The notes under the pieces: generated by a model | The model's database searches: none | What the model saw: the letters and a program-made list of their open reading frames with translations, nothing else | Told to the model about the DNA's origin: nothing | In this document: one piece after another, positions 1-64,000 of the stretch | How the letters are laid out: each line of letters begins with the position of its first letter | Position numbering within the stretch: position 1 is the first letter of the stretch | Source: Candidatus Poribacteria bacterium | Lineage (GTDB): Bacteria > Poribacteria > WGA-4E > WGA-3G | Reading direction: 5' to 3' | Assembly: GCA_965198235.1 (NCBI GenBank) | Contig: OZ240248.1 | Coordinates: 4,736,001 to 4,800,000, forward strand | DNA: 64,000 bases | Made by a program: the position numbers and the translations under genes

Positions 1-292
1 TTTCAGTCGCATGACTGTCTCATCGGTGCCGGTGTTTATTAGTTATCTGACGCATAGAGCAGTCGTTGAAGTCAATGAAGAGGGCACTGAAGCCTCCACA
101 GGGAGCTTTGTTTTTTTCGACGCAGAAGTAGCCACTGTCTTAGCGGAGGACTCTGTACCCCCTATTCCATTTATTGTAAATAGACCGTTTTTTCTTGCGA
201 TTCGAGATAACCAAACAGAGACAGTGTTATTTATGGGTGTTGTTGTCGACCCAACAACAGTGAAGGAACCGCCATTCATACCGGTTAGGTAG
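1..292 (+). CDS. Serpin family protein, C-terminal part (5'-truncated by window edge)
   Basis: HRAVVEVNEEGTEA hinge and FIVNRPFFLAIRD...VLFMGVVVDP serpin C-terminal signature; frame is open to the window start. Confidence 0.9.
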   Translation, partial: FSRMTVSSVPVFISYLTHRAVVEVNEEGTEASTGSFVFFDAEVATVLAEDSVPPIPFIVNRPFFLAIRDNQTETVLFMGVVVDPTTVKEPPFIPVR

Positions 293-435
293 AATATCTT
301 TCAAGAACAAAAAGAGGAAATTAAGTGGAATAAAGCCTTCGTGTATTTTCAACATCGCAGTGGTACACCGCCGGAGATAAGCCGATTCGCCCAAAAAATG
401 TTGTAAAATCTTCCCTATCTGTTAGAATATCCTTT

Positions 436-834
436 ATGAGTAAACAAAAACCCATTATCCTCAACCAAGCGGAACTTGACTGGGAAACCTGGGACGATCC
501 AGACCTCGCTGCCAAGAGTCCAGTGCGTTGGAAAATCCTCATATCGAGTGAACGCGGACCCAGCGGTCGACTTACCACTGGAATAGCAGAGATGGCTCCG
601 GGGACCCTACTCCCGCTCCATCACCACGAACCCGAGGAGACGTATTATGTCATCAGTGGTCGCGGGCATGTGACAATAGATGATAACGAGGCATCACTTA
701 GTTCTGGGGCATCCGTCTTTATACCCGCTAATGCGAAACATTCGCTTCGTTGTACCGGCACGGAGAACCTTGTCTTTCTATTCACCTTCGCAGCAGATAG
801 GTTCGACGAAATCGTCTACCATTTCGATGCGTAG
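436..834 (+). CDS. Cupin domain protein
   Basis: LHHHEPEETYYVISGRG and IPANAKHS cupin motifs 1 and 2. Confidence 0.85.
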   Translation: MSKQKPIILNQAELDWETWDDPDLAAKSPVRWKILISSERGPSGRLTTGIAEMAPGTLLPLHHHEPEETYYVISGRGHVTIDDNEASLSSGASVFIPANAKHSLRCTGTENLVFLFTFAADRFDEIVYHFDA

Positions 835-866
835 TGTCCAGTTATCAGGCGGTTTGGGAACTCCAT

Positions 867-965
867 TATCGTGAATTAGAAAAATAAGTGGACATTCACT
901 AACCTGTGGGCGGGGTTTCTAACCCCGCCTACTTGAGTATATCAGTAATTATAGGCTTTACTATA
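867..965. repeat. Short MITE-like repeat (family A) enclosing a REP-like hairpin
   Basis: Ends TATCGTGAATTA...GCTTTACTATA resemble copies at 29842-29967 and 39766-39860; internal hairpin GGCGGGGTT-TCT-AACCCCGCC. Confidence 0.6.
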
Positions 966-980
966 AGGTAAATTATCGAG

Positions 981-1970
981 ATGTCAACGTTAAAAACAAC
1001 AGACGCTAAACCTATCATTTCCAATGCGGATGCCAGTCTGATGGACATCGGTGATGGCATCGCCCGGTTTGAACTGCATAGCAAGTTGAACATCATTGGG
1101 GACGGAATGCTGGAGATGTTTGATGCCGCGTTGGATGAGGTAGAAACCAATTGGACAGGTCTGATTGTCGCCACAGAAGCGAAGAATTTTTCGGTAGGAC
1201 TCAACCTTATTCTCCTGTTGGAGCGTGCCAAGAGCAAAAATTGGGACGCAATTTCAACGACACTCCGAAAACTACAAGCCGTTTGCACAAGACTTCGTAG
1301 GTCATCGAAACCGGTCGTCGCAGCAACAGCAGGTATGGCACTCGGCGGCGGATGTGAACTTGCATTTGGTGCTGATGCGGTACAAGCCTTTACTGAGAGT
1401 TACCTCGGTCTCGTTGAACTCCGCGTCGGACTAATTCCGGGTGGTGGTGGCACTAAGGAGATGGCACTTCGATGTCTGGAGGGACAATCTTTACCCACCC
1501 CGATTCAAAATCTGTTTCCGCATGTTCATAAGGTTTTTGAAACGCTCTGTGGCTCAAAAGTTTCGCAGAACGCGACGGATGCAGAGGAGCTTGGTTATCT
1601 TCGACACACCGATGCTATCTCATCGAATCAAGAGACACATCTTGAAGATGCCAAAGGGCTTGTGCTCTCACTGCACAAAGCAGATTATCGTCCACCCGAA
1701 CCGCCGCAGATATTTGTACTCGGTGAGGAGGGAATTGCTCGGCTCAACCTACAAACACACCTACTTCGACAGGCAGGTACGATCGACGCTTATACGCAGC
1801 ACCTCGGCAATAAATTGGCATCCGTCCTCTGCGGTGGTATGCTTTCAGCTCCACAATTCGTCACTGAACAATACCTGCTTGACCTGGAGTACGAGACATT
1901 CCTCAGCCTTTGTGGACAGCGGGAAACCCATGCAAGGATAGAGGCAACGCTCCAGAAGGGTAAAAAATAA
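981..1970 (+). CDS. Enoyl-CoA hydratase/isomerase family protein (resembles the C-terminal half of FadN)
   Basis: NFSVGLNL, GMALGGGCEL and GLVELRVGLIPGGGG crotonase motifs; EQYLLDLEYETFLSLCG FadN-type tail; overlaps the thiolase start. Confidence 0.85.
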   Translation: MSTLKTTDAKPIISNADASLMDIGDGIARFELHSKLNIIGDGMLEMFDAALDEVETNWTGLIVATEAKNFSVGLNLILLLERAKSKNWDAISTTLRKLQAVCTRLRRSSKPVVAATAGMALGGGCELAFGADAVQAFTESYLGLVELRVGLIPGGGGTKEMALRCLEGQSLPTPIQNLFPHVHKVFETLCGSKVSQNATDAEELGYLRHTDAISSNQETHLEDAKGLVLSLHKADYRPPEPPQIFVLGEEGIARLNLQTHLLRQAGTIDAYTQHLGNKLASVLCGGMLSAPQFVTEQYLLDLEYETFLSLCGQRETHARIEATLQKGKK

Positions 1971-3160
1971 TGGAAACGACACCAAACGTGGTTATCGTAT
2001 CTGCGGCACGGACAGCCGTAGGAAAAGCGGGGAGAGGGACACTCAAAAATACACGTCCAGATGAACTCGCTGCGGCTGCCCTCCGTGGTGTGATTGAGAG
2101 GCTTCCACAGTTTGATCTGGATGCCGTAGACGATGTCATCATCGGATGTGCGACACATGAGGGACCGCAGGGTTACAACGTCGCCCGTATCGCCAGTTTA
2201 CGCGCTGGGTTTCCTGTTTCCGTCCCTGCCTTGACGATCAACCGATTCTGTGCATCTGGTTTAGAGACAATAGCGATGGGTGCGGAGCAGATCCTATCCG
2301 GGCGTGCCGAAGTCGTCGTTGCTGGTGGTGTGGAGAGTATGAGTCAGGTGCCGTTTGGGGTCAATCTCTCGCCAAACCCTACACTCATAGACCACGCCCC
2401 GGATGCCTACCTCAGCATGGGATTGACTGCTGAAAACTTGGCGCGAAAGTATGATATATCTCGCAGTGTACAAGACGCTTATGCCTATGAAAGCCACCAT
2501 AAGGCGATCGCAGCGATTGATGCAGGCAGATTCAAAGAAGAAATCGTGCCGCTGATAATAGAAGAGACGCACCTCAATTCGGAAAATACTACGTCCGAAA
2601 CTACCTGCTCTGTTTTTGATACGGATGAAGGACCGCGCCGAGATACGTCGTCAGAAGCATTGGCATCTCTCAAACCTGTTTTTCATGTAGATGGAACTGT
2701 AACAGCCGGTAATGCTTCCCAAATGAGCGATGGTAGTGCTGCCGTTGTTTTGATGTCCGAGGCGCGCGCAGAAGCTGAAGGTTACAATCCGTTAGCCTAT
2801 TTCGTCAGTTACGCTACAGCAGGCGTTTCTCCCGAAATCATGGGAATCGGACCGGTCCCTGCAATCCCAAAGGCACTCGCGTCTGCTGGGTTAACTTTAG
2901 CAGATATAGATGTCATAGAGTTAAATGAAGCATTTGCTGTGCAAGTCCTCGCTGTGATTCAAGAGGCGCAATTAATACCCGAAAAGGTGAACGTCAATGG
3001 TGGTGCAGTCGCCTTGGGACATCCGCTCGGTTGCACAGGTGCCAAACTCACGGTAAGTTTGATTAACGAAATGCGGCGGCAAAATCACCGATACGGCATG
3101 GTAACGATGTGTGTCGGCGGGGGTATGGGTGCCGCTGGTATTTTCCTAAATCCGAAGTAG
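1970..3160 (+). CDS. fadA: Acetyl-CoA C-acyltransferase (thiolase)
   Basis: NRFCASG catalytic Cys, NEAFA, GHPLG and MCVGGGMG motifs. Confidence 0.93.
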   Translation: METTPNVVIVSAARTAVGKAGRGTLKNTRPDELAAAALRGVIERLPQFDLDAVDDVIIGCATHEGPQGYNVARIASLRAGFPVSVPALTINRFCASGLETIAMGAEQILSGRAEVVVAGGVESMSQVPFGVNLSPNPTLIDHAPDAYLSMGLTAENLARKYDISRSVQDAYAYESHHKAIAAIDAGRFKEEIVPLIIEETHLNSENTTSETTCSVFDTDEGPRRDTSSEALASLKPVFHVDGTVTAGNASQMSDGSAAVVLMSEARAEAEGYNPLAYFVSYATAGVSPEIMGIGPVPAIPKALASAGLTLADIDVIELNEAFAVQVLAVIQEAQLIPEKVNVNGGAVALGHPLGCTGAKLTVSLINEMRRQNHRYGMVTMCVGGGMGAAGIFLNPK

Positions 3161-3217
3161 AAAAAAGAGGCGGTGTTTCCTCCTACCTTCGGGTAGAGGA
3201 GGAAACACCGAAGACTG

Positions 3218-3463
3218 ATGAAATCCGCGAATTTGAAAGAGATATTTGAAGTGTGGAATCGCGTGAGAACTTGGGACCCAGAAATGCGCATTGACTTGGC
3301 GCGTCGGATTTTAGAGACCGTGGTCCCCTCGCGAATTCACTCCCCCCCACAAACTATGTCATTGGATGAAGTGATCGGTATTGCGAAAACGGATGCCTCG
3401 CCGCCTACTGATGAGGATTGCAAGAAAATTCTTGAAGAGGAGCGGATGAAAAAATACGGATGA
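3218..3463 (+). CDS. Small protein, probable antitoxin of the downstream PIN toxin
   Basis: 81 aa; ATGA overlap with the PIN gene. Confidence 0.65.
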   Translation: MKSANLKEIFEVWNRVRTWDPEMRIDLARRILETVVPSRIHSPPQTMSLDEVIGIAKTDASPPTDEDCKKILEEERMKKYG

Positions 3464-3882
3464 TTCACGCACTGTTAGATACAAATGTGATTTTGGATGT
3501 TTTGCTTGACCGCACGCCCTGGAGCACCGATGCTGCAGTCCTCTGGCAAGCTAAACTTGACGGGCGATTCATCGCTTGTGTCACGGCAACTTCGCTAACT
3601 GATATTTTTTACATAACCCGCCGCTACGCAGGCCGTGAAAAAGCATGGCAAGCGGTACACTCCAGTTTAGACCAATTGTCCGTTATACCGGTTGGAATCG
3701 ATGAACTACGTTTGGCAACGACGCTAGATGGAAATGATTTTGAAGACAATCTGCAAATTGCATGTGCAATAAGTAGGCAACTGGATTTGATTGTCACACG
3801 TAATTTTGCGGGGTTCCCGCGGACCAATATTCCAATCCTCACTCCACAACAAATGCTATTGAAGTTGACAAGAAGCGATTAA
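3460..3882 (+). CDS. PIN domain (VapC-like) ribonuclease
   Basis: LLDTNVILD, DFEDNLQIACA and IVTRN PIN motifs. Confidence 0.88.
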   Translation: MIHALLDTNVILDVLLDRTPWSTDAAVLWQAKLDGRFIACVTATSLTDIFYITRRYAGREKAWQAVHSSLDQLSVIPVGIDELRLATTLDGNDFEDNLQIACAISRQLDLIVTRNFAGFPRTNIPILTPQQMLLKLTRSD

Positions 3883-3899
3883 ATTTAAGGAGGAAAATA

Positions 3900-4004
3900 A
3901 TGTTTAGATATTTCTGGTTAACGATTGCTTTAATAATCGCTATGAGTGGATTGACGATTGACGCGTCTATACAAAAAGCAATTTTACTTAGGACTTACGC
4001 ATAG
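3900..4004 (+). pseudogene. Signal-peptide-only gene stub ending inside a repeat element
   Basis: Strong RBS AAGGAGG; MFRYFWLTIALIIAMSGLTIDAS... terminates within the repeat starting at 3989. Confidence 0.5.
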
Positions 4005-4110
4005 TGCTCTTTTGTAGCATAACCTGTTAGGTTGTGCAATAGGACTAACTGCGTTTTTCCAGGATCCCCAACTAATAGGGCATGCTACGGTCAAAACTGC
4101 GAAAGTCCTA
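3989..4110. repeat. MITE-like repeat (family B) with terminal inverted repeats
   Basis: TAGGACTTACGCA...TGCGAAAGTCCTA; first ~49 bp are nearly identical to the reverse complement of 53464-53512; the same end occurs at 16398-16410. Confidence 0.7.
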
Positions 4111-4229
4111 TAACAATTGAACGGATCCCCAATCGCAGTCGCGAATTGACCAGAAACCTGCCTGAAACGTGCAGGGGCTGGGTTACCCAGCCCGTACAGA
4201 AGGCAGCCCAGGAGTAATCAATTAAAAAC

Positions 4230-5243
4230 ATGCAAACTCATGTCTATCTCTCCATAGCAGGCGAAAACAGAATCGCCATTTATACACTGGATGTCTCCAG
4301 CGGTGGCATTGAATTTCGGGAAAATATCGGTGTCAGCGGTTCCCCCGGTCCGTTAGCACTCTCACCGTGTGGCAACTATCTCTATGCTGGGCTACGATCC
4401 AGTCGGGAAATCGCGAGTTTCCGTATTGACGGGGAGACGAAACATCTCACCCACTTGCGGACCGTCCAATTAGATGCAGATACCTGTTATATTGCGACAG
4501 ACAAAACCGGGAATTTTCTGCTTTCCGCCTACTACGGTGCTGGTAAGGTTACTGTGCATACTATCGGCAACGATAAGACCGTCCAAGGTGAGCCGCTTCA
4601 GACCGTTGAGACCGATATACACGCACACTGCATCGAAACAGATGCCACAAATCGATTTGCTTTTGTGCCGCATACCGTGCCTCGAAATGCTATCTATCAG
4701 TTTCAATTCGATGAAGGAACAGGCGCACTCACACAAAACCCCGTTGGAAACCTCAATCCGGGTGCCCCGATCGGACCACGGCACTTCTGCTTTCATCCGA
4801 GCAAACCGATCCTTTATTTCTCAAATGAACAAGGGTCGAGCGTCTCCGCATACACCCTTCGGGCAGAAGAGGCACCGGGAACCTTAGTAGATCTACAGGA
4901 AGATTTGTCTACACTTCCCTCGGATTTTGAGTCGGATAATACTTGTGCCCAGATTCACATTGATCCACAGGGGAAATTTCTCTATGTTTCCAACCGAGGT
5001 CACGACAGCATCGCAGAATTCGCAATCGACGAAGAGAGCGGGAAACTCAGTGTTGTCGGGCATCGGTTAACCGAACCCACGCCGCGCGTTTTCAACATTG
5101 ACGCAACCGGCAACCTTCTCTTTGTCGGTGGCCAGGGGTCAGGTAAACTCGCTACCTACCGCATCAATCGGGAAAGCGGAGGGTTGGCACCGATTGACAC
5201 CTATGCAGTCGGGGAAAGCCCGATGTGGGTGCTTTTTCTCTAA
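4230..5243 (+). CDS. Lactonase family 7-bladed beta-propeller (6-phosphogluconolactonase-like)
   Basis: HAHCI, GPRHFCFHP, LYVSNRGHDSIA and PRVFNID motifs. Confidence 0.88.
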   Translation: MQTHVYLSIAGENRIAIYTLDVSSGGIEFRENIGVSGSPGPLALSPCGNYLYAGLRSSREIASFRIDGETKHLTHLRTVQLDADTCYIATDKTGNFLLSAYYGAGKVTVHTIGNDKTVQGEPLQTVETDIHAHCIETDATNRFAFVPHTVPRNAIYQFQFDEGTGALTQNPVGNLNPGAPIGPRHFCFHPSKPILYFSNEQGSSVSAYTLRAEEAPGTLVDLQEDLSTLPSDFESDNTCAQIHIDPQGKFLYVSNRGHDSIAEFAIDEESGKLSVVGHRLTEPTPRVFNIDATGNLLFVGGQGSGKLATYRINRESGGLAPIDTYAVGESPMWVLFL

Positions 5244-5255
5244 AAAAAGAAAAAA

Positions 5256-5873
5256 ATGGTACAACACGGAACCTTTATTACATTTGAAGGTGTTGAGGGA
5301 GCGGGCAAAACCACGCAGGTGCAACGATTGGCAGACGCTCTCGGTCCGAATGTCGTGCTCACCCGTGAACCCGGCGGCACTCCAGTCGCTGAACGCATCA
5401 GGGATCTCTTTCTAACTTCCGACGGAATAACGGCAGTGACAGAATTGCTACTGATCGCTGCCGCACGCGCACAGCACGTAGATGAACTTATACGTCCCGC
5501 ACTGGAGGCAAACCAAATCGTCATCTGTGACAGATTTATTGATGCTACTGTAGCGTACCAGGGGTATCGCGGTGGCATTGACCTTGAACTTATCCATCGA
5601 TTAAATCAGACCGCTACAGGTGGCTTGAAACCCGATCTTACCTTTGTCTTAGATTTGCCGCCAGAGATCGGTTTGCAACGCCAACAGCAGGGAAGAACAC
5701 ATCGCGATCGTTTAGACAGAGAACCTTTGGAATCCCATCACAAGGTGCGCGCTGGGTATCTCGCTGCTGCGAAAGCGGAGCCACACCGCGTGAAACTGAT
5801 AGATGCGACGCAGTCTCCAGATGCTGTCCATGCGGATCTTTTAACCGAGTATCAGGAACACCTATCAAAGTAA
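5256..5873 (+). CDS. tmk: Thymidylate kinase
   Basis: FITFEGVEGAGKTT P-loop, TREPGGT, CDRF..AYQG. Confidence 0.96.
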   Translation: MVQHGTFITFEGVEGAGKTTQVQRLADALGPNVVLTREPGGTPVAERIRDLFLTSDGITAVTELLLIAAARAQHVDELIRPALEANQIVICDRFIDATVAYQGYRGGIDLELIHRLNQTATGGLKPDLTFVLDLPPEIGLQRQQQGRTHRDRLDREPLESHHKVRAGYLAAAKAEPHRVKLIDATQSPDAVHADLLTEYQEHLSK

Positions 5874-5881
5874 AGGGACAT

Positions 5882-6853
5882 TTGGAAAAAGTGCAGAATT
5901 CAATCATTGGACATCAACAGATTATTGAACAACTCCAGCGCACTGTAACATCGGGACGTATTGCCGGTGGGTATCTTTTCGTCGGACCAGCGGGAGTCGG
6001 AAAGGAGACGGTCGCTCGCCATTTTGCACAATTAATCTTCTGCCAACAAAATGCGCAACCACCAACGGTGTGTGGCACATGCCTTGCCTGTCGAAAGGTA
6101 GATTCGGGGAACCATCCTGACCTACAATTCATTCGTCCTGAAGGCAGTCTACTGAAAATAGGACAGATTCGAGAGTTGCAAAGACAAGTTATCTATGCAC
6201 CCCTTGAAGCGAGTCGGAAGATTTACATTTTGACGGATGTGGATCGGATGAATCCAGAGGCAGAGAACTGCTTACTTAAGACGCTGGAAGAACCCCCCGC
6301 GGCATCCGTTTTAATTTTAGTCACGTCAAACGCCCAAGCACTGCTCCCGACGACACGTTCCCGATGCCAAATTCTCCAGTTTCACCCAATGCTGACAGAA
6401 GAATTAGCAGAAATTTTAGTGGATAGGTTTTCAGTAGTGCCAAAGCAAGCAACAGCACTCGCAATTGCAACGGGGGGATCAATCGGAAAAGCACTCACAC
6501 AGTTTGAAAAAGGTGATCCACTCACCGAGAAAGTGCCGGAAATCCTTAGAGAGACGGATCGATTAGCCGCTTTCAGACTTGCCGAAAACTTTAAAAATAA
6601 TCCCGAAACTTTAGGCGAGTTAGTCACATGGTATCGCGACCTACTCTTTTTGCAACAAGGCGCGCCCAGCGAATTGATAACGCATATTTACTCCCTTGAG
6701 GAACTCCGAGCCATTGTTCCCTACTATTCTCGCTTGCGCATACAGCAAGCCATCCAAACCGTTTTTGACACCAAATCCCTCCTTGACAACACAAACACAA
6801 ACGCTACTTTAGCTTTAGAGGTAATGTGTTTAAAATTACTCAAAGCGTTTTAG
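5882..6853 (+). CDS. holB: DNA polymerase III delta' subunit
   Basis: GPAGVGK, CGTCLAC Zn motif, HPD, LLKTLEEPP, LLPTTRSRC; follows tmk. Confidence 0.93.
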   Translation: MEKVQNSIIGHQQIIEQLQRTVTSGRIAGGYLFVGPAGVGKETVARHFAQLIFCQQNAQPPTVCGTCLACRKVDSGNHPDLQFIRPEGSLLKIGQIRELQRQVIYAPLEASRKIYILTDVDRMNPEAENCLLKTLEEPPAASVLILVTSNAQALLPTTRSRCQILQFHPMLTEELAEILVDRFSVVPKQATALAIATGGSIGKALTQFEKGDPLTEKVPEILRETDRLAAFRLAENFKNNPETLGELVTWYRDLLFLQQGAPSELITHIYSLEELRAIVPYYSRLRIQQAIQTVFDTKSLLDNTNTNATLALEVMCLKLLKAF

Positions 6854-6873
6854 CGGAATCGGTTTGTGTGCGT

Positions 6874-7149
6874 ATGATGCCTCCAGATGGTCCTGCAGCC
6901 TGGGGCTACGATGCGATGTCGGTATTGGCTCTCGCAATGGAAAATGCAGGAACCCTGGAACCTGACGCAATTCGGGATGCTTTAACTAATATTACGGATT
7001 ATCAAGGCGCGGCTGCTATTGCCGGGTACGATGAAGATCACCATCCCATTAAAAGCGTCGCAATCCACGCAATTCGTAATGGGCAGATCGTCCTTTACAA
7101 AACGGTATCACGAACTGTAGAACGAAGAGAACTTGAGATTGACAGATAG
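6874..7149 (+). pseudogene. C-terminal fragment of a branched-chain amino acid (LivJ-like) ABC substrate-binding protein
   Basis: AAWGYDAMSVLALAMENAGTLEPDAIRDAL...YQGA resembles the LivJ-family C-terminus; N-terminal part absent. Confidence 0.6.
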
Positions 7150-7322
7150 TCCTCATAAACCCAATCTATACGGGTGTGGTTTTTAACCGCACCCCATCCT
7201 CACAATTAGCTCTTCCTAAGCTTCAACATTTACCCCCCTATTTTTAGTCCTGTAGGGACGATATTCTTATAACATCCGGAAATCGGAACTGAATCTCCTA
7301 AAGCATAACGGAGAAAGACAGA

Positions 7323-7351
7323 TTGACAGGCAGGCTTTCTCATGGTATAAT
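7323..7351 (+). promoter_or_regulatory. Sigma70 promoter of metG
   Basis: TTGACA-N17-TATAAT with TG extension. Confidence 0.8.
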
Positions 7352-7400
7352 TTTAACAAATTAAACACAGTCTAAATCAGAGCCTTAAAAAGGAAACACA

Positions 7401-9296
7401 ATGAGCACATTTTACGTCACCACCCCTATCTACTATCCCAACAGTGAACCACACGCAGGAAATGCCTATACTACTATCGCCTCCGATGTCTTAGCGCGCT
7501 ATCATCGCCTCAAAGGCGATGAGGTCTGCTTTCTTACTGGCGTTGATGAACACGCTGCCAATGTCTATAACGCTGCGAAAGAGGAAGGGCTCTCACCACA
7601 AGCTTATTGCGATAAGATCGCGCCAACGTTCGTTAAGCTGTGGGAACGCCTGAACATCTCGCATGACATCTTTTTCCGTACAACCAGCGATTTACACAAG
7701 CGCGGCGCGCAAAAATTCCTTAATGTACTCTATGACAACGGTGATGTTTATAAAGGGAAGTACGAAGGATATTACTGTCTCTCATGTGAGGAGTTCTTTT
7801 CAGAGAAAGAACTAACAAACGAAAAAATCTGTCCTGTTCATAAACTGCCTCTGCAATGGTTGGAAGAAGAGAATTATTTTTTTAGACTCTCCAAGTATCA
7901 AGACTGTTTACTCGCACATATCCAAGAAAATCCGGATTTCGTCTATCCGGCAGCTCGCCGTAATGAGTTATTAAACTTTCTGGAATCTGGATTACAAGAT
8001 GTAAGTATTTCCCGCGCTTCCTTGTCATGGGGGATTCCATTCCCGTTCGATCCGGAACATATCATATATATCTGGATAGAGGCTTTAAGTAACTATATGA
8101 CAGCACTCGGTTATGACACCGATAGTGAGCAGTACCGTACCTTTTGGCCTGCCGATGTTCATATGATGGGAAAAGACATCACCCGTTTTCACGCCCTGCT
8201 TTGGCCCGCAATGTTGATGGCTGCGAACTTACCCCTTCCCACACATATCGTCGGGCACGGCTGGTTGACAAAGGATGGAGAAGCGTTGAGTAAAACGCGG
8301 GGGATTTTTATTGATATGGATGGCGACATCGCAACTTATGGGGTTGATCCGTTCCGTTATTACCTCCTACGCGAATTTAGTTTCGGGAACGATGGCGATT
8401 ACCGTCCCGCTCGTTTGCACGCACGTTACAACGCTGATCTCGCGAACGATCTCGGTAACCTTCTCAATCGCGTCCTCGGTTTAGTCAACAAGAACTTTGA
8501 AGGGATTCCCGGACCCACGACCCCCGGTGAATTTGATGACGAAATCACAGCGATGGCACAGATGACAGTAGACAAATTAGACGAACACATAAGCGCGTTC
8601 GCGTTTGACGCAGCGTTGGAAACCATCTGGGAATTTGTCAGACGCATCAATCGGTATGTCCAACAGACCCAAGTCTGGGCGCTCGCGAAGCCTGAGACGA
8701 AACCGAGAATGGGCACGATCCTTTACAATAGTTTAGAGGCACTACGGTTCATTTCTGTATTGATCTCACCTTTTGTTCCGGACACTGCTGAGAAGATTCA
8801 GAAACAGATCGGTTTAACGGAATTTGATACTGTCGCAGAGTGGGGACGTTTACCTGTAGGATTGACAGTCAGTAAAGGAGAACCTATTTTCCCTCGTATC
8901 GATGTCAAAAAACAGAAACAATCCCAGCGAAAAGAAGCCGCGCAACCAAAACAGAAGAAAGCAAAGGGAACGTCGGGTCTTGTTTCCTTTGCTGATTTCC
9001 AAAAATTGGATCTGCGGGTGGCGCGTATCCTCAGTGCCGAACCGATTGAAGGGGCTGACCGACTCCTCAAATTGCAGGTAGACCTTGGCACTGAAAAACG
9101 GCAGATGGTCGCTGGAATTGCCGAACACTATAAACCTGAAGCATTGGTAGGTAAACAGGTAATAGTCGTCGCGAATTTGGAACCTGCCACCATTCGCAAC
9201 GTCGAGTCGCACGGCATGATTCTCGCAGGAAGCGGTGACTCCGTAGTTTTGGCAACCCTTGAAACAGAAATGCCCCTCGGCACACAGGTCAGATAG
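7401..9296 (+). CDS. metG: Methionine--tRNA ligase with C-terminal tRNA-binding domain
   Basis: FYVTTPIYY, HAGN (HIGH-like), GKDITRFH, LANDLGNL; C-terminal OB domain DFQKLDLRV... Confidence 0.96.
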   Translation: MSTFYVTTPIYYPNSEPHAGNAYTTIASDVLARYHRLKGDEVCFLTGVDEHAANVYNAAKEEGLSPQAYCDKIAPTFVKLWERLNISHDIFFRTTSDLHKRGAQKFLNVLYDNGDVYKGKYEGYYCLSCEEFFSEKELTNEKICPVHKLPLQWLEEENYFFRLSKYQDCLLAHIQENPDFVYPAARRNELLNFLESGLQDVSISRASLSWGIPFPFDPEHIIYIWIEALSNYMTALGYDTDSEQYRTFWPADVHMMGKDITRFHALLWPAMLMAANLPLPTHIVGHGWLTKDGEALSKTRGIFIDMDGDIATYGVDPFRYYLLREFSFGNDGDYRPARLHARYNADLANDLGNLLNRVLGLVNKNFEGIPGPTTPGEFDDEITAMAQMTVDKLDEHISAFAFDAALETIWEFVRRINRYVQQTQVWALAKPETKPRMGTILYNSLEALRFISVLISPFVPDTAEKIQKQIGLTEFDTVAEWGRLPVGLTVSKGEPIFPRIDVKKQKQSQRKEAAQPKQKKAKGTSGLVSFADFQKLDLRVARILSAEPIEGADRLLKLQVDLGTEKRQMVAGIAEHYKPEALVGKQVIVVANLEPATIRNVESHGMILAGSGDSVVLATLETEMPLGTQVR

Positions 9297-9323
9297 TAGG
9301 CACACTCCGTGTGCTGTGACAAG

Positions 9324-12300
9324 ATGCAAGATATAGAAAACATTCTTAAAACCCGCATCCAGAACGATGAAGCAAACACCTTCGTCATCATTGTACCGAC
9401 CGATTCTGCGCGTCTGAAGCGTCAGCGCGAATTGGTCGGTTATCACCCGAACCGGGCGGTTGCTAATTTGCGTGTGCATGACATTGAGAATTTCGTGCAG
9501 AGGCTCTACACCCAGGTTCACCCGCCGAGACAACACATCTCACATGGACTCCAAAACCTATGGCTTCACGAAATCGCGGACCCACAGTCGGACAATAGCG
9601 ATGCCTACCGTTATGAAGCCTTTCGACCAGGTCAAGAAATTTCTGTTCCCGATAGTACACTATCCCTTGTCGTAGATACAATTAACCGGTTTAGGGAACG
9701 CGGTGAGACCGTGCGAAACATTGTGACGGATAATCCAACTAAGGTTGATCTCGTTCATATTTATGAAAATTATGAGGCGAAACTCGCAGATCGATGGATA
9801 GATGAGCAAGGTAAACATCTACACCTTGCTAACAATTTCAATTCAGAATTCATGAGGAACGCATTTCCACAGGTCAATCTTGTGGTTGTTGAAGGGTTCA
9901 CTGTGCTTTCCAAAGCCGACATCAAAATTCTGACGGACATCTCACAAATGTCTAATATAGAGATGTGGTTCCGTACCGACTATGTTGAAGAAAATGAAAA
10001 CCTTTACAGAAATATTGCTGATCTTGTCAGGCAATTTGAAGCAGTAGGTGTGGACATTGATGCCGACTATGAACGCGAATCCGATCTACATCAACATTTT
10101 GCCAAGAACCTTTTTCGCGTAGAAGCAGAAGATGTGAACTTGAATCACAATTCTGATGCTGCAGTTCAGATTAAAGTGTTGAAACCTGCTGACAGATCAG
10201 AAGAAGTGGAGCAAATTGCACATCTGATACAGAAACATGTGTCGGATGGAGATTGCAAACTCAGTGACATCTGTGTCGCTTATTACAACATAGGGCAATA
10301 TCAGCAGCGCGTCGCCGAAACTTTTCCCGCTTACGGCATTCCTTATTCGCTCGTAGAGATCGTACCGTTGACCAGGTCAGAGATCGTCAAAGCGATCTTT
10401 TCTCGTCTTTCATCTCGCCAAGTCCCGTTAGACGGTGCCTATTTCTCTGAGGTCGAGCCTGCGTCACACATACGACTGTTTCACCCTGACGCGTTTCAGA
10501 GATATGTTGATGACCTACTCAAAAAGGGCGGGATCATCCAGCATATTCTAAACCCGATGCTCAGAAAAAACCGGGAGGTCGTCGAAGGTGAGATTGAGGC
10601 GTATCGCCAATTCAATAGGATTGTTAAAGAACTTTGTGGCGTTTTAAAATCGGACGGGGTTGAATCGTGTTCCCTTAATGATTACATTGAGAAACTCCAC
10701 CACATTGCAAAGCATACAAACTATCAAAATAGACCAGCAACAAAGGCGGAAACTGTCAGAATTGTTCAACTTGGAGAACTCAGAAGTCTGGAGTTTGATG
10801 TCGTCTTTTTAGGTGATTTTGTAGAAGGAAGGTTTCCAGCCAATTATCAGCCGGATCCGCTACTCCCAGAAATCCCTTATCGTAACGAAGAGGAACAGTT
10901 ACACGACAGCCGATTCATGTTCTATCGGGTGCTCAAATCTTTTCGCAAAGTGCTTTATCTGCTTACCCCAAAACGTGAACGTGCGGCGGATCTGATCCCA
11001 TCTCCTTTTCTCGGTCAATTAAAGGCACTCGCTGATGTCCAAGAGATTGAAATCGCTGATCCCACACAGGGAAGTGTCTCCGGTTTCCTCAGCACGTACG
11101 GTAATCACGTATGGACGATGCCTATCCCCTCCAATGAAGAATTCCCTGATGAAATCGCAGAGATGCGTCCCCTAATAGAGCATGTCGTTAAAGTTGAAAA
11201 AAGTCGCGAAAAGATACATGATCATTTGGCTTATGAAGGGATTTTAACGGCTGAAACGCTTTCTACTGCAAGCCGAGAACGTTTGGAAAATCGGCGGCAG
11301 CGGATCTATTCCGTCACAGAATTGGAAACTTACGCCAAATGTCCATTTCAGTACTTCATCAATAATGTTTTGAGATTCCGTGTTGAAGAGGACGAGACAG
11401 AGGATGAGTTATCCGGCCTTGAAAAAGGATCACTACTCCATGATGTTCTCTTTGAATTTTACAACGTTCGTTGCAACCAAAAAAGACCTTCTATCGGACA
11501 ATGTGACGAGAAAACCTTTAAAGACGCAAAAAACCAATTGAATGAACTGCTGGAGAGTCATGCGGAAAAACATCGCAATCGACGGACTGAGAACCTTATT
11601 GGCGAGAACAATCTGTTTTGGGAAACCGATGTAGAGAAACTTCGTGTTACACTCCACAAATGGCTTACAGCAGAGCGCACCCACGAATTACCTGTTACAC
11701 CTCACTACTTTGAGGTTAGTTTTGGACAGAAACGTGAACCAAGAGATCCGGAACTTAGCCACACTGAACCAATTACTATCAGCGACGTGCGTATGACTGG
11801 TAAAATTGACCGCATTGATATCGGTAATGGCACCTTTAATATTATTGACTATAAGACTGGCAGTTCCACCGTTAGAATGCCGGAGATTCTCAGCGGACGG
11901 AGCCTCCAACTGCCCATCTACCTACAAACAGCCAAGAAATTGTTGGAGAAGCATAACAAAACAGGATTAGAGCCAGCAGCAGGCCTCTATTATAAAATCA
12001 GACTGGACAAATTTACAGCTGAACTCGGTATCGGAACAGAATCCGAAAACGGAGTTGCCTACAATGCTTACAATGGTAACGACTGGAAATCGGTTAGCTC
12101 AAGAAGTGGTCAGTTGTTAGCGGATGAAACCTTCAATGAACGGCTTGCGCGCGTCAGTGGCTACGTTCAACAGTACGTAGACAGTATATCTAAGGGCACC
12201 TTTCCCCTCATCACGCGCGTTGAGACATTTGTAGCGTCTGAAGAAGAGGGCGATACGCCAATCATCCCCAGAAATAAGACAGAACCCTGCAATTACTGTA

Positions 12301-12359
12301 ATTATAAGCGTGTCTGTCGTGTCGGTGCCATCTCTGAAACACCCCAATCAGACGATTAG
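9324..12359 (+). CDS. AddB/RexB-like protein with C-terminal PD-(D/E)XK nuclease and Fe-S Cys motifs
   Basis: SVTELETYAKCPFQYF, GSLLHDVL, GKIDRID, IIDYKTG, LQLPIY, CNYCNYKRVC; start could be 9309. Confidence 0.8.
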   Translation: MQDIENILKTRIQNDEANTFVIIVPTDSARLKRQRELVGYHPNRAVANLRVHDIENFVQRLYTQVHPPRQHISHGLQNLWLHEIADPQSDNSDAYRYEAFRPGQEISVPDSTLSLVVDTINRFRERGETVRNIVTDNPTKVDLVHIYENYEAKLADRWIDEQGKHLHLANNFNSEFMRNAFPQVNLVVVEGFTVLSKADIKILTDISQMSNIEMWFRTDYVEENENLYRNIADLVRQFEAVGVDIDADYERESDLHQHFAKNLFRVEAEDVNLNHNSDAAVQIKVLKPADRSEEVEQIAHLIQKHVSDGDCKLSDICVAYYNIGQYQQRVAETFPAYGIPYSLVEIVPLTRSEIVKAIFSRLSSRQVPLDGAYFSEVEPASHIRLFHPDAFQRYVDDLLKKGGIIQHILNPMLRKNREVVEGEIEAYRQFNRIVKELCGVLKSDGVESCSLNDYIEKLHHIAKHTNYQNRPATKAETVRIVQLGELRSLEFDVVFLGDFVEGRFPANYQPDPLLPEIPYRNEEEQLHDSRFMFYRVLKSFRKVLYLLTPKRERAADLIPSPFLGQLKALADVQEIEIADPTQGSVSGFLSTYGNHVWTMPIPSNEEFPDEIAEMRPLIEHVVKVEKSREKIHDHLAYEGILTAETLSTASRERLENRRQRIYSVTELETYAKCPFQYFINNVLRFRVEEDETEDELSGLEKGSLLHDVLFEFYNVRCNQKRPSIGQCDEKTFKDAKNQLNELLESHAEKHRNRRTENLIGENNLFWETDVEKLRVTLHKWLTAERTHELPVTPHYFEVSFGQKREPRDPELSHTEPITISDVRMTGKIDRIDIGNGTFNIIDYKTGSSTVRMPEILSGRSLQLPIYLQTAKKLLEKHNKTGLEPAAGLYYKIRLDKFTAELGIGTESENGVAYNAYNGNDWKSVSSRSGQLLADETFNERLARVSGYVQQYVDSISKGTFPLITRVETFVASEEEGDTPIIPRNKTEPCNYCNYKRVCRVGAISETPQSDD

Positions 12360-12415
12360 CATTTCGTCTACTGTTTTCACTGACGGAGTCTGAAACCTCA
12401 CCTTTCAGAAAAAAC

Positions 12416-12444
12416 TTGCACACTTCTGCCAAATCTGTTATACT
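12416..12444 (+). promoter_or_regulatory. Sigma70 promoter of sodA
   Basis: TTGCAC-N17-TATACT with TG extension. Confidence 0.6.
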
Positions 12445-12534
12445 CTTTTTGATTTTTAAAGGACATTGCTTGCACGCCCCTTAGCGCGCAACTCGCAAAC
12501 GGATGTAAAAAACAAAATAGGAGGCTATTTTTCA

Positions 12535-13140
12535 ATGGCACATACATTACCAGCACTTCCTTACGCGCATGATGCGTTGGAACCTCATATTGATACACAA
12601 ACGATGGAAATCCACCATGGTAAACACCATCAAGCCTACATTACCAACCTCAACACTGCCTTAGAGGGACTCGGTGCTGTCGCAGACATGGATATTCACG
12701 ACTTGCTCAGCAATCTTGACCAGGTCCCGGAAGACAAACGTCAAGCTGTCATCAACAACGGCGGCGGACACGCGAATCATTCACTCTTCTGGTCCATCAT
12801 GGGTCCTAATGGTGGTGAACCCGGCGGAGAGATCGCAGCAGCGATAACCTCCACCTTCGGATCACTTGAAGCGGCGAAGGAACAGTTTGCCACTGCCGCT
12901 ACCACGCGTTTCGGCTCTGGTTGGGCATGGCTCGTCCTCGGCGACAGCGGGTTGGAAATCTACTCGACGGCGAATCAGGACAGTCCGATCATGCAGGGAC
13001 ATACCCCGCTTCTCGGGATCGATGTCTGGGAACATGCATACTATCTGAAGTACCAGAACCTCCGTCCAGCTTACGTTGAGGCATGGACAAACGTCATCAA
13101 CTGGACTCGAGTCAATGAACTCTACATAGCGAACGCCTAA
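12535..13140 (+). CDS. sodA: Superoxide dismutase, probably Mn-type
   Basis: [23 protein letters not shown]; RBS AGGAGG before ATG at 12535. Confidence 0.93.
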
Positions 13141-13273
13141 CTTTCCGTAACACGTTTTAAATGTTGGTAGGGGTAGGAGCGAAGTGCATTTCAAACCTAC
13201 CCTCTACTTCCTGAAACAACAGACACGTTTCGCCGTACTGTACGTTCAAGAGGACACGGTTCAATTAAATTTC

Positions 13274-13302
13274 TTGACATTTTCCTTTGAATATGTTATA
13301 CT
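13274..13302 (+). promoter_or_regulatory. Sigma70 promoter of the ilv operon
   Basis: TTGACA-N17-TATACT with TG extension. Confidence 0.8.
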
Positions 13303-13386
13303 TAAGGTATAAGCATAATGCATTTCAGCATGCCCGTGAAACTTCGTAAAACGGCGTGCGTAATTAACAACTAAATAGATTACCCT

Positions 13387-13687
13387 AAAAAGCGTTGAAG
13401 GGGAGGAGTAAGTCGTCCGGACTTGCAAGAGATGGGGATTCATAGGCTGAAAGGTCTCCTCAAGTTCCCACGACTGAAGGTCGCCCTGGAGTTGCTAATC
13501 TGAACAGTCTGTAGCAATGTCTCAGTAGGATTAGTCGGTGTGATGCCCGTTAACGCATCCCAAAGAGTGCTCTTTCTCGTTGTAGGTTCAATGCCTCGAA
13601 AATGAGAAAGGGAATTGGAGTGGTACCACGGTAAGGTCACTGTAAATGCCCTTCTCGTCTCCAAAGTTGGAACGAGAAGGTTTTTTT
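13387..13687 (+). ncRNA. T-box riboswitch (probable Leu specifier)
   Basis: Stem I elements GAGUAAG, AGAGA and GGCUGAAAG; probable CUG specifier at 13486-13488; T-box AAUUGGAGUGGUACCACGG at 13613-13631; terminator follows. Confidence 0.9.
13650..13687 (+). terminator. T-box attenuator terminator
   Basis: CCTTCTCGT...ACGAGAAGG stem followed by T7. Confidence 0.88.
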
Positions 13688-13757
13688 AATTTCAACTATT
13701 CCCTGTAGGGAACGGGGTCCACACCCCTCGCCCCTACCACTTATGAGGAAAATTGGC

Positions 13758-15434
13758 ATGGAACTTTCAGGAGCGCAAATCCTTGTTGACAGTCTCAAGC
13801 GGGAAGGCGTCGAATATATCTTTGGTGTGAACGGTGGCGCGGCGATGCCGATTTTCGATGCCCTGTACGGTGAGACCGAAATCAAATTGATTCCAATGCG
13901 GCATGAACAAGGGGCTTCCCACGCCGCTGATGGCTACGCACGCGCCACTGGTGATGTCGGGGTCGCACTCGCAACCTCCGGTCCCGGTGCAACCAATCTC
14001 GTCACAGGTATCGCAACCGCTTATATGGATTCGATTCCGATGGTCGCGATCACCGGACAGGTTTTCACCCACTATATCGGCAGCGATGCTTTCCAAGAGT
14101 GTGATGTTATCGGTGTAACGCGTCCGATCTGTAAGCATAGTTACTTGATCAAAGATTGCGACGAGGTAGCGGATGTCGTCGCTGAAGCGTTTCACCTCGC
14201 GAAGACAGGGAAACCCGGTCCGGTAATCATTGACATTGCCAAAGATGCCCAGATACATGAAGCACTGTTTCAATATCCAGAAACAGTTGACATTCGCAGC
14301 TACAAACCGCAAGTTCACGGTGATCCGGCGCAAATCGCGAAGGCAGCGGCATTGATTAAGGAAGCGAAATGTCCCATGCTTTATGCCGGTGGTGGTGTCG
14401 TACTTGCCAATGCCAGCGAGGAGTTGCGACAATTCACTCTCAAAACCCAGATTCCAATTACGGTTACATTGATGGGTCTCGGAGCGTTCCCCGAAACACA
14501 TCCTTTGGCGATGGAGATGCCCGGAATGCACGGCTCTTGTTGCGCAAATTACGCTTTTACCGATGCAGACCTTGTTATTGCTATCGGTGCAAGGTTCGAT
14601 GACCGCGTTACGGGTGATCTCAGTAAATTCGCACCGAACGCTAAAAAAATCCACATTGATATCGACGCGTCTTGTATCGGGAAAAATGTACCGGTGGATG
14701 TCCCTATCGTTGGTGATGCGAAGAATGTCCTCACTGAACTGAACAAACAGGTCGGCACGGCGGACATTGATCCATGGCGCGCCCAGATTCAGGAATGGAA
14801 GCAGAAGTACCCATTTGAATACGAGCAAAAAGCCGATAAAGTGATGCCGCAATACGTCATTGAGCAGATTTATGAACATTACAGCGATGCGATCGTCGTC
14901 GGGGATGTCGGACAACACCAGATGTGGGCGGCGCAATACTTCAAATTCACCGAACCCCGGCAGTGGCTCAATTCTGGTGGTCTCGGGACGATGGGCTTCA
15001 GTCTCCCAGCCGCAATCGGTGCGCAACTTGGATGTCCGGACAAAACCGTCGTCAACATTAATGGCGATGGTTCCTATATCATGACGATCCAGGAATTGGT
15101 GCCAGCGGTTACCATGAAACTGCCGCTAAAGATTTTCATCATCAACAATATGTATTTGGGAATGGTACGCCAATGGCAGGAATTGTTCCATGGCAAACGC
15201 TATTCCGCTGTCGATTACCACGATAATCCGGATTTCGCCTTACTCGCACAGGCATTCGGTGCCACAGGCTTACGGGTCGAACACACCGAAGATGTTGCGC
15301 CCGCATTACAGAAGGCGAAAGGGATTACCGAGGGTCCCGTTGTCATTGACTTTATTGTTGATGAAGAAGAGAATGTGTTCCCGATGGTGCCAGCTGGTGC
15401 TGGGCTCGGAGATGTTATCCGCGGGTTATCTTAA
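13758..15434 (+). CDS. ilvB: Acetolactate synthase large subunit, biosynthetic
   Basis: RHEQGA, SGPGATN, DVGQHQMW, GDGS TPP motif, GMVRQWQ; clustered with ilvN and ilvC. Confidence 0.95.
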   Translation: MELSGAQILVDSLKREGVEYIFGVNGGAAMPIFDALYGETEIKLIPMRHEQGASHAADGYARATGDVGVALATSGPGATNLVTGIATAYMDSIPMVAITGQVFTHYIGSDAFQECDVIGVTRPICKHSYLIKDCDEVADVVAEAFHLAKTGKPGPVIIDIAKDAQIHEALFQYPETVDIRSYKPQVHGDPAQIAKAAALIKEAKCPMLYAGGGVVLANASEELRQFTLKTQIPITVTLMGLGAFPETHPLAMEMPGMHGSCCANYAFTDADLVIAIGARFDDRVTGDLSKFAPNAKKIHIDIDASCIGKNVPVDVPIVGDAKNVLTELNKQVGTADIDPWRAQIQEWKQKYPFEYEQKADKVMPQYVIEQIYEHYSDAIVVGDVGQHQMWAAQYFKFTEPRQWLNSGGLGTMGFSLPAAIGAQLGCPDKTVVNINGDGSYIMTIQELVPAVTMKLPLKIFIINNMYLGMVRQWQELFHGKRYSAVDYHDNPDFALLAQAFGATGLRVEHTEDVAPALQKAKGITEGPVVIDFIVDEEENVFPMVPAGAGLGDVIRGLS

Positions 15435-15515
15435 CGATTTTTTTAACCATTGAATCTGAGTTGCCCTTCCGTTGTTAGGGTAGTATTCTAATCGTTAAGA
15501 AATTGTTCATAACCA

Positions 15516-15618
15516 TCTGAACTTGGATTCTTATGCTTCTTCGATCTTTACCGTGATTATATTACAGGTCCATCTAATCATGGTGAAGATCCAAGAAGCT
15601 CATAAATCATGGTTCGGA
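15516..15618. repeat. Long imperfect palindrome between ilvB and ilvN
   Basis: TCTGAAC...GCTTCTT...ACCGTGATTA pairs with TAATCATGGT...AAGAAGC...GTTCGGA. Confidence 0.6.
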
Positions 15619-15706
15619 CAGTTTTAGAGAATCAACACGGAATGCGCGTATGGCATTCCGTGGGGGTGGACAACGGACACTCCGTCCAGGCATAATCGTT
15701 AAAAGA

Positions 15707-16204
15707 ATGAATTCAGAAGAACGACACATTTTTTCCGTTTTGGTCGAGAACCGATTTGGAGTCCTCGCACGTGTTGCGGGACTCTTCAGCGGGCGCGGCT
15801 TTAATATTGATAGTCTCAACGTCGCCGAAACGCACGACAGGAGCATTTCGCAGATAACCCTTGTCACGCATGGCGATGCCCAAATTATTGAACAGATCTA
15901 CCATCACCTCAATAGACTTATTGACGTTATTGAAGTAACAGACCTCTCCACCGGCACCCATGTTGAACGAGAACTTGTCCTTATCAAGATTGCTACCGAT
16001 AATCCTCAAAAACGCACCGAGATTCTGCAAGTCGCCGAAGTTTTCCGTGGTCGGGTTATAGATATGAAACCTGCTTCACTTGTCCTTGAAATTACAGGTG
16101 ATGAGGGTAAATTGAAAGCGGCGATTGATATTTTCAATACGTACGGTATCCTTGAGTTAGCACGCACCGGTAAAATAGCGATGCTGCGCGGATCCGATTT
16201 TTAA
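15707..16204 (+). CDS. ilvN: Acetolactate synthase small subunit
   Basis: VLVENRFGVLARVAGLFSGRGFNIDSL ACT domain; ELARTG. Confidence 0.95.
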   Translation: MNSEERHIFSVLVENRFGVLARVAGLFSGRGFNIDSLNVAETHDRSISQITLVTHGDAQIIEQIYHHLNRLIDVIEVTDLSTGTHVERELVLIKIATDNPQKRTEILQVAEVFRGRVIDMKPASLVLEITGDEGKLKAAIDIFNTYGILELARTGKIAMLRGSDF

Positions 16205-16440
16205 ATTTTCCTTGCGGTTCGGCTAAGTGAGTTTGGCATTTGATGCCCCTCGGCGTAGAACCGCCCTCCATTACATTACGGGCTACGCGTTTGGTGCTAA
16301 GAATGCAAAGGCTTGTCACAGAAATCGTGATGTCCGCGTCCGCTGAGGTTTCCTAATCTCACCGCTGGCATCCGGGCTGCCCGTTTTCATTAGAGATTGC
16401 GTAAGTCCTACTATAATTTTTTAGAAAAGGAACAGACTTT

Positions 16441-17433
16441 ATGGCAACGATTTATTACGATAGTGATGCCAATTTTGATTTACTGAAAGAGCGCACCGTC
16501 GCTGTTATTGGTTACGGGGCACAGGGACGTGCGCAATCCCTAAACCTCAAAGACAGCGGGGCGAATGTTGTCGTCGGGTTATATGAAGGCAGTCGTTCAA
16601 AAGCGCGAGCGGAAGCCGAAGGCTTGACCGTCAAAACCGTCGAAGAAGCCGCAGCAATGGCAGACATAGTTCAAGTTCTCATCCCTGATGAACGCCATGC
16701 CGCTGTTTACCGTGACCAGATCGCGCCGAACATGCAGTCGGGGAATATGCTCCTCGTCTCACACGGATTCAGCGTCCATTTTGGGCAAATTGTGCCTGCT
16801 AGTGACATTGATGTCGCAATGATTGCACCGAAGGGACCGGGTTCCCTCGTCCGTGAGGTGTTTGAAGGTGGTGGTGGAGTGCCGTGTCTCATTGCTATAC
16901 ATCAAGATACCACAGGTCTCGCACGCGAGGTCGCGCTCGCTTATGCAAGAGGCATCGGCGGCACACGTGCCGGTGTCATAGAAACTACGTTCCGCGAGGA
17001 AACCGAAACCGATCTCTTCGGTGAGCAAGCCGTCCTGTGTGGCGGAACCGCTGCACTTATTAAAGCCGCTTTTGATACGCTCGTCGAAGCCGGTTACCAA
17101 CCCGAAATGGCTTACTTTGAATGTCTGCACGAACTCAAGTTGATTGTTGACCTAATCTACACCGGCGGATTGAGTAAGATGCGCAATGATGTGAGCAACA
17201 CCGCCGAATACGGCGACCTGACACGCGGTCCTCAGCTCATTGATGACAGCGTCAGGGACAGGATGCGCCAAATCTTGAAGGACGTTCAGGGTGGTGTCTT
17301 CGCACGAGAGTGGGTCTTGGAAAATGAGGCAAATCAACCCGTACTCGGTGCACTCCGCCGACAGGAAGAAGAATTGCAGATTGAAGAGGTCGGCAAAAAC
17401 CTGCGCAGCATGATGAGCTGGCTCGACGAGTAG
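16441..17433 (+). CDS. ilvC: Ketol-acid reductoisomerase
   Basis: [29 protein letters not shown]. Confidence 0.96.
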
Positions 17434-17596
17434 AATTTTCTTCTCTCGCACATGTGCCTTAATTCCTTTTCGCTGGCGAGGTTTCTTGGGGAAATCCGCA
17501 GAAATACCTCGTCCTTTCGCATGTTGCACTCTGCGGATAGACACAACTTCTTGATTTTGTCTGCGTTCTGGCATCCCTCGTTTCCGTGCTAAAGAT

Positions 17597-18031
17597 ATGA
17601 ATTTATCGGACAAAACGGATACTTTCTTAATCCGGGAGTGCCGTCCAGAAGAAGCGGAAGCACTTCTCATATTGTGGCGGGCTACTGGAACATCTCCAAG
17701 CATCACGGATACTATCGCAGATATTCAAGGTGCAATAGAAAGCCTCGCGTCGGTGCTGGTTGCTGAGGCAGATCAACGTATCGTCGGCTCCTTGATCGCT
17801 ACTTTCGATGGGTGGCGAGGGAACATGTATCGGATCGCAGTTCATCCTGACTACCGACGTTGTGGCATTGGACGAGCCTTAGTCGAGGAAGGCGAGAGAT
17901 GTTTGGCAAAGCAGGGAGCTAAACGCATCACGGCACTCGTAGAAGAGAAGTATCCGTGGGCGACTGCGTTCTGGTCGAGTGTCGGATATGAGATAGAACC
18001 TGGGATCGTCCGGTTTTTCCGCAATCCCTAA
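17597..18031 (+). CDS. GNAT family N-acetyltransferase
   Basis: IAVHPDYRRCGIGRAL motif A; FWSSVGY. Confidence 0.88.
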   Translation: MNLSDKTDTFLIRECRPEEAEALLILWRATGTSPSITDTIADIQGAIESLASVLVAEADQRIVGSLIATFDGWRGNMYRIAVHPDYRRCGIGRALVEEGERCLAKQGAKRITALVEEKYPWATAFWSSVGYEIEPGIVRFFRNP

Positions 18032-18072
18032 ATAAAGCACATGTCGTGTCCCATCATACGAGGAGGATAGCC

Positions 18073-19191
18073 GTGAAATTCAGAGGATATCAACTGGACA
18101 ACACCTTCAAAAGCGTTTACGGGCTCGCAGTCGCTGATATAAACGGTGACGGGCAGCTTGACATCATCGCTGGCTCTACAGGCGAACCCATTATCGCTTG
18201 GTACGAGGCACCCCATTGGAAAAGACATCTCGTGACCGATCAAGGTAGCGGACACATCACTATTGCGCCTTACGATCTCACCGGTAACGGCACTCCTGAT
18301 CTCATTGTAGGAAGTGGTTTCAACCGTGGGGTCAACGCTGCAGAGGGATATCTCCAATGGCTTGAGGCACCGGTACAGGACGGACAAAACTGGAAAAGCT
18401 ACCGCATTGCCGATGTCCCGTTCATCCATCGTATCGCACTCGCGAATTTCTCTGGAAACGCATCAACATCGACTCCTTTTCTCATTGTTGCATCGATTCG
18501 CGGTGAGGACGGTAAGCCTGGGGAATGGCATAGCCCTGGCTCCCTCTGGTGCTACGAATTGTCAGATACCCCGCGAGAAGCAACCTCTTGGCAATCCCAC
18601 CTCCTTGACGATTCCCTCCACATCAACCACGGTTTGAGTATCAACGATGTTGACCAAGATGGACGCGATGATGTCCTGATTAGCTGCACAGAGGGTTTGA
18701 TCTGGTATGAACCGCCTATTGCACCGATGACGGACGATTGGGGCAAATGGGTCATCAGCGACCGAGAGTGTAGCGACACATTCGCCGCCGACATTGATGG
18801 GGACGGTATCAACGAAATTTTAGCGATTGAGCCGTGGCATGGGAACAATCTCGTCTGGTATAAAGCTACTGGTGATCTGCGAACCGATCCTTGGCATCGC
18901 TATCTCATTGACGACACGCTTAACCGTGGGCACTCCCTCGCCGCTGTTGACGTTGATGAGGATGGAGTGCTTGAAGTTATCTGTGGTTACAACGGTGAAG
19001 GGACGAGTTTGCATCTCTACCGTCCAGAGGATCTGGCACAAAACCGGTGGAGTAAAGAAACGATTGACAATGGCGGTTTAGGTGTCGGACAGATGCAGGT
19101 ACTGGACATGAACGGGAACGGCAGATTGGACATCGTCGCCAGCGGTCTCAGCACTGGCAACGTCAAGTGGTATGAAAATCTGCCCAATTGA
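18073..19191 (+). CDS. FG-GAP/VCBS repeat beta-propeller protein
   Basis: Repeated DxxxDGxxD loops (DINGDGQLD, DVDQDGRDD, DIDGDGINE, DVDEDGVLE); GTG start after AGGAGG. Confidence 0.8.
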   Translation: MKFRGYQLDNTFKSVYGLAVADINGDGQLDIIAGSTGEPIIAWYEAPHWKRHLVTDQGSGHITIAPYDLTGNGTPDLIVGSGFNRGVNAAEGYLQWLEAPVQDGQNWKSYRIADVPFIHRIALANFSGNASTSTPFLIVASIRGEDGKPGEWHSPGSLWCYELSDTPREATSWQSHLLDDSLHINHGLSINDVDQDGRDDVLISCTEGLIWYEPPIAPMTDDWGKWVISDRECSDTFAADIDGDGINEILAIEPWHGNNLVWYKATGDLRTDPWHRYLIDDTLNRGHSLAAVDVDEDGVLEVICGYNGEGTSLHLYRPEDLAQNRWSKETIDNGGLGVGQMQVLDMNGNGRLDIVASGLSTGNVKWYENLPN

Positions 19192-19456
19192 GAAATCTCC
19201 ATGATGCAGCGTTGCAAAATGCCACGTTCCGCGATTGACATTTTTCAAACGAAAAAAGTTGTCAATCTCAAAGGAAAGTGATACGATATCCATAGAGAAA
19301 TCCGTAACCAAAGCATAATTTCAAAATGAGGAGACAATCCAATAAACTGGAAACACTCCGTTTAATACTTGGGAATTGAAAAGGATGGTTACCAATTGTC
19401 AGTTTTCAGAAAGCAATGTATTTTTTTACTGACAACCGAAAACTGACAACTAACGA

Positions 19457-20590
19457 CTATTCCTCAATCGCTTCAACGTTGGCACGAGGCAAAATGGTTT
19501 GTTGACCGTCTTCGAGTTCGACGCGCAACACCCGTACCTGCGCTTCTGTTTCCAAATTCTGAAGTTCTACTGGCAGTTCCGTAACGCGTCCCAATTTCCC
19601 GAAATACGGTTCCCGGATGATGCGGACCGAGCTGCCAATCTCCAGAATACCTTCGGTGGTATTATCCTCCGCATCGGATGCTGTCTCGGCAGCTTCTGGC
19701 ACTATCGGAATCACGATCTCTGGACGGACGACTCCGGCACGAATTTGCGTCGCACCGTTGATAGAGGTTTTCATGCCTTCCCGCGCTTTCAAGAGCGCAA
19801 ACGTTTGTTCCGCCATCGCGATACTTCCGAACCCTTCTGTGATAACCAGCGTAATCCCAATCTCCTCAGACCCTGTAATCGCAACGCCGAGTTCATAGCC
19901 GAGAAGCTCCCGCAGATCCGCATCATCAATCCCGCCGGCAATAATGCCTTTCACACCCTGTTGAATCGCTTTCTGAATTGCATCAGTCGTGACCAGCGAA
20001 CCGCCGACCAGAATGTTATCTCGGTGTTCAGGCAGAATTTGTTCTGCAGCCAGCTCGGCACTCGGAGCAGCCACAGCGACAGTCAAATTTCCAACTGTTT
20101 CGCCGCCGACCCCGAAGATGCCTTGGATATAGGTGCCGTAAGTCTCTACTGTGACTCCTTCATTCGGGACGATCTCCGTTACTGTGCCGTCCGTGTAAGC
20201 CTTGACTTCCACCGGAATGGGTGGTTCGCGGAGAATGACCTGCCCTGTAACATCGGACACGGCTTCGATTGTGCCATCAATCGGTGAACGCGCCTGCGAT
20301 TTGAAAAGCCCAAAAAGCCCTTTAGTCGTGGCGATAATCTCATCTTTGGTAATAGTTTCGCCGACAGGTTTGAGCATGTATTCTATAACTTCTTCCGCGG
20401 GGACACTGAGCAGATTGGCAACGTTTAGTAGTTGGACGTTGCCCGGCAGATCCGCTTTCGCAACGACATCCTCTGCTTGGACTGTTGTACCGGCTTCGAC
20501 GAGCACCTCGCCTTGGAGCGGGAGCCGCCGTTCTTTCTGAATTGTCATTCCCTCGGTAACCTTAAGACCGGGAGTATACGCATGCGCCAT
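19457..20590 (-). CDS. Conserved hypothetical protein with barrel-sandwich-hybrid-like N-terminus and KOW-like C-terminus
   Basis: 377-aa ORF with GAGGT RBS; SPIDGTI hybrid motifs; GSSVRIIREPYFGKLGRV KOW-like segment. Confidence 0.75.
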   Translation of the reverse strand: MAHAYTPGLKVTEGMTIQKERRLPLQGEVLVEAGTTVQAEDVVAKADLPGNVQLLNVANLLSVPAEEVIEYMLKPVGETITKDEIIATTKGLFGLFKSQARSPIDGTIEAVSDVTGQVILREPPIPVEVKAYTDGTVTEIVPNEGVTVETYGTYIQGIFGVGGETVGNLTVAVAAPSAELAAEQILPEHRDNILVGGSLVTTDAIQKAIQQGVKGIIAGGIDDADLRELLGYELGVAITGSEEIGITLVITEGFGSIAMAEQTFALLKAREGMKTSINGATQIRAGVVRPEIVIPIVPEAAETASDAEDNTTEGILEIGSSVRIIREPYFGKLGRVTELPVELQNLETEAQVRVLRVELEDGQQTILPRANVEAIEE

Positions 20591-20699
20591 TCATTAACCT
20601 CAATTGTAAAATGTAATCTGTTTCTATGAGTTCGGTAAATAACGTGAGTTCGGTAAAAAATTTCCACTGGTAGTGCAAACTGTTAGTTTCCTTGTTTTC

Positions 20700-21215
20700 G
20701 TCCAAGTACATAGGGAGAGCATTGATCCATCAAAGACTATCGATCCGAGTCCCTATCTGCTTTCAAGAGGTTTTAAAAGGTGTCAAATGCCAACACCCTA
20801 CCTTTAAAACCCTTATGCTAACAGGGACCGACTTTTTTTCAACGTCCCTCCGGTGGGCAAAAGCGATAAAAATCAGGGTGTGGGTCTCCTTTTTCTCTGA
20901 AAGGTCTGTAGGAATTCCTGGCTACCTTTTAAGGTCGCATTTTCTCAATGCGGGTGTGGGTTTGTATGCGATTAGAGATTGTATGGTTTCCTACATTCAT
21001 TGGACAAAAGCAAGGTAGTTTGCGCAGAACCCGACACAAACTATGGTAGATATCAGAATTAATTGGACACTCTCAAACAGACCTGAAGGCCACTTAGCAG
21101 CCTCGAGACAGACACAAACTACACGCCAAAAGTCCCCTGACATGTACAGTGTCAGTTTTGATACCGGCATCCTACGTCTCGACGGAGTCTTTAGCATACA
21201 CAAAGTGATACACAG
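20700..21215 (-). ncRNA. Candidate large structured non-coding RNA or leader
   Basis: No credible ORF; nested long-range complementarities, duplicated motifs and an upstream extended -10 (see findings). Confidence 0.55.
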
Positions 21216-21221
21216 CAATAT

Positions 21222-21254
21222 ATTATACCATTTTAGTTACGTTTATGGTAGAAT
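21222..21254. promoter_or_regulatory. Back-to-back extended -10 promoters
   Basis: TGGTATAAT on minus (21230-21222) and TGGTAGAAT on plus (21246-21254). Confidence 0.6.
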
Positions 21255-21285
21255 GCAATCAGAATTCAAACGAGGTGGAACAACA

Positions 21286-21722
21286 TTCAGATACTTCACG
21301 CTAAAGCGTGGAGATTGTAGAATATCGCCAGCCAAGGCGGGATCCTGCAACGTGAGAATCTGAATAGAGTCATATATCGTGGTATCTGGGTGTGGCAGCC
21401 CGAACGACGTGTGTTAAAAGGTAATATTCTGTGGTGGGATATTGCTCAAGGATGCTCCCTAAGTCCCACTCCTCTCGGATACCGCGATCTCGATGGGGCA
21501 ACATACAACCCGAAAGGGATTTACCTGCTTTCTCAAAGGCACCGGGTCAGGTCAAGTAAGTGAGTAGTGCGAGCCCCACCCAACGAAGCAGCCCACCAGA
21601 GAGGATCGCCCACGTGTCTGTGGGGAAAAAACAACACGCCCCACATTTGGGGAATTTTAAAACAAAGGAGGCAGGCTTTCCCCTTCATGCTAAAGCATGG
21701 AGTCCCCAGCTTGAAGAATTTA
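21286..21722 (+). mobile_element. Non-autonomous IS200/IS605-type element carrying an omegaRNA (HEARO-like) scaffold, without an IscB/IsrB ORF
   Basis: Matching subterminal hairpins CTTCACGC-TAAA-GCGTGGAG and CTTCATGC-TAAA-GCATGGAG; internal GCCAGCC, GGATGCTCCCTAAGTCC and ACCCGAAAGGG motifs. Confidence 0.7.
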
Positions 21723-22577
21723 ATGGCAACCAAGAGCGTTGTTTACAAAACCGATAAAATCATGCCGACATGGGCACAACTCGCTGAGATGGGACGCGAT
21801 CTCAGGTTTTACCCAAGCCTTACCAAGCATCCGAAAGTACTGACCCAGGAACAGGTAGCTCACTTCAACAACGTCGGCTATATCAAAGGTATCCCGATTT
21901 TCGATGACGCTGAAATCGGTGAACACCGTCAATACTTTGATGCCCTGTTAGCAAGCGTCATGGCAGAAGGCGGAAGCAGTTATTCAATTATCTCCGCGCA
22001 CATGAAATACGGAAAGGTCTATGACCTTCTCACACACCCAAGGATTGTCGCTTGTGTGAAGGACCTGATCGGCGAGGACGTTATCGGTTGGGGTGCGCAC
22101 TACTTCTGCAAAATGCCGCACGACTCGAAAACTGTCGGCTGGCATCAAGATGCCGGTTACTGGCCCCTCTCCCCTTCCAAGACGGTTACCGTCTGGCTCG
22201 CGATTGACGATGCTGCCATTAAAAATGGTGCGATGCGGTTTATCGCAGGTTCACATCACCTTGGGCATTTAACCGCTCGGCACAGCGAACCCAATGACAA
22301 TAGCGTCCTGGGTCAAATCGTTGAAAACGCAGAGCAGCACGGCAAACCGGTGGATGTTGAACTCAAAGCGGGTGAAATTTCTATCCACACGGACCTACTC
22401 TTGCATGGGTCGAACGCCAATCCTTCGCCGAGGCGACGCTGCGGTCTCACCTTACGCTACTGCACCTCCGATGTCCAAGCGTCCTATCGCTGGGATAGGG
22501 AAGGTGTTGTCGTGAGTGGAAAAGATAATGATGGCCACTGGGACAACCCACCACGTCCGGCTAGTGATGGCAATTAG
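21723..22577 (+). CDS. Phytanoyl-CoA dioxygenase (PhyH) family Fe(II)/2OG oxygenase
   Basis: WHQD, VWLAIDDA..NGAMRFIAGSH, LLHGS..N.S.RRR. Confidence 0.9.
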   Translation: MATKSVVYKTDKIMPTWAQLAEMGRDLRFYPSLTKHPKVLTQEQVAHFNNVGYIKGIPIFDDAEIGEHRQYFDALLASVMAEGGSSYSIISAHMKYGKVYDLLTHPRIVACVKDLIGEDVIGWGAHYFCKMPHDSKTVGWHQDAGYWPLSPSKTVTVWLAIDDAAIKNGAMRFIAGSHHLGHLTARHSEPNDNSVLGQIVENAEQHGKPVDVELKAGEISIHTDLLLHGSNANPSPRRRCGLTLRYCTSDVQASYRWDREGVVVSGKDNDGHWDNPPRPASDGN

Positions 22578-22701
22578 GGATATATTTCTGCGATGCTACG
22601 GGATACATTGTTATTAAAATGATACCACATTTGGTGAGAACAGTCAAAAAGGATCTATCCCATCAAATGTGGCAGTTTCCGAACCGCGGCTTCTCCTTAT
22701 T

Positions 22702-24159
22702 TTATTTCACATCGCCTTTCAAAAACGCTAAGACAGCCGCCATAAATAGGAGTAGCGCGAGTGAGATTAATAACATCAGGTCCAACAGTGCTCCTTTGAA
22801 GGTAATACCTAAGGTCAGTTTTTCTGAAAATTTAGGAATGCTATTAAAAGCGACCGGTTTTTGGGATAAGCCTTCTTTTACGAGATAAACATGGTAGCTT
22901 TCGTTGTCTGCTCTGTCCTCTGATTCGATGAAGTCGACGAACTGTTTTCTATAGCGGCGTGCTTGTTGGACAAACCTCTTATGTCTGGCGAACCCTGTAT
23001 CAGCCAGAGATTCCAAGGCGTATTTGTAGATAGTCGCCGGGGATAGCCTCGTAATTTGCTGCGTAAACCTAACCTGAGCAAACTGCTTATCCAGATGCTC
23101 ATCGTCAAACCTACTCTTCGTATTCGCGCGTTCAGTGAGATAGCCAGCCCACGTTCTGAGTGCCTCAATATTGGGTGGATTGTCGGAAGGAGAGCCGAAT
23201 TGGAAAAGCTTTCTACCTTCCCAGTATCGCTCATGGATTTCATCCAGTTTTGCTTCCTTTAACCGAGAAACTTCGCTTCTGGAAGGCACCTGCCGGAAAC
23301 CGCTTGCCAATGCACCCATTGTGTTCGGAATAAGCACCACAAATACGACCCAAATTAGAAGTAGGACCAGCAAGCTGCTTGACGAATTGGAAAATTGGCT
23401 TGAGATACACAGTCCAAGCCATAGGAATATTGAGATATAGATGGCGGAAATGACAAAGATTATCCCTATCCGCGCCCATTCGCTTCCGTTAAGGGACACC
23501 AGTTCCGACGCGCTGACGACCATTAAATTCAGTAGTATCCCGATCAATAGAGGTAGCATGAGGGTAAGAAACGCACCGATAAACTTTGCCAGAAGCACGG
23601 TGGCACGGGATACCGAATTAGACATGAGTAAGCTTAAGGTCCCTATTTCACGCTCTCCAGAGATTGCATCGTAAGTAAAGAGGATCGCCATGAAACTCAT
23701 AACCAACCCGATGATGAACGTCCAGTCTAATTCCGTAAAATTTGGCAGCGCATCATTTTTGCGAAAGACATCTTGTGAATATTCAAGCCACCAATTGTTT
23801 GAATGTGAGTAGTGAAAATTGGGGGCATTCCAGTTGCTGCCGGAAGAGGCATTCCCGGTGACCCGCTTCGGCAATTTCGCGTCTGCACCCGTAGCGATAA
23901 ACGCCAATGGACTTGGCTTCTTATAGAGATCTCCTGGACCTTTTACACCTAACTCACCGAGAGTGACACTTCGTTCCCTCATTGATTCTGTCGCGGCGTT
24001 GATGTCTTGGGAATACTGTGCTATTCTTCGCGGATATTGACTACTCACAAATATCACGGCATTCATCACCATCAGTGCCATTACCAAAATCACCGTGAGG
24101 GCAAACCGAAAACGGGTCAGGTTATCAAGGATTTCTCGTTTTGCTATGTGCCAAATCAT
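22702..24159 (-). CDS. ABC-2 type transporter permease
   Basis: IAKREILDN; YDAISGEREIGTLSLLMSNSVSR; multiple TM helices. Confidence 0.85.
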   Translation of the reverse strand: MIWHIAKREILDNLTRFRFALTVILVMALMVMNAVIFVSSQYPRRIAQYSQDINAATESMRERSVTLGELGVKGPGDLYKKPSPLAFIATGADAKLPKRVTGNASSGSNWNAPNFHYSHSNNWWLEYSQDVFRKNDALPNFTELDWTFIIGLVMSFMAILFTYDAISGEREIGTLSLLMSNSVSRATVLLAKFIGAFLTLMLPLLIGILLNLMVVSASELVSLNGSEWARIGIIFVISAIYISIFLWLGLCISSQFSNSSSSLLVLLLIWVVFVVLIPNTMGALASGFRQVPSRSEVSRLKEAKLDEIHERYWEGRKLFQFGSPSDNPPNIEALRTWAGYLTERANTKSRFDDEHLDKQFAQVRFTQQITRLSPATIYKYALESLADTGFARHKRFVQQARRYRKQFVDFIESEDRADNESYHVYLVKEGLSQKPVAFNSIPKFSEKLTLGITFKGALLDLMLLISLALLLFMAAVLAFLKGDVK

Positions 24160-24237
24160 GTTACCCTCTTTTTGTCATACCAACTGAACGACGAGCAATG
24201 AATGGTTTCCCTACTACAAACAATGCAGATTTGTCTC

Positions 24238-25740
24238 CTATATGACATCGTAGCGCAGGAACGAGATGAATGTGCCCATGAAGAACAGCATGTTTAATAT
24301 CGCAAGTATTATAATATCCGGTAGTGCACGTTGCAGACTACCACCGATACCCTCGCTCTGTTCTTTAAATCTGGGCATGCCGCTTAGGTCAAGAGCCCCT
24401 TGAGCTCCATCCGTTGTAAACCATCTACGTGAGAAGAATATTTTTTCATCTTTCATATATTCAACCCATTCACGACGATATTGTCGAGTCTGTTCCATAA
24501 ACTGCCAGAAACTTCCCAAGTCTGTTTCGGCAAGAATTGCAGCGGCATTGTAGTAAACGGCTGTCGGAGATATACGGGATATGTTTAGTGCTAACAGAGA
24601 CTGTCGGTTCAGATTTTCGTCGAGATACACTTTACGTATTTGCCATATCCTGTCGGCGTATTGTGTCCGTAAATTTTCCTTGAATCCACAAAATTCTTGG
24701 ATAAATGGTATACCCTCTTCGTTTGCAAAACCGCTCATCCCTATGGTTTCTCCACTGCCATAAAAACTTCTGTCTGAGCTTAAGCCAAGACTACGAGGTT
24801 TGGCATGCTCCCAAGGATTTTCGACACCGCGTTTCTTCAAATACTCTTCAACTTTGGTCTCAAATTCCGTCCATAGTTCATCCGCCTGTGTTTTGGGCGA
24901 TTGTTCTGATTGAATTGGACTCGCATGTTCTACCAATAAAACTGTTAAATTCGGAACGATAAGCACGAAAAACACCCAGACGCACATTGAGAACATCAGC
25001 GTGATAGAGGCTCGATGGGTTCGAGTGGAAAGGAAAAGCCCAATGAGAAAAAAGAGGGAGACGTAAAGCATAGATACGAGGAAGATTAACAATATCCGTA
25101 TCCAATCTGAACTACTGAAGGAAACATAGGCGGAAAATTGTATCACCAACAAGCCGCCCACAAAACTCGCTGTAAGTGGGAGAGAAATAGATGCCATCCC
25201 GGCAATATATTTTCCCAAGAGCAGCGTAGGTCTCGGAATGGCACAAGAGAGTGTTAATCTCAAAGTCCCTGCTTCCTTCTCTCGCGATATAGCGTCGTAA
25301 GAGAAAAGCAGCGCGAGCAGACTCATCACCACTTGACAGATGACCGTGAAGTCAATAGAGGAAAAGATGTTCAAATATGGATTATCAGAGCCGTGTTGTT
25401 CGGCAACGGCAGGAACAGATCCGTGCGCTACTGCTACCGAATTGCCCTTCCTTTTGTCCACGCCTTCGTTGAAGATGCTCAACAGTTTCGGTTTCCTATT
25501 ACATTTCAGTCTACGAGTTTGTCCGATTTGCCCGAATTCAGAGTATTTTTTGACCTGTCTTATCTCATCTTCATTTTCTCGGAGAGCCGTTTGGTAGCTT
25601 TGCAGTCTATCCTCGTAACCTCTGGTCAGAACAAAGAGATTGGTCACAATCAGGGAAAAATAGATGAGTAGTCCCATGAGGAATCTGAAACTTAAGATAT
25701 TTGATGTGATTTCTCTTCTAACAATTGTCCAAAGCATCAC
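24238..25740 (-). CDS. ABC-2 type transporter permease (paralog of the downstream gene)
   Basis: IVRREITSN; YDAISREKEAGTLRLTLS; multiple TM helices. Confidence 0.85.
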   Translation of the reverse strand: MMLWTIVRREITSNILSFRFLMGLLIYFSLIVTNLFVLTRGYEDRLQSYQTALRENEDEIRQVKKYSEFGQIGQTRRLKCNRKPKLLSIFNEGVDKRKGNSVAVAHGSVPAVAEQHGSDNPYLNIFSSIDFTVICQVVMSLLALLFSYDAISREKEAGTLRLTLSCAIPRPTLLLGKYIAGMASISLPLTASFVGGLLVIQFSAYVSFSSSDWIRILLIFLVSMLYVSLFFLIGLFLSTRTHRASITLMFSMCVWVFFVLIVPNLTVLLVEHASPIQSEQSPKTQADELWTEFETKVEEYLKKRGVENPWEHAKPRSLGLSSDRSFYGSGETIGMSGFANEEGIPFIQEFCGFKENLRTQYADRIWQIRKVYLDENLNRQSLLALNISRISPTAVYYNAAAILAETDLGSFWQFMEQTRQYRREWVEYMKDEKIFFSRRWFTTDGAQGALDLSGMPRFKEQSEGIGGSLQRALPDIIILAILNMLFFMGTFISFLRYDVI

Positions 25741-25814
25741 GTTACCTTAGTTATACAAAGTATAGATAGTTTTCACTTCTGCTTCTACTCGTTCCCAATA
25801 GATAACATTCGGAT

Positions 25815-25916
25815 TCAAAAGTTTTCAGTGACGCGCCACTTCTCCACTAACTTCGCGAAGGCTGTTTCGTCACCTGCAAGGGTATGGCGAATCAAGGCAG
25901 CATCATCGTTTCTCAT
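25815..25916 (-). pseudogene. N-terminal stub of an ECF sigma factor
   Basis: AGGAGGT RBS, then MRNDDAALIRHTLAGDETAFAKLVEK, similar to DAELVVAALAGNTQAFDVLVTR of the sigma at 52799; stops after 33 aa. Confidence 0.7.
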
Positions 25917-25984
25917 CAGGACCTCCTATTGATACGGGGAACTTGAGTTTCAATTTTTAGCATTCATCCAATTTTTGACTTAGT

Positions 25985-26010
25985 GACGCGAATCGAGGGA
26001 GAAGGTTGCA
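25985..26010 (-). promoter_or_regulatory. ECF-type promoter
   Basis: TGCAAC-N16-CGTC, similar to the SigW/SigX/SigM consensus, upstream of the ECF stub. Confidence 0.55.
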
Positions 26011-26113
26011 TAATTCTGCAAATTGGCAAATAGGCGCGTTTCACGGGAAACAGCATTAATCACTTGAGAAAGAGAAGGTATTGTTATGAGTGGAAAGGAG
26101 AGAACCACCGTTG

Positions 26114-26665
26114 CTATTCTGTCTCGTCGGGGTCCTCCTGAAATTCGTAGAAACTGTCGAAAATCTCAATATCACTTGGCGCGTATTGCTCCCCATAAGC
26201 GGACTTGATGCTATTCCATAACCGATTTAAGACTCTTTCACTCTTCAATTCGTTGTAGTTGATTTCCCCTATCGCTTTCTCTATGCAGTCGGCAACAATA
26301 ACTAAAAGGATATCTGGAATTTCGGCATCCTCATCGATGATATCGTCAACAGTTTCCCATACTGCGTGCTTGAACAGGGTTGGCAGGCGATTGATATGGT
26401 GGAGTACCACTTGTGTTACGAGGACAATAAAACATGACACGCGAGGGATAGAGACATCTTTGGCGGTATCGTGCGCATCCAAATCTTCAGGTATGCCGAT
26501 TTCGTCGACATGGGCAACAACGCCTTGGTGGATAAATCCTATGCGAAAGTCAAAGTTCTTGTGCATTTCCTCTTGAAAAAGTGGTGCACAGTGGTCTGGT
26601 GCAAGTCGCAGGCACTCCGCTTTTAGGATTTGCTTGTCAATTCTTGTCTGTTTTTTCTTTCTCAT
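26114..26665 (-). CDS. Hypothetical protein
   Basis: 183-aa ORF with GGAGG upstream; no recognised motif. Confidence 0.65.
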   Translation of the reverse strand: MRKKKQTRIDKQILKAECLRLAPDHCAPLFQEEMHKNFDFRIGFIHQGVVAHVDEIGIPEDLDAHDTAKDVSIPRVSCFIVLVTQVVLHHINRLPTLFKHAVWETVDDIIDEDAEIPDILLVIVADCIEKAIGEINYNELKSERVLNRLWNSIKSAYGEQYAPSDIEIFDSFYEFQEDPDETE

Positions 26666-26735
26666 CGGTCTTTGAGCTTTCCTCCGAAGTCTTCAAACGT
26701 GGGAGGAAAGCCCACTCCTATAAAACTTCGTAAGT

Positions 26736-27530
26736 TTAAACCGTATCCAAAAATCCCAACTCACGCAACCGATCAATCCACTGCTGCCGTTTTTCACTGC
26801 CCTCTGGGTTAGCGACCCAGCGTGGATCGTAGAGTGGCGCGCCCGGTCGGTTAAAGTGTTCAGGACTCTTCGCATTGCTGCGCGCCCGGTCGCGTGTGGC
26901 AGCATCTTCTACTGGAGTTTTCGGATTGTTATAGTAAACCATAGTGCACATTCGACGGTCATCGCTGCCACCCCAACTGGCATGCCAGCACCGCATATCG
27001 AAAGCGACCACGTCGCCCGGTTCCGATTTGCAAACATAACCCGGAACGTCGCAAATCTCCAGCCCCAACTCGTTCAAATTTTCCCGCAGATCGTTGTGCA
27101 TCGAATTTTTGTGAGAGCCGGGAATCAACCGTAACGCCCCGTTTTCGGCATCAACGGGTTCAAGATAATATGCAAATTTCACCCCGTAGCAATCCTTACT
27201 TGGATCAACGTTATGGTCGGGGTGCCAACCTGTATTGCCTACATAACGGTTCGCATCCGAAACAACGAAAAAGACATCATCACCGTATAGTTGCTCTGCC
27301 ACCCCGCAGAACCGCGAGTCTTCCGGCAGGTTCGCGAAGAATGGGGTTTCGGGTCCCATCATCGGCAGCCAATGTCGGTGCGTTCCATCAAAGGGTGCAT
27401 GACGATATGCAGATGCCATCGCCGCTTCAAACTCCTCGTGTACCGTGTTCAGTTCGTCTTGGCTGAACACTTGCCGAAAAATGAGGAATCCTAAGGTGTC
27501 GAAATGCTTGATTTGCTGTTCTGTGAGCAT
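26736..27530 (-). CDS. PhyH family dioxygenase
   Basis: MLTEQQIKHFDTLGFL, WHPD, NGALRLIPGSH, WHAS...RR. Confidence 0.88.
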   Translation of the reverse strand: MLTEQQIKHFDTLGFLIFRQVFSQDELNTVHEEFEAAMASAYRHAPFDGTHRHWLPMMGPETPFFANLPEDSRFCGVAEQLYGDDVFFVVSDANRYVGNTGWHPDHNVDPSKDCYGVKFAYYLEPVDAENGALRLIPGSHKNSMHNDLRENLNELGLEICDVPGYVCKSEPGDVVAFDMRCWHASWGGSDDRRMCTMVYYNNPKTPVEDAATRDRARSNAKSPEHFNRPGAPLYDPRWVANPEGSEKRQQWIDRLRELGFLDTV

Positions 27531-27554
27531 GGTGTTCCTCCGCGTTTTATAGAG

Positions 27555-28769
27555 TTACGAATCAACAGTAACTGATACGGTTTCCCAACTATTAATAAAA
27601 TCCTCAACGCTGAAATCCGTGGGCATATCGTTCGGATTATAGTCAGACATTCGTTGGAAGCCGGGTTGATAGGTCTCCTCTGGGAGTTTCAACTTTTCGT
27701 CAAGTGGCTCGAATCGCCGCCAGAGTCCGGCTGCCTGTTCAGGAGTAAAGTGATTTCCAAGATAGGTGATGTCTCGACCGTTCCCCCATAGAGAGGCAGG
27801 ATTCGCAGTTGTGTGCTTTAAGTTATACAGTTTGCCAGCCAGTTTTGAGAGCATAACGACGGTCACCATCTGCTCATGTGACGAGGGATGCAACGCCTCC
27901 AGTTCAGCGCGGAATCTGTCTGCATCTCCGTTAATGATGGTATTGAAGATAGCGGCTATCCGATCGAACTCCTGAAAAAAGAGCGCGTCCCATGCCTCAA
28001 ACTGTTCGCGTGCTGTATTTGAGAGATGGTGATAGAACCCCGGTTCCCAGTGTCGCCAATGGACATTGGGTAAAGCCGCAAATCCGAATGGACGGTAACC
28101 CGGATGCAGTGTGCGCCGCATCTTACTGCTGTAATAACTTCCCCAGTGCAGCAATAGATGTGTGTACACGACACCATCTCCAGCGTTCAGTTCGACAGAC
28201 ATCCCGTCCGGCAATGGAACAGACGGATTTTCTGCGAGTTGTTGGCACTCTGCCTCGGTATTGATTCGGTGGTGACTGCGCGGGACAATCCAGAATACAC
28301 TATCGTCATACAAGGCAATATTCCATTGGAGATAACTCGGTCCGTGGTGTTCCATATTTGAGATCATTCCACGCAGTGGCGCAGGTTCACCGGGACCGAT
28401 GTCGCGGTGCCAGCGCATCGGACCGGCATCGTGGTTCCCACTACAAATACAGGCAAATTGGTGCGGCACGACATGCTCTGCTTTCATCAACTGCTGGCTA
28501 ACCCCGAGCGTGTTCTCATGAAGCAGAAATTCGATTGCCGAGCCAGACATCTCATCACAGTCGGTGTCAAATTTCAGGCGCGGTTGAGCAGAACTTTCCC
28601 AATCCCCGCCTTGTGGATCGGTGGGAAAACGTCGTTGCGCAGAAAGTTCTTTTCTCCGACTGACCATGTGTTCGATACTACGGCGCAACGGTTCGAGTCG
28701 TGCCTTCGGCACGACGGATCGCAGAATGTTGTAACCTTCCTCTCTGAACTGTTGTCGATCGACTTGCAT
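27555..28769 (-). CDS. PhyH family dioxygenase with C-terminal extension
   Basis: QFREEGY, WHRD, IVPRSH, LLHWGS..RRTLH; start may be 28790. Confidence 0.8.
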   Translation of the reverse strand: MQVDRQQFREEGYNILRSVVPKARLEPLRRSIEHMVSRRKELSAQRRFPTDPQGGDWESSAQPRLKFDTDCDEMSGSAIEFLLHENTLGVSQQLMKAEHVVPHQFACICSGNHDAGPMRWHRDIGPGEPAPLRGMISNMEHHGPSYLQWNIALYDDSVFWIVPRSHHRINTEAECQQLAENPSVPLPDGMSVELNAGDGVVYTHLLLHWGSYYSSKMRRTLHPGYRPFGFAALPNVHWRHWEPGFYHHLSNTAREQFEAWDALFFQEFDRIAAIFNTIINGDADRFRAELEALHPSSHEQMVTVVMLSKLAGKLYNLKHTTANPASLWGNGRDITYLGNHFTPEQAAGLWRRFEPLDEKLKLPEETYQPGFQRMSDYNPNDMPTDFSVEDFINSWETVSVTVDS

Positions 28770-28797
28770 GATATGTTTCCTCTTCCTCACGCGGGTT

Positions 28798-29829
28798 TCA
28801 ACGCGCTAACTTCTGCTGTAGTTTCGAGCTATCTATAACTTCCCGATTCACAACCCACGTTGGAATTTGTCCGGAAGCCACGTTGATGATGCTCCCACAC
28901 GCACTCTTGGCGTTGCCTTCAAAGCATTCATCCGTCCAGCAAATACTGTGTGGGGTTACGATAACGTTGTCCAGACTTAAGAGTGGATCGTCGTCGCTAA
29001 TTGGTTCTTGTTCAAAGACATCGAGACCTGCTCCTTGAATCTGTCGATTCTGAAGTGCTTCTGTGAGTGCTTTCTGGTCAACGATTGGACCGCGTGCGGT
29101 GTTAATCAGATAAGATGTCGGTTTCATCAACCCGATACGTCTCGCATCAATGAGTCCGCGCGTTTCTTCGTTTAATGGACAGCAGACACACACAAAATCA
29201 GCGGTTCGCATCAAGGTATCCAGATCGACGGGTTCTACACCTACTTCTGCTGCTTCAGCAGGCGTGACGTACGGATCGTAGGTGATATGGCACATCCCGA
29301 AAGGTTTCGCCAGTTTAAACGCCTCTTTTCCGATGTTGCCCATGCCAACAAGCCCAAGTGTTCTACCGACTAACCCCATCCCCCTATAGTTTTGTGTGTT
29401 TCTCCAGCCACCCTCACGGGTGAGTCGATCCTTTATTAGCAGTTGGTGGCTCAACGATAGGACAAAGGTCATGATGGAGGTGGCAACGGGGCGGCGAACA
29501 CCATCGGGGGCAATCGTTAGCAACACACCGTTTTCGGTACAGGCTCCCACGTCCACCTTATCATAGCCGACACCGAAGCGGGCAATGACAGCCAACTTAT
29601 CAGCGTTTGTAAACGTCTCTGCCGTAATACCCGCGCCCAATACTAAGAGCGCATCATAATCCTGCACCTGTGCCGCTTGTAATACCGGTGTATTCTCTGC
29701 AATATATTCCCAGTGCAGATTTGCTTGGTCAAAAAGAGGACCAGCGATGTCATCTAAATCGCAGGTGCCATCGGGCCCCAGAAAGTCGCGCGTGACACCT
29801 ACGCGAAATACAGATTTATCCATTGGCAA
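28798..29829 (-). CDS. D-2-hydroxyacid dehydrogenase family protein
   Basis: RFGVGYD, GLVGMGNIG, LINTARG, LDVFEQEP, TPH. Confidence 0.9.
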   Translation of the reverse strand: MPMDKSVFRVGVTRDFLGPDGTCDLDDIAGPLFDQANLHWEYIAENTPVLQAAQVQDYDALLVLGAGITAETFTNADKLAVIARFGVGYDKVDVGACTENGVLLTIAPDGVRRPVATSIMTFVLSLSHQLLIKDRLTREGGWRNTQNYRGMGLVGRTLGLVGMGNIGKEAFKLAKPFGMCHITYDPYVTPAEAAEVGVEPVDLDTLMRTADFVCVCCPLNEETRGLIDARRIGLMKPTSYLINTARGPIVDQKALTEALQNRQIQGAGLDVFEQEPISDDDPLLSLDNVIVTPHSICWTDECFEGNAKSACGSIINVASGQIPTWVVNREVIDSSKLQQKLAR

Positions 29830-29841
29830 TTCCTATTTATT

Positions 29842-29967
29842 TATTGTAAAACCCGAAAATACTTGAACACTTTGAGAAGTTAACCCTCTATCCCCTTATC
29901 AGGGGTTAAGAGATACGTCGAAACCTCTCCAGTCTAAAATGTTTCAATAGTTATGGGCTTTACCATT
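29842..29967. repeat. MITE-like repeat family A copy
   Basis: ATTGTAAAACCC...GGGCTTTACCAT termini similar to 867-965. Confidence 0.55.
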
Positions 29968-30022
29968 TAAAAGTAGAATTGATAATCCTAAAATTATAAC
30001 TGCAAAAATTCGATATTTCATA

Positions 30023-31615
30023 CTATTTTTCGATCCAAATTTGGCGGAAGTATTTCCAATTCAAGGGTTGGAGTTTGAGATTTTTTACCTTTTTGTTAAT
30101 GACTAAAATCTGTTTCGCATGCGCCAATGGGACCCACGGCACATCTTTGTGAAAGATCCGCTGTGCTTCTTGGTAAAGCGAGACTCGCTTTTCGCGATCC
30201 GAGGTTGCCCTTGCCTGCTCTAAAACGGCTTGCATTTCATCGCTTCGATAAAATGCGATATTTCCAGCGGGCTTCTCCGCTGACGATTTACTGAGAAGGA
30301 AGTAGAGGAAGTTATCAGGGTCCCCGAGGTCGGCACTCCATCCTAACATTGCGATGTCGTGCTCTCCATTTTTTGTTTTTTCAAGATAGGTGCCCCAGTC
30401 GAAGGTCACGATTTTTGTCTCAATTCCAACATTTCGGAATTCGGATTGGAGAACTTCTGCAAGGGCGCGTCCATCAGGAATATAGGGACGTGGGACGGGT
30501 AATGCCCAGAGCGTTGTCTCAAACCCGTTGGGGTATCCTGCTTCAGTGAGAAGTTTCTTCGCCAGTTCTGGGTCGTAGCCGTAATCCTGAATCGAATCAT
30601 CATAACTCCAGAGTGTCGGTGGGATTGGGTTCTTCGCTGGGATCCCTAAACCTTGATAGAGGTGTTCAATAATTGCTGATTTGTTGATAGCGTGGTTAAT
30701 CGCGAGTCGTACTTTGAGATTGTCGAAAGGGGGTTTGTCCATGTTCATTGCCAAGTAGCCGATGCTCATGCCGGGTTGCGATAACAATTCAAGCGTTTCG
30801 TCATCTCGGATCTGTTGCAAATCGTCCGGATTTGGGAACTCCATCGCGTGGATACTGCCTTGCTGAAGTTCAATAAGCCGCACTGAGTTATCAGGAATAG
30901 AGCGAAGGATGACTCTATCTAACATAGGAGGGCCGCCCCAATAAGTCTCGTTTGCCTCAAGCACGATTTTATCTTTCCTATCCCACTGCCCAAACTTAAA
31001 GGGACCTGTGCCGACTGGGTTATTGGAAAACTCATCGCCCCATTTTTTTACTGCTGTTGGGCTAACAATGGAGAAAGGGGTTATTGCAATCGTATAAATA
31101 AAGGGGGCATAAGCCGTTTTGAGGTGAATTTGAACCGTAAAGTCATCAACAGCGATAATTTTGTCCACAATCTCTGCCAAACCGGTGGCTATCCAGTAAA
31201 TATAGCTACCGCCAACTTTATGGAACGGATGTGTATCATCGTGCTGTCGGTTAAGAGAAAAGAGAACGGCTTCGGCGTTGAAAGGGGTTCCGTCATGGAA
31301 AGTTACGCCTTTCCGAAGGTGAAATGTCCATATCAAACCATCTTCTGAGCTCTCCCAACTTGTAGCGAGGCCTGCTTCAAGTTCAGTGCTTTCATCTTTG
31401 TATTGCACGAGCGTATCATAGACATTATCGCAAACTTTGAAGGATTCTCCATCTTCCTCAAGGGCTGGATCCAATCCCACAGAGTCACCGCCGCGACCGA
31501 ATATTAGAGTGCCGCCGCGCTTTAGGTGTGAATCGGCAAGGATCGGGGAGAACCCCGCAAGTAGCGATATTAGCAGCGTGGATAAGAGAATCCGTGTAAA
31601 AAATCTGTGTTTCAT
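30023..31615 (-). CDS. dppA: Dipeptide/oligopeptide ABC transporter substrate-binding protein
   Basis: Signal peptide; LATSWESSEDGLIWTFHLRKGVTFHDGTPFNAEAV family-5 signature; PVGTGPF; RPY. Confidence 0.85.
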   Translation of the reverse strand: MKHRFFTRILLSTLLISLLAGFSPILADSHLKRGGTLIFGRGGDSVGLDPALEEDGESFKVCDNVYDTLVQYKDESTELEAGLATSWESSEDGLIWTFHLRKGVTFHDGTPFNAEAVLFSLNRQHDDTHPFHKVGGSYIYWIATGLAEIVDKIIAVDDFTVQIHLKTAYAPFIYTIAITPFSIVSPTAVKKWGDEFSNNPVGTGPFKFGQWDRKDKIVLEANETYWGGPPMLDRVILRSIPDNSVRLIELQQGSIHAMEFPNPDDLQQIRDDETLELLSQPGMSIGYLAMNMDKPPFDNLKVRLAINHAINKSAIIEHLYQGLGIPAKNPIPPTLWSYDDSIQDYGYDPELAKKLLTEAGYPNGFETTLWALPVPRPYIPDGRALAEVLQSEFRNVGIETKIVTFDWGTYLEKTKNGEHDIAMLGWSADLGDPDNFLYFLLSKSSAEKPAGNIAFYRSDEMQAVLEQARATSDREKRVSLYQEAQRIFHKDVPWVPLAHAKQILVINKKVKNLKLQPLNWKYFRQIWIEK

Positions 31616-31872
31616 AAATTTCTCCGAGGTTTATAAAAAGATATACGCTTTATGATACGGAGTTTTCTGCAAAATGTCAAGCGGTCTTTTCTGTGAACTC
31701 GAGGAGTTTAGAGGTTTACGTTTAGCAAACATAGTGTCTTCTTGGCGGAGAAAAATAATAGGCTCAATTTTCACAGAATACAAGTTGAAACCCTTTTTCT
31801 GTAAAAATCGTTTTATTAATTGGGGAAATGTCTTAAAAATAGTGGCGAAATTCCAGATTCGCCTGAGGAATT

Positions 31873-33993
31873 ATGTTATCTTTTGAACAACTCATCCAGA
31901 ATTTAACGGACACAACGCAACCGAGTATTGTTCGCTGCAGTGCTATTACAAATCTTGTCTTGCAGGGTAGCTCACAGGGAATAGGATCCCTAATTGAGGT
32001 GCTTGCTGATTCAGATTCGATGATACGGCGCGAAGCCGCGATGGCACTTCGGCAAATGGACGCGACTCGAGCTGCGCAACCGCTGCTTGAAGCGTTGCAG
32101 GTGGAGTCAAACGATTTGACGCTTTGGGCAATGCTTGAAGCGGTTGGTGAGTTGGCTACGCCTGATGCTATTCTTATGCTCGAATCGCTTCGCACTGCTG
32201 GTTCTATGCTCACACGGATCGAAGCAAAGAAAAGCATCACTCGGATCGAGGCTCGTTATGCCAATGGAGGCACTTCTACATTCCCAGAAGCGTCTGAACC
32301 TGAACTGCGTGGTGAGCGGATAGATACAAATGAACCGTCGGCGACAGCAGATCTTACAGATTCACAAACCATCCCAGAAGAAGACGTAATAGAATCGGAG
32401 TCGAATGTTCCTCCTCACAGCACGGAAGGTTTTCAAGCCGCTACGTCCGACGATCCGTTTATAGAACAAGTAGAAAATGTAGCGATAGATGAGGTCTCAA
32501 CAGTTGAATCCAGTGAGAAACAGCCGAAGATGTTTGTAGAAGAAATGTTCACAAGTCCTTCTATTGATTCAGGCGAAAGGACTGTGGCAGTTCCAGAAGA
32601 GATAACTGATACACCGGATCATACACAGTCCGCCGATGAACTGGTCGATGTTATGGAGGAAGCGGAACCCGTAGATGAAATAACTGATACCGCGGATTAT
32701 GTGCAGTTTGACGATGAACCGATTGAACCTATAGATGAAACCTGGGGAAATCCGCAGAGGAAACACCCTATCAAAAACCCCAAGCAAAAACCCCAAGCAA
32801 AAACACCTACAGATACTTTAACAACCGATGCGGAATCAGCACAACGAGAAAAAGAAGATCAAGAGATAAACGATTTAGCGGAATCTATTGCACGATCGTC
32901 TCGTCTTGCCGGTTCGTCAGTTAATCTTCCGGTGTTAGCACCGAATGCTGCCACTGTGCCGTATGATCCGAAGGGCACTGCACTTGAACCCGCACAGACG
33001 AACTTCTTCTTGACCCTAATACACCCCGGGAGGTATCTCTCCAAGCAATGGGTGCAGCGAACGCGCGTTTATCTGATATTGTGGGCTGTTCTCGTTATCG
33101 TTACGATCGGTTTCACTCAGTATCAGAAATATACAAAAATAGAGTTAAGTCCGCTGTCTCGTTTTGGGCTTTCTATCAGTGAACTACCGGAGTTGGTGAA
33201 ACGCTCATTGGCGGAAGGTGATTTCTACATTCAGGAAGGATATTATAGAAAAGCCATTAATTCGTATGAGTTGAGTAGAGGTCTCGGTGCCCTCCCGATT
33301 AGTTTCTATAGGAAACTCGGATTTGCGTACTTTAAGGAAGGTCAGTACGCGCTTGCCATTGAAGCATATGAACTGTTTTTAGAGGCAAGAGCGAATGAAA
33401 ACCCCGACGTGTTTGCCGCCGAAGCTTCACTCGTTGGAGTCTATCCGCTTACTTCGGTCGGAGAAGGAACGACACGCGATTATGAAACCTATAACATTCT
33501 TGGCACAGCGTATATGAAACTCGGACGTGCACTGGACGCGCAACGCGCCTACGAAAAGGCGATACATCTCGCACCAAAATATGGCGAGGCATACAATAAT
33601 CTCGCATGCCTCTATGCGGACAATTATCCGAATCACTTGCCCGCAAGTATTAATAACCCTCAAGTTTCGCACCCGTTTTTCGCAAATTCCGTTTTGCAGA
33701 CTTCACCCAGACTGCGGTTTGCTGAAGCGTTAGCCTATACAGCCGTAACGTTGAATCCGGATGTTGCTGCTTATCACGACACCCTCGGTTGGATTTTATC
33801 GAAGCGGGGACAAGTGAACAAGGGGATGAAAACTCTGGAACGTGCCATCGGTCTACAGAGCGATGCAGTCGAGCCTCATTATCATCTCGCACAGGTTGCG
33901 CTAAAAACCAACGAACGGAAGAAAGCAATACAAGCGATCCGAAACGTGTTCAAACTCAATCCGGCTTTTGTATCGCTCAATACAGTGAAATAG
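31873..33993 (+). CDS. HEAT-repeat / acidic linker / single TM / TPR protein
   Basis: IRREAAMAL HEAT repeats, Glu/Asp-rich middle, TM helix YLILWAVLVIVTIGF, several TPRs (YNILGTAYMKLG...AYNNLA). Confidence 0.8.
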   Translation: MLSFEQLIQNLTDTTQPSIVRCSAITNLVLQGSSQGIGSLIEVLADSDSMIRREAAMALRQMDATRAAQPLLEALQVESNDLTLWAMLEAVGELATPDAILMLESLRTAGSMLTRIEAKKSITRIEARYANGGTSTFPEASEPELRGERIDTNEPSATADLTDSQTIPEEDVIESESNVPPHSTEGFQAATSDDPFIEQVENVAIDEVSTVESSEKQPKMFVEEMFTSPSIDSGERTVAVPEEITDTPDHTQSADELVDVMEEAEPVDEITDTADYVQFDDEPIEPIDETWGNPQRKHPIKNPKQKPQAKTPTDTLTTDAESAQREKEDQEINDLAESIARSSRLAGSSVNLPVLAPNAATVPYDPKGTALEPAQTNFFLTLIHPGRYLSKQWVQRTRVYLILWAVLVIVTIGFTQYQKYTKIELSPLSRFGLSISELPELVKRSLAEGDFYIQEGYYRKAINSYELSRGLGALPISFYRKLGFAYFKEGQYALAIEAYELFLEARANENPDVFAAEASLVGVYPLTSVGEGTTRDYETYNILGTAYMKLGRALDAQRAYEKAIHLAPKYGEAYNNLACLYADNYPNHLPASINNPQVSHPFFANSVLQTSPRLRFAEALAYTAVTLNPDVAAYHDTLGWILSKRGQVNKGMKTLERAIGLQSDAVEPHYHLAQVALKTNERKKAIQAIRNVFKLNPAFVSLNTVK

Positions 33994-34010
33994 CGATGAT
34001 AGCAAAGAAT

Positions 34011-37000
34011 TTAGCGAATTACTGAGAATTTGCCGACGCGCCGATCCTTTTCAGACGCAAGGACATAGATATAGACCCCGCTGCTGACCCCAAAAAGTTC
34101 CCAAACCCTCCTATCCCTTTCATGTTCCGTTCGAATAAGCGATGCAATACAGTTCCCACTGACATCGTAGATATAAATGTTAGTTCCCGCCGGTAGTTTA
34201 TCGAATGTAACCTCATTACACTCTGCCACCGGATTGGGATAGACAACCACCTCTGCAAGCGTTGGTGCCGGGAGCATTATTGTCAACATTCTGGCATCCT
34301 CTGCGAGATCGGCACCGTATATATCCGAAAGTTGCAATGCCTCAATCTGATAACGATTACCTGTGCGGAAGACTTTTGGAGAGAATGTAAGGACAACCCG
34401 ATTCCGTGTTTTGTCAAGGATCGCCGAGCGCGGCGTGTAACTCTCCGAACCGTTTTCTGTGTTTCCCTGCTTGTGCAGACGGTAACGACCAGCGTATGTG
34501 GCAGAAACGCCCATCGGTTTGTCAAACTCCAATATGAGTTGATTCGGCGGTGAAGGCACAGCGGCACGCAAGCGCGGTCGTCGCGTTGGTACGACAGATA
34601 TCGATGTGGATTGTTTTGAAAGTGAACCGTTTGAATTCTGAGACGCGATTGCGTACCAGTACGTTTGTCCTGTGGTAAGTCCAGTATCCGTGAAATGTGT
34701 TTCCTGAATCCCATCACGAATCTTTTCCAGTAATTTCTCGCGTTCTCCGCGATAGAGGGTATATGCTACTGCATCCTGTGCTTCCTGCCAAGTCAGATGA
34801 ACTGAACGCTCGTCAATCGGTTTCGCCGTAATTCCCCACGGCGGGTTGAGCGGAACCCTTGATTGCGAAGTTGCAGTTACAGGTGTCTCGAAAACGGTCA
34901 AGGCATTATTACTGTTAAACAGCAGTGCCTTTGCTCCATTGCCATTTAGGTCGACTACAATCGGATTGAAAGTGCTTGTCGCGGTGTGGTGCCAGATAGG
35001 TCGATAGTCTACTCCGTCATACTGCACGAGATAGAAGTTTGGCTGAACAGCGATGCAAAGTTCATTGCGTCCATCGTTATTCGCGTCCACAATACTCATT
35101 CCATTTCCGCCATCCCACACGTCACGGATGCGTTGCGTCCACACAGCACGATAGGTATTATCACCATTTGATTTGAAAATAGTTAAAAGCCAGTGATAAT
35201 AACGGATATCAAGTTCTGTAGTGCCGATCTGGGTCCCCGTTTTGGCGCAGATAGCAAACTCGGCGTTTCCATCGCCGTCCATATCCCCAGCAGCGAAGAG
35301 GTGTGGAGTGCCTTCAGAAAGCCTGCTTATCCACGTTTGTCTGTATTGGTTGTTTCCAGTCGCTTCGTGTATGAATACATACCCATCGTTGTCCCCGGCT
35401 AAAATTTCTATGCGTCCATCTCCGTCAAAATCGCCTGTAGCGAAATTCGGGCTAATCCCGCTGTTTCCCCACATTGGGCTTTCAAGGGTAGCTGCAATTC
35501 GATAGTCGTTATCCGCGACTGCCTCGTAGACTGAAATAGCATTAGTGGTGTCATTGCGCGCAAAGATTTCAGGTGTGCCATCTGCATCCGCATCTGCGAT
35601 TGTCCGACTCCAATGCCCGTGTGTTTCCCAGATGTGTTCGGTTGGAAATTCGCCTTGTGAGGGTTGCTCCAGCAAAAATGTCGTTCCTGAGGCATTACAC
35701 AGTATTTCTATGAGTCCGTCGTTATCTGTATCAGCAGATGCCCAGAGCCATAGTGATTCGGGGAATGAAAAGATCTGCTTATACGTTCCATCATCCGCTA
35801 TCTCAAGAATTTGTGCTATGCCAGTTTCCATTTCAACGGCGAAGAGTTCCAATTCCCCGTTTCTGTTTATATCCACCGGTGAGGCGATAGCGTGCAATCC
35901 ACCCTCAATTGATGCGACTTGCGAGAAATGTGATATATGAATCGGGGTATCATTCACTTCAATCTGATATAACCTGCCGTTGTTGTCATCAATTTGCAGG
36001 TGTCCGACCCTACTTTTCACCCCTAATCGGTACAAATAAGTTCCCGGAGGTCCGCCTAAATCCGACATGTTGACGAAATGGAGCAAGTTCTCTGAGTCCG
36101 AATAGACAGCTCTATTGATATTTCCGTTTGCCTCAAAAATTTCGATTTTACCTGTGGTTAACGCTTCCGTTTCCCACATCACCACTGAATTGAATTTGTT
36201 TCCCGCAAGCCATGGTTGTGCTTCATGTTTTATAATAAGAGGTTCCTTGTGCCTCACATCAACAACCACTTTGACTCTCTTGATGTCCCCATTTTCAGGT
36301 TTAACACTCAGTCGCAGCGTATACCTGCCTTCCGCTAAAGTGGAGGTGTCCCACTTGTGTAGGCACGCGCTAAACTTCGGTTCAGTTTGCACAGTTCCCA
36401 ACGGATACCATAAATCTGGGACTTCGCCGATGCCATACTCCAGCCAGTATTCAGAAAATCCAGCGCCACCTGCACTCCCAATGATTTCAATTCTATCAAT
36501 ATACAAACCTACTGGAATTTGACTATACCGCACGTACCCACCTCCGCCACCGACGAATTCAATTTCATCAAGAGCGGGTTGGGGTGTCCGTCGAACATCA
36601 ATTTTCGCAATAAGCGATGTTGAAGCCGCGAGTGCTGCGTATGCATCAAGCGAACCTGCCCCAACGAGTTCGGTAATGAAAAGTGGCTTTGCAGTGGTAA
36701 TCAATTTCTCTTGAATTTCTATGTTAGTGGCGTGTGGATTTGCGGACAAAACGAGAGCCGCAACGCCAGAGACATGCGCAGTCGCCATGGATGTACCGGA
36801 TCTCCTTCGGTATTCCCCATTAAGGGCTGTGCTGAGAATTTCGTCACCGGGCGCGGCGATATTGATTGTAGCACCGAAATTAGAACCGTCATACAACTGC
36901 TTTTCCTGTCCAAGTCCCGCAACGGAGATAACGGGTTTAAGAGCAGCAGGATAGTAAGAACCGACTGCCGCCGAATTGCCTGCTGCACCAACCAGTACAC

Positions 37001-37973
37001 ACCCGCGATGATGGGCGTATTCTATGGCATCTTCTATGATGAAGGCACGCACCGTATCCCCCCAACTCATATTAATCACCCGTGCACCATTGTCTGCGGC
37101 GTAAACAATAGCGGCGGCGAGATCGTCGTTCTGGAGGTAAGCGCCCCCTCCATACTTGAAACCCGCTCTAACAGGCATCAAACGGCAGTTGGGCGCGATC
37201 CCCGCGATACCAAGCCCATTGTTCACTTTCGCGGCGATGATACCGGAGACGTGTGTCCCGTGTCCAGTTTCATCTTCGGGGTCGTTATCTCGGACTGTCC
37301 AATCGCCGCTGCCAGGAAGGGTTGGCGCGTCGCTAAAGTCCCATCCGTTTTTGTCATCAATATAGCCGTTTCCATCATCGTCGATACCGTTTTTCGGGAT
37401 CTCACCGACATTCTCCCAAATTTGCGAATGAAATTCAGGGTGTCGGGTCGCAATCCCGCTGTCAACGACCGCCACTGTCACTTGTGGTTTTCCTTGTTCT
37501 ATATCCCACGCTTGTAGCATATTTAGGACAGCCAGATTCCACTGTTCCGCATAGTTTGGATCGTTCGGCTCTGTTTCTGCACAGGGCTGGTTGAGACGAT
37601 TCATCTCAACCGCTTCAATGGTAGGATGCTGTTCATACCGTCGCCGTAACGTTTCCAATTTCCGACCTTTTGAAAATCGAATCAGATAAATACGACGGAG
37701 CTGGGGGTGTTGCCCGCCAGGCGTAGTAGTGGGAAAAACTGGGAAAACAGACACCGCACCAAAACGTCTACTCAACTTTTCGAGCTGCTCGCCGGACGCA
37801 TCCGGATGTAAACGGACGATCAGTTCTCCCGGTGTGTCAGTGATATGAGGGAAATCGTCTGAATTGCTTTGGGCAAAGACAAATTGTGAATTTAGAAACA
37901 ATATGAGGATGTAGAGGTAGAAAGATTTTTTTGTCATACAGCAAATTTTAGTAGCATGTAAACATTTAATCAT
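34011..37973 (-). CDS. Secreted S8 subtilisin-like peptidase with FG-GAP repeats, Fn3 and a C-terminal sorting-like domain
   Basis: VVDSG, HGTHVSG and SGTSMA catalytic triad; DFDGDG repeats; YPNP...SGVYIY tail; start may be 37937. Confidence 0.9.
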   Translation of the reverse strand: MIKCLHATKICCMTKKSFYLYILILFLNSQFVFAQSNSDDFPHITDTPGELIVRLHPDASGEQLEKLSRRFGAVSVFPVFPTTTPGGQHPQLRRIYLIRFSKGRKLETLRRRYEQHPTIEAVEMNRLNQPCAETEPNDPNYAEQWNLAVLNMLQAWDIEQGKPQVTVAVVDSGIATRHPEFHSQIWENVGEIPKNGIDDDGNGYIDDKNGWDFSDAPTLPGSGDWTVRDNDPEDETGHGTHVSGIIAAKVNNGLGIAGIAPNCRLMPVRAGFKYGGGAYLQNDDLAAAIVYAADNGARVINMSWGDTVRAFIIEDAIEYAHHRGCVLVGAAGNSAAVGSYYPAALKPVISVAGLGQEKQLYDGSNFGATINIAAPGDEILSTALNGEYRRRSGTSMATAHVSGVAALVLSANPHATNIEIQEKLITTAKPLFITELVGAGSLDAYAALAASTSLIAKIDVRRTPQPALDEIEFVGGGGGYVRYSQIPVGLYIDRIEIIGSAGGAGFSEYWLEYGIGEVPDLWYPLGTVQTEPKFSACLHKWDTSTLAEGRYTLRLSVKPENGDIKRVKVVVDVRHKEPLIIKHEAQPWLAGNKFNSVVMWETEALTTGKIEIFEANGNINRAVYSDSENLLHFVNMSDLGGPPGTYLYRLGVKSRVGHLQIDDNNGRLYQIEVNDTPIHISHFSQVASIEGGLHAIASPVDINRNGELELFAVEMETGIAQILEIADDGTYKQIFSFPESLWLWASADTDNDGLIEILCNASGTTFLLEQPSQGEFPTEHIWETHGHWSRTIADADADGTPEIFARNDTTNAISVYEAVADNDYRIAATLESPMWGNSGISPNFATGDFDGDGRIEILAGDNDGYVFIHEATGNNQYRQTWISRLSEGTPHLFAAGDMDGDGNAEFAICAKTGTQIGTTELDIRYYHWLLTIFKSNGDNTYRAVWTQRIRDVWDGGNGMSIVDANNDGRNELCIAVQPNFYLVQYDGVDYRPIWHHTATSTFNPIVVDLNGNGAKALLFNSNNALTVFETPVTATSQSRVPLNPPWGITAKPIDERSVHLTWQEAQDAVAYTLYRGEREKLLEKIRDGIQETHFTDTGLTTGQTYWYAIASQNSNGSLSKQSTSISVVPTRRPRLRAAVPSPPNQLILEFDKPMGVSATYAGRYRLHKQGNTENGSESYTPRSAILDKTRNRVVLTFSPKVFRTGNRYQIEALQLSDIYGADLAEDARMLTIMLPAPTLAEVVVYPNPVAECNEVTFDKLPAGTNIYIYDVSGNCIASLIRTEHERDRRVWELFGVSSGVYIYVLASEKDRRVGKFSVIR

Positions 37974-38126
37974 TTATGGTGTTGTAGTATGGCACAACTT
38001 GTGCCTACGATTTTCTCTTAAAATTGCAATTCTATATCTTTATCTGCTATATTAATGATAGGGGATTCAGAGAGAAAAAACAAATTTTTCGTATCTTGTA
38101 ACAAACGCATAAGGAAGTGTGCAATT

Positions 38127-39764
38127 ATGAAAGCCTCAGAATTGATCGTTAAATGTCTGGAAAACGAAAACGTTGACTATATATTTGGACTACCGGGTGA
38201 AGAAAATCTGGATATGATGGATGCACTGTTGGAATCCAATATCCAATTTATTCAAACACGCGATGAACGCGGTGCCGCCTTCATGGCTGATGTTTACGGT
38301 CGTCTCACTGGACGCGCCGGCGTGTGTCTTGCTACCTTAGGTCCTGGAGCGATGAACCTTGTCACGGGAGTTGCTGATGCGAATATGGATAGGGCACCTC
38401 TCGTTGCAATCACTGGACAAGCAAGTTTAGACAGAATGCACAAAGAATCTCACCAATATATGGATGTCGTTTCCGTCTTCAAACCGATGACCAAATGGAA
38501 TACGCTCCTTCACCTCCCTGAAATCATCCCGGAAGCGGTTAGTAAAGCCTTCAAGACCGCGACGGGCGAGAAGCCGGGCGCTACACACATCGACTTTCCA
38601 GAGGATGTCGCCAAGATGGAAGTTAGCGCGGAACCTGTGCCACATGACTTTCCCAGCGAAGCCGAACCCGTTGCCTCCTGTTTGTTACGTGCCGCGCAAC
38701 TGATTAACGACGCAAAGCAACCTATTATTCTCGCGGGAAACGGTGTTGTTCGCCAAGGTGCCTCTCGAATTCTGACACAATTCGCTGAAATGACGAATAT
38801 TCCCATTGCACACACTTTTATGGGCAAAGGTAGTATTCCCTGGACCCATCGACTCTCACTCCTGAGTGTCGGATTGCAGGCAAACGATTTCGTCTCCTGT
38901 GGATTCGACAGGGCAGACCTCGTCATCGCAATCGGTTACGATATCGTCGAATATCATCCACGTCTCTGGAACCCCGATCGGAATAAGAAACTCATCCATA
39001 TTGATACACAACCGAGCGAAAGTGATGCCGCTTACGTCACTGATGTCGAGATGGTAGGCAACATCCGGCAGAGCCTTAGACACCTTATGGCACAAGAAAT
39101 CTATCCTAAAGATTCAGAGTATGCCTCAAACACTTTGCGAAAAATCATACTCGACCAACTCGACGAACATCGCGATGATGCAGGGTTTCCCATAAAGCCG
39201 CAAAAAATCTTGAGCGATGTCCGTTCCGTCCTCGCTGAAGATGATATTCTCATTTCCGATGTCGGTGCACACAAAATGTGGATCGCACGTATGTATCCAT
39301 GTTATCAACCTAATACGTGCATCATCTCCAACGGTTTCGCCTCCATGGGCATCGCGCTACCGGGGGCTTTTGTTGCTAAGCTTATCTATCCAGAACGTAA
39401 ATGTCTGGCAATCTGTGGTGATGGTGGCTTCCTGATGAACTCGCAGGAACTCGAAACAGCAACGCGAACCGGTGTGCCATTTGTCACGCTTATCTTCAAT
39501 GACGAGGCTTATGGACTTATTGAATGGAAGCAGATGAACGGTTTTGGTAGACCTGCCCACATCGACTTCACAAACCCCGATTTTGTCAAATATGCCGAAG
39601 CCTTTGGTGCCAAAGGCTATAGAGTCGAAGGAAGTGATGAACTGGTGCCTATACTCGAAGACGCGTTCAGTCAGAAAGTTCCTTCAGTTATTGATTGTCC
39701 CGTTGATTATGCCGAAAACCTACGCTTAACCGATGAACTTGGGCACCTGACATGCCCAATCTAA
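38127..39764 (+). CDS. Second acetolactate synthase large subunit (TPP enzyme, no adjacent small subunit)
   Basis: FGLPGEEN, TLGPGA, DVGAHKMW, GDGGFLMN. Confidence 0.88.
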   Translation: MKASELIVKCLENENVDYIFGLPGEENLDMMDALLESNIQFIQTRDERGAAFMADVYGRLTGRAGVCLATLGPGAMNLVTGVADANMDRAPLVAITGQASLDRMHKESHQYMDVVSVFKPMTKWNTLLHLPEIIPEAVSKAFKTATGEKPGATHIDFPEDVAKMEVSAEPVPHDFPSEAEPVASCLLRAAQLINDAKQPIILAGNGVVRQGASRILTQFAEMTNIPIAHTFMGKGSIPWTHRLSLLSVGLQANDFVSCGFDRADLVIAIGYDIVEYHPRLWNPDRNKKLIHIDTQPSESDAAYVTDVEMVGNIRQSLRHLMAQEIYPKDSEYASNTLRKIILDQLDEHRDDAGFPIKPQKILSDVRSVLAEDDILISDVGAHKMWIARMYPCYQPNTCIISNGFASMGIALPGAFVAKLIYPERKCLAICGDGGFLMNSQELETATRTGVPFVTLIFNDEAYGLIEWKQMNGFGRPAHIDFTNPDFVKYAEAFGAKGYRVEGSDELVPILEDAFSQKVPSVIDCPVDYAENLRLTDELGHLTCPI

Positions 39765-39765
39765 C

Positions 39766-39860
39766 TATAGTGAATTATGAAAATATGTTGACACCTACTG
39801 GTAGGCGCGGTTTGTAACCGCGCCGATTCAAGTGTAAAGTTAATTGTATAATCCACCATA
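39766..39860. repeat. MITE-like repeat family A copy with a GTAG REP-like hairpin
   Basis: TATAGTGAATTA...TAATCCACCATA termini; GTAGGCGCGGTT-TGT-AACCGCGCC. Confidence 0.6.
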
Positions 39861-40050
39861 ATATCAACGTGAATCCGAATTTTTGTCTCTTTTATATAGA
39901 ACTCACGTTAATATAAGAAGACTAAATCCTGAATTTTGATTGCTCTGTGGCATAGAAAATGCTATTATCTTATTTTAACGTGTCGTAGTCTTTAGTCTAT
40001 TTACTTCGGAATTTGCTTCGTTTTTTTAGAGGAGGGTCCTGTACGAAAAA

Positions 40051-41097
40051 ATGGCAGTTTCAACAATTGAGTGGGTGGATGGCAGAATTCGGATGATTGA
40101 TCAGACGCTGCTGCCCAACGAATTCAAGCAGATTTATTGCGATGATCTCCCGACGGTCTGGGAAGCCATTAAATCCCTGCGTGTACGTGGCGCACCTGCG
40201 ATCGGTATCGCTGGTGCTTTGGGCGCAGTGATCGGAATATGGAATTCCACTGCGAAAACCTATGACGCTTTTGCCACCGAACTTAAATCCGCTACCGATT
40301 ATTTGGCAACATCGCGTCCCACAGCCGTGAATCTCTTTTGGGCACTGGATAGAATTACCCGAACAGCGCAAGAGAACAGCCATCTTCAGATCTCTGAACT
40401 CAAAGAGGTGCTACTTGCTGAGGCTTTGGAGATTATTGATGAGGATAAAGCGATGTGCCGTGCCATTGGGCAGCATGGTATGGCGTTACTAAACGAAAAC
40501 GACACTATTTTGACGCATTGCAACGCTGGAGGGTTAGCGACATCCGACTATGGCACGGCGTTAGCTGTCATGTTCAGTGCCCACAAAGCCGGTAAGAAGA
40601 TCCAAGTCTACGCTGATGAGACGCGCCCTCTTCTACAAGGCGCACGTCTCACCACTTGGGAACTCATGCAAGCGGGCATTGATGTGACGCTTATCTGTGA
40701 TAATATGGCCGCGCAGGTCATGAAAGAGGGTAAGATCCAATGCGTTATTGTGGGTGCCGACCGAATTGCTGCAAACGGCGACACTGCAAACAAGATCGGC
40801 ACCTATAATGTCGCTATCCTCGCAGAGGCACACGGCCTCCCCTTTTATGTCGCCGCACCGACTTCAACCTTAGACTTCGCCCTTGAAACCGGGGCAGAAA
40901 TTCCTATTGAACAACGGGCGGCGGAAGAAGTGACAGAAGGTTTCGGAAAACTAACTGCTCCTAAAGGTGTCAAAGTCTATAGTCCTGCGTTTGATGTCAC
41001 GCCCGCGGCGTTAGTCACAGCGATCATTACTGAGAAAGGCGTGGCGCGTGCCCCTTACACAGAGAGTCTGAAGGCTTTGAGAGACGCCCAAGTGTAA
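40051..41097 (+). CDS. mtnA: S-methyl-5-thioribose-1-phosphate isomerase
   Basis: VRGAPAIG, SRPTAVNL, THCNAG, DETRPLLQGARLT, GDTANKIGTY. Confidence 0.95.
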   Translation: MAVSTIEWVDGRIRMIDQTLLPNEFKQIYCDDLPTVWEAIKSLRVRGAPAIGIAGALGAVIGIWNSTAKTYDAFATELKSATDYLATSRPTAVNLFWALDRITRTAQENSHLQISELKEVLLAEALEIIDEDKAMCRAIGQHGMALLNENDTILTHCNAGGLATSDYGTALAVMFSAHKAGKKIQVYADETRPLLQGARLTTWELMQAGIDVTLICDNMAAQVMKEGKIQCVIVGADRIAANGDTANKIGTYNVAILAEAHGLPFYVAAPTSTLDFALETGAEIPIEQRAAEEVTEGFGKLTAPKGVKVYSPAFDVTPAALVTAIITEKGVARAPYTESLKALRDAQV

Positions 41098-41106
41098 ACC
41101 TTCAAG

Positions 41107-42396
41107 TTATGCGGCTTTCGCAATGTTCGAGCGGGTGCCACTTATATCGAAGCAAGCGTACTGGTTCGTATTCATAATCCGGGTTGCAAACGCCATTGCC
41201 TGTTTTTCCGTGAGGTAACCGTCCGCGATCTCGGCTTCAAGGGCGCGTCGAATTTCGTTTCTCGCTTGAATCGCATACGCCATGGCACTGGTCGGCCACC
41301 CTGTATCGCCGCCGAAAGCGAACAATTTATTTGACGGAACAGCATGGATGCACCGGCGGAGGAAATCACGCGAACTATACGGATCGATGCTCCACGCCCA
41401 GCAGAAGTCAACCCAAATATTACGATAATGCTTGGCGAGTGCGACGAGTTCATCGTTATAAGGGTAGGCGATGTGCATCAATACAAACTTCGCGTCGAGA
41501 TACTGAGCGAAAAGGGCACACATGTTGCCCGCAGGGATACGTCGCACCGGCATCCGATCATTGCCTGCATAATAACCGGTGTGAATTTTGAAAGGGAGAT
41601 TGTGTTCAATCGTGAGTTCAACGCCTCGCGCCCAGCACCAATCGCCGAGGCAGAGCCGCGTCGCTTCGTCAACCTCTGCGGCAGGTTTTGTGAGCACAGC
41701 ATTCAGGGCAGTAGAAGCCTCAGCATCGCTCCTTTCGCTCCAGTTGAGTGTGCGATTGTAAGCGTGTTGTGATTTTACAGCGATAGCACAAGGGGCGTGC
41801 TTGGCGAAAATCGCCGCCATAGCGGACTTGAGGGAAGCGAGGTCGTTGACTTCAACACCTGTCTCGGCGTGGATAGCACTTGGATCAACCTGTCCGTTAC
41901 AGAATGTTGCCCATGAGAGATCGTAGAGAAAAAAATCCGGACCGGATGTGTCTGGTGTGCACTGCCAACTGAAATCATCTGTTTGAATGTGATCGAGGTT
42001 TGCGATGTCGTGTAAAATGTGATAACGTTTGCCGGGAGTGCGAAGCGTCTTTAGGTTATGGGCACCCGCGAGTCCATCGCCTGTCAGTTCGTCAAGTCCG
42101 TAGATGTGTTTTGCGATGAGACTGACTGCTTCGCCGTATCCAGTAAATTGTGTCGCTTCCCACGCGTCTCGGATACCTTCAAACCGTGATGCAATGTCTT
42201 GAGAAGCGTCCATCAGGTTGCGCATCGCTTCTGGGGAGGCACCGGCTGTTACCAGGTCGGCAGGGACGTAGTTTCCGAATAGATCTTGGAGGATATCGGG
42301 TCCATTCTCAACCCATTCGGCTTCGCGCTTCATGTGTTCGTGCGTGTCAACAAGGCGAATAGATTGAATGTGATGTGTCAAATCGGTGGTTTCCAT
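41107..42396 (-). CDS. Amidohydrolase family protein
   Basis: DTHEH, IHTG, LMH and GGD metal-ligand motifs. Confidence 0.85.
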   Translation of the reverse strand: METTDLTHHIQSIRLVDTHEHMKREAEWVENGPDILQDLFGNYVPADLVTAGASPEAMRNLMDASQDIASRFEGIRDAWEATQFTGYGEAVSLIAKHIYGLDELTGDGLAGAHNLKTLRTPGKRYHILHDIANLDHIQTDDFSWQCTPDTSGPDFFLYDLSWATFCNGQVDPSAIHAETGVEVNDLASLKSAMAAIFAKHAPCAIAVKSQHAYNRTLNWSERSDAEASTALNAVLTKPAAEVDEATRLCLGDWCWARGVELTIEHNLPFKIHTGYYAGNDRMPVRRIPAGNMCALFAQYLDAKFVLMHIAYPYNDELVALAKHYRNIWVDFCWAWSIDPYSSRDFLRRCIHAVPSNKLFAFGGDTGWPTSAMAYAIQARNEIRRALEAEIADGYLTEKQAMAFATRIMNTNQYACFDISGTRSNIAKAA

Positions 42397-42451
42397 GCAA
42401 AGTCTCCTTTAAAAACTGAGTATAGACTGTCCATAGTCTCATACTTGATAC

Positions 42452-42480
42452 TTGACAAATACGTTGAATTATGATTTAAT
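42452..42480 (+). promoter_or_regulatory. Sigma70 promoter ~360 nt upstream of the CSD-Hfq gene
   Basis: TTGACA-N17-TTTAAT with TG extension. Confidence 0.55.
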
Positions 42481-42558
42481 AGATAATGTCTTGGCAATTT
42501 ACCTCTCTTTTCAGTGTTGTAGGACGGAGTTGGTTCCGAAAAAGATGAGGTCTGCTCT

Positions 42559-42588
42559 ATTGTATAAAGGGTAGCGTTGTTGTGTCAA
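42559..42588 (-). promoter_or_regulatory. Sigma70 promoter for the amidohydrolase gene
   Basis: TTGACA-N18-TACAAT on the minus strand. Confidence 0.5.
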
Positions 42589-42841
42589 GAAAAACCGCAA
42601 ATTCGGTAGAGCCTATTGATGTTGGGCTTTCCGCTGCTTTTAAGCAGTGCGTCATAACCTGACGGTTGCCTCATATACTATGAAGTACACGATTTCGCGC
42701 GCCAACTTACGATACAGATTAACGGCTCTGGCAAGTTCGGGAGAGTCCCTCGCAGGCTCCCCGTATGGAAAAGGAATGCTCGCGCAGGAACGCGAATGGT
42801 TAACGTCACCTTCCTGAAAAGGGACAAGACCGCAGGAGCAT

Positions 42842-43804
42842 ATGATGCCTACAGGACGGATTAAGTACTACAATTTCGATAAAGGCTTCGGATTTATTGC
42901 GCAAGATAGTAGTGATGCGGATGTCTTCTTACATAGTTCTGCTATTAAGCAGCCCGAATACGAAGAACTCCGTGTCGGACAGCGCGTAAAGTACAGCATT
43001 ATTGAAGGTGAGAAAGGGCTCGTTGCCCAAAACGTCGAAGTATTGTTGACACCGACGGAACGCCGATGGCTACGGCAAGGAAAGGCAATTATTCCGAGAG
43101 GTTACGCTGGCTTTCCGGGTCAGGGTCAGGGCCAATTTATCAGTGATGAGGCAATGCCTGCCTCTAATTATGGTGCCGACAAATCAAAGCCGATTCGGAA
43201 TCGCCGTGACCATGATACATCTGTAGCACCTTCGGGCCCGACAGCAAAACCAGCACGCAATCAACGTCACTCGGCGACGGATTTTAACGATTCCGCAGCA
43301 CCAACACAAGAGGCACAAGACCCGTCTTCAAAGCAACTCAGTTTTGGTGATCTTTATATCCTTAAGCAGATTAATTTTGAAACATCCATGTTTTTTGCGT
43401 TGTATACTCACGTACAACTGCCTGCTACCGTCCTTGAAATGACGCTCTCCAGTTTGACACTCAATAGTAATGAGGGCGAGCAGCAGATCGCTAAAACGGA
43501 TGTTAAATACTGTTATAAAGACATTGATGCAGAGAAAGTTCAAGCATCCGTTGATATCGATGATGCTGTGAAGGCGCAGCAGTTGACACAACTAACCGCT
43601 GATGTGCAAGCCCCAGAGATTGATACCGAAGCCGTTCAGCACGCCCGAAAAAATGGAACCTCGATTGAGGTTATACTCCGTGAGGGAGAGATCTTTCGTG
43701 GCGTTATAGACTGGGTCAGTCCTTATGAGATTAAGCTCATTTTAGATAACGGCTCAAAGGTTGTTATCTTCCGGCATGCTGTGTACAGCCTTGCCATAGA
43801 TTAG
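42842..43804 (+). CDS. Cold-shock domain protein fused to Hfq/Sm-like domain(s)
   Basis: KGFGFI (RNP1) and VFLH (RNP2); C-terminus IEVILREGEIFRGVIDWVSPYEIKL...VVIFRHAVYSL aligns with Hfq Sm1/Sm2 (YKHAISTV). Confidence 0.8.
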   Translation: MMPTGRIKYYNFDKGFGFIAQDSSDADVFLHSSAIKQPEYEELRVGQRVKYSIIEGEKGLVAQNVEVLLTPTERRWLRQGKAIIPRGYAGFPGQGQGQFISDEAMPASNYGADKSKPIRNRRDHDTSVAPSGPTAKPARNQRHSATDFNDSAAPTQEAQDPSSKQLSFGDLYILKQINFETSMFFALYTHVQLPATVLEMTLSSLTLNSNEGEQQIAKTDVKYCYKDIDAEKVQASVDIDDAVKAQQLTQLTADVQAPEIDTEAVQHARKNGTSIEVILREGEIFRGVIDWVSPYEIKLILDNGSKVVIFRHAVYSLAID

Positions 43805-43812
43805 GTGCGACC

Positions 43813-44382
43813 ATGAAAGCGTATCACGAACTCCTTGATGAGATTCAGCGCGATGTCGAACGTTTGCGTGAAGAATCGGGGGGTGTGCCGTGCCCATCTA
43901 ACTGCTTTTCCTGCTGCCGAAACACCGCAACTATGGCGATAAGTGAGGTCGAGGCTCGCGACTTAAAGGTCGGATTGGAAGCACTTCCTGTTGAAATCCG
44001 ATCACATATTCGTCGGAAAGCGGAACAGAGCATCAGAAAATTGGAGACGCACGGCTATGACGCTGAAAATATAATGCCGGATGCTGGCATGGAAGCCATT
44101 GGGGTCATAAAAGGCACACCCGAAGGCGAATGCCCTATGCTAATCGGTGGAGTCTGTAGTGTTTACGAACACCGTCCGGTCATCTGCCGTGTCTGGGGAT
44201 ATCCGATTCATAGTGGCAACGAATTAGCCTGTTGTCACAAAACTTTCATTGGGAAACGTCGCCGCTTCCGCCCGCTCAGTTACGATCACTATTGGAAAGT
44301 GTGTCAGGACCTTAGCACAGAGTTAGGTGCAACTCGGAAGACCCCCAACTGCTATCTCGTCTCGCGATTGTTATCGGGATAA
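43813..44382 (+). CDS. YkgJ family cysteine-cluster protein
   Basis: CPSNCFSCC; CPML...CSVYEHRPVICR. Confidence 0.85.
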   Translation: MKAYHELLDEIQRDVERLREESGGVPCPSNCFSCCRNTATMAISEVEARDLKVGLEALPVEIRSHIRRKAEQSIRKLETHGYDAENIMPDAGMEAIGVIKGTPEGECPMLIGGVCSVYEHRPVICRVWGYPIHSGNELACCHKTFIGKRRRFRPLSYDHYWKVCQDLSTELGATRKTPNCYLVSRLLSG

Positions 44383-44466
44383 CGCAAAACATGGCTTTTA
44401 CACTTCTCTCGTTGGTGAGGTCTTGACTTCACCTTTTTTAAATTCACAACACGCCTGAAATAAAGC

Positions 44467-44784
44467 CTAAATTTCAGGTCCGCTTTCACTCAACTCACGC
44501 AAAAACTCAAACGTATAAATTCCGGTACGATGTCCATCGTTCCATACCAATCTCACGGCGTAGTGTCCGACGCGCTGAATGTCCACAAGTTGTAGGTTTT
44601 CAAAAAAATTGTCAGAGGGTAGGATGTGAAAAGGATCTTTTCCTAATCGCGTGGCATCACAACGGGCACAAGGGCATTTTTGTCGGAGGGTGCGGTAGGA
44701 CAACTCGCTGTGATGTGAATCTTTCCATTGGATTTCCAAACTCGCACTGCTTCTTTCAATACGAGTCGGTTGGAATTTCTGCAT
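44467..44784 (-). CDS. DUF971 / GBBH-like N-terminal domain protein
   Basis: LRQKCPCARC; VGHYAVRLVWNDGHRTGIYTFEFL. Confidence 0.9.
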   Translation of the reverse strand: MQKFQPTRIERSSASLEIQWKDSHHSELSYRTLRQKCPCARCDATRLGKDPFHILPSDNFFENLQLVDIQRVGHYAVRLVWNDGHRTGIYTFEFLRELSESGPEI

Positions 44785-44817
44785 GATGACTTCTCAAAAA
44801 GGATGCTTTCTGTTTAG

Positions 44818-44874
44818 AAAAAAACGGTTGCTAATTTGTGCGACCGAAGGCAGTCTCGCAAATCAGCAACCGTT
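44818..44874 (-). terminator. Intrinsic terminator downstream of the ferredoxin gene
   Basis: AACGGTTGCT...AGCAACCGTT stem with a U-tract on the minus strand. Confidence 0.6.
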
Positions 44875-44911
44875 CAATAAGTTGCGATTGAAGGATTATT
44901 CTTACTATCCG

Positions 44912-45169
44912 TTATTCAAAGTACTCCGCATTGATCTCAATGAACTCTTCCCATTCTTCGGGAACATCTTCTTCCATGAAGATGGCTTCGACGGGGCATT
45001 CGGGTTCACATACACCACAATCGATGCACTCTTCCGGGTCGATGTAGAGTTGATTGACTTCTTCAAACTCATCGGCATCGGGTAGGGGGTGAATGCAGTC
45101 CACTGGGCATACATCAACGCATGAACTGTCCTTAAGATCGATACATGGTTCACAAATCACATACGTCAT
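44912..45169 (-). CDS. Ferredoxin (FdxA-like)
   Basis: CVDVCPVDCI and CIDCGVCEPECP. Confidence 0.93.
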   Translation of the reverse strand: MTYVICEPCIDLKDSSCVDVCPVDCIHPLPDADEFEEVNQLYIDPEECIDCGVCEPECPVEAIFMEEDVPEEWEEFIEINAEYFE

Positions 45170-45342
45170 GTTAGAAAACTCCTTTCCACTTGATTTACAA
45201 TAAGAGCCTCCATATCACACGGGGTGTAACTCCACTTAACGGACGAGGTTAGTCCCTATTTTGATGAAGGCGTTACAAAAATATCGTCGTATGTGGCATT
45301 TTTTTTACATTGTCTGCTGAGTTGCAATCAGGGGACAGTATA

Positions 45343-45473
45343 ATAATACCACATGCAATTTGTTTTGTCAAGTTATATTTGCAACAACACAGAAACATTC
45401 AGTTTTCAGCAAACAGCAGTCAGTAATGTCAGTATAGAAAAAAATTGACAATTCTAAATTTTTGTGGTAATAT
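45343..45473. promoter_or_regulatory. Divergent sigma70 promoters for ferredoxin and recJ
   Basis: Minus: TTGACA-N17-TATTAT (45371-45343); plus: TTGACA-N17-TAATAT (45445-45473). Confidence 0.65.
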
Positions 45474-45552
45474 ATCCATAGTCGAAAAGGTGTTGCTTGC
45501 AAGCCCTGTATTGCAAAGCGCGGGTTTTCCATCTTAACAATAAAGGTGCGTT

Positions 45553-48129
45553 ATGAGAAAACCTTCTCACAAAAAGTGGCGATTTGGAAATTCGGATTTT
45601 GATAGCAGTTTAGTATTGGCATCCGAAGTAGGTATCTCTCCGTTTGCTGCACAACTGCTCATCAATCGAGGGATAAAAGCTGCTGCTGAAGCACGATCCT
45701 ACCTTTACCCAACTCTTGATGAACTGCACTCTCCTTTTAAATTAGCAGGTATGGATAAAGCTGTAGAACGGATACACAAGGCGATCTCTCGCGGTGAGAA
45801 AATCTGTATCTATGGCGATTATGACACTGATGGCACTACCGCGACGGCATTACTACTCAACACATTCCGCCAGATGGGTGTCCTCGTTGACTACTATATC
45901 CCGAATCGGTTTGGAGAAGGTTACGGGTTAAGCGAGGCCACTGTAGAAAAGATCCACCAGAAAAACAAAGCGAAGTTACTTATTACTGTAGACTGTGGTA
46001 TCACCTCGGTTAAAGAGGTCGCGTTGGCGAATAAACTCGGCATGGATGTTATTGTCACGGATCACCACCAGCCAGAGGAAGAACAGCCACCAGCATACGC
46101 CCTGATTTCACCTAAGATTTCGGGGAATGAATACCCTTACACCGAACTCGCAGGTGTCGGTTTAGCCTTCAAATTAGCACAAGGGTTAATTGACGATAAA
46201 GCATTTCTTGAGTCGCTTCTTGATTTGGTGGCGTTGGGTACCGTCGTAGATATGGCATCGCTGACTGGAGAGAATCGCATTTTGAGCCGCTTGGGATTAG
46301 CAGAACTTGACAAACGCGAACGGCCCGGGGTTCATGCTTTGTGCGAAGCAGCCGGTCACAAAATTGACACACCGCTTGATGGATACGCTCTCTCTTTTAA
46401 GTTGGGACCCCGTATCAATGCCGCTGGACGGATGGACACCGCACACAAAGTGGTCGATCTTTTCACCACCGATTCCGAGGATGTCGCAACTCGGATTGCC
46501 TCTGAACTCAATCAGGCAAATCAGAGGCGACAAGAGTTGGAAAAACAGATTCAAGACCAAGCATTGGAGATAATTGAAAAGGAGATAGATGATGATACCG
46601 TGGGGATTGTTGCTGCCAGCGACAAGTGGAACGAAAAAGCACAAGGGGTGGTCGGTATCGTTGCCGCCCGTTTGATGCAAACCTTCTACAAGCCTGCCGT
46701 TGTCCTTGCAATTGACGGCGATGAGGCTACTGGATCTGGACGTTGTATCGAAGGCATGAACCTTGCTAATAGTTTTGTCGCCTGTACCGAATTGCTTGTG
46801 AAACACGGTGGACACGCAGCAGCGGCAGGGTTAACGCTCAAAACTAAAAATATTCCCAAATTCAGGAAGGCTTTCAACGAATACGCCTGTGAGCATCTGA
46901 CAGAGGAAGCATTGCAACCGAAACTCGACCTTGAGTTTGAAACGCGTTTCTCACTTTTGACGTTAGAGACGCTAAAAGAGCTTGAGCAATTTGAACCCTT
47001 TGGAAAGGATAATCCATCACCGCATTTTGGTACACGACGCGTCAAAGTTAATGGTGTACCCACCCAAATGGGAAAAGAGAAAAACCACCTGCGAATGTTT
47101 GTGAGCGATGGCACAGTGAAACGACGCGCGATTGACTGGGGAGCAGGTGACAAACTTATCACTTTCAGACGCCCCAATATGTCACTCAATATCGCCTTTT
47201 CACCGCAAATCAACGAATGGCAAGGGACCCGTTCCGTACAACTTATTCTTGAAGATTGGGAGATCCACTCCGAAGGCAGAGACATGAACTGGGATGTATT
47301 TCCTAAACTCAGTGATGAATCTTCTGTGAAGCTTGTTGACAAACGGAATGTTAATAAAAAGAATTATCTTTTAAACTTGCTTGCGCGGGAGGAATCTTGT
47401 ATAATTTATGTACGAGACGCAGAGATGTTAGATCTCCTGCTCACAAAGCTCTTACCGGAGAACATTGAGGGGATTGCACGGCACAATGAAACGACATCAG
47501 AGGCAGAAGAAATAGCGTTATTGAAACAATTGGAAACTGGTGAGCTGCGGACACTCGCGTCGAGTAGCACTTTTTCAGGTCTGGAAGCGTTTCCTTTTGT
47601 TAAACACGTTGTTTTTTGCCATCTCGCACCGAGCCAAGACCTTTTTTTCAAACGGTGTGAATCTGCTTTTGCGACTACCGAGACCTCCTATCTGCATTTC
47701 ATCTATAGCGATACAGATGAAGCAGAGATGCACAATTGGATATCTAAAAAATATCCTACGGGTGACGAGTTGCGGCGACTTTACGGAAACATACGAGCGG
47801 TTATACAATCCAATGGCACAGAGGGATACCCTGAAGCAGAGATACTCAAGGGTGGATTGGGGATCCTGTCAGCAGTTCAAACTGGACTCACTATTTTTGA
47901 GGAATTGCAGTTCATTGAGCGGCGTGGGCAACCGGGCAGTAAACTCGTAAAATTCCTATCGGGTCAGAAAAGTGATTTGTCTCGTTCGCCGACCTATCTG
48001 AGAGGGGAATGGATTAAGCAGACGAGTCCTTCTTTTATAGAGTTTCAATTAAGAGAAAACATCGAATCTATGTGGGAGCGCATAGAACATGAGTATCAAA
48101 TCCTTAGTGAACCAAATTCAAGCATATAA
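45553..48129 (+). CDS. recJ: Single-stranded-DNA exonuclease RecJ with long C-terminal extension
   Basis: YGDYDTDG, TVDCG, TDHH, PRINAAGR, GGHAAAAG, EPFGKDNP. Confidence 0.93.
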   Translation: MRKPSHKKWRFGNSDFDSSLVLASEVGISPFAAQLLINRGIKAAAEARSYLYPTLDELHSPFKLAGMDKAVERIHKAISRGEKICIYGDYDTDGTTATALLLNTFRQMGVLVDYYIPNRFGEGYGLSEATVEKIHQKNKAKLLITVDCGITSVKEVALANKLGMDVIVTDHHQPEEEQPPAYALISPKISGNEYPYTELAGVGLAFKLAQGLIDDKAFLESLLDLVALGTVVDMASLTGENRILSRLGLAELDKRERPGVHALCEAAGHKIDTPLDGYALSFKLGPRINAAGRMDTAHKVVDLFTTDSEDVATRIASELNQANQRRQELEKQIQDQALEIIEKEIDDDTVGIVAASDKWNEKAQGVVGIVAARLMQTFYKPAVVLAIDGDEATGSGRCIEGMNLANSFVACTELLVKHGGHAAAAGLTLKTKNIPKFRKAFNEYACEHLTEEALQPKLDLEFETRFSLLTLETLKELEQFEPFGKDNPSPHFGTRRVKVNGVPTQMGKEKNHLRMFVSDGTVKRRAIDWGAGDKLITFRRPNMSLNIAFSPQINEWQGTRSVQLILEDWEIHSEGRDMNWDVFPKLSDESSVKLVDKRNVNKKNYLLNLLAREESCIIYVRDAEMLDLLLTKLLPENIEGIARHNETTSEAEEIALLKQLETGELRTLASSSTFSGLEAFPFVKHVVFCHLAPSQDLFFKRCESAFATTETSYLHFIYSDTDEAEMHNWISKKYPTGDELRRLYGNIRAVIQSNGTEGYPEAEILKGGLGILSAVQTGLTIFEELQFIERRGQPGSKLVKFLSGQKSDLSRSPTYLRGEWIKQTSPSFIEFQLRENIESMWERIEHEYQILSEPNSSI

Positions 48130-50296
48130 TCCGGATGCAGAGGTTGAACTTCTGGCGCGTTGCTACCGTTTCGCGCAAGAGGCGCATGAGGGGCAACAGC
48201 GAAAATCCGGGGAACCCTATTTTACGCATTGCGTCAAAACCGCTGGGATACTCGCAGAACTCCGGCTGGATACGCACACGATCTGTGCTGGACTCATGCA
48301 CGATGTCCTTGAAGATACAGGGATCACTCGCCAAGAAATGCAGGTGCGCTTCGGTGCCAACATTGCTAATCTCGTCGAAGGTGTCACAAAGATCGGTCAG
48401 TATAAACCGAGTGTTACCTCCCAAACCCCCGACCCTGCAAGCACAGTTGAGCACCGCGTCCACCGAAAACGCCAAGCGGAAACCTATCGGAAACTCCTGT
48501 TAGCAACAGCGGAAGACATGCGGGTAATCCTAATTAAACTCGCGGATCGACTTCATAATATGGAAACGCTGGGGTTTCTCTCCAGTGAGAAGTGCCAGAG
48601 AGTCGCAAAGGAAACGTTGGAAATTTATGCCCCGATCGCACACCGATTGGGGCTTTGGCGTATCATGGGACGCCTTGAAGACCTCGCGTTCAAGCATCTC
48701 TACCCTGTCGAATACCGAAAAATTGCCGACCTCCTAAATCAGAAGCTCGCTGAGCGAGAGGCGTACTGTGAGAAGATGGTCAAGCAGATTCGCGGAGAAC
48801 TCGAAAAACGGAATGTTTTTGCCGATGTCCACGGTAGAACGAAGCATATCTATAGTATCTACCAGAAGATGCAACAGAAGGGGACACCCTTCAGTGAAAT
48901 CCGAGATCTGATCGGTCTTCGAATCCTCGTCAAGACTGAGGCTGATTGCTACATCGCACTCGGCGCACTTCATCACAAATGGAATTACCATCCGGATCGA
49001 CTTCGAGATTGGATTGGACAGCCTAAGAAAAACGGGTACCAATCACTTCATACCACGATTCTTGATGACGGTAAACCTATTGAAATACAGATTCGCACGT
49101 ATCAAATGCATAAGATTGCTGAAGATGGCATTGCGGCACATTGGAGTTATAAGGAAGGGTTACCGACGAGCCAACAGGGACGTTCTATTTTCGCGAGCTA
49201 TAAGCAGATACTTGAGGACATACAGGAGACCCAGGATAGTCCCCATCATTTCGTGGAATCCATGAAATTGGAACTCTTCCAAGATGAAGTTTATATTTTT
49301 TCGCCGAAAGGAGATCTCTTTAAACTACCCGCTGGCGCGACGGCGACCGATTTTGCCTATAAAATTCATACAGATGTTGGGCATACATGTGTCGGAGCTG
49401 AGGTTAACGGTGCTGTTGCACCGATTCGACGTGTGCTTCAGAACGGCGACCAAGTCAATATTCGGACACAGCCGAATGGGAAACCGAGCCGGAGCTGGTT
49501 GTCGTATGTCAAAACCGCCACGGCACGGGGTAAAATCAATCACTGGTTTCGTGAAAAGGATAGGGCTGAAGCATTGGAGTTGGGCAAGAAATTTCTCACA
49601 GCGGAGTTACGTGTTTCCTATCTTAATTCCCGGGATTATCTCAATTCCCCGAAACTACTTGACATCGCCAAGCAACTCAAACTCAAAAATCTTGAGGAGC
49701 TTTTCGTCCGGATCGGTAATGGGGATGAATCCGCTACCCAGGTCGTTAATTTATTGAAACCTGAGGTACCGAACCCAGAGACAGAACCTCCGGAAGATGT
49801 TGACCGAAAGCGAAAACCCGAATCACCGCCGGCTGTCCAACTTGAAAACGATATAGACTTAGGTATGATACGAATTATGAAGTGCTGTAACCCGATCCCT
49901 GGGGACCAAGTCGTCGGTTATCTCACACGAGGACGCGGCGTGTCCGTCCATAGAGTCGGCTGTATCCGCATCCTTGATGAACCCGAACGACTCTTAACTG
50001 TCAAATGGAGCGAAAAACCTCTTTCTGAGAATGGGAGTCACCCGCCTCCTATCTATCCCGTCAAAATTCTCGTCGAGTGCAATGACCGACCCGGTATGCT
50101 TGGTGAAATCACGACTTCTATCGCACAATACAAAGTGAATATCCGCTCTGGAAAGTTTGAACCCTCCGCCGTCCACCATGATGCCGAAGCCTCTGATAAC
50201 CTGACTATAGATGTGACAGGTGCCGGGCAACTCGATGAAGTCCTGCAAGCGATTCGGGGCTTAAAAGGCGTACAGCGTGTCACCCGTAAGTCCTAA
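48089..50296 (+). CDS. rel: Bifunctional (p)ppGpp synthetase/hydrolase (RelA/SpoT homologue)
   Basis: HDVLEDT, KLADRLHN, NGYQSLHT, EIQIRT; TGS, CC and ACT domains. Confidence 0.93.
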   Translation: MSIKSLVNQIQAYNPDAEVELLARCYRFAQEAHEGQQRKSGEPYFTHCVKTAGILAELRLDTHTICAGLMHDVLEDTGITRQEMQVRFGANIANLVEGVTKIGQYKPSVTSQTPDPASTVEHRVHRKRQAETYRKLLLATAEDMRVILIKLADRLHNMETLGFLSSEKCQRVAKETLEIYAPIAHRLGLWRIMGRLEDLAFKHLYPVEYRKIADLLNQKLAEREAYCEKMVKQIRGELEKRNVFADVHGRTKHIYSIYQKMQQKGTPFSEIRDLIGLRILVKTEADCYIALGALHHKWNYHPDRLRDWIGQPKKNGYQSLHTTILDDGKPIEIQIRTYQMHKIAEDGIAAHWSYKEGLPTSQQGRSIFASYKQILEDIQETQDSPHHFVESMKLELFQDEVYIFSPKGDLFKLPAGATATDFAYKIHTDVGHTCVGAEVNGAVAPIRRVLQNGDQVNIRTQPNGKPSRSWLSYVKTATARGKINHWFREKDRAEALELGKKFLTAELRVSYLNSRDYLNSPKLLDIAKQLKLKNLEELFVRIGNGDESATQVVNLLKPEVPNPETEPPEDVDRKRKPESPPAVQLENDIDLGMIRIMKCCNPIPGDQVVGYLTRGRGVSVHRVGCIRILDEPERLLTVKWSEKPLSENGSHPPPIYPVKILVECNDRPGMLGEITTSIAQYKVNIRSGKFEPSAVHHDAEASDNLTIDVTGAGQLDEVLQAIRGLKGVQRVTRKS

Positions 50297-50308
50297 ACTC
50301 ATTCCCTT

Positions 50309-50521
50309 CTATACCGGTGCTGGCATCCTCGAAATAACTTTGGCGACTTTTCCGCTCCGTAGACATTTTGTGCAAACGCGAACCCGTCTCGGTCCTTCCG
50401 CAGTTTGAACCCGGACCCGTTGAAGATTTGGCAACCAACGCCGCTTTGTATGCCGCCGTGATTTACTAATCTGGTTGCCTGCCATCGGACGTTTGCTACA
50501 GATCGTACAGACTCGTGACAT
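50309..50521 (-). CDS. rpmB: 50S ribosomal protein L28
   Basis: MSRVCTIC...GNQIS...TKRRWLPNLQ...VCTKCLRSGK. Confidence 0.95.
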   Translation of the reverse strand: MSRVCTICSKRPMAGNQISKSRRHTKRRWLPNLQRVRVQTAEGPRRVRVCTKCLRSGKVAKVISRMPAPV

Positions 50522-50779
50522 TATGTCTGTCTCCTTCCTTCTTTTTCTCTAAAATGTTGGTAAAACCTAAACATTAATGATACCACAATTACAGAGGAAG
50601 TGCAAATTTCTTTACAGACCCAGACCGAAAATAGACATGATTTTTTTTCTTGTCTCTGGTATACTATATCCCTAAGATTTTGACTTCTATACTCCTGTTT
50701 CGCAACAGCGCGTTCACAAACCCCTGCAGATAGAGGAGGCATATTTTTTCCCGAAACGTTTAGTATTAAAATAGAAAAC

Positions 50780-52069
50780 ATGAAAGTTGCTTATATTACC
50801 GCAGGAGCTGCCGGAATGTACTGCGGAACCTGTATCCACGACAACATGGTAGCCACGGTCCTGAAAAAACAAGGACATAACGTTTCCCTGATTCCAACTT
50901 ATACCCCTACCCGAACAGATGAAGCAAATGTGAGCCTGGACCGCGTCTTTTTCGGTGGGATAAACGTCTATCTGCAACAGAAACTCTCTTTTTTTCGGCG
51001 GACACCGTGGACCTTAGACAAACTGCTCGACACTCCGGCACTATTGAATGGCTTGGCGCGATTTAGTAGCTCGACTGACGCTCAAGACCTTGGGCAACTT
51101 ACAGTCTCTATGCTCCGCGCAGAGCAGGGGCATCAAAGCAAGGAATTAGCGAAATTAGTCAAATGGCTCGCCGAAGAGAATAAACCCAATATTGTCTATC
51201 TCACGAATTCCATGCTTGTTGGTTTCACAAGAGAAATTAAAAAGGCGTTAAATGTACCGGTTATCTGCGCGCTCCAAGGCGAAGATATTTTTCTGCAAGA
51301 TCTTATCGAGCCTTACAGATCAGAGGCATTAGCCCTCCTCCGAGAACGTGCTATAGATCCAGATGGCTTTGTGGCACCTTGCGGCTACTATGCACAGTTT
51401 ATGGCAGATACTTACCTTGACATCCCCATTGATAAGATTGATGTGGTCCCGCTCGGATTAAACATGGATGGCCACGGCTTACCTGTCCAAAAACCGGAAC
51501 CACCACCCTTTATTATTGGCTATTTAGCGCGTATCTGTCCTGAAAAGGGGTTACACATCTTGGTGGACGCTTTCCATCTGGTAGCGGAAGCGTTAGGAGC
51601 GGATAACGTTCAATTGCATGTTGCTGGTTACCTCGGCAAGAAAGACGAACCCTATCTTGAGGAACTCGTGAACCAAATTCAGGCATGGGACTTGTCAGAC
51701 AGTTTTGTGTATCACGGCGAGGTGACGCGCACCCAAAAGATTGATTTCCTCAACCGTCTACATGTCTTTTCCGTTCCCACCGTTTACCGTGAATCCAAAG
51801 GGCTGTCGATTATAGAGTCCCTCGCCAATGGTGTGCCGGTCATTCAACCTCGACACGGCGCGTTTCCAGAGATGATCGGTGCTACTGACGGTGGAATCCT
51901 TGTTGAACCGGAATCCCCTGAATCAGTGGCGGCAGGAATCATCGAACTCCTTAACGATACCGAACGACGTGAATACCTCGGAGAAATCGGAAAAATTAAT
52001 GTGCATCAGAAGTTTAGTGATACAATCATTGCAGAACAACTTTTGAAGGTGTTTGAAAAGTATACCTAA
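50780..52069 (+). CDS. Glycosyltransferase family 4 protein
   Basis: ARICPEKG; ESKGLSIIESLANGVPV (EX7E). Confidence 0.88.
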   Translation: MKVAYITAGAAGMYCGTCIHDNMVATVLKKQGHNVSLIPTYTPTRTDEANVSLDRVFFGGINVYLQQKLSFFRRTPWTLDKLLDTPALLNGLARFSSSTDAQDLGQLTVSMLRAEQGHQSKELAKLVKWLAEENKPNIVYLTNSMLVGFTREIKKALNVPVICALQGEDIFLQDLIEPYRSEALALLRERAIDPDGFVAPCGYYAQFMADTYLDIPIDKIDVVPLGLNMDGHGLPVQKPEPPPFIIGYLARICPEKGLHILVDAFHLVAEALGADNVQLHVAGYLGKKDEPYLEELVNQIQAWDLSDSFVYHGEVTRTQKIDFLNRLHVFSVPTVYRESKGLSIIESLANGVPVIQPRHGAFPEMIGATDGGILVEPESPESVAAGIIELLNDTERREYLGEIGKINVHQKFSDTIIAEQLLKVFEKYT

Positions 52070-52132
52070 TGTTTCAATTGCTGGCGCGCTTTGGAAGTGC
52101 TCTCGCCACAACAATCAAGAAGGAAATGGATT

Positions 52133-52606
52133 ATGTCTAAAACATGGCTCATTTTTGTTTTCATGACCGTTTCGTCATGGGGACTTTACGGTGTTTTTTT
52201 ACATCAAGGGCAGGTCTCTATGGCGGATCCTGTGCATGGACGCTACAAAGCGTTCCTCTTTGTCGGACTCGCGTATCTTTTGGCAGCCGTTATCGGTTCT
52301 GCCCTGATGCTTATCCTTAACGGATCTACTTGGCAATTTACAGGTTCGGGTGTCTCCTGGTCATTCATAGCTGGACTTGTCGGTGCTATTGGGGCATTTG
52401 GCGTGCTACTCGCCTTCGGGGCAGGCGGTCGACCTGCTGTCGTAATGTCCATTGTTTTCGCGGGGGCTCCGATTGTAAACGCTATCGTTGCGACGCTATC
52501 ACATCCACCGGCAGGTGGCTGGGGGGCAGTCCGGTGGCAATTTATCGCAGGCATTCTGTTCGCCGCACTCGGCGGCTGTATGGTGATGCTCTATAGACCC
52601 ACTTGA
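52133..52606 (+). CDS. Small multi-pass membrane protein (DMT/EamA-like)
   Basis: About five hydrophobic helices; VMSIVFAGAPIVN. Confidence 0.7.
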   Translation: MSKTWLIFVFMTVSSWGLYGVFLHQGQVSMADPVHGRYKAFLFVGLAYLLAAVIGSALMLILNGSTWQFTGSGVSWSFIAGLVGAIGAFGVLLAFGAGGRPAVVMSIVFAGAPIVNAIVATLSHPPAGGWGAVRWQFIAGILFAALGGCMVMLYRPT

Positions 52607-52798
52607 TAACGTCCAGAAACAGAACCGCTGGACCTCTGACCTTCCTATGTCTTGGAAAGGCGGTTGAACCCCCTACCCCTTTCCCGCGCTCCGTTCGTTT
52701 TACGGAAAAACGCACTTTTCACTATCCTTTTTTTGTGACATGTCTCTAATAGGCAAAGAGGGAGAGTTTTCATGCCTATAGGCGAAGCTTGCGTGCCA

Positions 52799-53386
52799 AT
52801 GTCACACAATCGAGAATTAACGGATGCAAATGATGCCGAGTTAGTCGTCGCTGCACTTGCGGGTAATACACAGGCGTTTGATGTTTTGGTCACCCGCTAC
52901 CGGCGAGCTATGCTGACAATCGCGCAACAGATTGTGCGAAACCCTACCGATGCGGAAGATGTCGTGCAAGACGCGTTTTTGCGGGCTTTTGAAGCACTCC
53001 CACAGCTCTCTGATTTGAACCGTTTTGGGGCGTGGCTCCATTCAATCACACGCAATCGTGCCTTGCGCTACTATAGGAGTGCCAGTCGTTACCAACCGCA
53101 GGAAGATATGGAACCCTATTTAAATAGGGGAGCGGATACATCCGCTGAAGATCCCGCTCACATTGTGGAACGTGAATTGACACAGCAAGCGATCAGGGAC
53201 GCGATTCAGGAGTTACCTACTGATTTCCGAGCAGTTATTGAACTTTATTACTGGGCAGAGATGCCACAAAAACGGATGGCTGAATTCCTATCCCTCCCAC
53301 TGTCAACTGTGAAGTGGCGACTCCATAAGGCGAAGGAACTGCTCAAAACGACTTTGGAAAGGCGCGGCTACAGTGAGAATATGTGA
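52799..53386 (+). CDS. ECF RNA polymerase sigma factor
   Basis: DAEDVVQDAF, FGAWLHSITRN, STVKWRLHKAK. Confidence 0.92.
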   Translation: MSHNRELTDANDAELVVAALAGNTQAFDVLVTRYRRAMLTIAQQIVRNPTDAEDVVQDAFLRAFEALPQLSDLNRFGAWLHSITRNRALRYYRSASRYQPQEDMEPYLNRGADTSAEDPAHIVERELTQQAIRDAIQELPTDFRAVIELYYWAEMPQKRMAEFLSLPLSTVKWRLHKAKELLKTTLERRGYSENM

Positions 53387-53431
53387 CACTCCTTTCTTCA
53401 TTGAAATGGGTTCATCATTTGCGTGAGTTTC

Positions 53432-53512
53432 GTAGCGTAGCCTGTTAGGTTGCGTCATACGATGCATAATCTAACAGATTATACTACAAAAGAGCAGCGT
53501 GCGTAAGTCCTA
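53432..53512. repeat. MITE-like repeat family B copy
   Basis: GTAG...CTGTTAGGTT/AATCTAACAG...CTAC palindrome ending TGCGTAAGTCCTA. Confidence 0.65.
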
Positions 53513-53671
53513 AAAAAAGATGGAAACTTCGGTTACTTTAACCCAAACCCGGTTAGAATTCGCCGGAAACCACCGCGTAATGAAATTAGGTTTCCTTAAA
53601 TGGCATAATTTTGCTTCGCAGTGAGAATGCTTTACATTTGGAGCGGTACCCAGGAGGCTATAGTTAAAAAA

Positions 53672-55081
53672 ATGGAACAACAAAGGCAACAGGAGCTCAG
53701 AGGGCTTTTTCACATGTTGGAGCACACCGCAAAAATCGCAGAGGACGCCGCGTTAACGGGAGCGTTCAGTGGTGGCGAAACGCAGTGCATCTCCCAATTC
53801 AATAACGTCCTCAAACGTCTCAGTGACATCAACGCAATACCTGATGGACTTTTTGAAGTGCTGCAAGCAGACGCGTCCTTTAGCCAGATTGGAATCGCTT
53901 GTCATCAACTCGCCGCCTACCTCAACGAAGAATTGGATACGACCGCAGATTTCAAGGGATGGTTCTCCAGTTTCTTCGGAAAACGGTTCATGGAAAATCT
54001 AACAGAGGAGTTGGCAGACAAGCCATTCGGCGACTTAATCCGCAAAGCTGTTCCAGATTTCTTAACTGAGACGACACTGGAAGACATCGTTGAGGTGTTT
54101 CCTGTCGCGCTCGGTGGAAGGTTAACGGTTGATGCTGATTTCGGGGCAATTGATGTGCAGAGCGCAGAGGGTGATAACCTCTCTGTCCGCGTCCGACGCG
54201 CCGCACAGTTGAAGGAAGACCGGCGTGCGGGGGAAGTTCTCAAGAATTTTGATGTACAGATGACACACGAAGCAACGGATGTCAAAATTGAGGCGAAATT
54301 CAGAGGTCCGGTAAAGCAATGGAAAAGGGCGAAAAAGCGCTTGGATGTCCAATTTGAGATCGTCGTTCCGCGAAACTATGCACTTGATTTGAAGACCGCG
54401 GATGAGGAAATTTCCGTTGTGGATATAGGTGGAGATGTGAATGTTCGCACAGCCGGTGCGGGACTCCGTTTACAAAATATCACCGGACGTATTGATGGAA
54501 CAACTTCCGGTGGAAACATAGATCTCAAGGCGTTCAAGAGCGACGTGGCACTTCGAACAAGTGGCGGGAATATTACGCTTGAGGGAGGCACGGGCGATGT
54601 CAAAGCCAAAACATCGAGTGGAAACATCCGGGTTACCGATGTCATGGGTGCTGTCAACGGGGAAACCTCCGGCGGCAATGTTACCCTAAGGGAATGCAAA
54701 GGCGGAGCAGACGTGAAAACTGCTGGCGGAAGTATAGAGGTAGAGAACGACGGACCCGTCCTGGCGAAAACGAGTGGTGGCTCTATTCGCTGTCAACTCC
54801 AAGAGGCAGTTTCAAGTCAAAACTTGCTACTGGATCTGGAAACAACAGGTGGCAGTATCAATGTTTCGCTCGTTCCGGATATTGCTGCGACAGTCGAAGC
54901 AAGGGTGCTTGGAGGTTCAGTGACCACAGAATTTCCGGTAGCGGTGGAGACGGCAGGTGCTGTCAAACCCGATCAGTTGCATGGAACTATTAATGGTGGG
55001 GGACCACTTCTGCGACTCTTTTCCGTCGGCGGGAACGTCATACTTAGGAAGTCAGAGGGACACAATCCAACAGAGGTATAA
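53672..55081 (+). CDS. DUF4097 (adhesin-like beta-strand repeat) protein with an N-terminal helical domain
   Basis: Repeated TSGGNI/TAGGSI motifs; no signal peptide. Confidence 0.82.
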   Translation: MEQQRQQELRGLFHMLEHTAKIAEDAALTGAFSGGETQCISQFNNVLKRLSDINAIPDGLFEVLQADASFSQIGIACHQLAAYLNEELDTTADFKGWFSSFFGKRFMENLTEELADKPFGDLIRKAVPDFLTETTLEDIVEVFPVALGGRLTVDADFGAIDVQSAEGDNLSVRVRRAAQLKEDRRAGEVLKNFDVQMTHEATDVKIEAKFRGPVKQWKRAKKRLDVQFEIVVPRNYALDLKTADEEISVVDIGGDVNVRTAGAGLRLQNITGRIDGTTSGGNIDLKAFKSDVALRTSGGNITLEGGTGDVKAKTSSGNIRVTDVMGAVNGETSGGNVTLRECKGGADVKTAGGSIEVENDGPVLAKTSGGSIRCQLQEAVSSQNLLLDLETTGGSINVSLVPDIAATVEARVLGGSVTTEFPVAVETAGAVKPDQLHGTINGGGPLLRLFSVGGNVILRKSEGHNPTEV

Positions 55082-55213
55082 CGTGTTGAAAATTTGAAAG
55101 CAACACTTCATTGTTGTAAACCTTACACCCTCAACCAACGCTGGCGAGGTTTCCAACCTCGCCCTCTTAGGCATCCAAGAATTGTATATTTTGCTATAGT
55201 TTGGAGATGAATC

Positions 55214-55465
55214 ATGGGATTACTGTCGATTCTCAGTTTAATATGGGGTATATTGGCTATTATCGGGATGGCAGTTGCCATTATCCCGTTTCTTGGGGCA
55301 CTCAATTACCTTAACATTCCGTTCGCAGTCTTTGGATTGCTTTTCAGTGTCCTTGCGCTTGTCCTATCGTCGAACAAAGAATATGCTGTTGCTGGGTGTG
55401 TCCTTTGTGGCGTGGCCATTTTCTTGGGTGCCATCCGACTTGTCTTGGGATTCGGGGTTCTCTAA
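55214..55465 (+). CDS. Small membrane protein
   Basis: 83 aa, about three hydrophobic segments, GGAG RBS. Confidence 0.7.
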   Translation: MGLLSILSLIWGILAIIGMAVAIIPFLGALNYLNIPFAVFGLLFSVLALVLSSNKEYAVAGCVLCGVAIFLGAIRLVLGFGVL

Positions 55466-55538
55466 TTAGACCTTCTGACATACTCCCAAACCTAAAGGAT
55501 TGGGGTTCTTTTGTTCCTTTTAGAAACATTCCTTGGGT

Positions 55539-56771
55539 TTAAGCCAAGGCAACAGGGACTTTCAAACGAAAGCCCAAGGGCGGTGTCATTTTCATGGGTG
55601 TGCCCATGTCCGCCACTACAGGGTCGCCGAGGTGACCGAGATACTTTTGTCTTATATTTATAGCACCTACGCCGTCGCGATGATACTGAAAACCGCAGTT
55701 GCAGGTATAGTTTCGGTTGTTTGGTTTCTTTCGGTTGCCACACTTCGGGCAAGTTTGAGAGGTATACGCCTCATCTATGACCTCTACCTTGATACCGAGG
55801 GATACCTTTGCCTTGTAGGTAATCAAGTCCGTGATTTTACCGAAAGCCCACTGGTGGAGTTTTTGGTTCGTGCGTTTACCGTAGTCAATGTTTTCTCGGA
55901 TACCCGTAAGGTCTCCAAGAATGATTCTGCCGATACCTATAGTTTGGCAATACTTCAGAAACTTTGTGGTATGCTTATGGAGTGCATCTTTGATTTGGTC
56001 GTCAATCTTTTTGATACGCTTCCACTTTCTACGTGTGAGTTTCCACCAGCGTTTAGAATGGCGTTTACACCTACTGATAGCACGACTGAATTCAGCAAGC
56101 ACTTTATTCCGCAGTCGGTATAGCGAGCGGATATACCGTCCATTGAAAATACGTGTATCTGCTCCGTCATGACTGACAATCGGGTGGATTTCGCCAATAT
56201 CAACGCCTATGATACCGCCACCTGTTTCGGTGGGTTTGGTTTCATATCTATAGGAGAAATGGAGCGTCCATTGACCGTGGTTATAGCATAAATCAATCGT
56301 TGCGATATGTTCTGCTTTAGACATATCAAAGTTTTTCGGCAAAGGGATCCGTAGTTTCGGTCTACCTTTTCCCATGGAAAGTTCAACACACTTTTCTGCG
56401 AAGGTAATAGCAGATTTTAGCCAGCGTGTCGTCATGTAGTTTTTTTGCTTGTTTGGAGGTTTCGGACTCCGAATGCCACCCCTCTTTTTCAACGCAGAAT
56501 AGGACACCCAAGATTTGAAGTAGTGTTTCCGAATCGCTTGAATACTTTGCGAATGGAGCGGTTGCTTTTTACTCAGCTGTTTATCCACCCACCCCTCACA
56601 ATCACCCCCGAAATAGAAGTGGTCGTGAGCATGTGGATAGCCACGATGCCATTGATACATAGTCATTTGATACTTACACTCATTCCAAACGGAGGCAGAC
56701 GCAGCGTTGATTTCAGAGTATCTCGATTGTGGCGCTATTTTGAGTACCTCGGTTCTGTGAAACTTTGGCAT
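55539..56771 (-). CDS. tnpB: RNA-guided endonuclease TnpB
   Basis: GVDIGE RuvC-I, TSQTCPKC/CNC Zn finger, HRDGVGAINI RuvC-III. Confidence 0.93.
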   Translation of the reverse strand: MPKFHRTEVLKIAPQSRYSEINAASASVWNECKYQMTMYQWHRGYPHAHDHFYFGGDCEGWVDKQLSKKQPLHSQSIQAIRKHYFKSWVSYSALKKRGGIRSPKPPNKQKNYMTTRWLKSAITFAEKCVELSMGKGRPKLRIPLPKNFDMSKAEHIATIDLCYNHGQWTLHFSYRYETKPTETGGGIIGVDIGEIHPIVSHDGADTRIFNGRYIRSLYRLRNKVLAEFSRAISRCKRHSKRWWKLTRRKWKRIKKIDDQIKDALHKHTTKFLKYCQTIGIGRIILGDLTGIRENIDYGKRTNQKLHQWAFGKITDLITYKAKVSLGIKVEVIDEAYTSQTCPKCGNRKKPNNRNYTCNCGFQYHRDGVGAINIRQKYLGHLGDPVVADMGTPMKMTPPLGFRLKVPVALA

Positions 56772-57185
56772 TTAGACACCTTTTTGGTTCTCAATATACT
56801 GCTTTAGAACTTCAAGGGTAACATTTCCTGCACTCGCTACAAACTTTGAACGCGTCCACAGACAAGGTAAACGACGCTTAAGTATTGGAAACTCATTGCG
56901 TAGTATTTTTGCTGTGTAACCTTTGATTTTTCCAATCACACTTGTAACTGAAATGTCGGGGGGAATACTCGCAAGCAAATGAATGTGATCAGGCATACTT
57001 TCAACTTCTCTGACAACATAGGGATATGCCTCTTGTTGTTCAAGAATTAATGCTTTGAGTCTTGCTTGGATTTCTGGTGATAGAACAGAACGACGATACT
57101 TCGTGCACCAAATCATGTGATACTCACAAGCATATAGACTTGTTTCTGTGGAAATATATTTGTGGTCATTGTTAGTAATATTCAT
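56772..57185 (-). CDS. tnpA: IS200 family Y1 (HUH) transposase
   Basis: YHMIWCTKYRR, DHIH, YIENQ. Confidence 0.94.
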   Translation of the reverse strand: MNITNNDHKYISTETSLYACEYHMIWCTKYRRSVLSPEIQARLKALILEQQEAYPYVVREVESMPDHIHLLASIPPDISVTSVIGKIKGYTAKILRNEFPILKRRLPCLWTRSKFVASAGNVTLEVLKQYIENQKGV

Positions 57186-57608
57186 ACTATTAATTATATC
57201 ACAAAGATTAGTTGTTGTCAAGTCAATTTGTAAAATATATTAGTTTTTGATATGTCAACCGATTAGCCGCTACTACATCCCAAACCTAAAGGATTGGGTT
57301 TTGTAGCGGAAGGTTTGATAAGGTAGGTAGAACAACTTCTATTGGGGAGCGGATTTTATCAAACGAGGAAAACGTATAGGGCAAGTAACTGCACAAAGTT
57401 TTCTATGATAATCTAATTCTTTGCGTTGTTTTCTATATTTTTGAAAAATGATATTGAATTTTCTATAATAATAGGAAATAATATGTTATTATGGAACACA
57501 GATTAGTAAAGATTGGTATGGTAAAATGGGTGCAGTTTATTCAAACTCACGTACTTAACGCGAAACTCACGTAAAAGTGAGATTCATTTCTCTAGGAGGT
57601 TGAACGGC

Positions 57609-58304
57609 ATGAAAATTATGTTGGTATTAGCAGGATTTGTGTTGATGATAGCCTATATTGTTATCAGCACGAGCGACATGGCACAGGCGGAGGAAGTCTT
57701 GGGAACAGGAACGGATGAACTGCTAGGAGGAGACCTAACCGACCCAGAAGACGATGGTGATCCTGAATCAGATGACGATTACAACGCCATTTTCTCAGCC
57801 AATGATGAACCCGGATTCGCGGGCGGGGAATTTGCGTTTAACGTCTTCGATAACCGCCTTGGCCCCAGCAATGACAAATGGTGCTGCGGACGTGGGGGCG
57901 GCATTCCGGATGAAGGTCTACACGTGACAGCTGAGTTTGAGGAGCAGTACGCATTGACACACTTCACCGTATCTTCAGCGAACGATGTTCCTCCGAGGGA
58001 CCCTACAGTGTGGGAGATTCAGGGGTCGAACGACGGCGATGAATTTACGACCATCTTTTCTCACGACGGGGATAGCTTTTGGGAACAGCGACTGCAAGTC
58101 GTCCTTTTTGAGGCAGGGGAAGATTACGACGTTCAAAAAACCGGGTATCGGTTTTTTCGGCATGTTACTTTTGACACCGCATCGAACCCAGCCGGGGCGT
58201 ACTTTCAAATTGGCGAAATTGAGTACTTCGGCGATGATAGTTTTCCCGTAGACCCTAAAGCCAAGCTCACAACCACATGGGGACGCATCAAAAACGTCCG
58301 ATAA
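57609..58304 (+). CDS. Secreted acidic protein with a discoidin/galactose-binding-like domain and a Poribacteria-type C-terminal motif
   Basis: Signal peptide; SANDVPPRDPTVWEIQGSNDG, YRFFR, QIGEIEYFG; tail VDPKAKLTTTWGRIK; TTG start at 57600 possible. Confidence 0.75.
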   Translation: MKIMLVLAGFVLMIAYIVISTSDMAQAEEVLGTGTDELLGGDLTDPEDDGDPESDDDYNAIFSANDEPGFAGGEFAFNVFDNRLGPSNDKWCCGRGGGIPDEGLHVTAEFEEQYALTHFTVSSANDVPPRDPTVWEIQGSNDGDEFTTIFSHDGDSFWEQRLQVVLFEAGEDYDVQKTGYRFFRHVTFDTASNPAGAYFQIGEIEYFGDDSFPVDPKAKLTTTWGRIKNVR

Positions 58305-58567
58305 GCGCAAATCTCGGACATTTTCTAAATCGGCTTGAATCCAGTAATAACTTGGTTTGAGTCGTTTTTCATATCCGCTTGAAACCGTATGGACTCTACT
58401 GGGGAGGACCTTTTCGATTATGAACCGCGAAAATCTTCATGCTCATATTGATTATGAGCTTATAACAGCGGTTCATCTTGGCGCAAATGCCAGCAAGAAA
58501 GCGAAGTCAACAACGAATGCAACGATCGTGAGCCGTGCCCCTTTGTATTCATTATGGCTCTCTGCCC

Positions 58568-59281
58568 TAGTGTTGTGTCAATCTTCTATTGATGGATATA
58601 GTTTCTTGAGTTTGATGCGGGCATCGTCAGTAGTAAACCGCCATTGGACAGTGGCACGCTTTTCATTTCTTTGGTTTTGCCATGCCTGAACCTCGCGTTT
58701 TAGGGTCTGTTGGTCGGGTATACGCCTCGAAAGACATTGCCGGCTTAGCACGGAAAGTTCAATCTCAGCGATATTCAACCAACTGCCATGCTTCGGGGTA
58801 TAGTGGAACTGAAGTTTTTCGGCAATACGCCTGGCTTGATGCGCTGGAAACGCTTTATATAACGAAGCCGGCTTATGCGTATTGAGATTGTCACAAACAA
58901 GCGTAATCTTTTGAGCATCTCGAAAGTGAACATCCACCAAATCTCGACAGATATGAGCAAAATCAACGCTCGTGCGTCTGTCAGTGACTTCAACATGTCG
59001 AAATCCCTGAAACGGAGCAAAAATCATAAACAGATTACTAACGCCATTGCGGGCGTATGCATAATCATGGCGACTCGGCATGCCTTGAGCAATGGGTAAA
59101 GGCTGCCGAGTTTCTTTGAGGTGTTGTTGACTCGTCTCATCAACACAAATTACAGGAGTGGCAGCCTCCTCGGGGCGATGGTAGATTTCTAAGACATCTT
59201 CCATCGCAGAGGTGAACTCAACCGAAGTCTCAGGATAACATCTTTCACATTAACTGTCAATACCATGTTGACGAGGCACTA
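58568..59281 (-). mobile_element. Internally deleted IS630 family element
   Basis: TA-flanked ends TAGTGTTGTGTCA / TGACGAGGCACTA; only ~710 bp long. Confidence 0.8.
58578..59204 (-). pseudogene. IS630 transposase catalytic (DDE) portion lacking the N-terminal HTH region
   Basis: VDET, CDNLNTH, YTPKHGSWLNIAEIE, WRFTTDDARIKLKKLYP. Confidence 0.85.
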
Positions 59282-59411
59282 AAACACCTCGCCGTTGGGC
59301 AAACGGAGAGTCTAAACGCTTGTGGAGTCTGAGTAAGACCTCCACGAGGGAGGCGTCGGATAATGAAGCAAGAATCAAAGAACCCCACTCCTTTAGGTGT
59401 GGGAGTTGTCA
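59282..59411 (+). mobile_element. Orphan IS605-type right end / TnpB omegaRNA scaffold
   Basis: ACGCTTGTGGAG...GAAGCAAGAA...CCCCACTCCTTTAGGTGTGGGAGTTGTCA; hairpin closely resembles the end at 55476-55505. Confidence 0.72.
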
Positions 59412-59439
59412 GTCATATACCACACCGAAAGGAAAATCA

Positions 59440-60162
59440 ATGAATTGTCTTGATTATGGACTTTCTTTTATCAACTCTGTTGGCAACGGGAATGCCCCCC
59501 GCTTTTGGGTCGAATCTCGATGCCGCATAATAGATAACACAGATGGAAGTTTCAGCGATTATTACCAATGTGGTTCGTGTAAGAGTGAACACACCTTTGC
59601 GGAGAAAAATCTCTTCATAAATCCAAACTATGACTTCCTCCCTGTTTTTGGCGAAGAACATATAGCAGTATTCAGAAGGCATGCTTACTGCAACGATAAC
59701 TACGTCGAGTATAGACCGGCGCGGGATTATTGGGGAGGCACCCTGTTTGATGTTCAAGAGGCATCGCCGGTCCGGGTCCTTGATAGCAACGCAGCCATTT
59801 TTGAGGCGACACAAAAATGTCTACCCATCGTAACGCACACAGAAATATGGGATACCAATACACATCAGCGGGCAATTATCGAGTGTCCGGTTAAAACGAT
59901 GAACATAGATGAAAACGCAGGCATCTACCAAGTTGATACCGGAATTGTTCTATTTCCAGATCTGTCAAAGCGATACGATCGGCAGATTGAGACGTTCAGC
60001 CTCGCTTACGTTGCTTTCAACGCACCGCACTTCGCTGACTTCGTTATCGAACGCCCCACTGCCATCATTGAAAATGGAGTGGAAGTTACCCAAGTTCACC
60101 ACTATTCCGAAATCCGGAGTTTAGAAGCAAAGAATACCGTGTTCTGCATCGGTGATTTTTGA
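59440..60162 (+). CDS. Hypothetical protein
   Basis: 240-aa ORF with AAAGGA RBS; CGSCKSEHTF motif. Confidence 0.72.
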   Translation: MNCLDYGLSFINSVGNGNAPRFWVESRCRIIDNTDGSFSDYYQCGSCKSEHTFAEKNLFINPNYDFLPVFGEEHIAVFRRHAYCNDNYVEYRPARDYWGGTLFDVQEASPVRVLDSNAAIFEATQKCLPIVTHTEIWDTNTHQRAIIECPVKTMNIDENAGIYQVDTGIVLFPDLSKRYDRQIETFSLAYVAFNAPHFADFVIERPTAIIENGVEVTQVHHYSEIRSLEAKNTVFCIGDF

Positions 60163-60303
60163 CAGACACTCCCATTTAGATAAATCTTCTTGCAAAAATT
60201 TTGGGCTCCGTTTATAATACCCGATTATAGCACCGAACCGGACATCAGATTTCAAACGGTGCTAATCACAACTCGCATGATCTTTACACGGAGGACCAAA
60301 AAC

Positions 60304-61629
60304 ATGAAAAGTGTTCGCATAAGTCTTGTCTTAGTGCTAATACTTGCACTTGCGTTTGTTAGTGCCTCGAAAGCGGATAACCACCAATCCCAATCCTTAA
60401 CCGTTGTCTGGGCAGAATGGGATCCGGCTAATTATTTGCAGGAACTCTCTAAGGACTTTACCACCGAAACCGGCATTGTTGTCGACGTCATCCAGATTCC
60501 GTGGCCGAATTTCCAAGATAAGGTCTTCACGGCTTTTGTCGGAAAGAGCGATCTTTACGACATTGTTATTGGCGATAGCCAATGGCTCGGTCGGAACTCT
60601 CAAGGTAGGAACTATATCAATTTAACGGATTGGATTAATGAGAATATAGATGTTGATTCTATCTATGGACCAGCGATGACAGCGTTTGCTGAGTATCCAA
60701 AAGGCAGCGGAACATACTGGGCATTACCTGCGGAGGTGGATGCTGCTGGGTACGTCTATCGGAAAGACCTATTTGAAGATCCGAACGAAATGAAGGCATT
60801 CCAAGCAAAGTATGGCTACGCGCTCGCTCCGCCGAAAACGTATGACCAACTCCGCGATATAGCCGAATTCTTCACGCGTCCGGATAAAGACCTCTATGGT
60901 ATTGCGACATGGTATAGCAAGGAATACGACGGCATTACGATGGGTTTCCAACAGGTAATGTGGAGTTTTGGCGGCGCATACGGCGATGCGGAAAGTCATA
61001 AAGTTGCCGGGTACATTAACACAGCGGAGGCTGTTAAAGCTCTTGAATTTTACACGGATTTGCTCCAGTTTGCCCCCCCTGATGCACCGAACTACTATTG
61101 GGCGGAGACGTTGAATGCCTATAACTCGGGTAAGGTCGCAATGGCGATGAACTACTTCGCCTTTTTCCCCGGCGTAGTAGACCCTAAATCGAATGCAATT
61201 TCTCACGACAAGAGTGGTTTCTTTATAGCGCCTTCTGGTCCGAAAGGGCATTATATCAGTATCGGTGGACAGGGTATGTCTATTTCTTCCTATTCTAAAA
61301 ACAAGGATCTCGCCAAGCAATACATGAAATGGTTTATGCAGAAACCAGTTCAGGAGAAATGGGCAGCACTCGGTGGGTTCACACCACACAAAGAGGTATT
61401 GCAGTCGGATACGTTTAAGACAGCGACCCCCTTTAACGAAGCTTTCGCCGCGAGTTTCCCGTACCTACGCGATTTCTGGGCAGTGCCGGAATATGCAGAG
61501 CTCTTAGAAGTTTGCCAGACAAATTGGAGTGAAGCCATCTCCAAAATCAAGTCTGCAAAGGATGCACTGGACTCCATCGCGCGGAAACATGAGGAAATCT
61601 TTGAGGACGCAGGCTATTACGACGAGTAA
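60304..61629 (+). CDS. Carbohydrate ABC transporter substrate-binding protein
   Basis: Signal peptide; FTTETGIVV, YVYRKDLF, PPKTYDQL, IGGQGMSI. Confidence 0.9.
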   Translation: MKSVRISLVLVLILALAFVSASKADNHQSQSLTVVWAEWDPANYLQELSKDFTTETGIVVDVIQIPWPNFQDKVFTAFVGKSDLYDIVIGDSQWLGRNSQGRNYINLTDWINENIDVDSIYGPAMTAFAEYPKGSGTYWALPAEVDAAGYVYRKDLFEDPNEMKAFQAKYGYALAPPKTYDQLRDIAEFFTRPDKDLYGIATWYSKEYDGITMGFQQVMWSFGGAYGDAESHKVAGYINTAEAVKALEFYTDLLQFAPPDAPNYYWAETLNAYNSGKVAMAMNYFAFFPGVVDPKSNAISHDKSGFFIAPSGPKGHYISIGGQGMSISSYSKNKDLAKQYMKWFMQKPVQEKWAALGGFTPHKEVLQSDTFKTATPFNEAFAASFPYLRDFWAVPEYAELLEVCQTNWSEAISKIKSAKDALDSIARKHEEIFEDAGYYDE

Positions 61630-61778
61630 AGATTGCGAGGGTGGAAACACGTTTCTATTGTCCTTCCATCCTCCATTCAAGTCACCATTCTTCCAAATCA
61701 TTTCATAAATTCTGCCTACAATCATTTGTCGCGCACGATGACAAGGAGACAGATCTCTATAACACAAGAGGTAGCACA

Positions 61779-62492
61779 ATGCAGAAACAGATTAAGGCAG
61801 CACCGACAATCGTTTATCCCGAATCAGATGGTAAACCAATGGCAGAAACCGATCAACATCGAAAACTCATGATGGATTTTATTTTCATGCTTGAAAACCA
61901 CTTTGAGGAGGTCAACGATGTGTATGTCTCCGGCAACCTACTGATATATTATGAAGAGGGCAACATCCACAAATCTGTGGCACCCGATGTGTTCGTTGTC
62001 TTCGGTGTTAGTAAGAAAGATCGGCGGACGTATCGGACATGGGAGGAGGGAGGCACTCCTGATTTCGTGTTGGAAGTGGCGAGTCCAAGCACGTATAATA
62101 AGGATATAACTGACAAGAAAGCACTGTATGCGTCTGTGTTAGGTGTTCGGGAGTATTACATCTATGACCCGTATGGAGAAGTCCAGCCACATTTTCAAGG
62201 GTATCGTCTCGTAGAGGGTAGGTATGAAACGATAGAACCTGTGGATAGCCGTTTACCGTCCCTTGTGCTCGGTTTGGAATTAGGGGAGCGTGATGGGATT
62301 CTGAGTCTCTACGATGCGAAGCGTTCGGCATGGGTTTCCCCACCGAAGACACGAGTATCAGAGGCGGAGACGCGCGCTGAAAATGCCGAAACACGCGCGA
62401 CACGAGACGCGCAGGCCCGGCAACACGCCGAAACGGAACTTGCCAAAGCTTTGGAAATTATTGAACAGCTGAAAGAAAAAACGGTGGACTAA
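61779..62492 (+). CDS. Uma2 (DUF820) family endonuclease-like protein
   Basis: YPESDGKPMAET, APDVFV, PDFVLEVASPST, GVREYYIYDP; coiled-coil tail. Confidence 0.9.
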   Translation: MQKQIKAAPTIVYPESDGKPMAETDQHRKLMMDFIFMLENHFEEVNDVYVSGNLLIYYEEGNIHKSVAPDVFVVFGVSKKDRRTYRTWEEGGTPDFVLEVASPSTYNKDITDKKALYASVLGVREYYIYDPYGEVQPHFQGYRLVEGRYETIEPVDSRLPSLVLGLELGERDGILSLYDAKRSAWVSPPKTRVSEAETRAENAETRATRDAQARQHAETELAKALEIIEQLKEKTVD

Positions 62493-62601
62493 CGAACCTC
62501 TTCCTACCGGAAAGGCACATCGCTTGATGATGACGACAAATCAAATTAAGTTTTGTCCGGTAGAGGACAATTAGGGATATACTGAAACCTCCTCAGATAA
62601 T

Positions 62602-63522
62602 ATGCTAACCAACCACCCCCATCGAACGTCGCGCGGGATGAGCGACTATCAATTGAAGATGGCATTTATCATGCCCACCATGATTTTGCTCATCTTGATG
62701 AACATCTTTCCACTGCTGTGGTCGCTGTACTTGAGTTTCCATCGCTACAAAGCCTCGATGCCTGTTGCCCCGAAATTTATCGGTGTCCGTAATTATTCAC
62801 GCCTCCTCGCCGATCCAGATATCTGGGGTTATTTTCAAACCACTGCCTATTTTGTGATCCTTGCGGTATCAGCGCAATTCTTTATCGGATTCGGATTGGC
62901 GTTGCTCCTGAATCGGGACTTCCGGTATAAAGGCTTCGTCACAACGCTGCTTCTGCTACCGATGATGCTATCGCCTGTGGTCGTTGGGCTCTTTTGGCGC
63001 TTTATCCTCTCTTCAGATAACGCCGGTTTACTAAACTTTTTCCTCAGCCCCTTTTTAAAGTCGCCTATCGGGTGGACCACCAATCCAAAGGTAGCAATGT
63101 TAGCGGTTGTCATTGTGGATACATGGATGTGGTCTCCATTCATGATGTTGATTGCCTTGGCGGGACTGAGCGCAGTTCCGAAATCTCTCTACGAGGCTGC
63201 TGATGTCGATAGAGCCTCCGCTTGGTTCAAGTTTCGATGGATTACCCTCCCGTTAGTATCCCCGCTTTTACTGATTGCCCTTCTGTTCAGAACAATGGAT
63301 GCCTTCAAGATGTTTGACATCGTCTATGTGCTTACACGTGAGGGTGGACCTGGCACTGCCACGGAAACTGTATCAATGAACCTCTATAAACTCGCTTTTC
63401 GGAACTACAACACCGGTAAAGCGTGTGCGATGGCGTATATTCTGCTCATCATTATCGTTGCCCTGAGCAATATCTACGTAAAATACCTCAATCGCGTCAA
63501 AGGGGAGACACAGGAGACCTAA
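62602..63522 (+). CDS. Carbohydrate ABC transporter permease (MalF-like)
   Basis: LYEAADVDRAS EAA loop; TM helices. Confidence 0.9.
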   Translation: MLTNHPHRTSRGMSDYQLKMAFIMPTMILLILMNIFPLLWSLYLSFHRYKASMPVAPKFIGVRNYSRLLADPDIWGYFQTTAYFVILAVSAQFFIGFGLALLLNRDFRYKGFVTTLLLLPMMLSPVVVGLFWRFILSSDNAGLLNFFLSPFLKSPIGWTTNPKVAMLAVVIVDTWMWSPFMMLIALAGLSAVPKSLYEAADVDRASAWFKFRWITLPLVSPLLLIALLFRTMDAFKMFDIVYVLTREGGPGTATETVSMNLYKLAFRNYNTGKACAMAYILLIIIVALSNIYVKYLNRVKGETQET

Positions 63523-64000
63523 TGCGGCGTCGGAAAAGTTTTGTCCACTACCTCATATTGGTGTTTATTGCTGTGGCTGTGGTTGTCTATATCACCCCGA
63601 TTTACTGGATTTTGGTGACCTCTCTGAAAAGGCTGGCAGACATTACCACAAAACTTCCGAAGTTTGTTTTTGATATATCGTTAGAGAACTATCAGAAGTT
63701 GATGCCTTCAGAAGGTGTGGCAGATGTAACATATCTGTTTTTAGGCGAGGTGTTTGTGGGATTATTGCTGTTCGGTTTCTTCTCGCTTTTTAATGTGAGG
63801 TGGTTACCCCGTGCTTTGTCGCTCCGAAATCTCGGCTTAATCTGGAACAGCATTTTCGTTTTAACGTGTCTCTATAGTTTTCTGACGCTGCAACCGCTGC
63901 AGAGTCGTCTCCAGACGGATGCCCGTTTCAACTTTCTGCTACTCATTTTAGGCACAATTATAGCCTATCTCCTGATTGTCCCGTGGAAAAAGTCTGGAGG
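63522..64000 (+). CDS. Second carbohydrate ABC permease (MalG-like), 3'-truncated by window edge
   Basis: ATG overlaps the previous stop; PIYWILVTSLK...SLENY; frame open to the window end. Confidence 0.75.
   Translation, partial: MRRRKSFVHYLILVFIAVAVVVYITPIYWILVTSLKRLADITTKLPKFVFDISLENYQKLMPSEGVADVTYLFLGEVFVGLLLFGFFSLFNVRWLPRALSLRNLGLIWNSIFVLTCLYSFLTLQPLQSRLQTDARFNFLLLILGTIIAYLLIVPWKKSG

Follow-up and report, generated by a model that had tools for sequence, protein, structure and literature searches.

The window analysed here is a stretch of 64,000 nucleotides from Candidatus Poribacteria, a sponge symbiont, and carries an intact gene for a PhyH-family dioxygenase of 284 aa (21723..22577, + strand; Pfam PF05721 at 1.2e-26). 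The gene starts at 21723, as a preliminary description of this DNA had proposed, and its orthologues begin at the same ATG. The promoter and SD sequence that the same description placed upstream are both conserved in empty alleles of the locus. The putative host −10 box with a TG extension, TGGTAGAAT (21246..21254, + strand), was identified by consensus match only, and the pattern TGnTA(A/G)(A/G)AT is kept at an equal distance in the empty-site orthologues. The SD, GAGGTGG, is found at 21272-21278, 7 nt ahead of the junction.

Exactly between this SD and the AUG stands an ORF-less insertion (21286-21722, + strand), the borders of which are given by empty sites, with an ambiguity of one base, an "a", at the border. 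The segment had been estimated at about 437 bp, and its length is exactly 437 nt. At the orthologous PhyH loci of same-genus genomes (L019-L029), which were located by BLAST anchoring, 11 of 11 sequences read ...AGGTGGARCRACA|ATG..., with nothing between, and this is the empty junction of ribosome-binding site and ATG that had been predicted. The flanks are joined in these alleles without a target-site duplication. The second codon differs among orthologues, and the target position reads ATG(T/G) in the empty alleles; in the window the target, or TAM, is ATGG (21723..21726, + strand), composed of the PhyH start codon and the first base of codon 2, in agreement with an N|ATGR consensus. The native PhyH 5′ leader with its SD (21261..21285, + strand), contiguous with the ATG in all 11 empty alleles, is the predicted guide of an omegaRNA. 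A second case is provided by a 235-nt mini-element at uppS, for which 13 of 13 empty alleles read ...AGGATnnnnnn|ATG.

The twin hairpins with CTAAAG loops that had drawn attention to the segment are subterminal and belong to one hairpin family, D1: the left-end hairpin, CTTCACGCTAAAGCGTGGAG, occupies 21294-21313 (+ strand) and the right-end hairpin, CTTCATGCTAAAGCATGGAG, occupies 21683-21702. They are imperfect palindromes, lie in direct orientation on one strand and differ by a compensatory C-G/T-A exchange within the stem; the element is devoid of terminal inverted repeats. Among 22 aligned copies the left-end hairpin shows compensatory changes (columns 29-49). The absence of a PLMP-containing ORF is borne out, as the ORFs inside the element range from 42 to 66 aa, and a tblastn search of C1:4757246-4757730 with the IsrB of copy A as query found no IsrB nuclease ORF. 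The IscB/IsrB nuclease gene (PLMP, RuvC) is present in the sibling copies A-F, and because the window copy does not contain it, the element is filed as a non-autonomous, ORF-less derivative. Further copies are found elsewhere in the same genome, and 14 additional genomes of the genus contain ORF-less siblings at loci other than this one. The final base of the window copy is an A, and the family consensus is a G.

On these sequence features the segment is assigned, as part of the overall explanation set out below and with the same good confidence, to the ISC (IscB/IsrB)-type elements of the IS200/IS605 superfamily, as a PATE-like derivative in which both transposon ends and an entire omegaRNA gene of the IsrB type are preserved. 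Like the ISC/IS605B elements described by Kapitonov et al. (2016, PMC4810608), it has subterminal hairpins and a 5′-GT/TT start and lacks both terminal inverted repeats and a target duplication, it is inserted directly upstream of an ATGA-type tetranucleotide (N|ATGA targets are given for, e.g., ISC1-1_MA of Microcystis aeruginosa), and it is non-autonomous, with ends common to IS605 TnpA/TnpB elements of the opposite strand. A difference is that about two thirds of the copies here come directly before a genuine start codon, downstream of the SD, and that the nuclease gene has been lost from the window copy. The omegaRNA-bearing PATEs of Meers et al. (bioRxiv 10.1101/2023.03.14.532601) resemble it in having both ends, no protein gene and an omegaRNA for use in trans; the IscB TAM given there, TTCAT, corresponds to ATGAA on the IscB strand.

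The suggestion of HEARO/omegaRNA-like motifs held weakly for the Rfam family and well for a dedicated model. Rfam HEARO (RF02033), an RNA found upstream of IscB-family genes as the scaffold of the sibling copies is, has no match in the window at the gathering score and none at E<=10 on 21000-21900; seven of ten siblings match it in the correct place and on the correct strand, at 22.4-29.5 bits, far below the gathering score of 83. A covariance model, R1, was trained on 40 sequences that precede IsrB genes in other Poribacteria genomes, to the exclusion of the window element; it matches 21268-21532 at 132.3 bits (E 1.5e-40), and by it the element is homologous to IsrB-upstream RNAs, starting at the transposon end. 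The omegaRNA scaffold (21286..21528, + strand) is delimited by this match, by alignment to the sequences that precede six IsrB genes and by covarying stems, and it contains an extra hairpin, at about 21420-21447, which the IsrB-linked copies of the same genome do not have. The geometry, in which the flank is followed by the scaffold and the TAM is on the far side, fits that of an IsrB guide RNA. In the ORF-less elements only, the scaffold is followed by a structured and conserved 3′ domain (21528..21665, + strand) with invariant blocks in 22 copies, in which pairs such as columns 310:385, 323:372, 317:376 and 336:358 are compensatory. Over the 22 ORF-less copies, compensatory change is seen at 51 of the 90 pairs predicted. 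No Rfam family matches the 3′ domain in the window or in the ten siblings scanned, and a promoter/terminator scan found no sigma-70-like site within 21528-21665.

The genome encodes IsrB proteins in elements with the same ends (Pfam RRXRR at 3.7e-32), which match DtIsrB of the DtIsrB-omegaRNA structure (PDB 8DMB) at E 6.7e-37 and share with it the PLMP motif, a split RuvC and the absence of HNH. In the system of Hirano et al. (2022, PMC9581776), the guide is located 5′ of a scaffold of ~260 nt, the SD of isrB is held by a terminal hairpin, which we count as a likeness, and the TAMs are NTGA, NTG and NTGG, with ATGA cleaved in vitro. In contrast to DtIsrB, the scaffolds linked to IsrB in Poribacteria measure ~207 nt, and the ORF-less elements combine the scaffold with one added hairpin and a 138-nt 3′ domain; moreover, DtIsrB was studied in vitro, whereas the Poribacteria IsrB family is described here from its sequences. 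The alignments of DtIsrB to IsrBs of the ATGG type and of the ATGA type end before the TAM-reading residues R323 and Q326.

A source of transposase is also present, in the form of six Y1_Tnp (TnpA) genes. The end hairpins of three TnpA elements, T1-T3, are the reverse complement of those of the 437-nt element, and the left-end start of the TnpA elements, CAAA(A/C)CTTC, mirrors its right end. T3 lies in the window (56784..57137, − strand; PF01797 at 5.8e-36) and belongs to an IS605-type TnpA-TnpB element whose end, CAAACCTTCC..., comes after TTAT. The left-end hairpin of this TnpA-TnpB element, CCCAATCCTTTAGGTTTGGG, corresponds in reverse complement to those of the sibling omegaRNA elements. 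By these shared ends, the TnpA of T3 is a candidate for mobilising the 437-nt element in trans.

In RNA libraries of one study, contigs cover the scaffold from 21298 to 21493 or 21512 without a mismatch in four of four runs, and in three of the four they bridge the right end of the element into PhyH; RNA libraries may contain DNA. The left junction and the guide (21185-21296) are free of contigs and 21527-21583 is almost so, and these gaps are uninformative. From 21298 onward a 31-mer is shared with copy A, and it would interrupt the assembly at that point. A sigma-70-like site in the left end (21295-21323) was considered and rejected, as its start would fall inside the contig-covered stretch from 21298 onward. 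The depths of the scaffold contigs (1541.5, 25, 56.1 and 28.5) and of the PhyH contigs (~34, 8-22, 8-17 and 6-32) hint at a stable small RNA, although contig depths cannot rank the parts of a gene.

The search for a cognate IsrB with the same ends had been proposed as a check. Such genes exist, but the closest one that shares both ends, in copy A, carries TGA at the place of a conserved Trp codon, and copies C and E, intact near relatives, have lost the right-end hairpin. Together with the deviant last base and the lack of an adjacent autonomous partner, this would fit a dead relic that neither moves nor guides, and whose RNA arises incidentally from read-through into PhyH. Such a reading is rather unlikely, since siblings at different loci in 14 further genomes and compensatory changes that keep the structure along the whole RNA, 3′ domain included, point to recent movement and to selection on the RNA; in addition, the IsrB ORFs of copies B-F are intact, the six TnpA genes are available, and the RNA contigs match the scaffold exactly.

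The position of the element before a start codon is not peculiar to PhyH. The target consensus at the right ends is N|ATGR or N|ATAA; in the source genome, ATGR comes next at 25 of 38 right ends, and 17 of these 25 directly precede the ATG with which a long coding ORF opens. Four of the 25 are weak nhmmer matches (E 0.06-0.12), and a threshold of E<0.01 plus manual rows gives 14/21. Similar proportions are seen in relatives (15/21) and at IsrB-encoding copies (27/41), which shows that start codons are the site of about two thirds of the ATG-type copies in this family. The ORFs are genuine genes that start at this ATG, as 15 of the 16 other start-adjacent ones, plus rpsR, have Pfam domains that begin near the N-terminus, and single-copy genes are among the hosts (pheT, uppS, rpsR and a trpB-like gene).

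The preliminary description had supposed that an ATG-type TAM directs insertions to start codons. The bias is real, but the TAM does not suffice for it: only 3.4% of 81,618 ATGR sites are at gene starts, as called by a crude custom caller from ORFs and codon usage (P 8e-20 for the 17 of 25 observed), so a further filter beyond the TAM is needed. If the null is restricted to non-disruptive sites, 21% are expected at starts (P 7e-7). Although elements of this kind are already known, their habit of inserting at start codons is previously unremarked. In full-text searches of the main text of openly available papers, no publication was found that connects start codons with the insertion of IscB/IsrB or IS605 elements, and the term "start codon" occurs 0 times in the main text of Kapitonov et al. 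(PMC4810608).

The overall explanation that we consider probable is that the segment is an ORF-less omegaRNA element, inserted by TnpA and retained at start codons. A Y1 TnpA acting in trans would have inserted it into N|ATGG, the ATG being the start codon of PhyH. The cause of the habit is most likely a retention filter rather than active targeting. The guide of IsrB/IscB is situated outside the element and needs transcription from a host promoter, so that a working guide RNA would be made only by copies in short, sense-transcribed leaders that leave ORFs unbroken, and such copies alone would survive TnpA excision, by homing. Start codons would be favoured because they are by far the commonest ATGR in short leaders. 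At PhyH, the host −10 box, ~35 nt upstream, would start a transcript in which the first ~25 nt, that is, the old 5′ UTR with its SD (21261-21285), would serve as the guide by analogy with the IscB/IsrB literature. This RNA would then direct an IsrB encoded at another locus of the genome to nick empty alleles beside ATGG; that the host promoter drives the guide and that the empty allele is targeted in trans are both inferred.

PhyH, the own SD of which has been displaced, would stay translatable by means of the right end. Directly 5′ of the right-end stem, the element bears an SD-like AAGGAGG (21665..21671, + strand), unpaired in the predicted fold, followed by a predicted two-tier hairpin (21672..21713, + strand) with an outer stem (21672-21677/21708-21713) and an inner stem (21683-21690/21695-21702). 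Both tiers covary (columns 477-482/553-558 and 488-493/542-547). GGAG or GAGG occurs at the SD-like position in 61 of 83 distinct right ends of the ATG type against 7 of 19 of the ATA type (Fisher P 0.006), in a comparison of related, non-independent sequences that belong partly to different element classes. The conserved AGGAG, which folding of the hairpin would place 9-11 nt from the AUG, may thus be a replacement ribosome-binding site. Its conservation could have another cause, for example as part of a TnpA site, and in some IsrB-encoding copies the motif is coding sequence for terminal Arg residues of IsrB. In phage T4 gene 38 a hairpin spans a split ribosome-binding site and, as predicted here, an SD that is distant from the AUG in sequence is brought near by an intervening stem-loop; unlike in gene 38, the arrangement sits on a transposon end and is a prediction only.

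A right end of this kind could also have been domesticated, in such a way that the element, or the right end with the 3′ domain, is now a cis-regulatory 5′ UTR of the host that acts on translation or stability. Solo right ends are indeed kept before single-copy essential genes, namely before pheT in 3 of the 14 genomes examined and before rpsR, the 3′ domain is conserved and structured without a known role, and the contigs place the right end in the PhyH transcript. Nevertheless, the host genes have no common functional theme, the insertions are lineage-specific with no single conserved locus, and the same ends are carried by mobile IsrB-encoding copies, and on balance a domesticated leader is improbable.

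The retention of element copies at start codons has also to be weighed against a choice made at integration, by a transposase or an RNA-guided step that recognises SD, spacer and ATG. The bias is very strong, most left flanks have an SD-like motif at a distance of 5-9 nt from the junction, and pheT has apparently been struck more than once, given that two relatives read ...AAAGGTTTTGATAA|ATG there, resembling the tail of a right end. The copies away from start codons, however, have left flanks without an SD-like motif, and hence it is the start codon, rather than the element, that brings the SD along. Moreover, the known target recognition of TnpA extends over 4-5 nt (PMC4810608), and a passive leader model, in which the site has only to be in a short sense-transcribed leader and to break no ORF, already predicts 61-75% at start codons. 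Active targeting is for these reasons quite improbable. An IStron-like self-splicing of the RNA from the mRNA, which would restore the spacing of SD and AUG and would suit a large structured RNA inside a 5′ UTR, is rejected as extremely improbable, as no group I/II intron family matches at E<=10 in the window or at E<=1 in ten siblings and no joint skipping 21286-21722 is seen among the contigs of the four RNA runs, from which rare forms drop out.

An omegaRNA model thus matches, orthologues carry the empty junction and other copies favour ATG, which are the three points on which the preliminary description had staked its reading; all three were examined, its observation is confirmed and its interpretation is supported overall.

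IscB/IsrB elements are the ancestors of Cas9, and the question of how they have their externally encoded guides transcribed, and at what cost to the host, is raised by Meers et al. (bioRxiv 10.1101/2023.03.14.532601) only in terms of an orientation bias: they propose that the IscB omegaRNA depends on outside transcription, and their passages on orientation relative to the upstream gene include neither placement at start codons nor a ribosome-binding site in the transposon end. A target that is itself the start codon offers a concrete and testable answer, in which surviving copies are found in promoter-proximal leaders with the whole 5′ UTR as guide, and the placement suggests a way for these transposons to make use of host promoters while the host gene survives. 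In return, the host seems to receive a new ribosome-binding site from the transposon end. It is conceivable, though we would not count on it, that the IsrB/omegaRNA transposons of Poribacteria are specialised squatters of start codons. The start codon would double as TAM, the omegaRNA would be driven by the promoter of the host and take its guide from the host 5′ UTR, the right end would supply a portable ribosome-binding site, with an SD that the terminal hairpin clamps close to the AUG and that later becomes the gene's own, and the 3′ domain of the ORF-less forms may part the guide RNA from the mRNA. A right end turned into the gene's own ribosome-binding site would explain the solo right ends before the essential pheT and rpsR.

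In practical terms, housekeeping genes have their translation signals rewired by these elements, and for many genes of these Poribacteria genomes the start and the 5′ UTR will be placed wrongly by automatic annotation. Nature also provides, in this family, a collection of compact genes for guide RNAs with ATGR TAMs, to which a new conserved RNA domain is added. In one scan of genome contigs, the best 80 of 334 relatives come from Poribacteria only.

Candidatus Poribacteria are sponge symbionts, and the source genome comprises 5.17 Mb in two contigs, the window lying at C1:4736001-4800000. A search of 40 related genomes with positions 20600-22600 yields 12 orthologous loci, one of which is the source genome's own. 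The 11 others, all from same-genus genomes, read ...cagaatt...AGGTGGARCRACA/ATG(T/G)CAA..., where the ATG is preceded by a Shine-Dalgarno (SD) sequence at 7 nt and by a TGnTAnnAT box at about 35 nt, which is the empty ribosome-binding site-ATG junction predicted in the preliminary description. Because all of them join the left flank directly to the ATG, the comparison shows that the window carries a 437-nt insertion (21286-21722), directly upstream of the start (21723) of a 284-aa PhyH-family gene (Pfam, 1.2e-26). One "a" at the border can be assigned to either side, and its placement follows from the conserved family start, (T/G)TCAG. The twin CTAAAG-loop hairpins described earlier are present in direct orientation, 20 nt each (21294-21313 and 21683-21702) and differing by one compensatory stem pair, and the reported lack of a PLMP-containing ORF holds as well, the ORFs between and around the hairpins being 42-66 aa long. 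The host -10 region ATGGTAGAAT (21245-21254) is echoed in the left end of the element by ATTGTAGAAT (21314-21323), which forms a promoter-like pair with TTCACG.

The segment had been said to carry HEARO/omegaRNA-like motifs. The Rfam HEARO model has no match in the window and weak matches in 7 of 10 sibling elements (22.4-29.5 bits vs a threshold of 83), for which reason a custom covariance model was built from an alignment of 40 regions that immediately precede IsrB genes in the genomes of other Poribacteria. This model has a single match in the window, at 21268-21532 (132.3 bits, E 1.5e-40), so the omegaRNA part of the claim stands and the HEARO part holds only weakly. On the strength of this match, the segment carries an IsrB-type omegaRNA gene and both transposon ends but lacks a nuclease. 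This makes it a PATE-like element (ends kept, no protein gene) within the ISC group (IS200/IS605 superfamily), resembling the omegaRNA-bearing PATEs already among the elements of an earlier preprint (bioRxiv 10.1101/2023.03.14.532601).

Many pieces related to this element occur in the source genome. In six full-length copies, the same 5' sequence is followed directly by the gene for a protein of ~340-355 aa with an N-terminal ..LMP motif, a Pfam RRXRR domain (3.7e-32), and a match at 6.7e-37 to the Desulfovirgula thermocuniculi IsrB structure (8DMB). The cognate IsrB with the same ends that had been sought is found in part: copy A (C1:733578-734594, minus strand) shares both ends with the window element but has a TGA where five relatives have Trp, while copies C (C1:2947369-2948379, minus strand) and E (C1:4679181-4680191, plus strand) keep intact ORFs and omegaRNA regions but have the right-end hairpin deleted, the junction of copy C being AGGAA-AGCCTGAAGAAGCTG/ATG. 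Copies C and E are probably immobile, and the loss of the hairpin from intact copies raises the question of domestication.

A structured domain of 138 nt (21528-21665), with invariant blocks and several covarying pairs, is common to 22 aligned ORF-less elements, and matched no Rfam family in the window or the sibling elements. Since it is missing from the IsrB-encoding copies, the ORF-less lineage is not a fresh deletion product; simple deletion derivatives also exist, for example at a trpB-like gene.

ISC and IS605B elements insert at N/ATGA (PMC4810608), and the TAMs given for IsrB are NTGA, NTG and NTGG (PMC9581776). In the source genome, 38 right ends were located, 32 by an nhmmer right-end model and 6 by hand; ATGR follows 25 of them (20 ATGA, 5 ATGG), and the other 13 have different next bases, mostly ATAA. 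The anticipated ATG bias of other copies is borne out, as at 17 of the 25 ATGR-type ends the adjoining ATG opens an ORF that has a positive coding score and a length of 70 aa or more (14/21 without weak hits). By our own crude gene caller, only 3.4% of the 81,618 ATGR sites in the genome are no more than 60 nt away from a called gene's first start codon (binomial P 8e-20), and 21% of the sites that break no called gene are at starts (P 7e-7). The habit is shared by relatives: start codons are adjoined by 15 of 21 ORF-less elements in same-genus genomes (13/20 with one shared insertion counted once and the same coding-score cut) and by 27 of 41 assessable IsrB-encoding elements in other Poribacteria (26/39 when two pairs with identical flanks are each counted once; the 80 loci scanned gave right ends in 50 places). 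The left flanks of start-codon copies mostly hold an SD-like motif 5-9 nt from the junction, which those of copies away from start codons lack at that place. A 926-nt metatranscriptome contig from another locus or strain (run X4), aligned at 21664-21706, has a near-identical right end and then ...GAATTTG/ATGGCTACTGAATAC, another right end adjoining an ATG.

The guide of IscB-type omegaRNAs lies outside the element and hence requires host transcription, seen as an orientation bias (bioRxiv 10.1101/2023.03.14.532601). In a count of sense-strand ATGR sites at 1,959 high-confidence starts and shortly before them, the start codon itself accounts for 75% of leader sites up to a distance of 30 nt and for 61% up to 60 nt, in agreement with the observed two thirds. 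Active recognition of the initiation region is a less likely possibility and is not needed, and the simplest account is therefore a retention filter, by which the copies kept would be only those in short sense-transcribed leaders, where no ORF is broken and a usable guide RNA is made. The start-codon habit makes testable how such transposons obtain guide transcription at low host cost.

The right end folds into a two-tier hairpin with compensatory changes in both stems, immediately preceded by an SD-like AGGAG(G) (21665-21671). The distance from the 3' foot of the stem to the ATG is 9-11 nt, and the predicted fold leaves both SD and AUG unpaired. Of the 83 distinct ATG-type ends, 61 have GGAG or GAGG at the place of the SD-like motif, compared with 7 of the 19 ATA-type ends (Fisher P 0.006, a contrast overstated by the relatedness of the sequences); in some IsrB-encoding copies, AGGAG also lies within the last codons of IsrB. 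Essential single-copy genes tolerate this arrangement, and solo right ends are retained before them; both points fit the inferred role of the right end as a ribosome-binding site, from which the host gene could still be translated.

Apart from PhyH, 15 of 16 start-adjacent ORFs contain Pfam domains, which begin near the N-termini. The hosts include a rhodanese, a DHDPS-family enzyme, a DegT aminotransferase, an enolase-superfamily enzyme, a MATE pump, a TrpB-like PALP enzyme, UppS and PheT. To these can be added the ribosomal S18 gene, with an ATG 2 nt past an ATAT-type end. The genome has one copy each of the genes for PheT, UppS, S18 and the TrpB-like enzyme. The 235-nt mini-element at uppS, the second insertion checked by empty alleles, is missing in 13/13 relatives, which read ...AGGATnnnnnn/ATGAA. 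A solo right end at pheT is common to 3 of 14 genomes examined. In two same-genus genomes (L171 and L173), the sequence before pheT reads ...CAAAGGTTTTGATAA/ATGAAC; it resembles the final bases of a right end followed by an ATAA target, and suggests that the pheT start codon has been hit repeatedly. Just upstream of the pheT solo right end, a fragment (ATGAAACGTGCCTGTTTTACAATTGTCGTACTCG..., C1:2986514-2986700, minus strand) resembles the first codons of an FGE-sulfatase gene at C1:755858, itself beside a partial right end, and may reflect past recombination between copies.

Contigs of four sponge metatranscriptome runs from one study were aligned to the stretch. All four runs contain a contig without mismatch over 21298-21493/21512, and in three, contigs bridge the right end into PhyH (21612-22600, 21568-21769 and 21625-21907); no splice-type joint is listed among the contigs of the four runs. 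As contigs cannot show RNA ends and RNA libraries can contain DNA, they show presence and linkage, no more.

The element type, the N/ATGR target, omegaRNA-only derivatives and the dependence on outside transcription were already known. Systematic placement between SD and AUG, an SD-bearing right end and the extra 138-nt RNA domain were not found in the main texts of the literature searched.

The source genome has six Y1_Tnp genes, one of them inside the window. This TnpA copy (T3; 56784-57137, minus strand), a 155-aa open frame followed by a TnpB-like ORF, belongs to an IS605-type element and has a near-identical counterpart at C1:4381488-4381841. In T3 and two further TnpA copies (T1 and T2), the loop of the left-end hairpin is CTTTAG, which is CTAAAG reverse-complemented, and the hairpins of T2 and T3 match hairpins of sibling omegaRNA elements. 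The ends of these TnpA copies start with CAAA(A/C)CTTC after TTAT, the mirror of ...GAAGATTTTG/ATGA on the IsrB strand, and this opposite-strand arrangement follows the pattern published for ISC and IS605 partners (PMC4810608). Elsewhere in the window, a T-box leader is found at 13386-13665 on the plus strand (Rfam RF00230, 102.8 bits vs a gathering score of 93).
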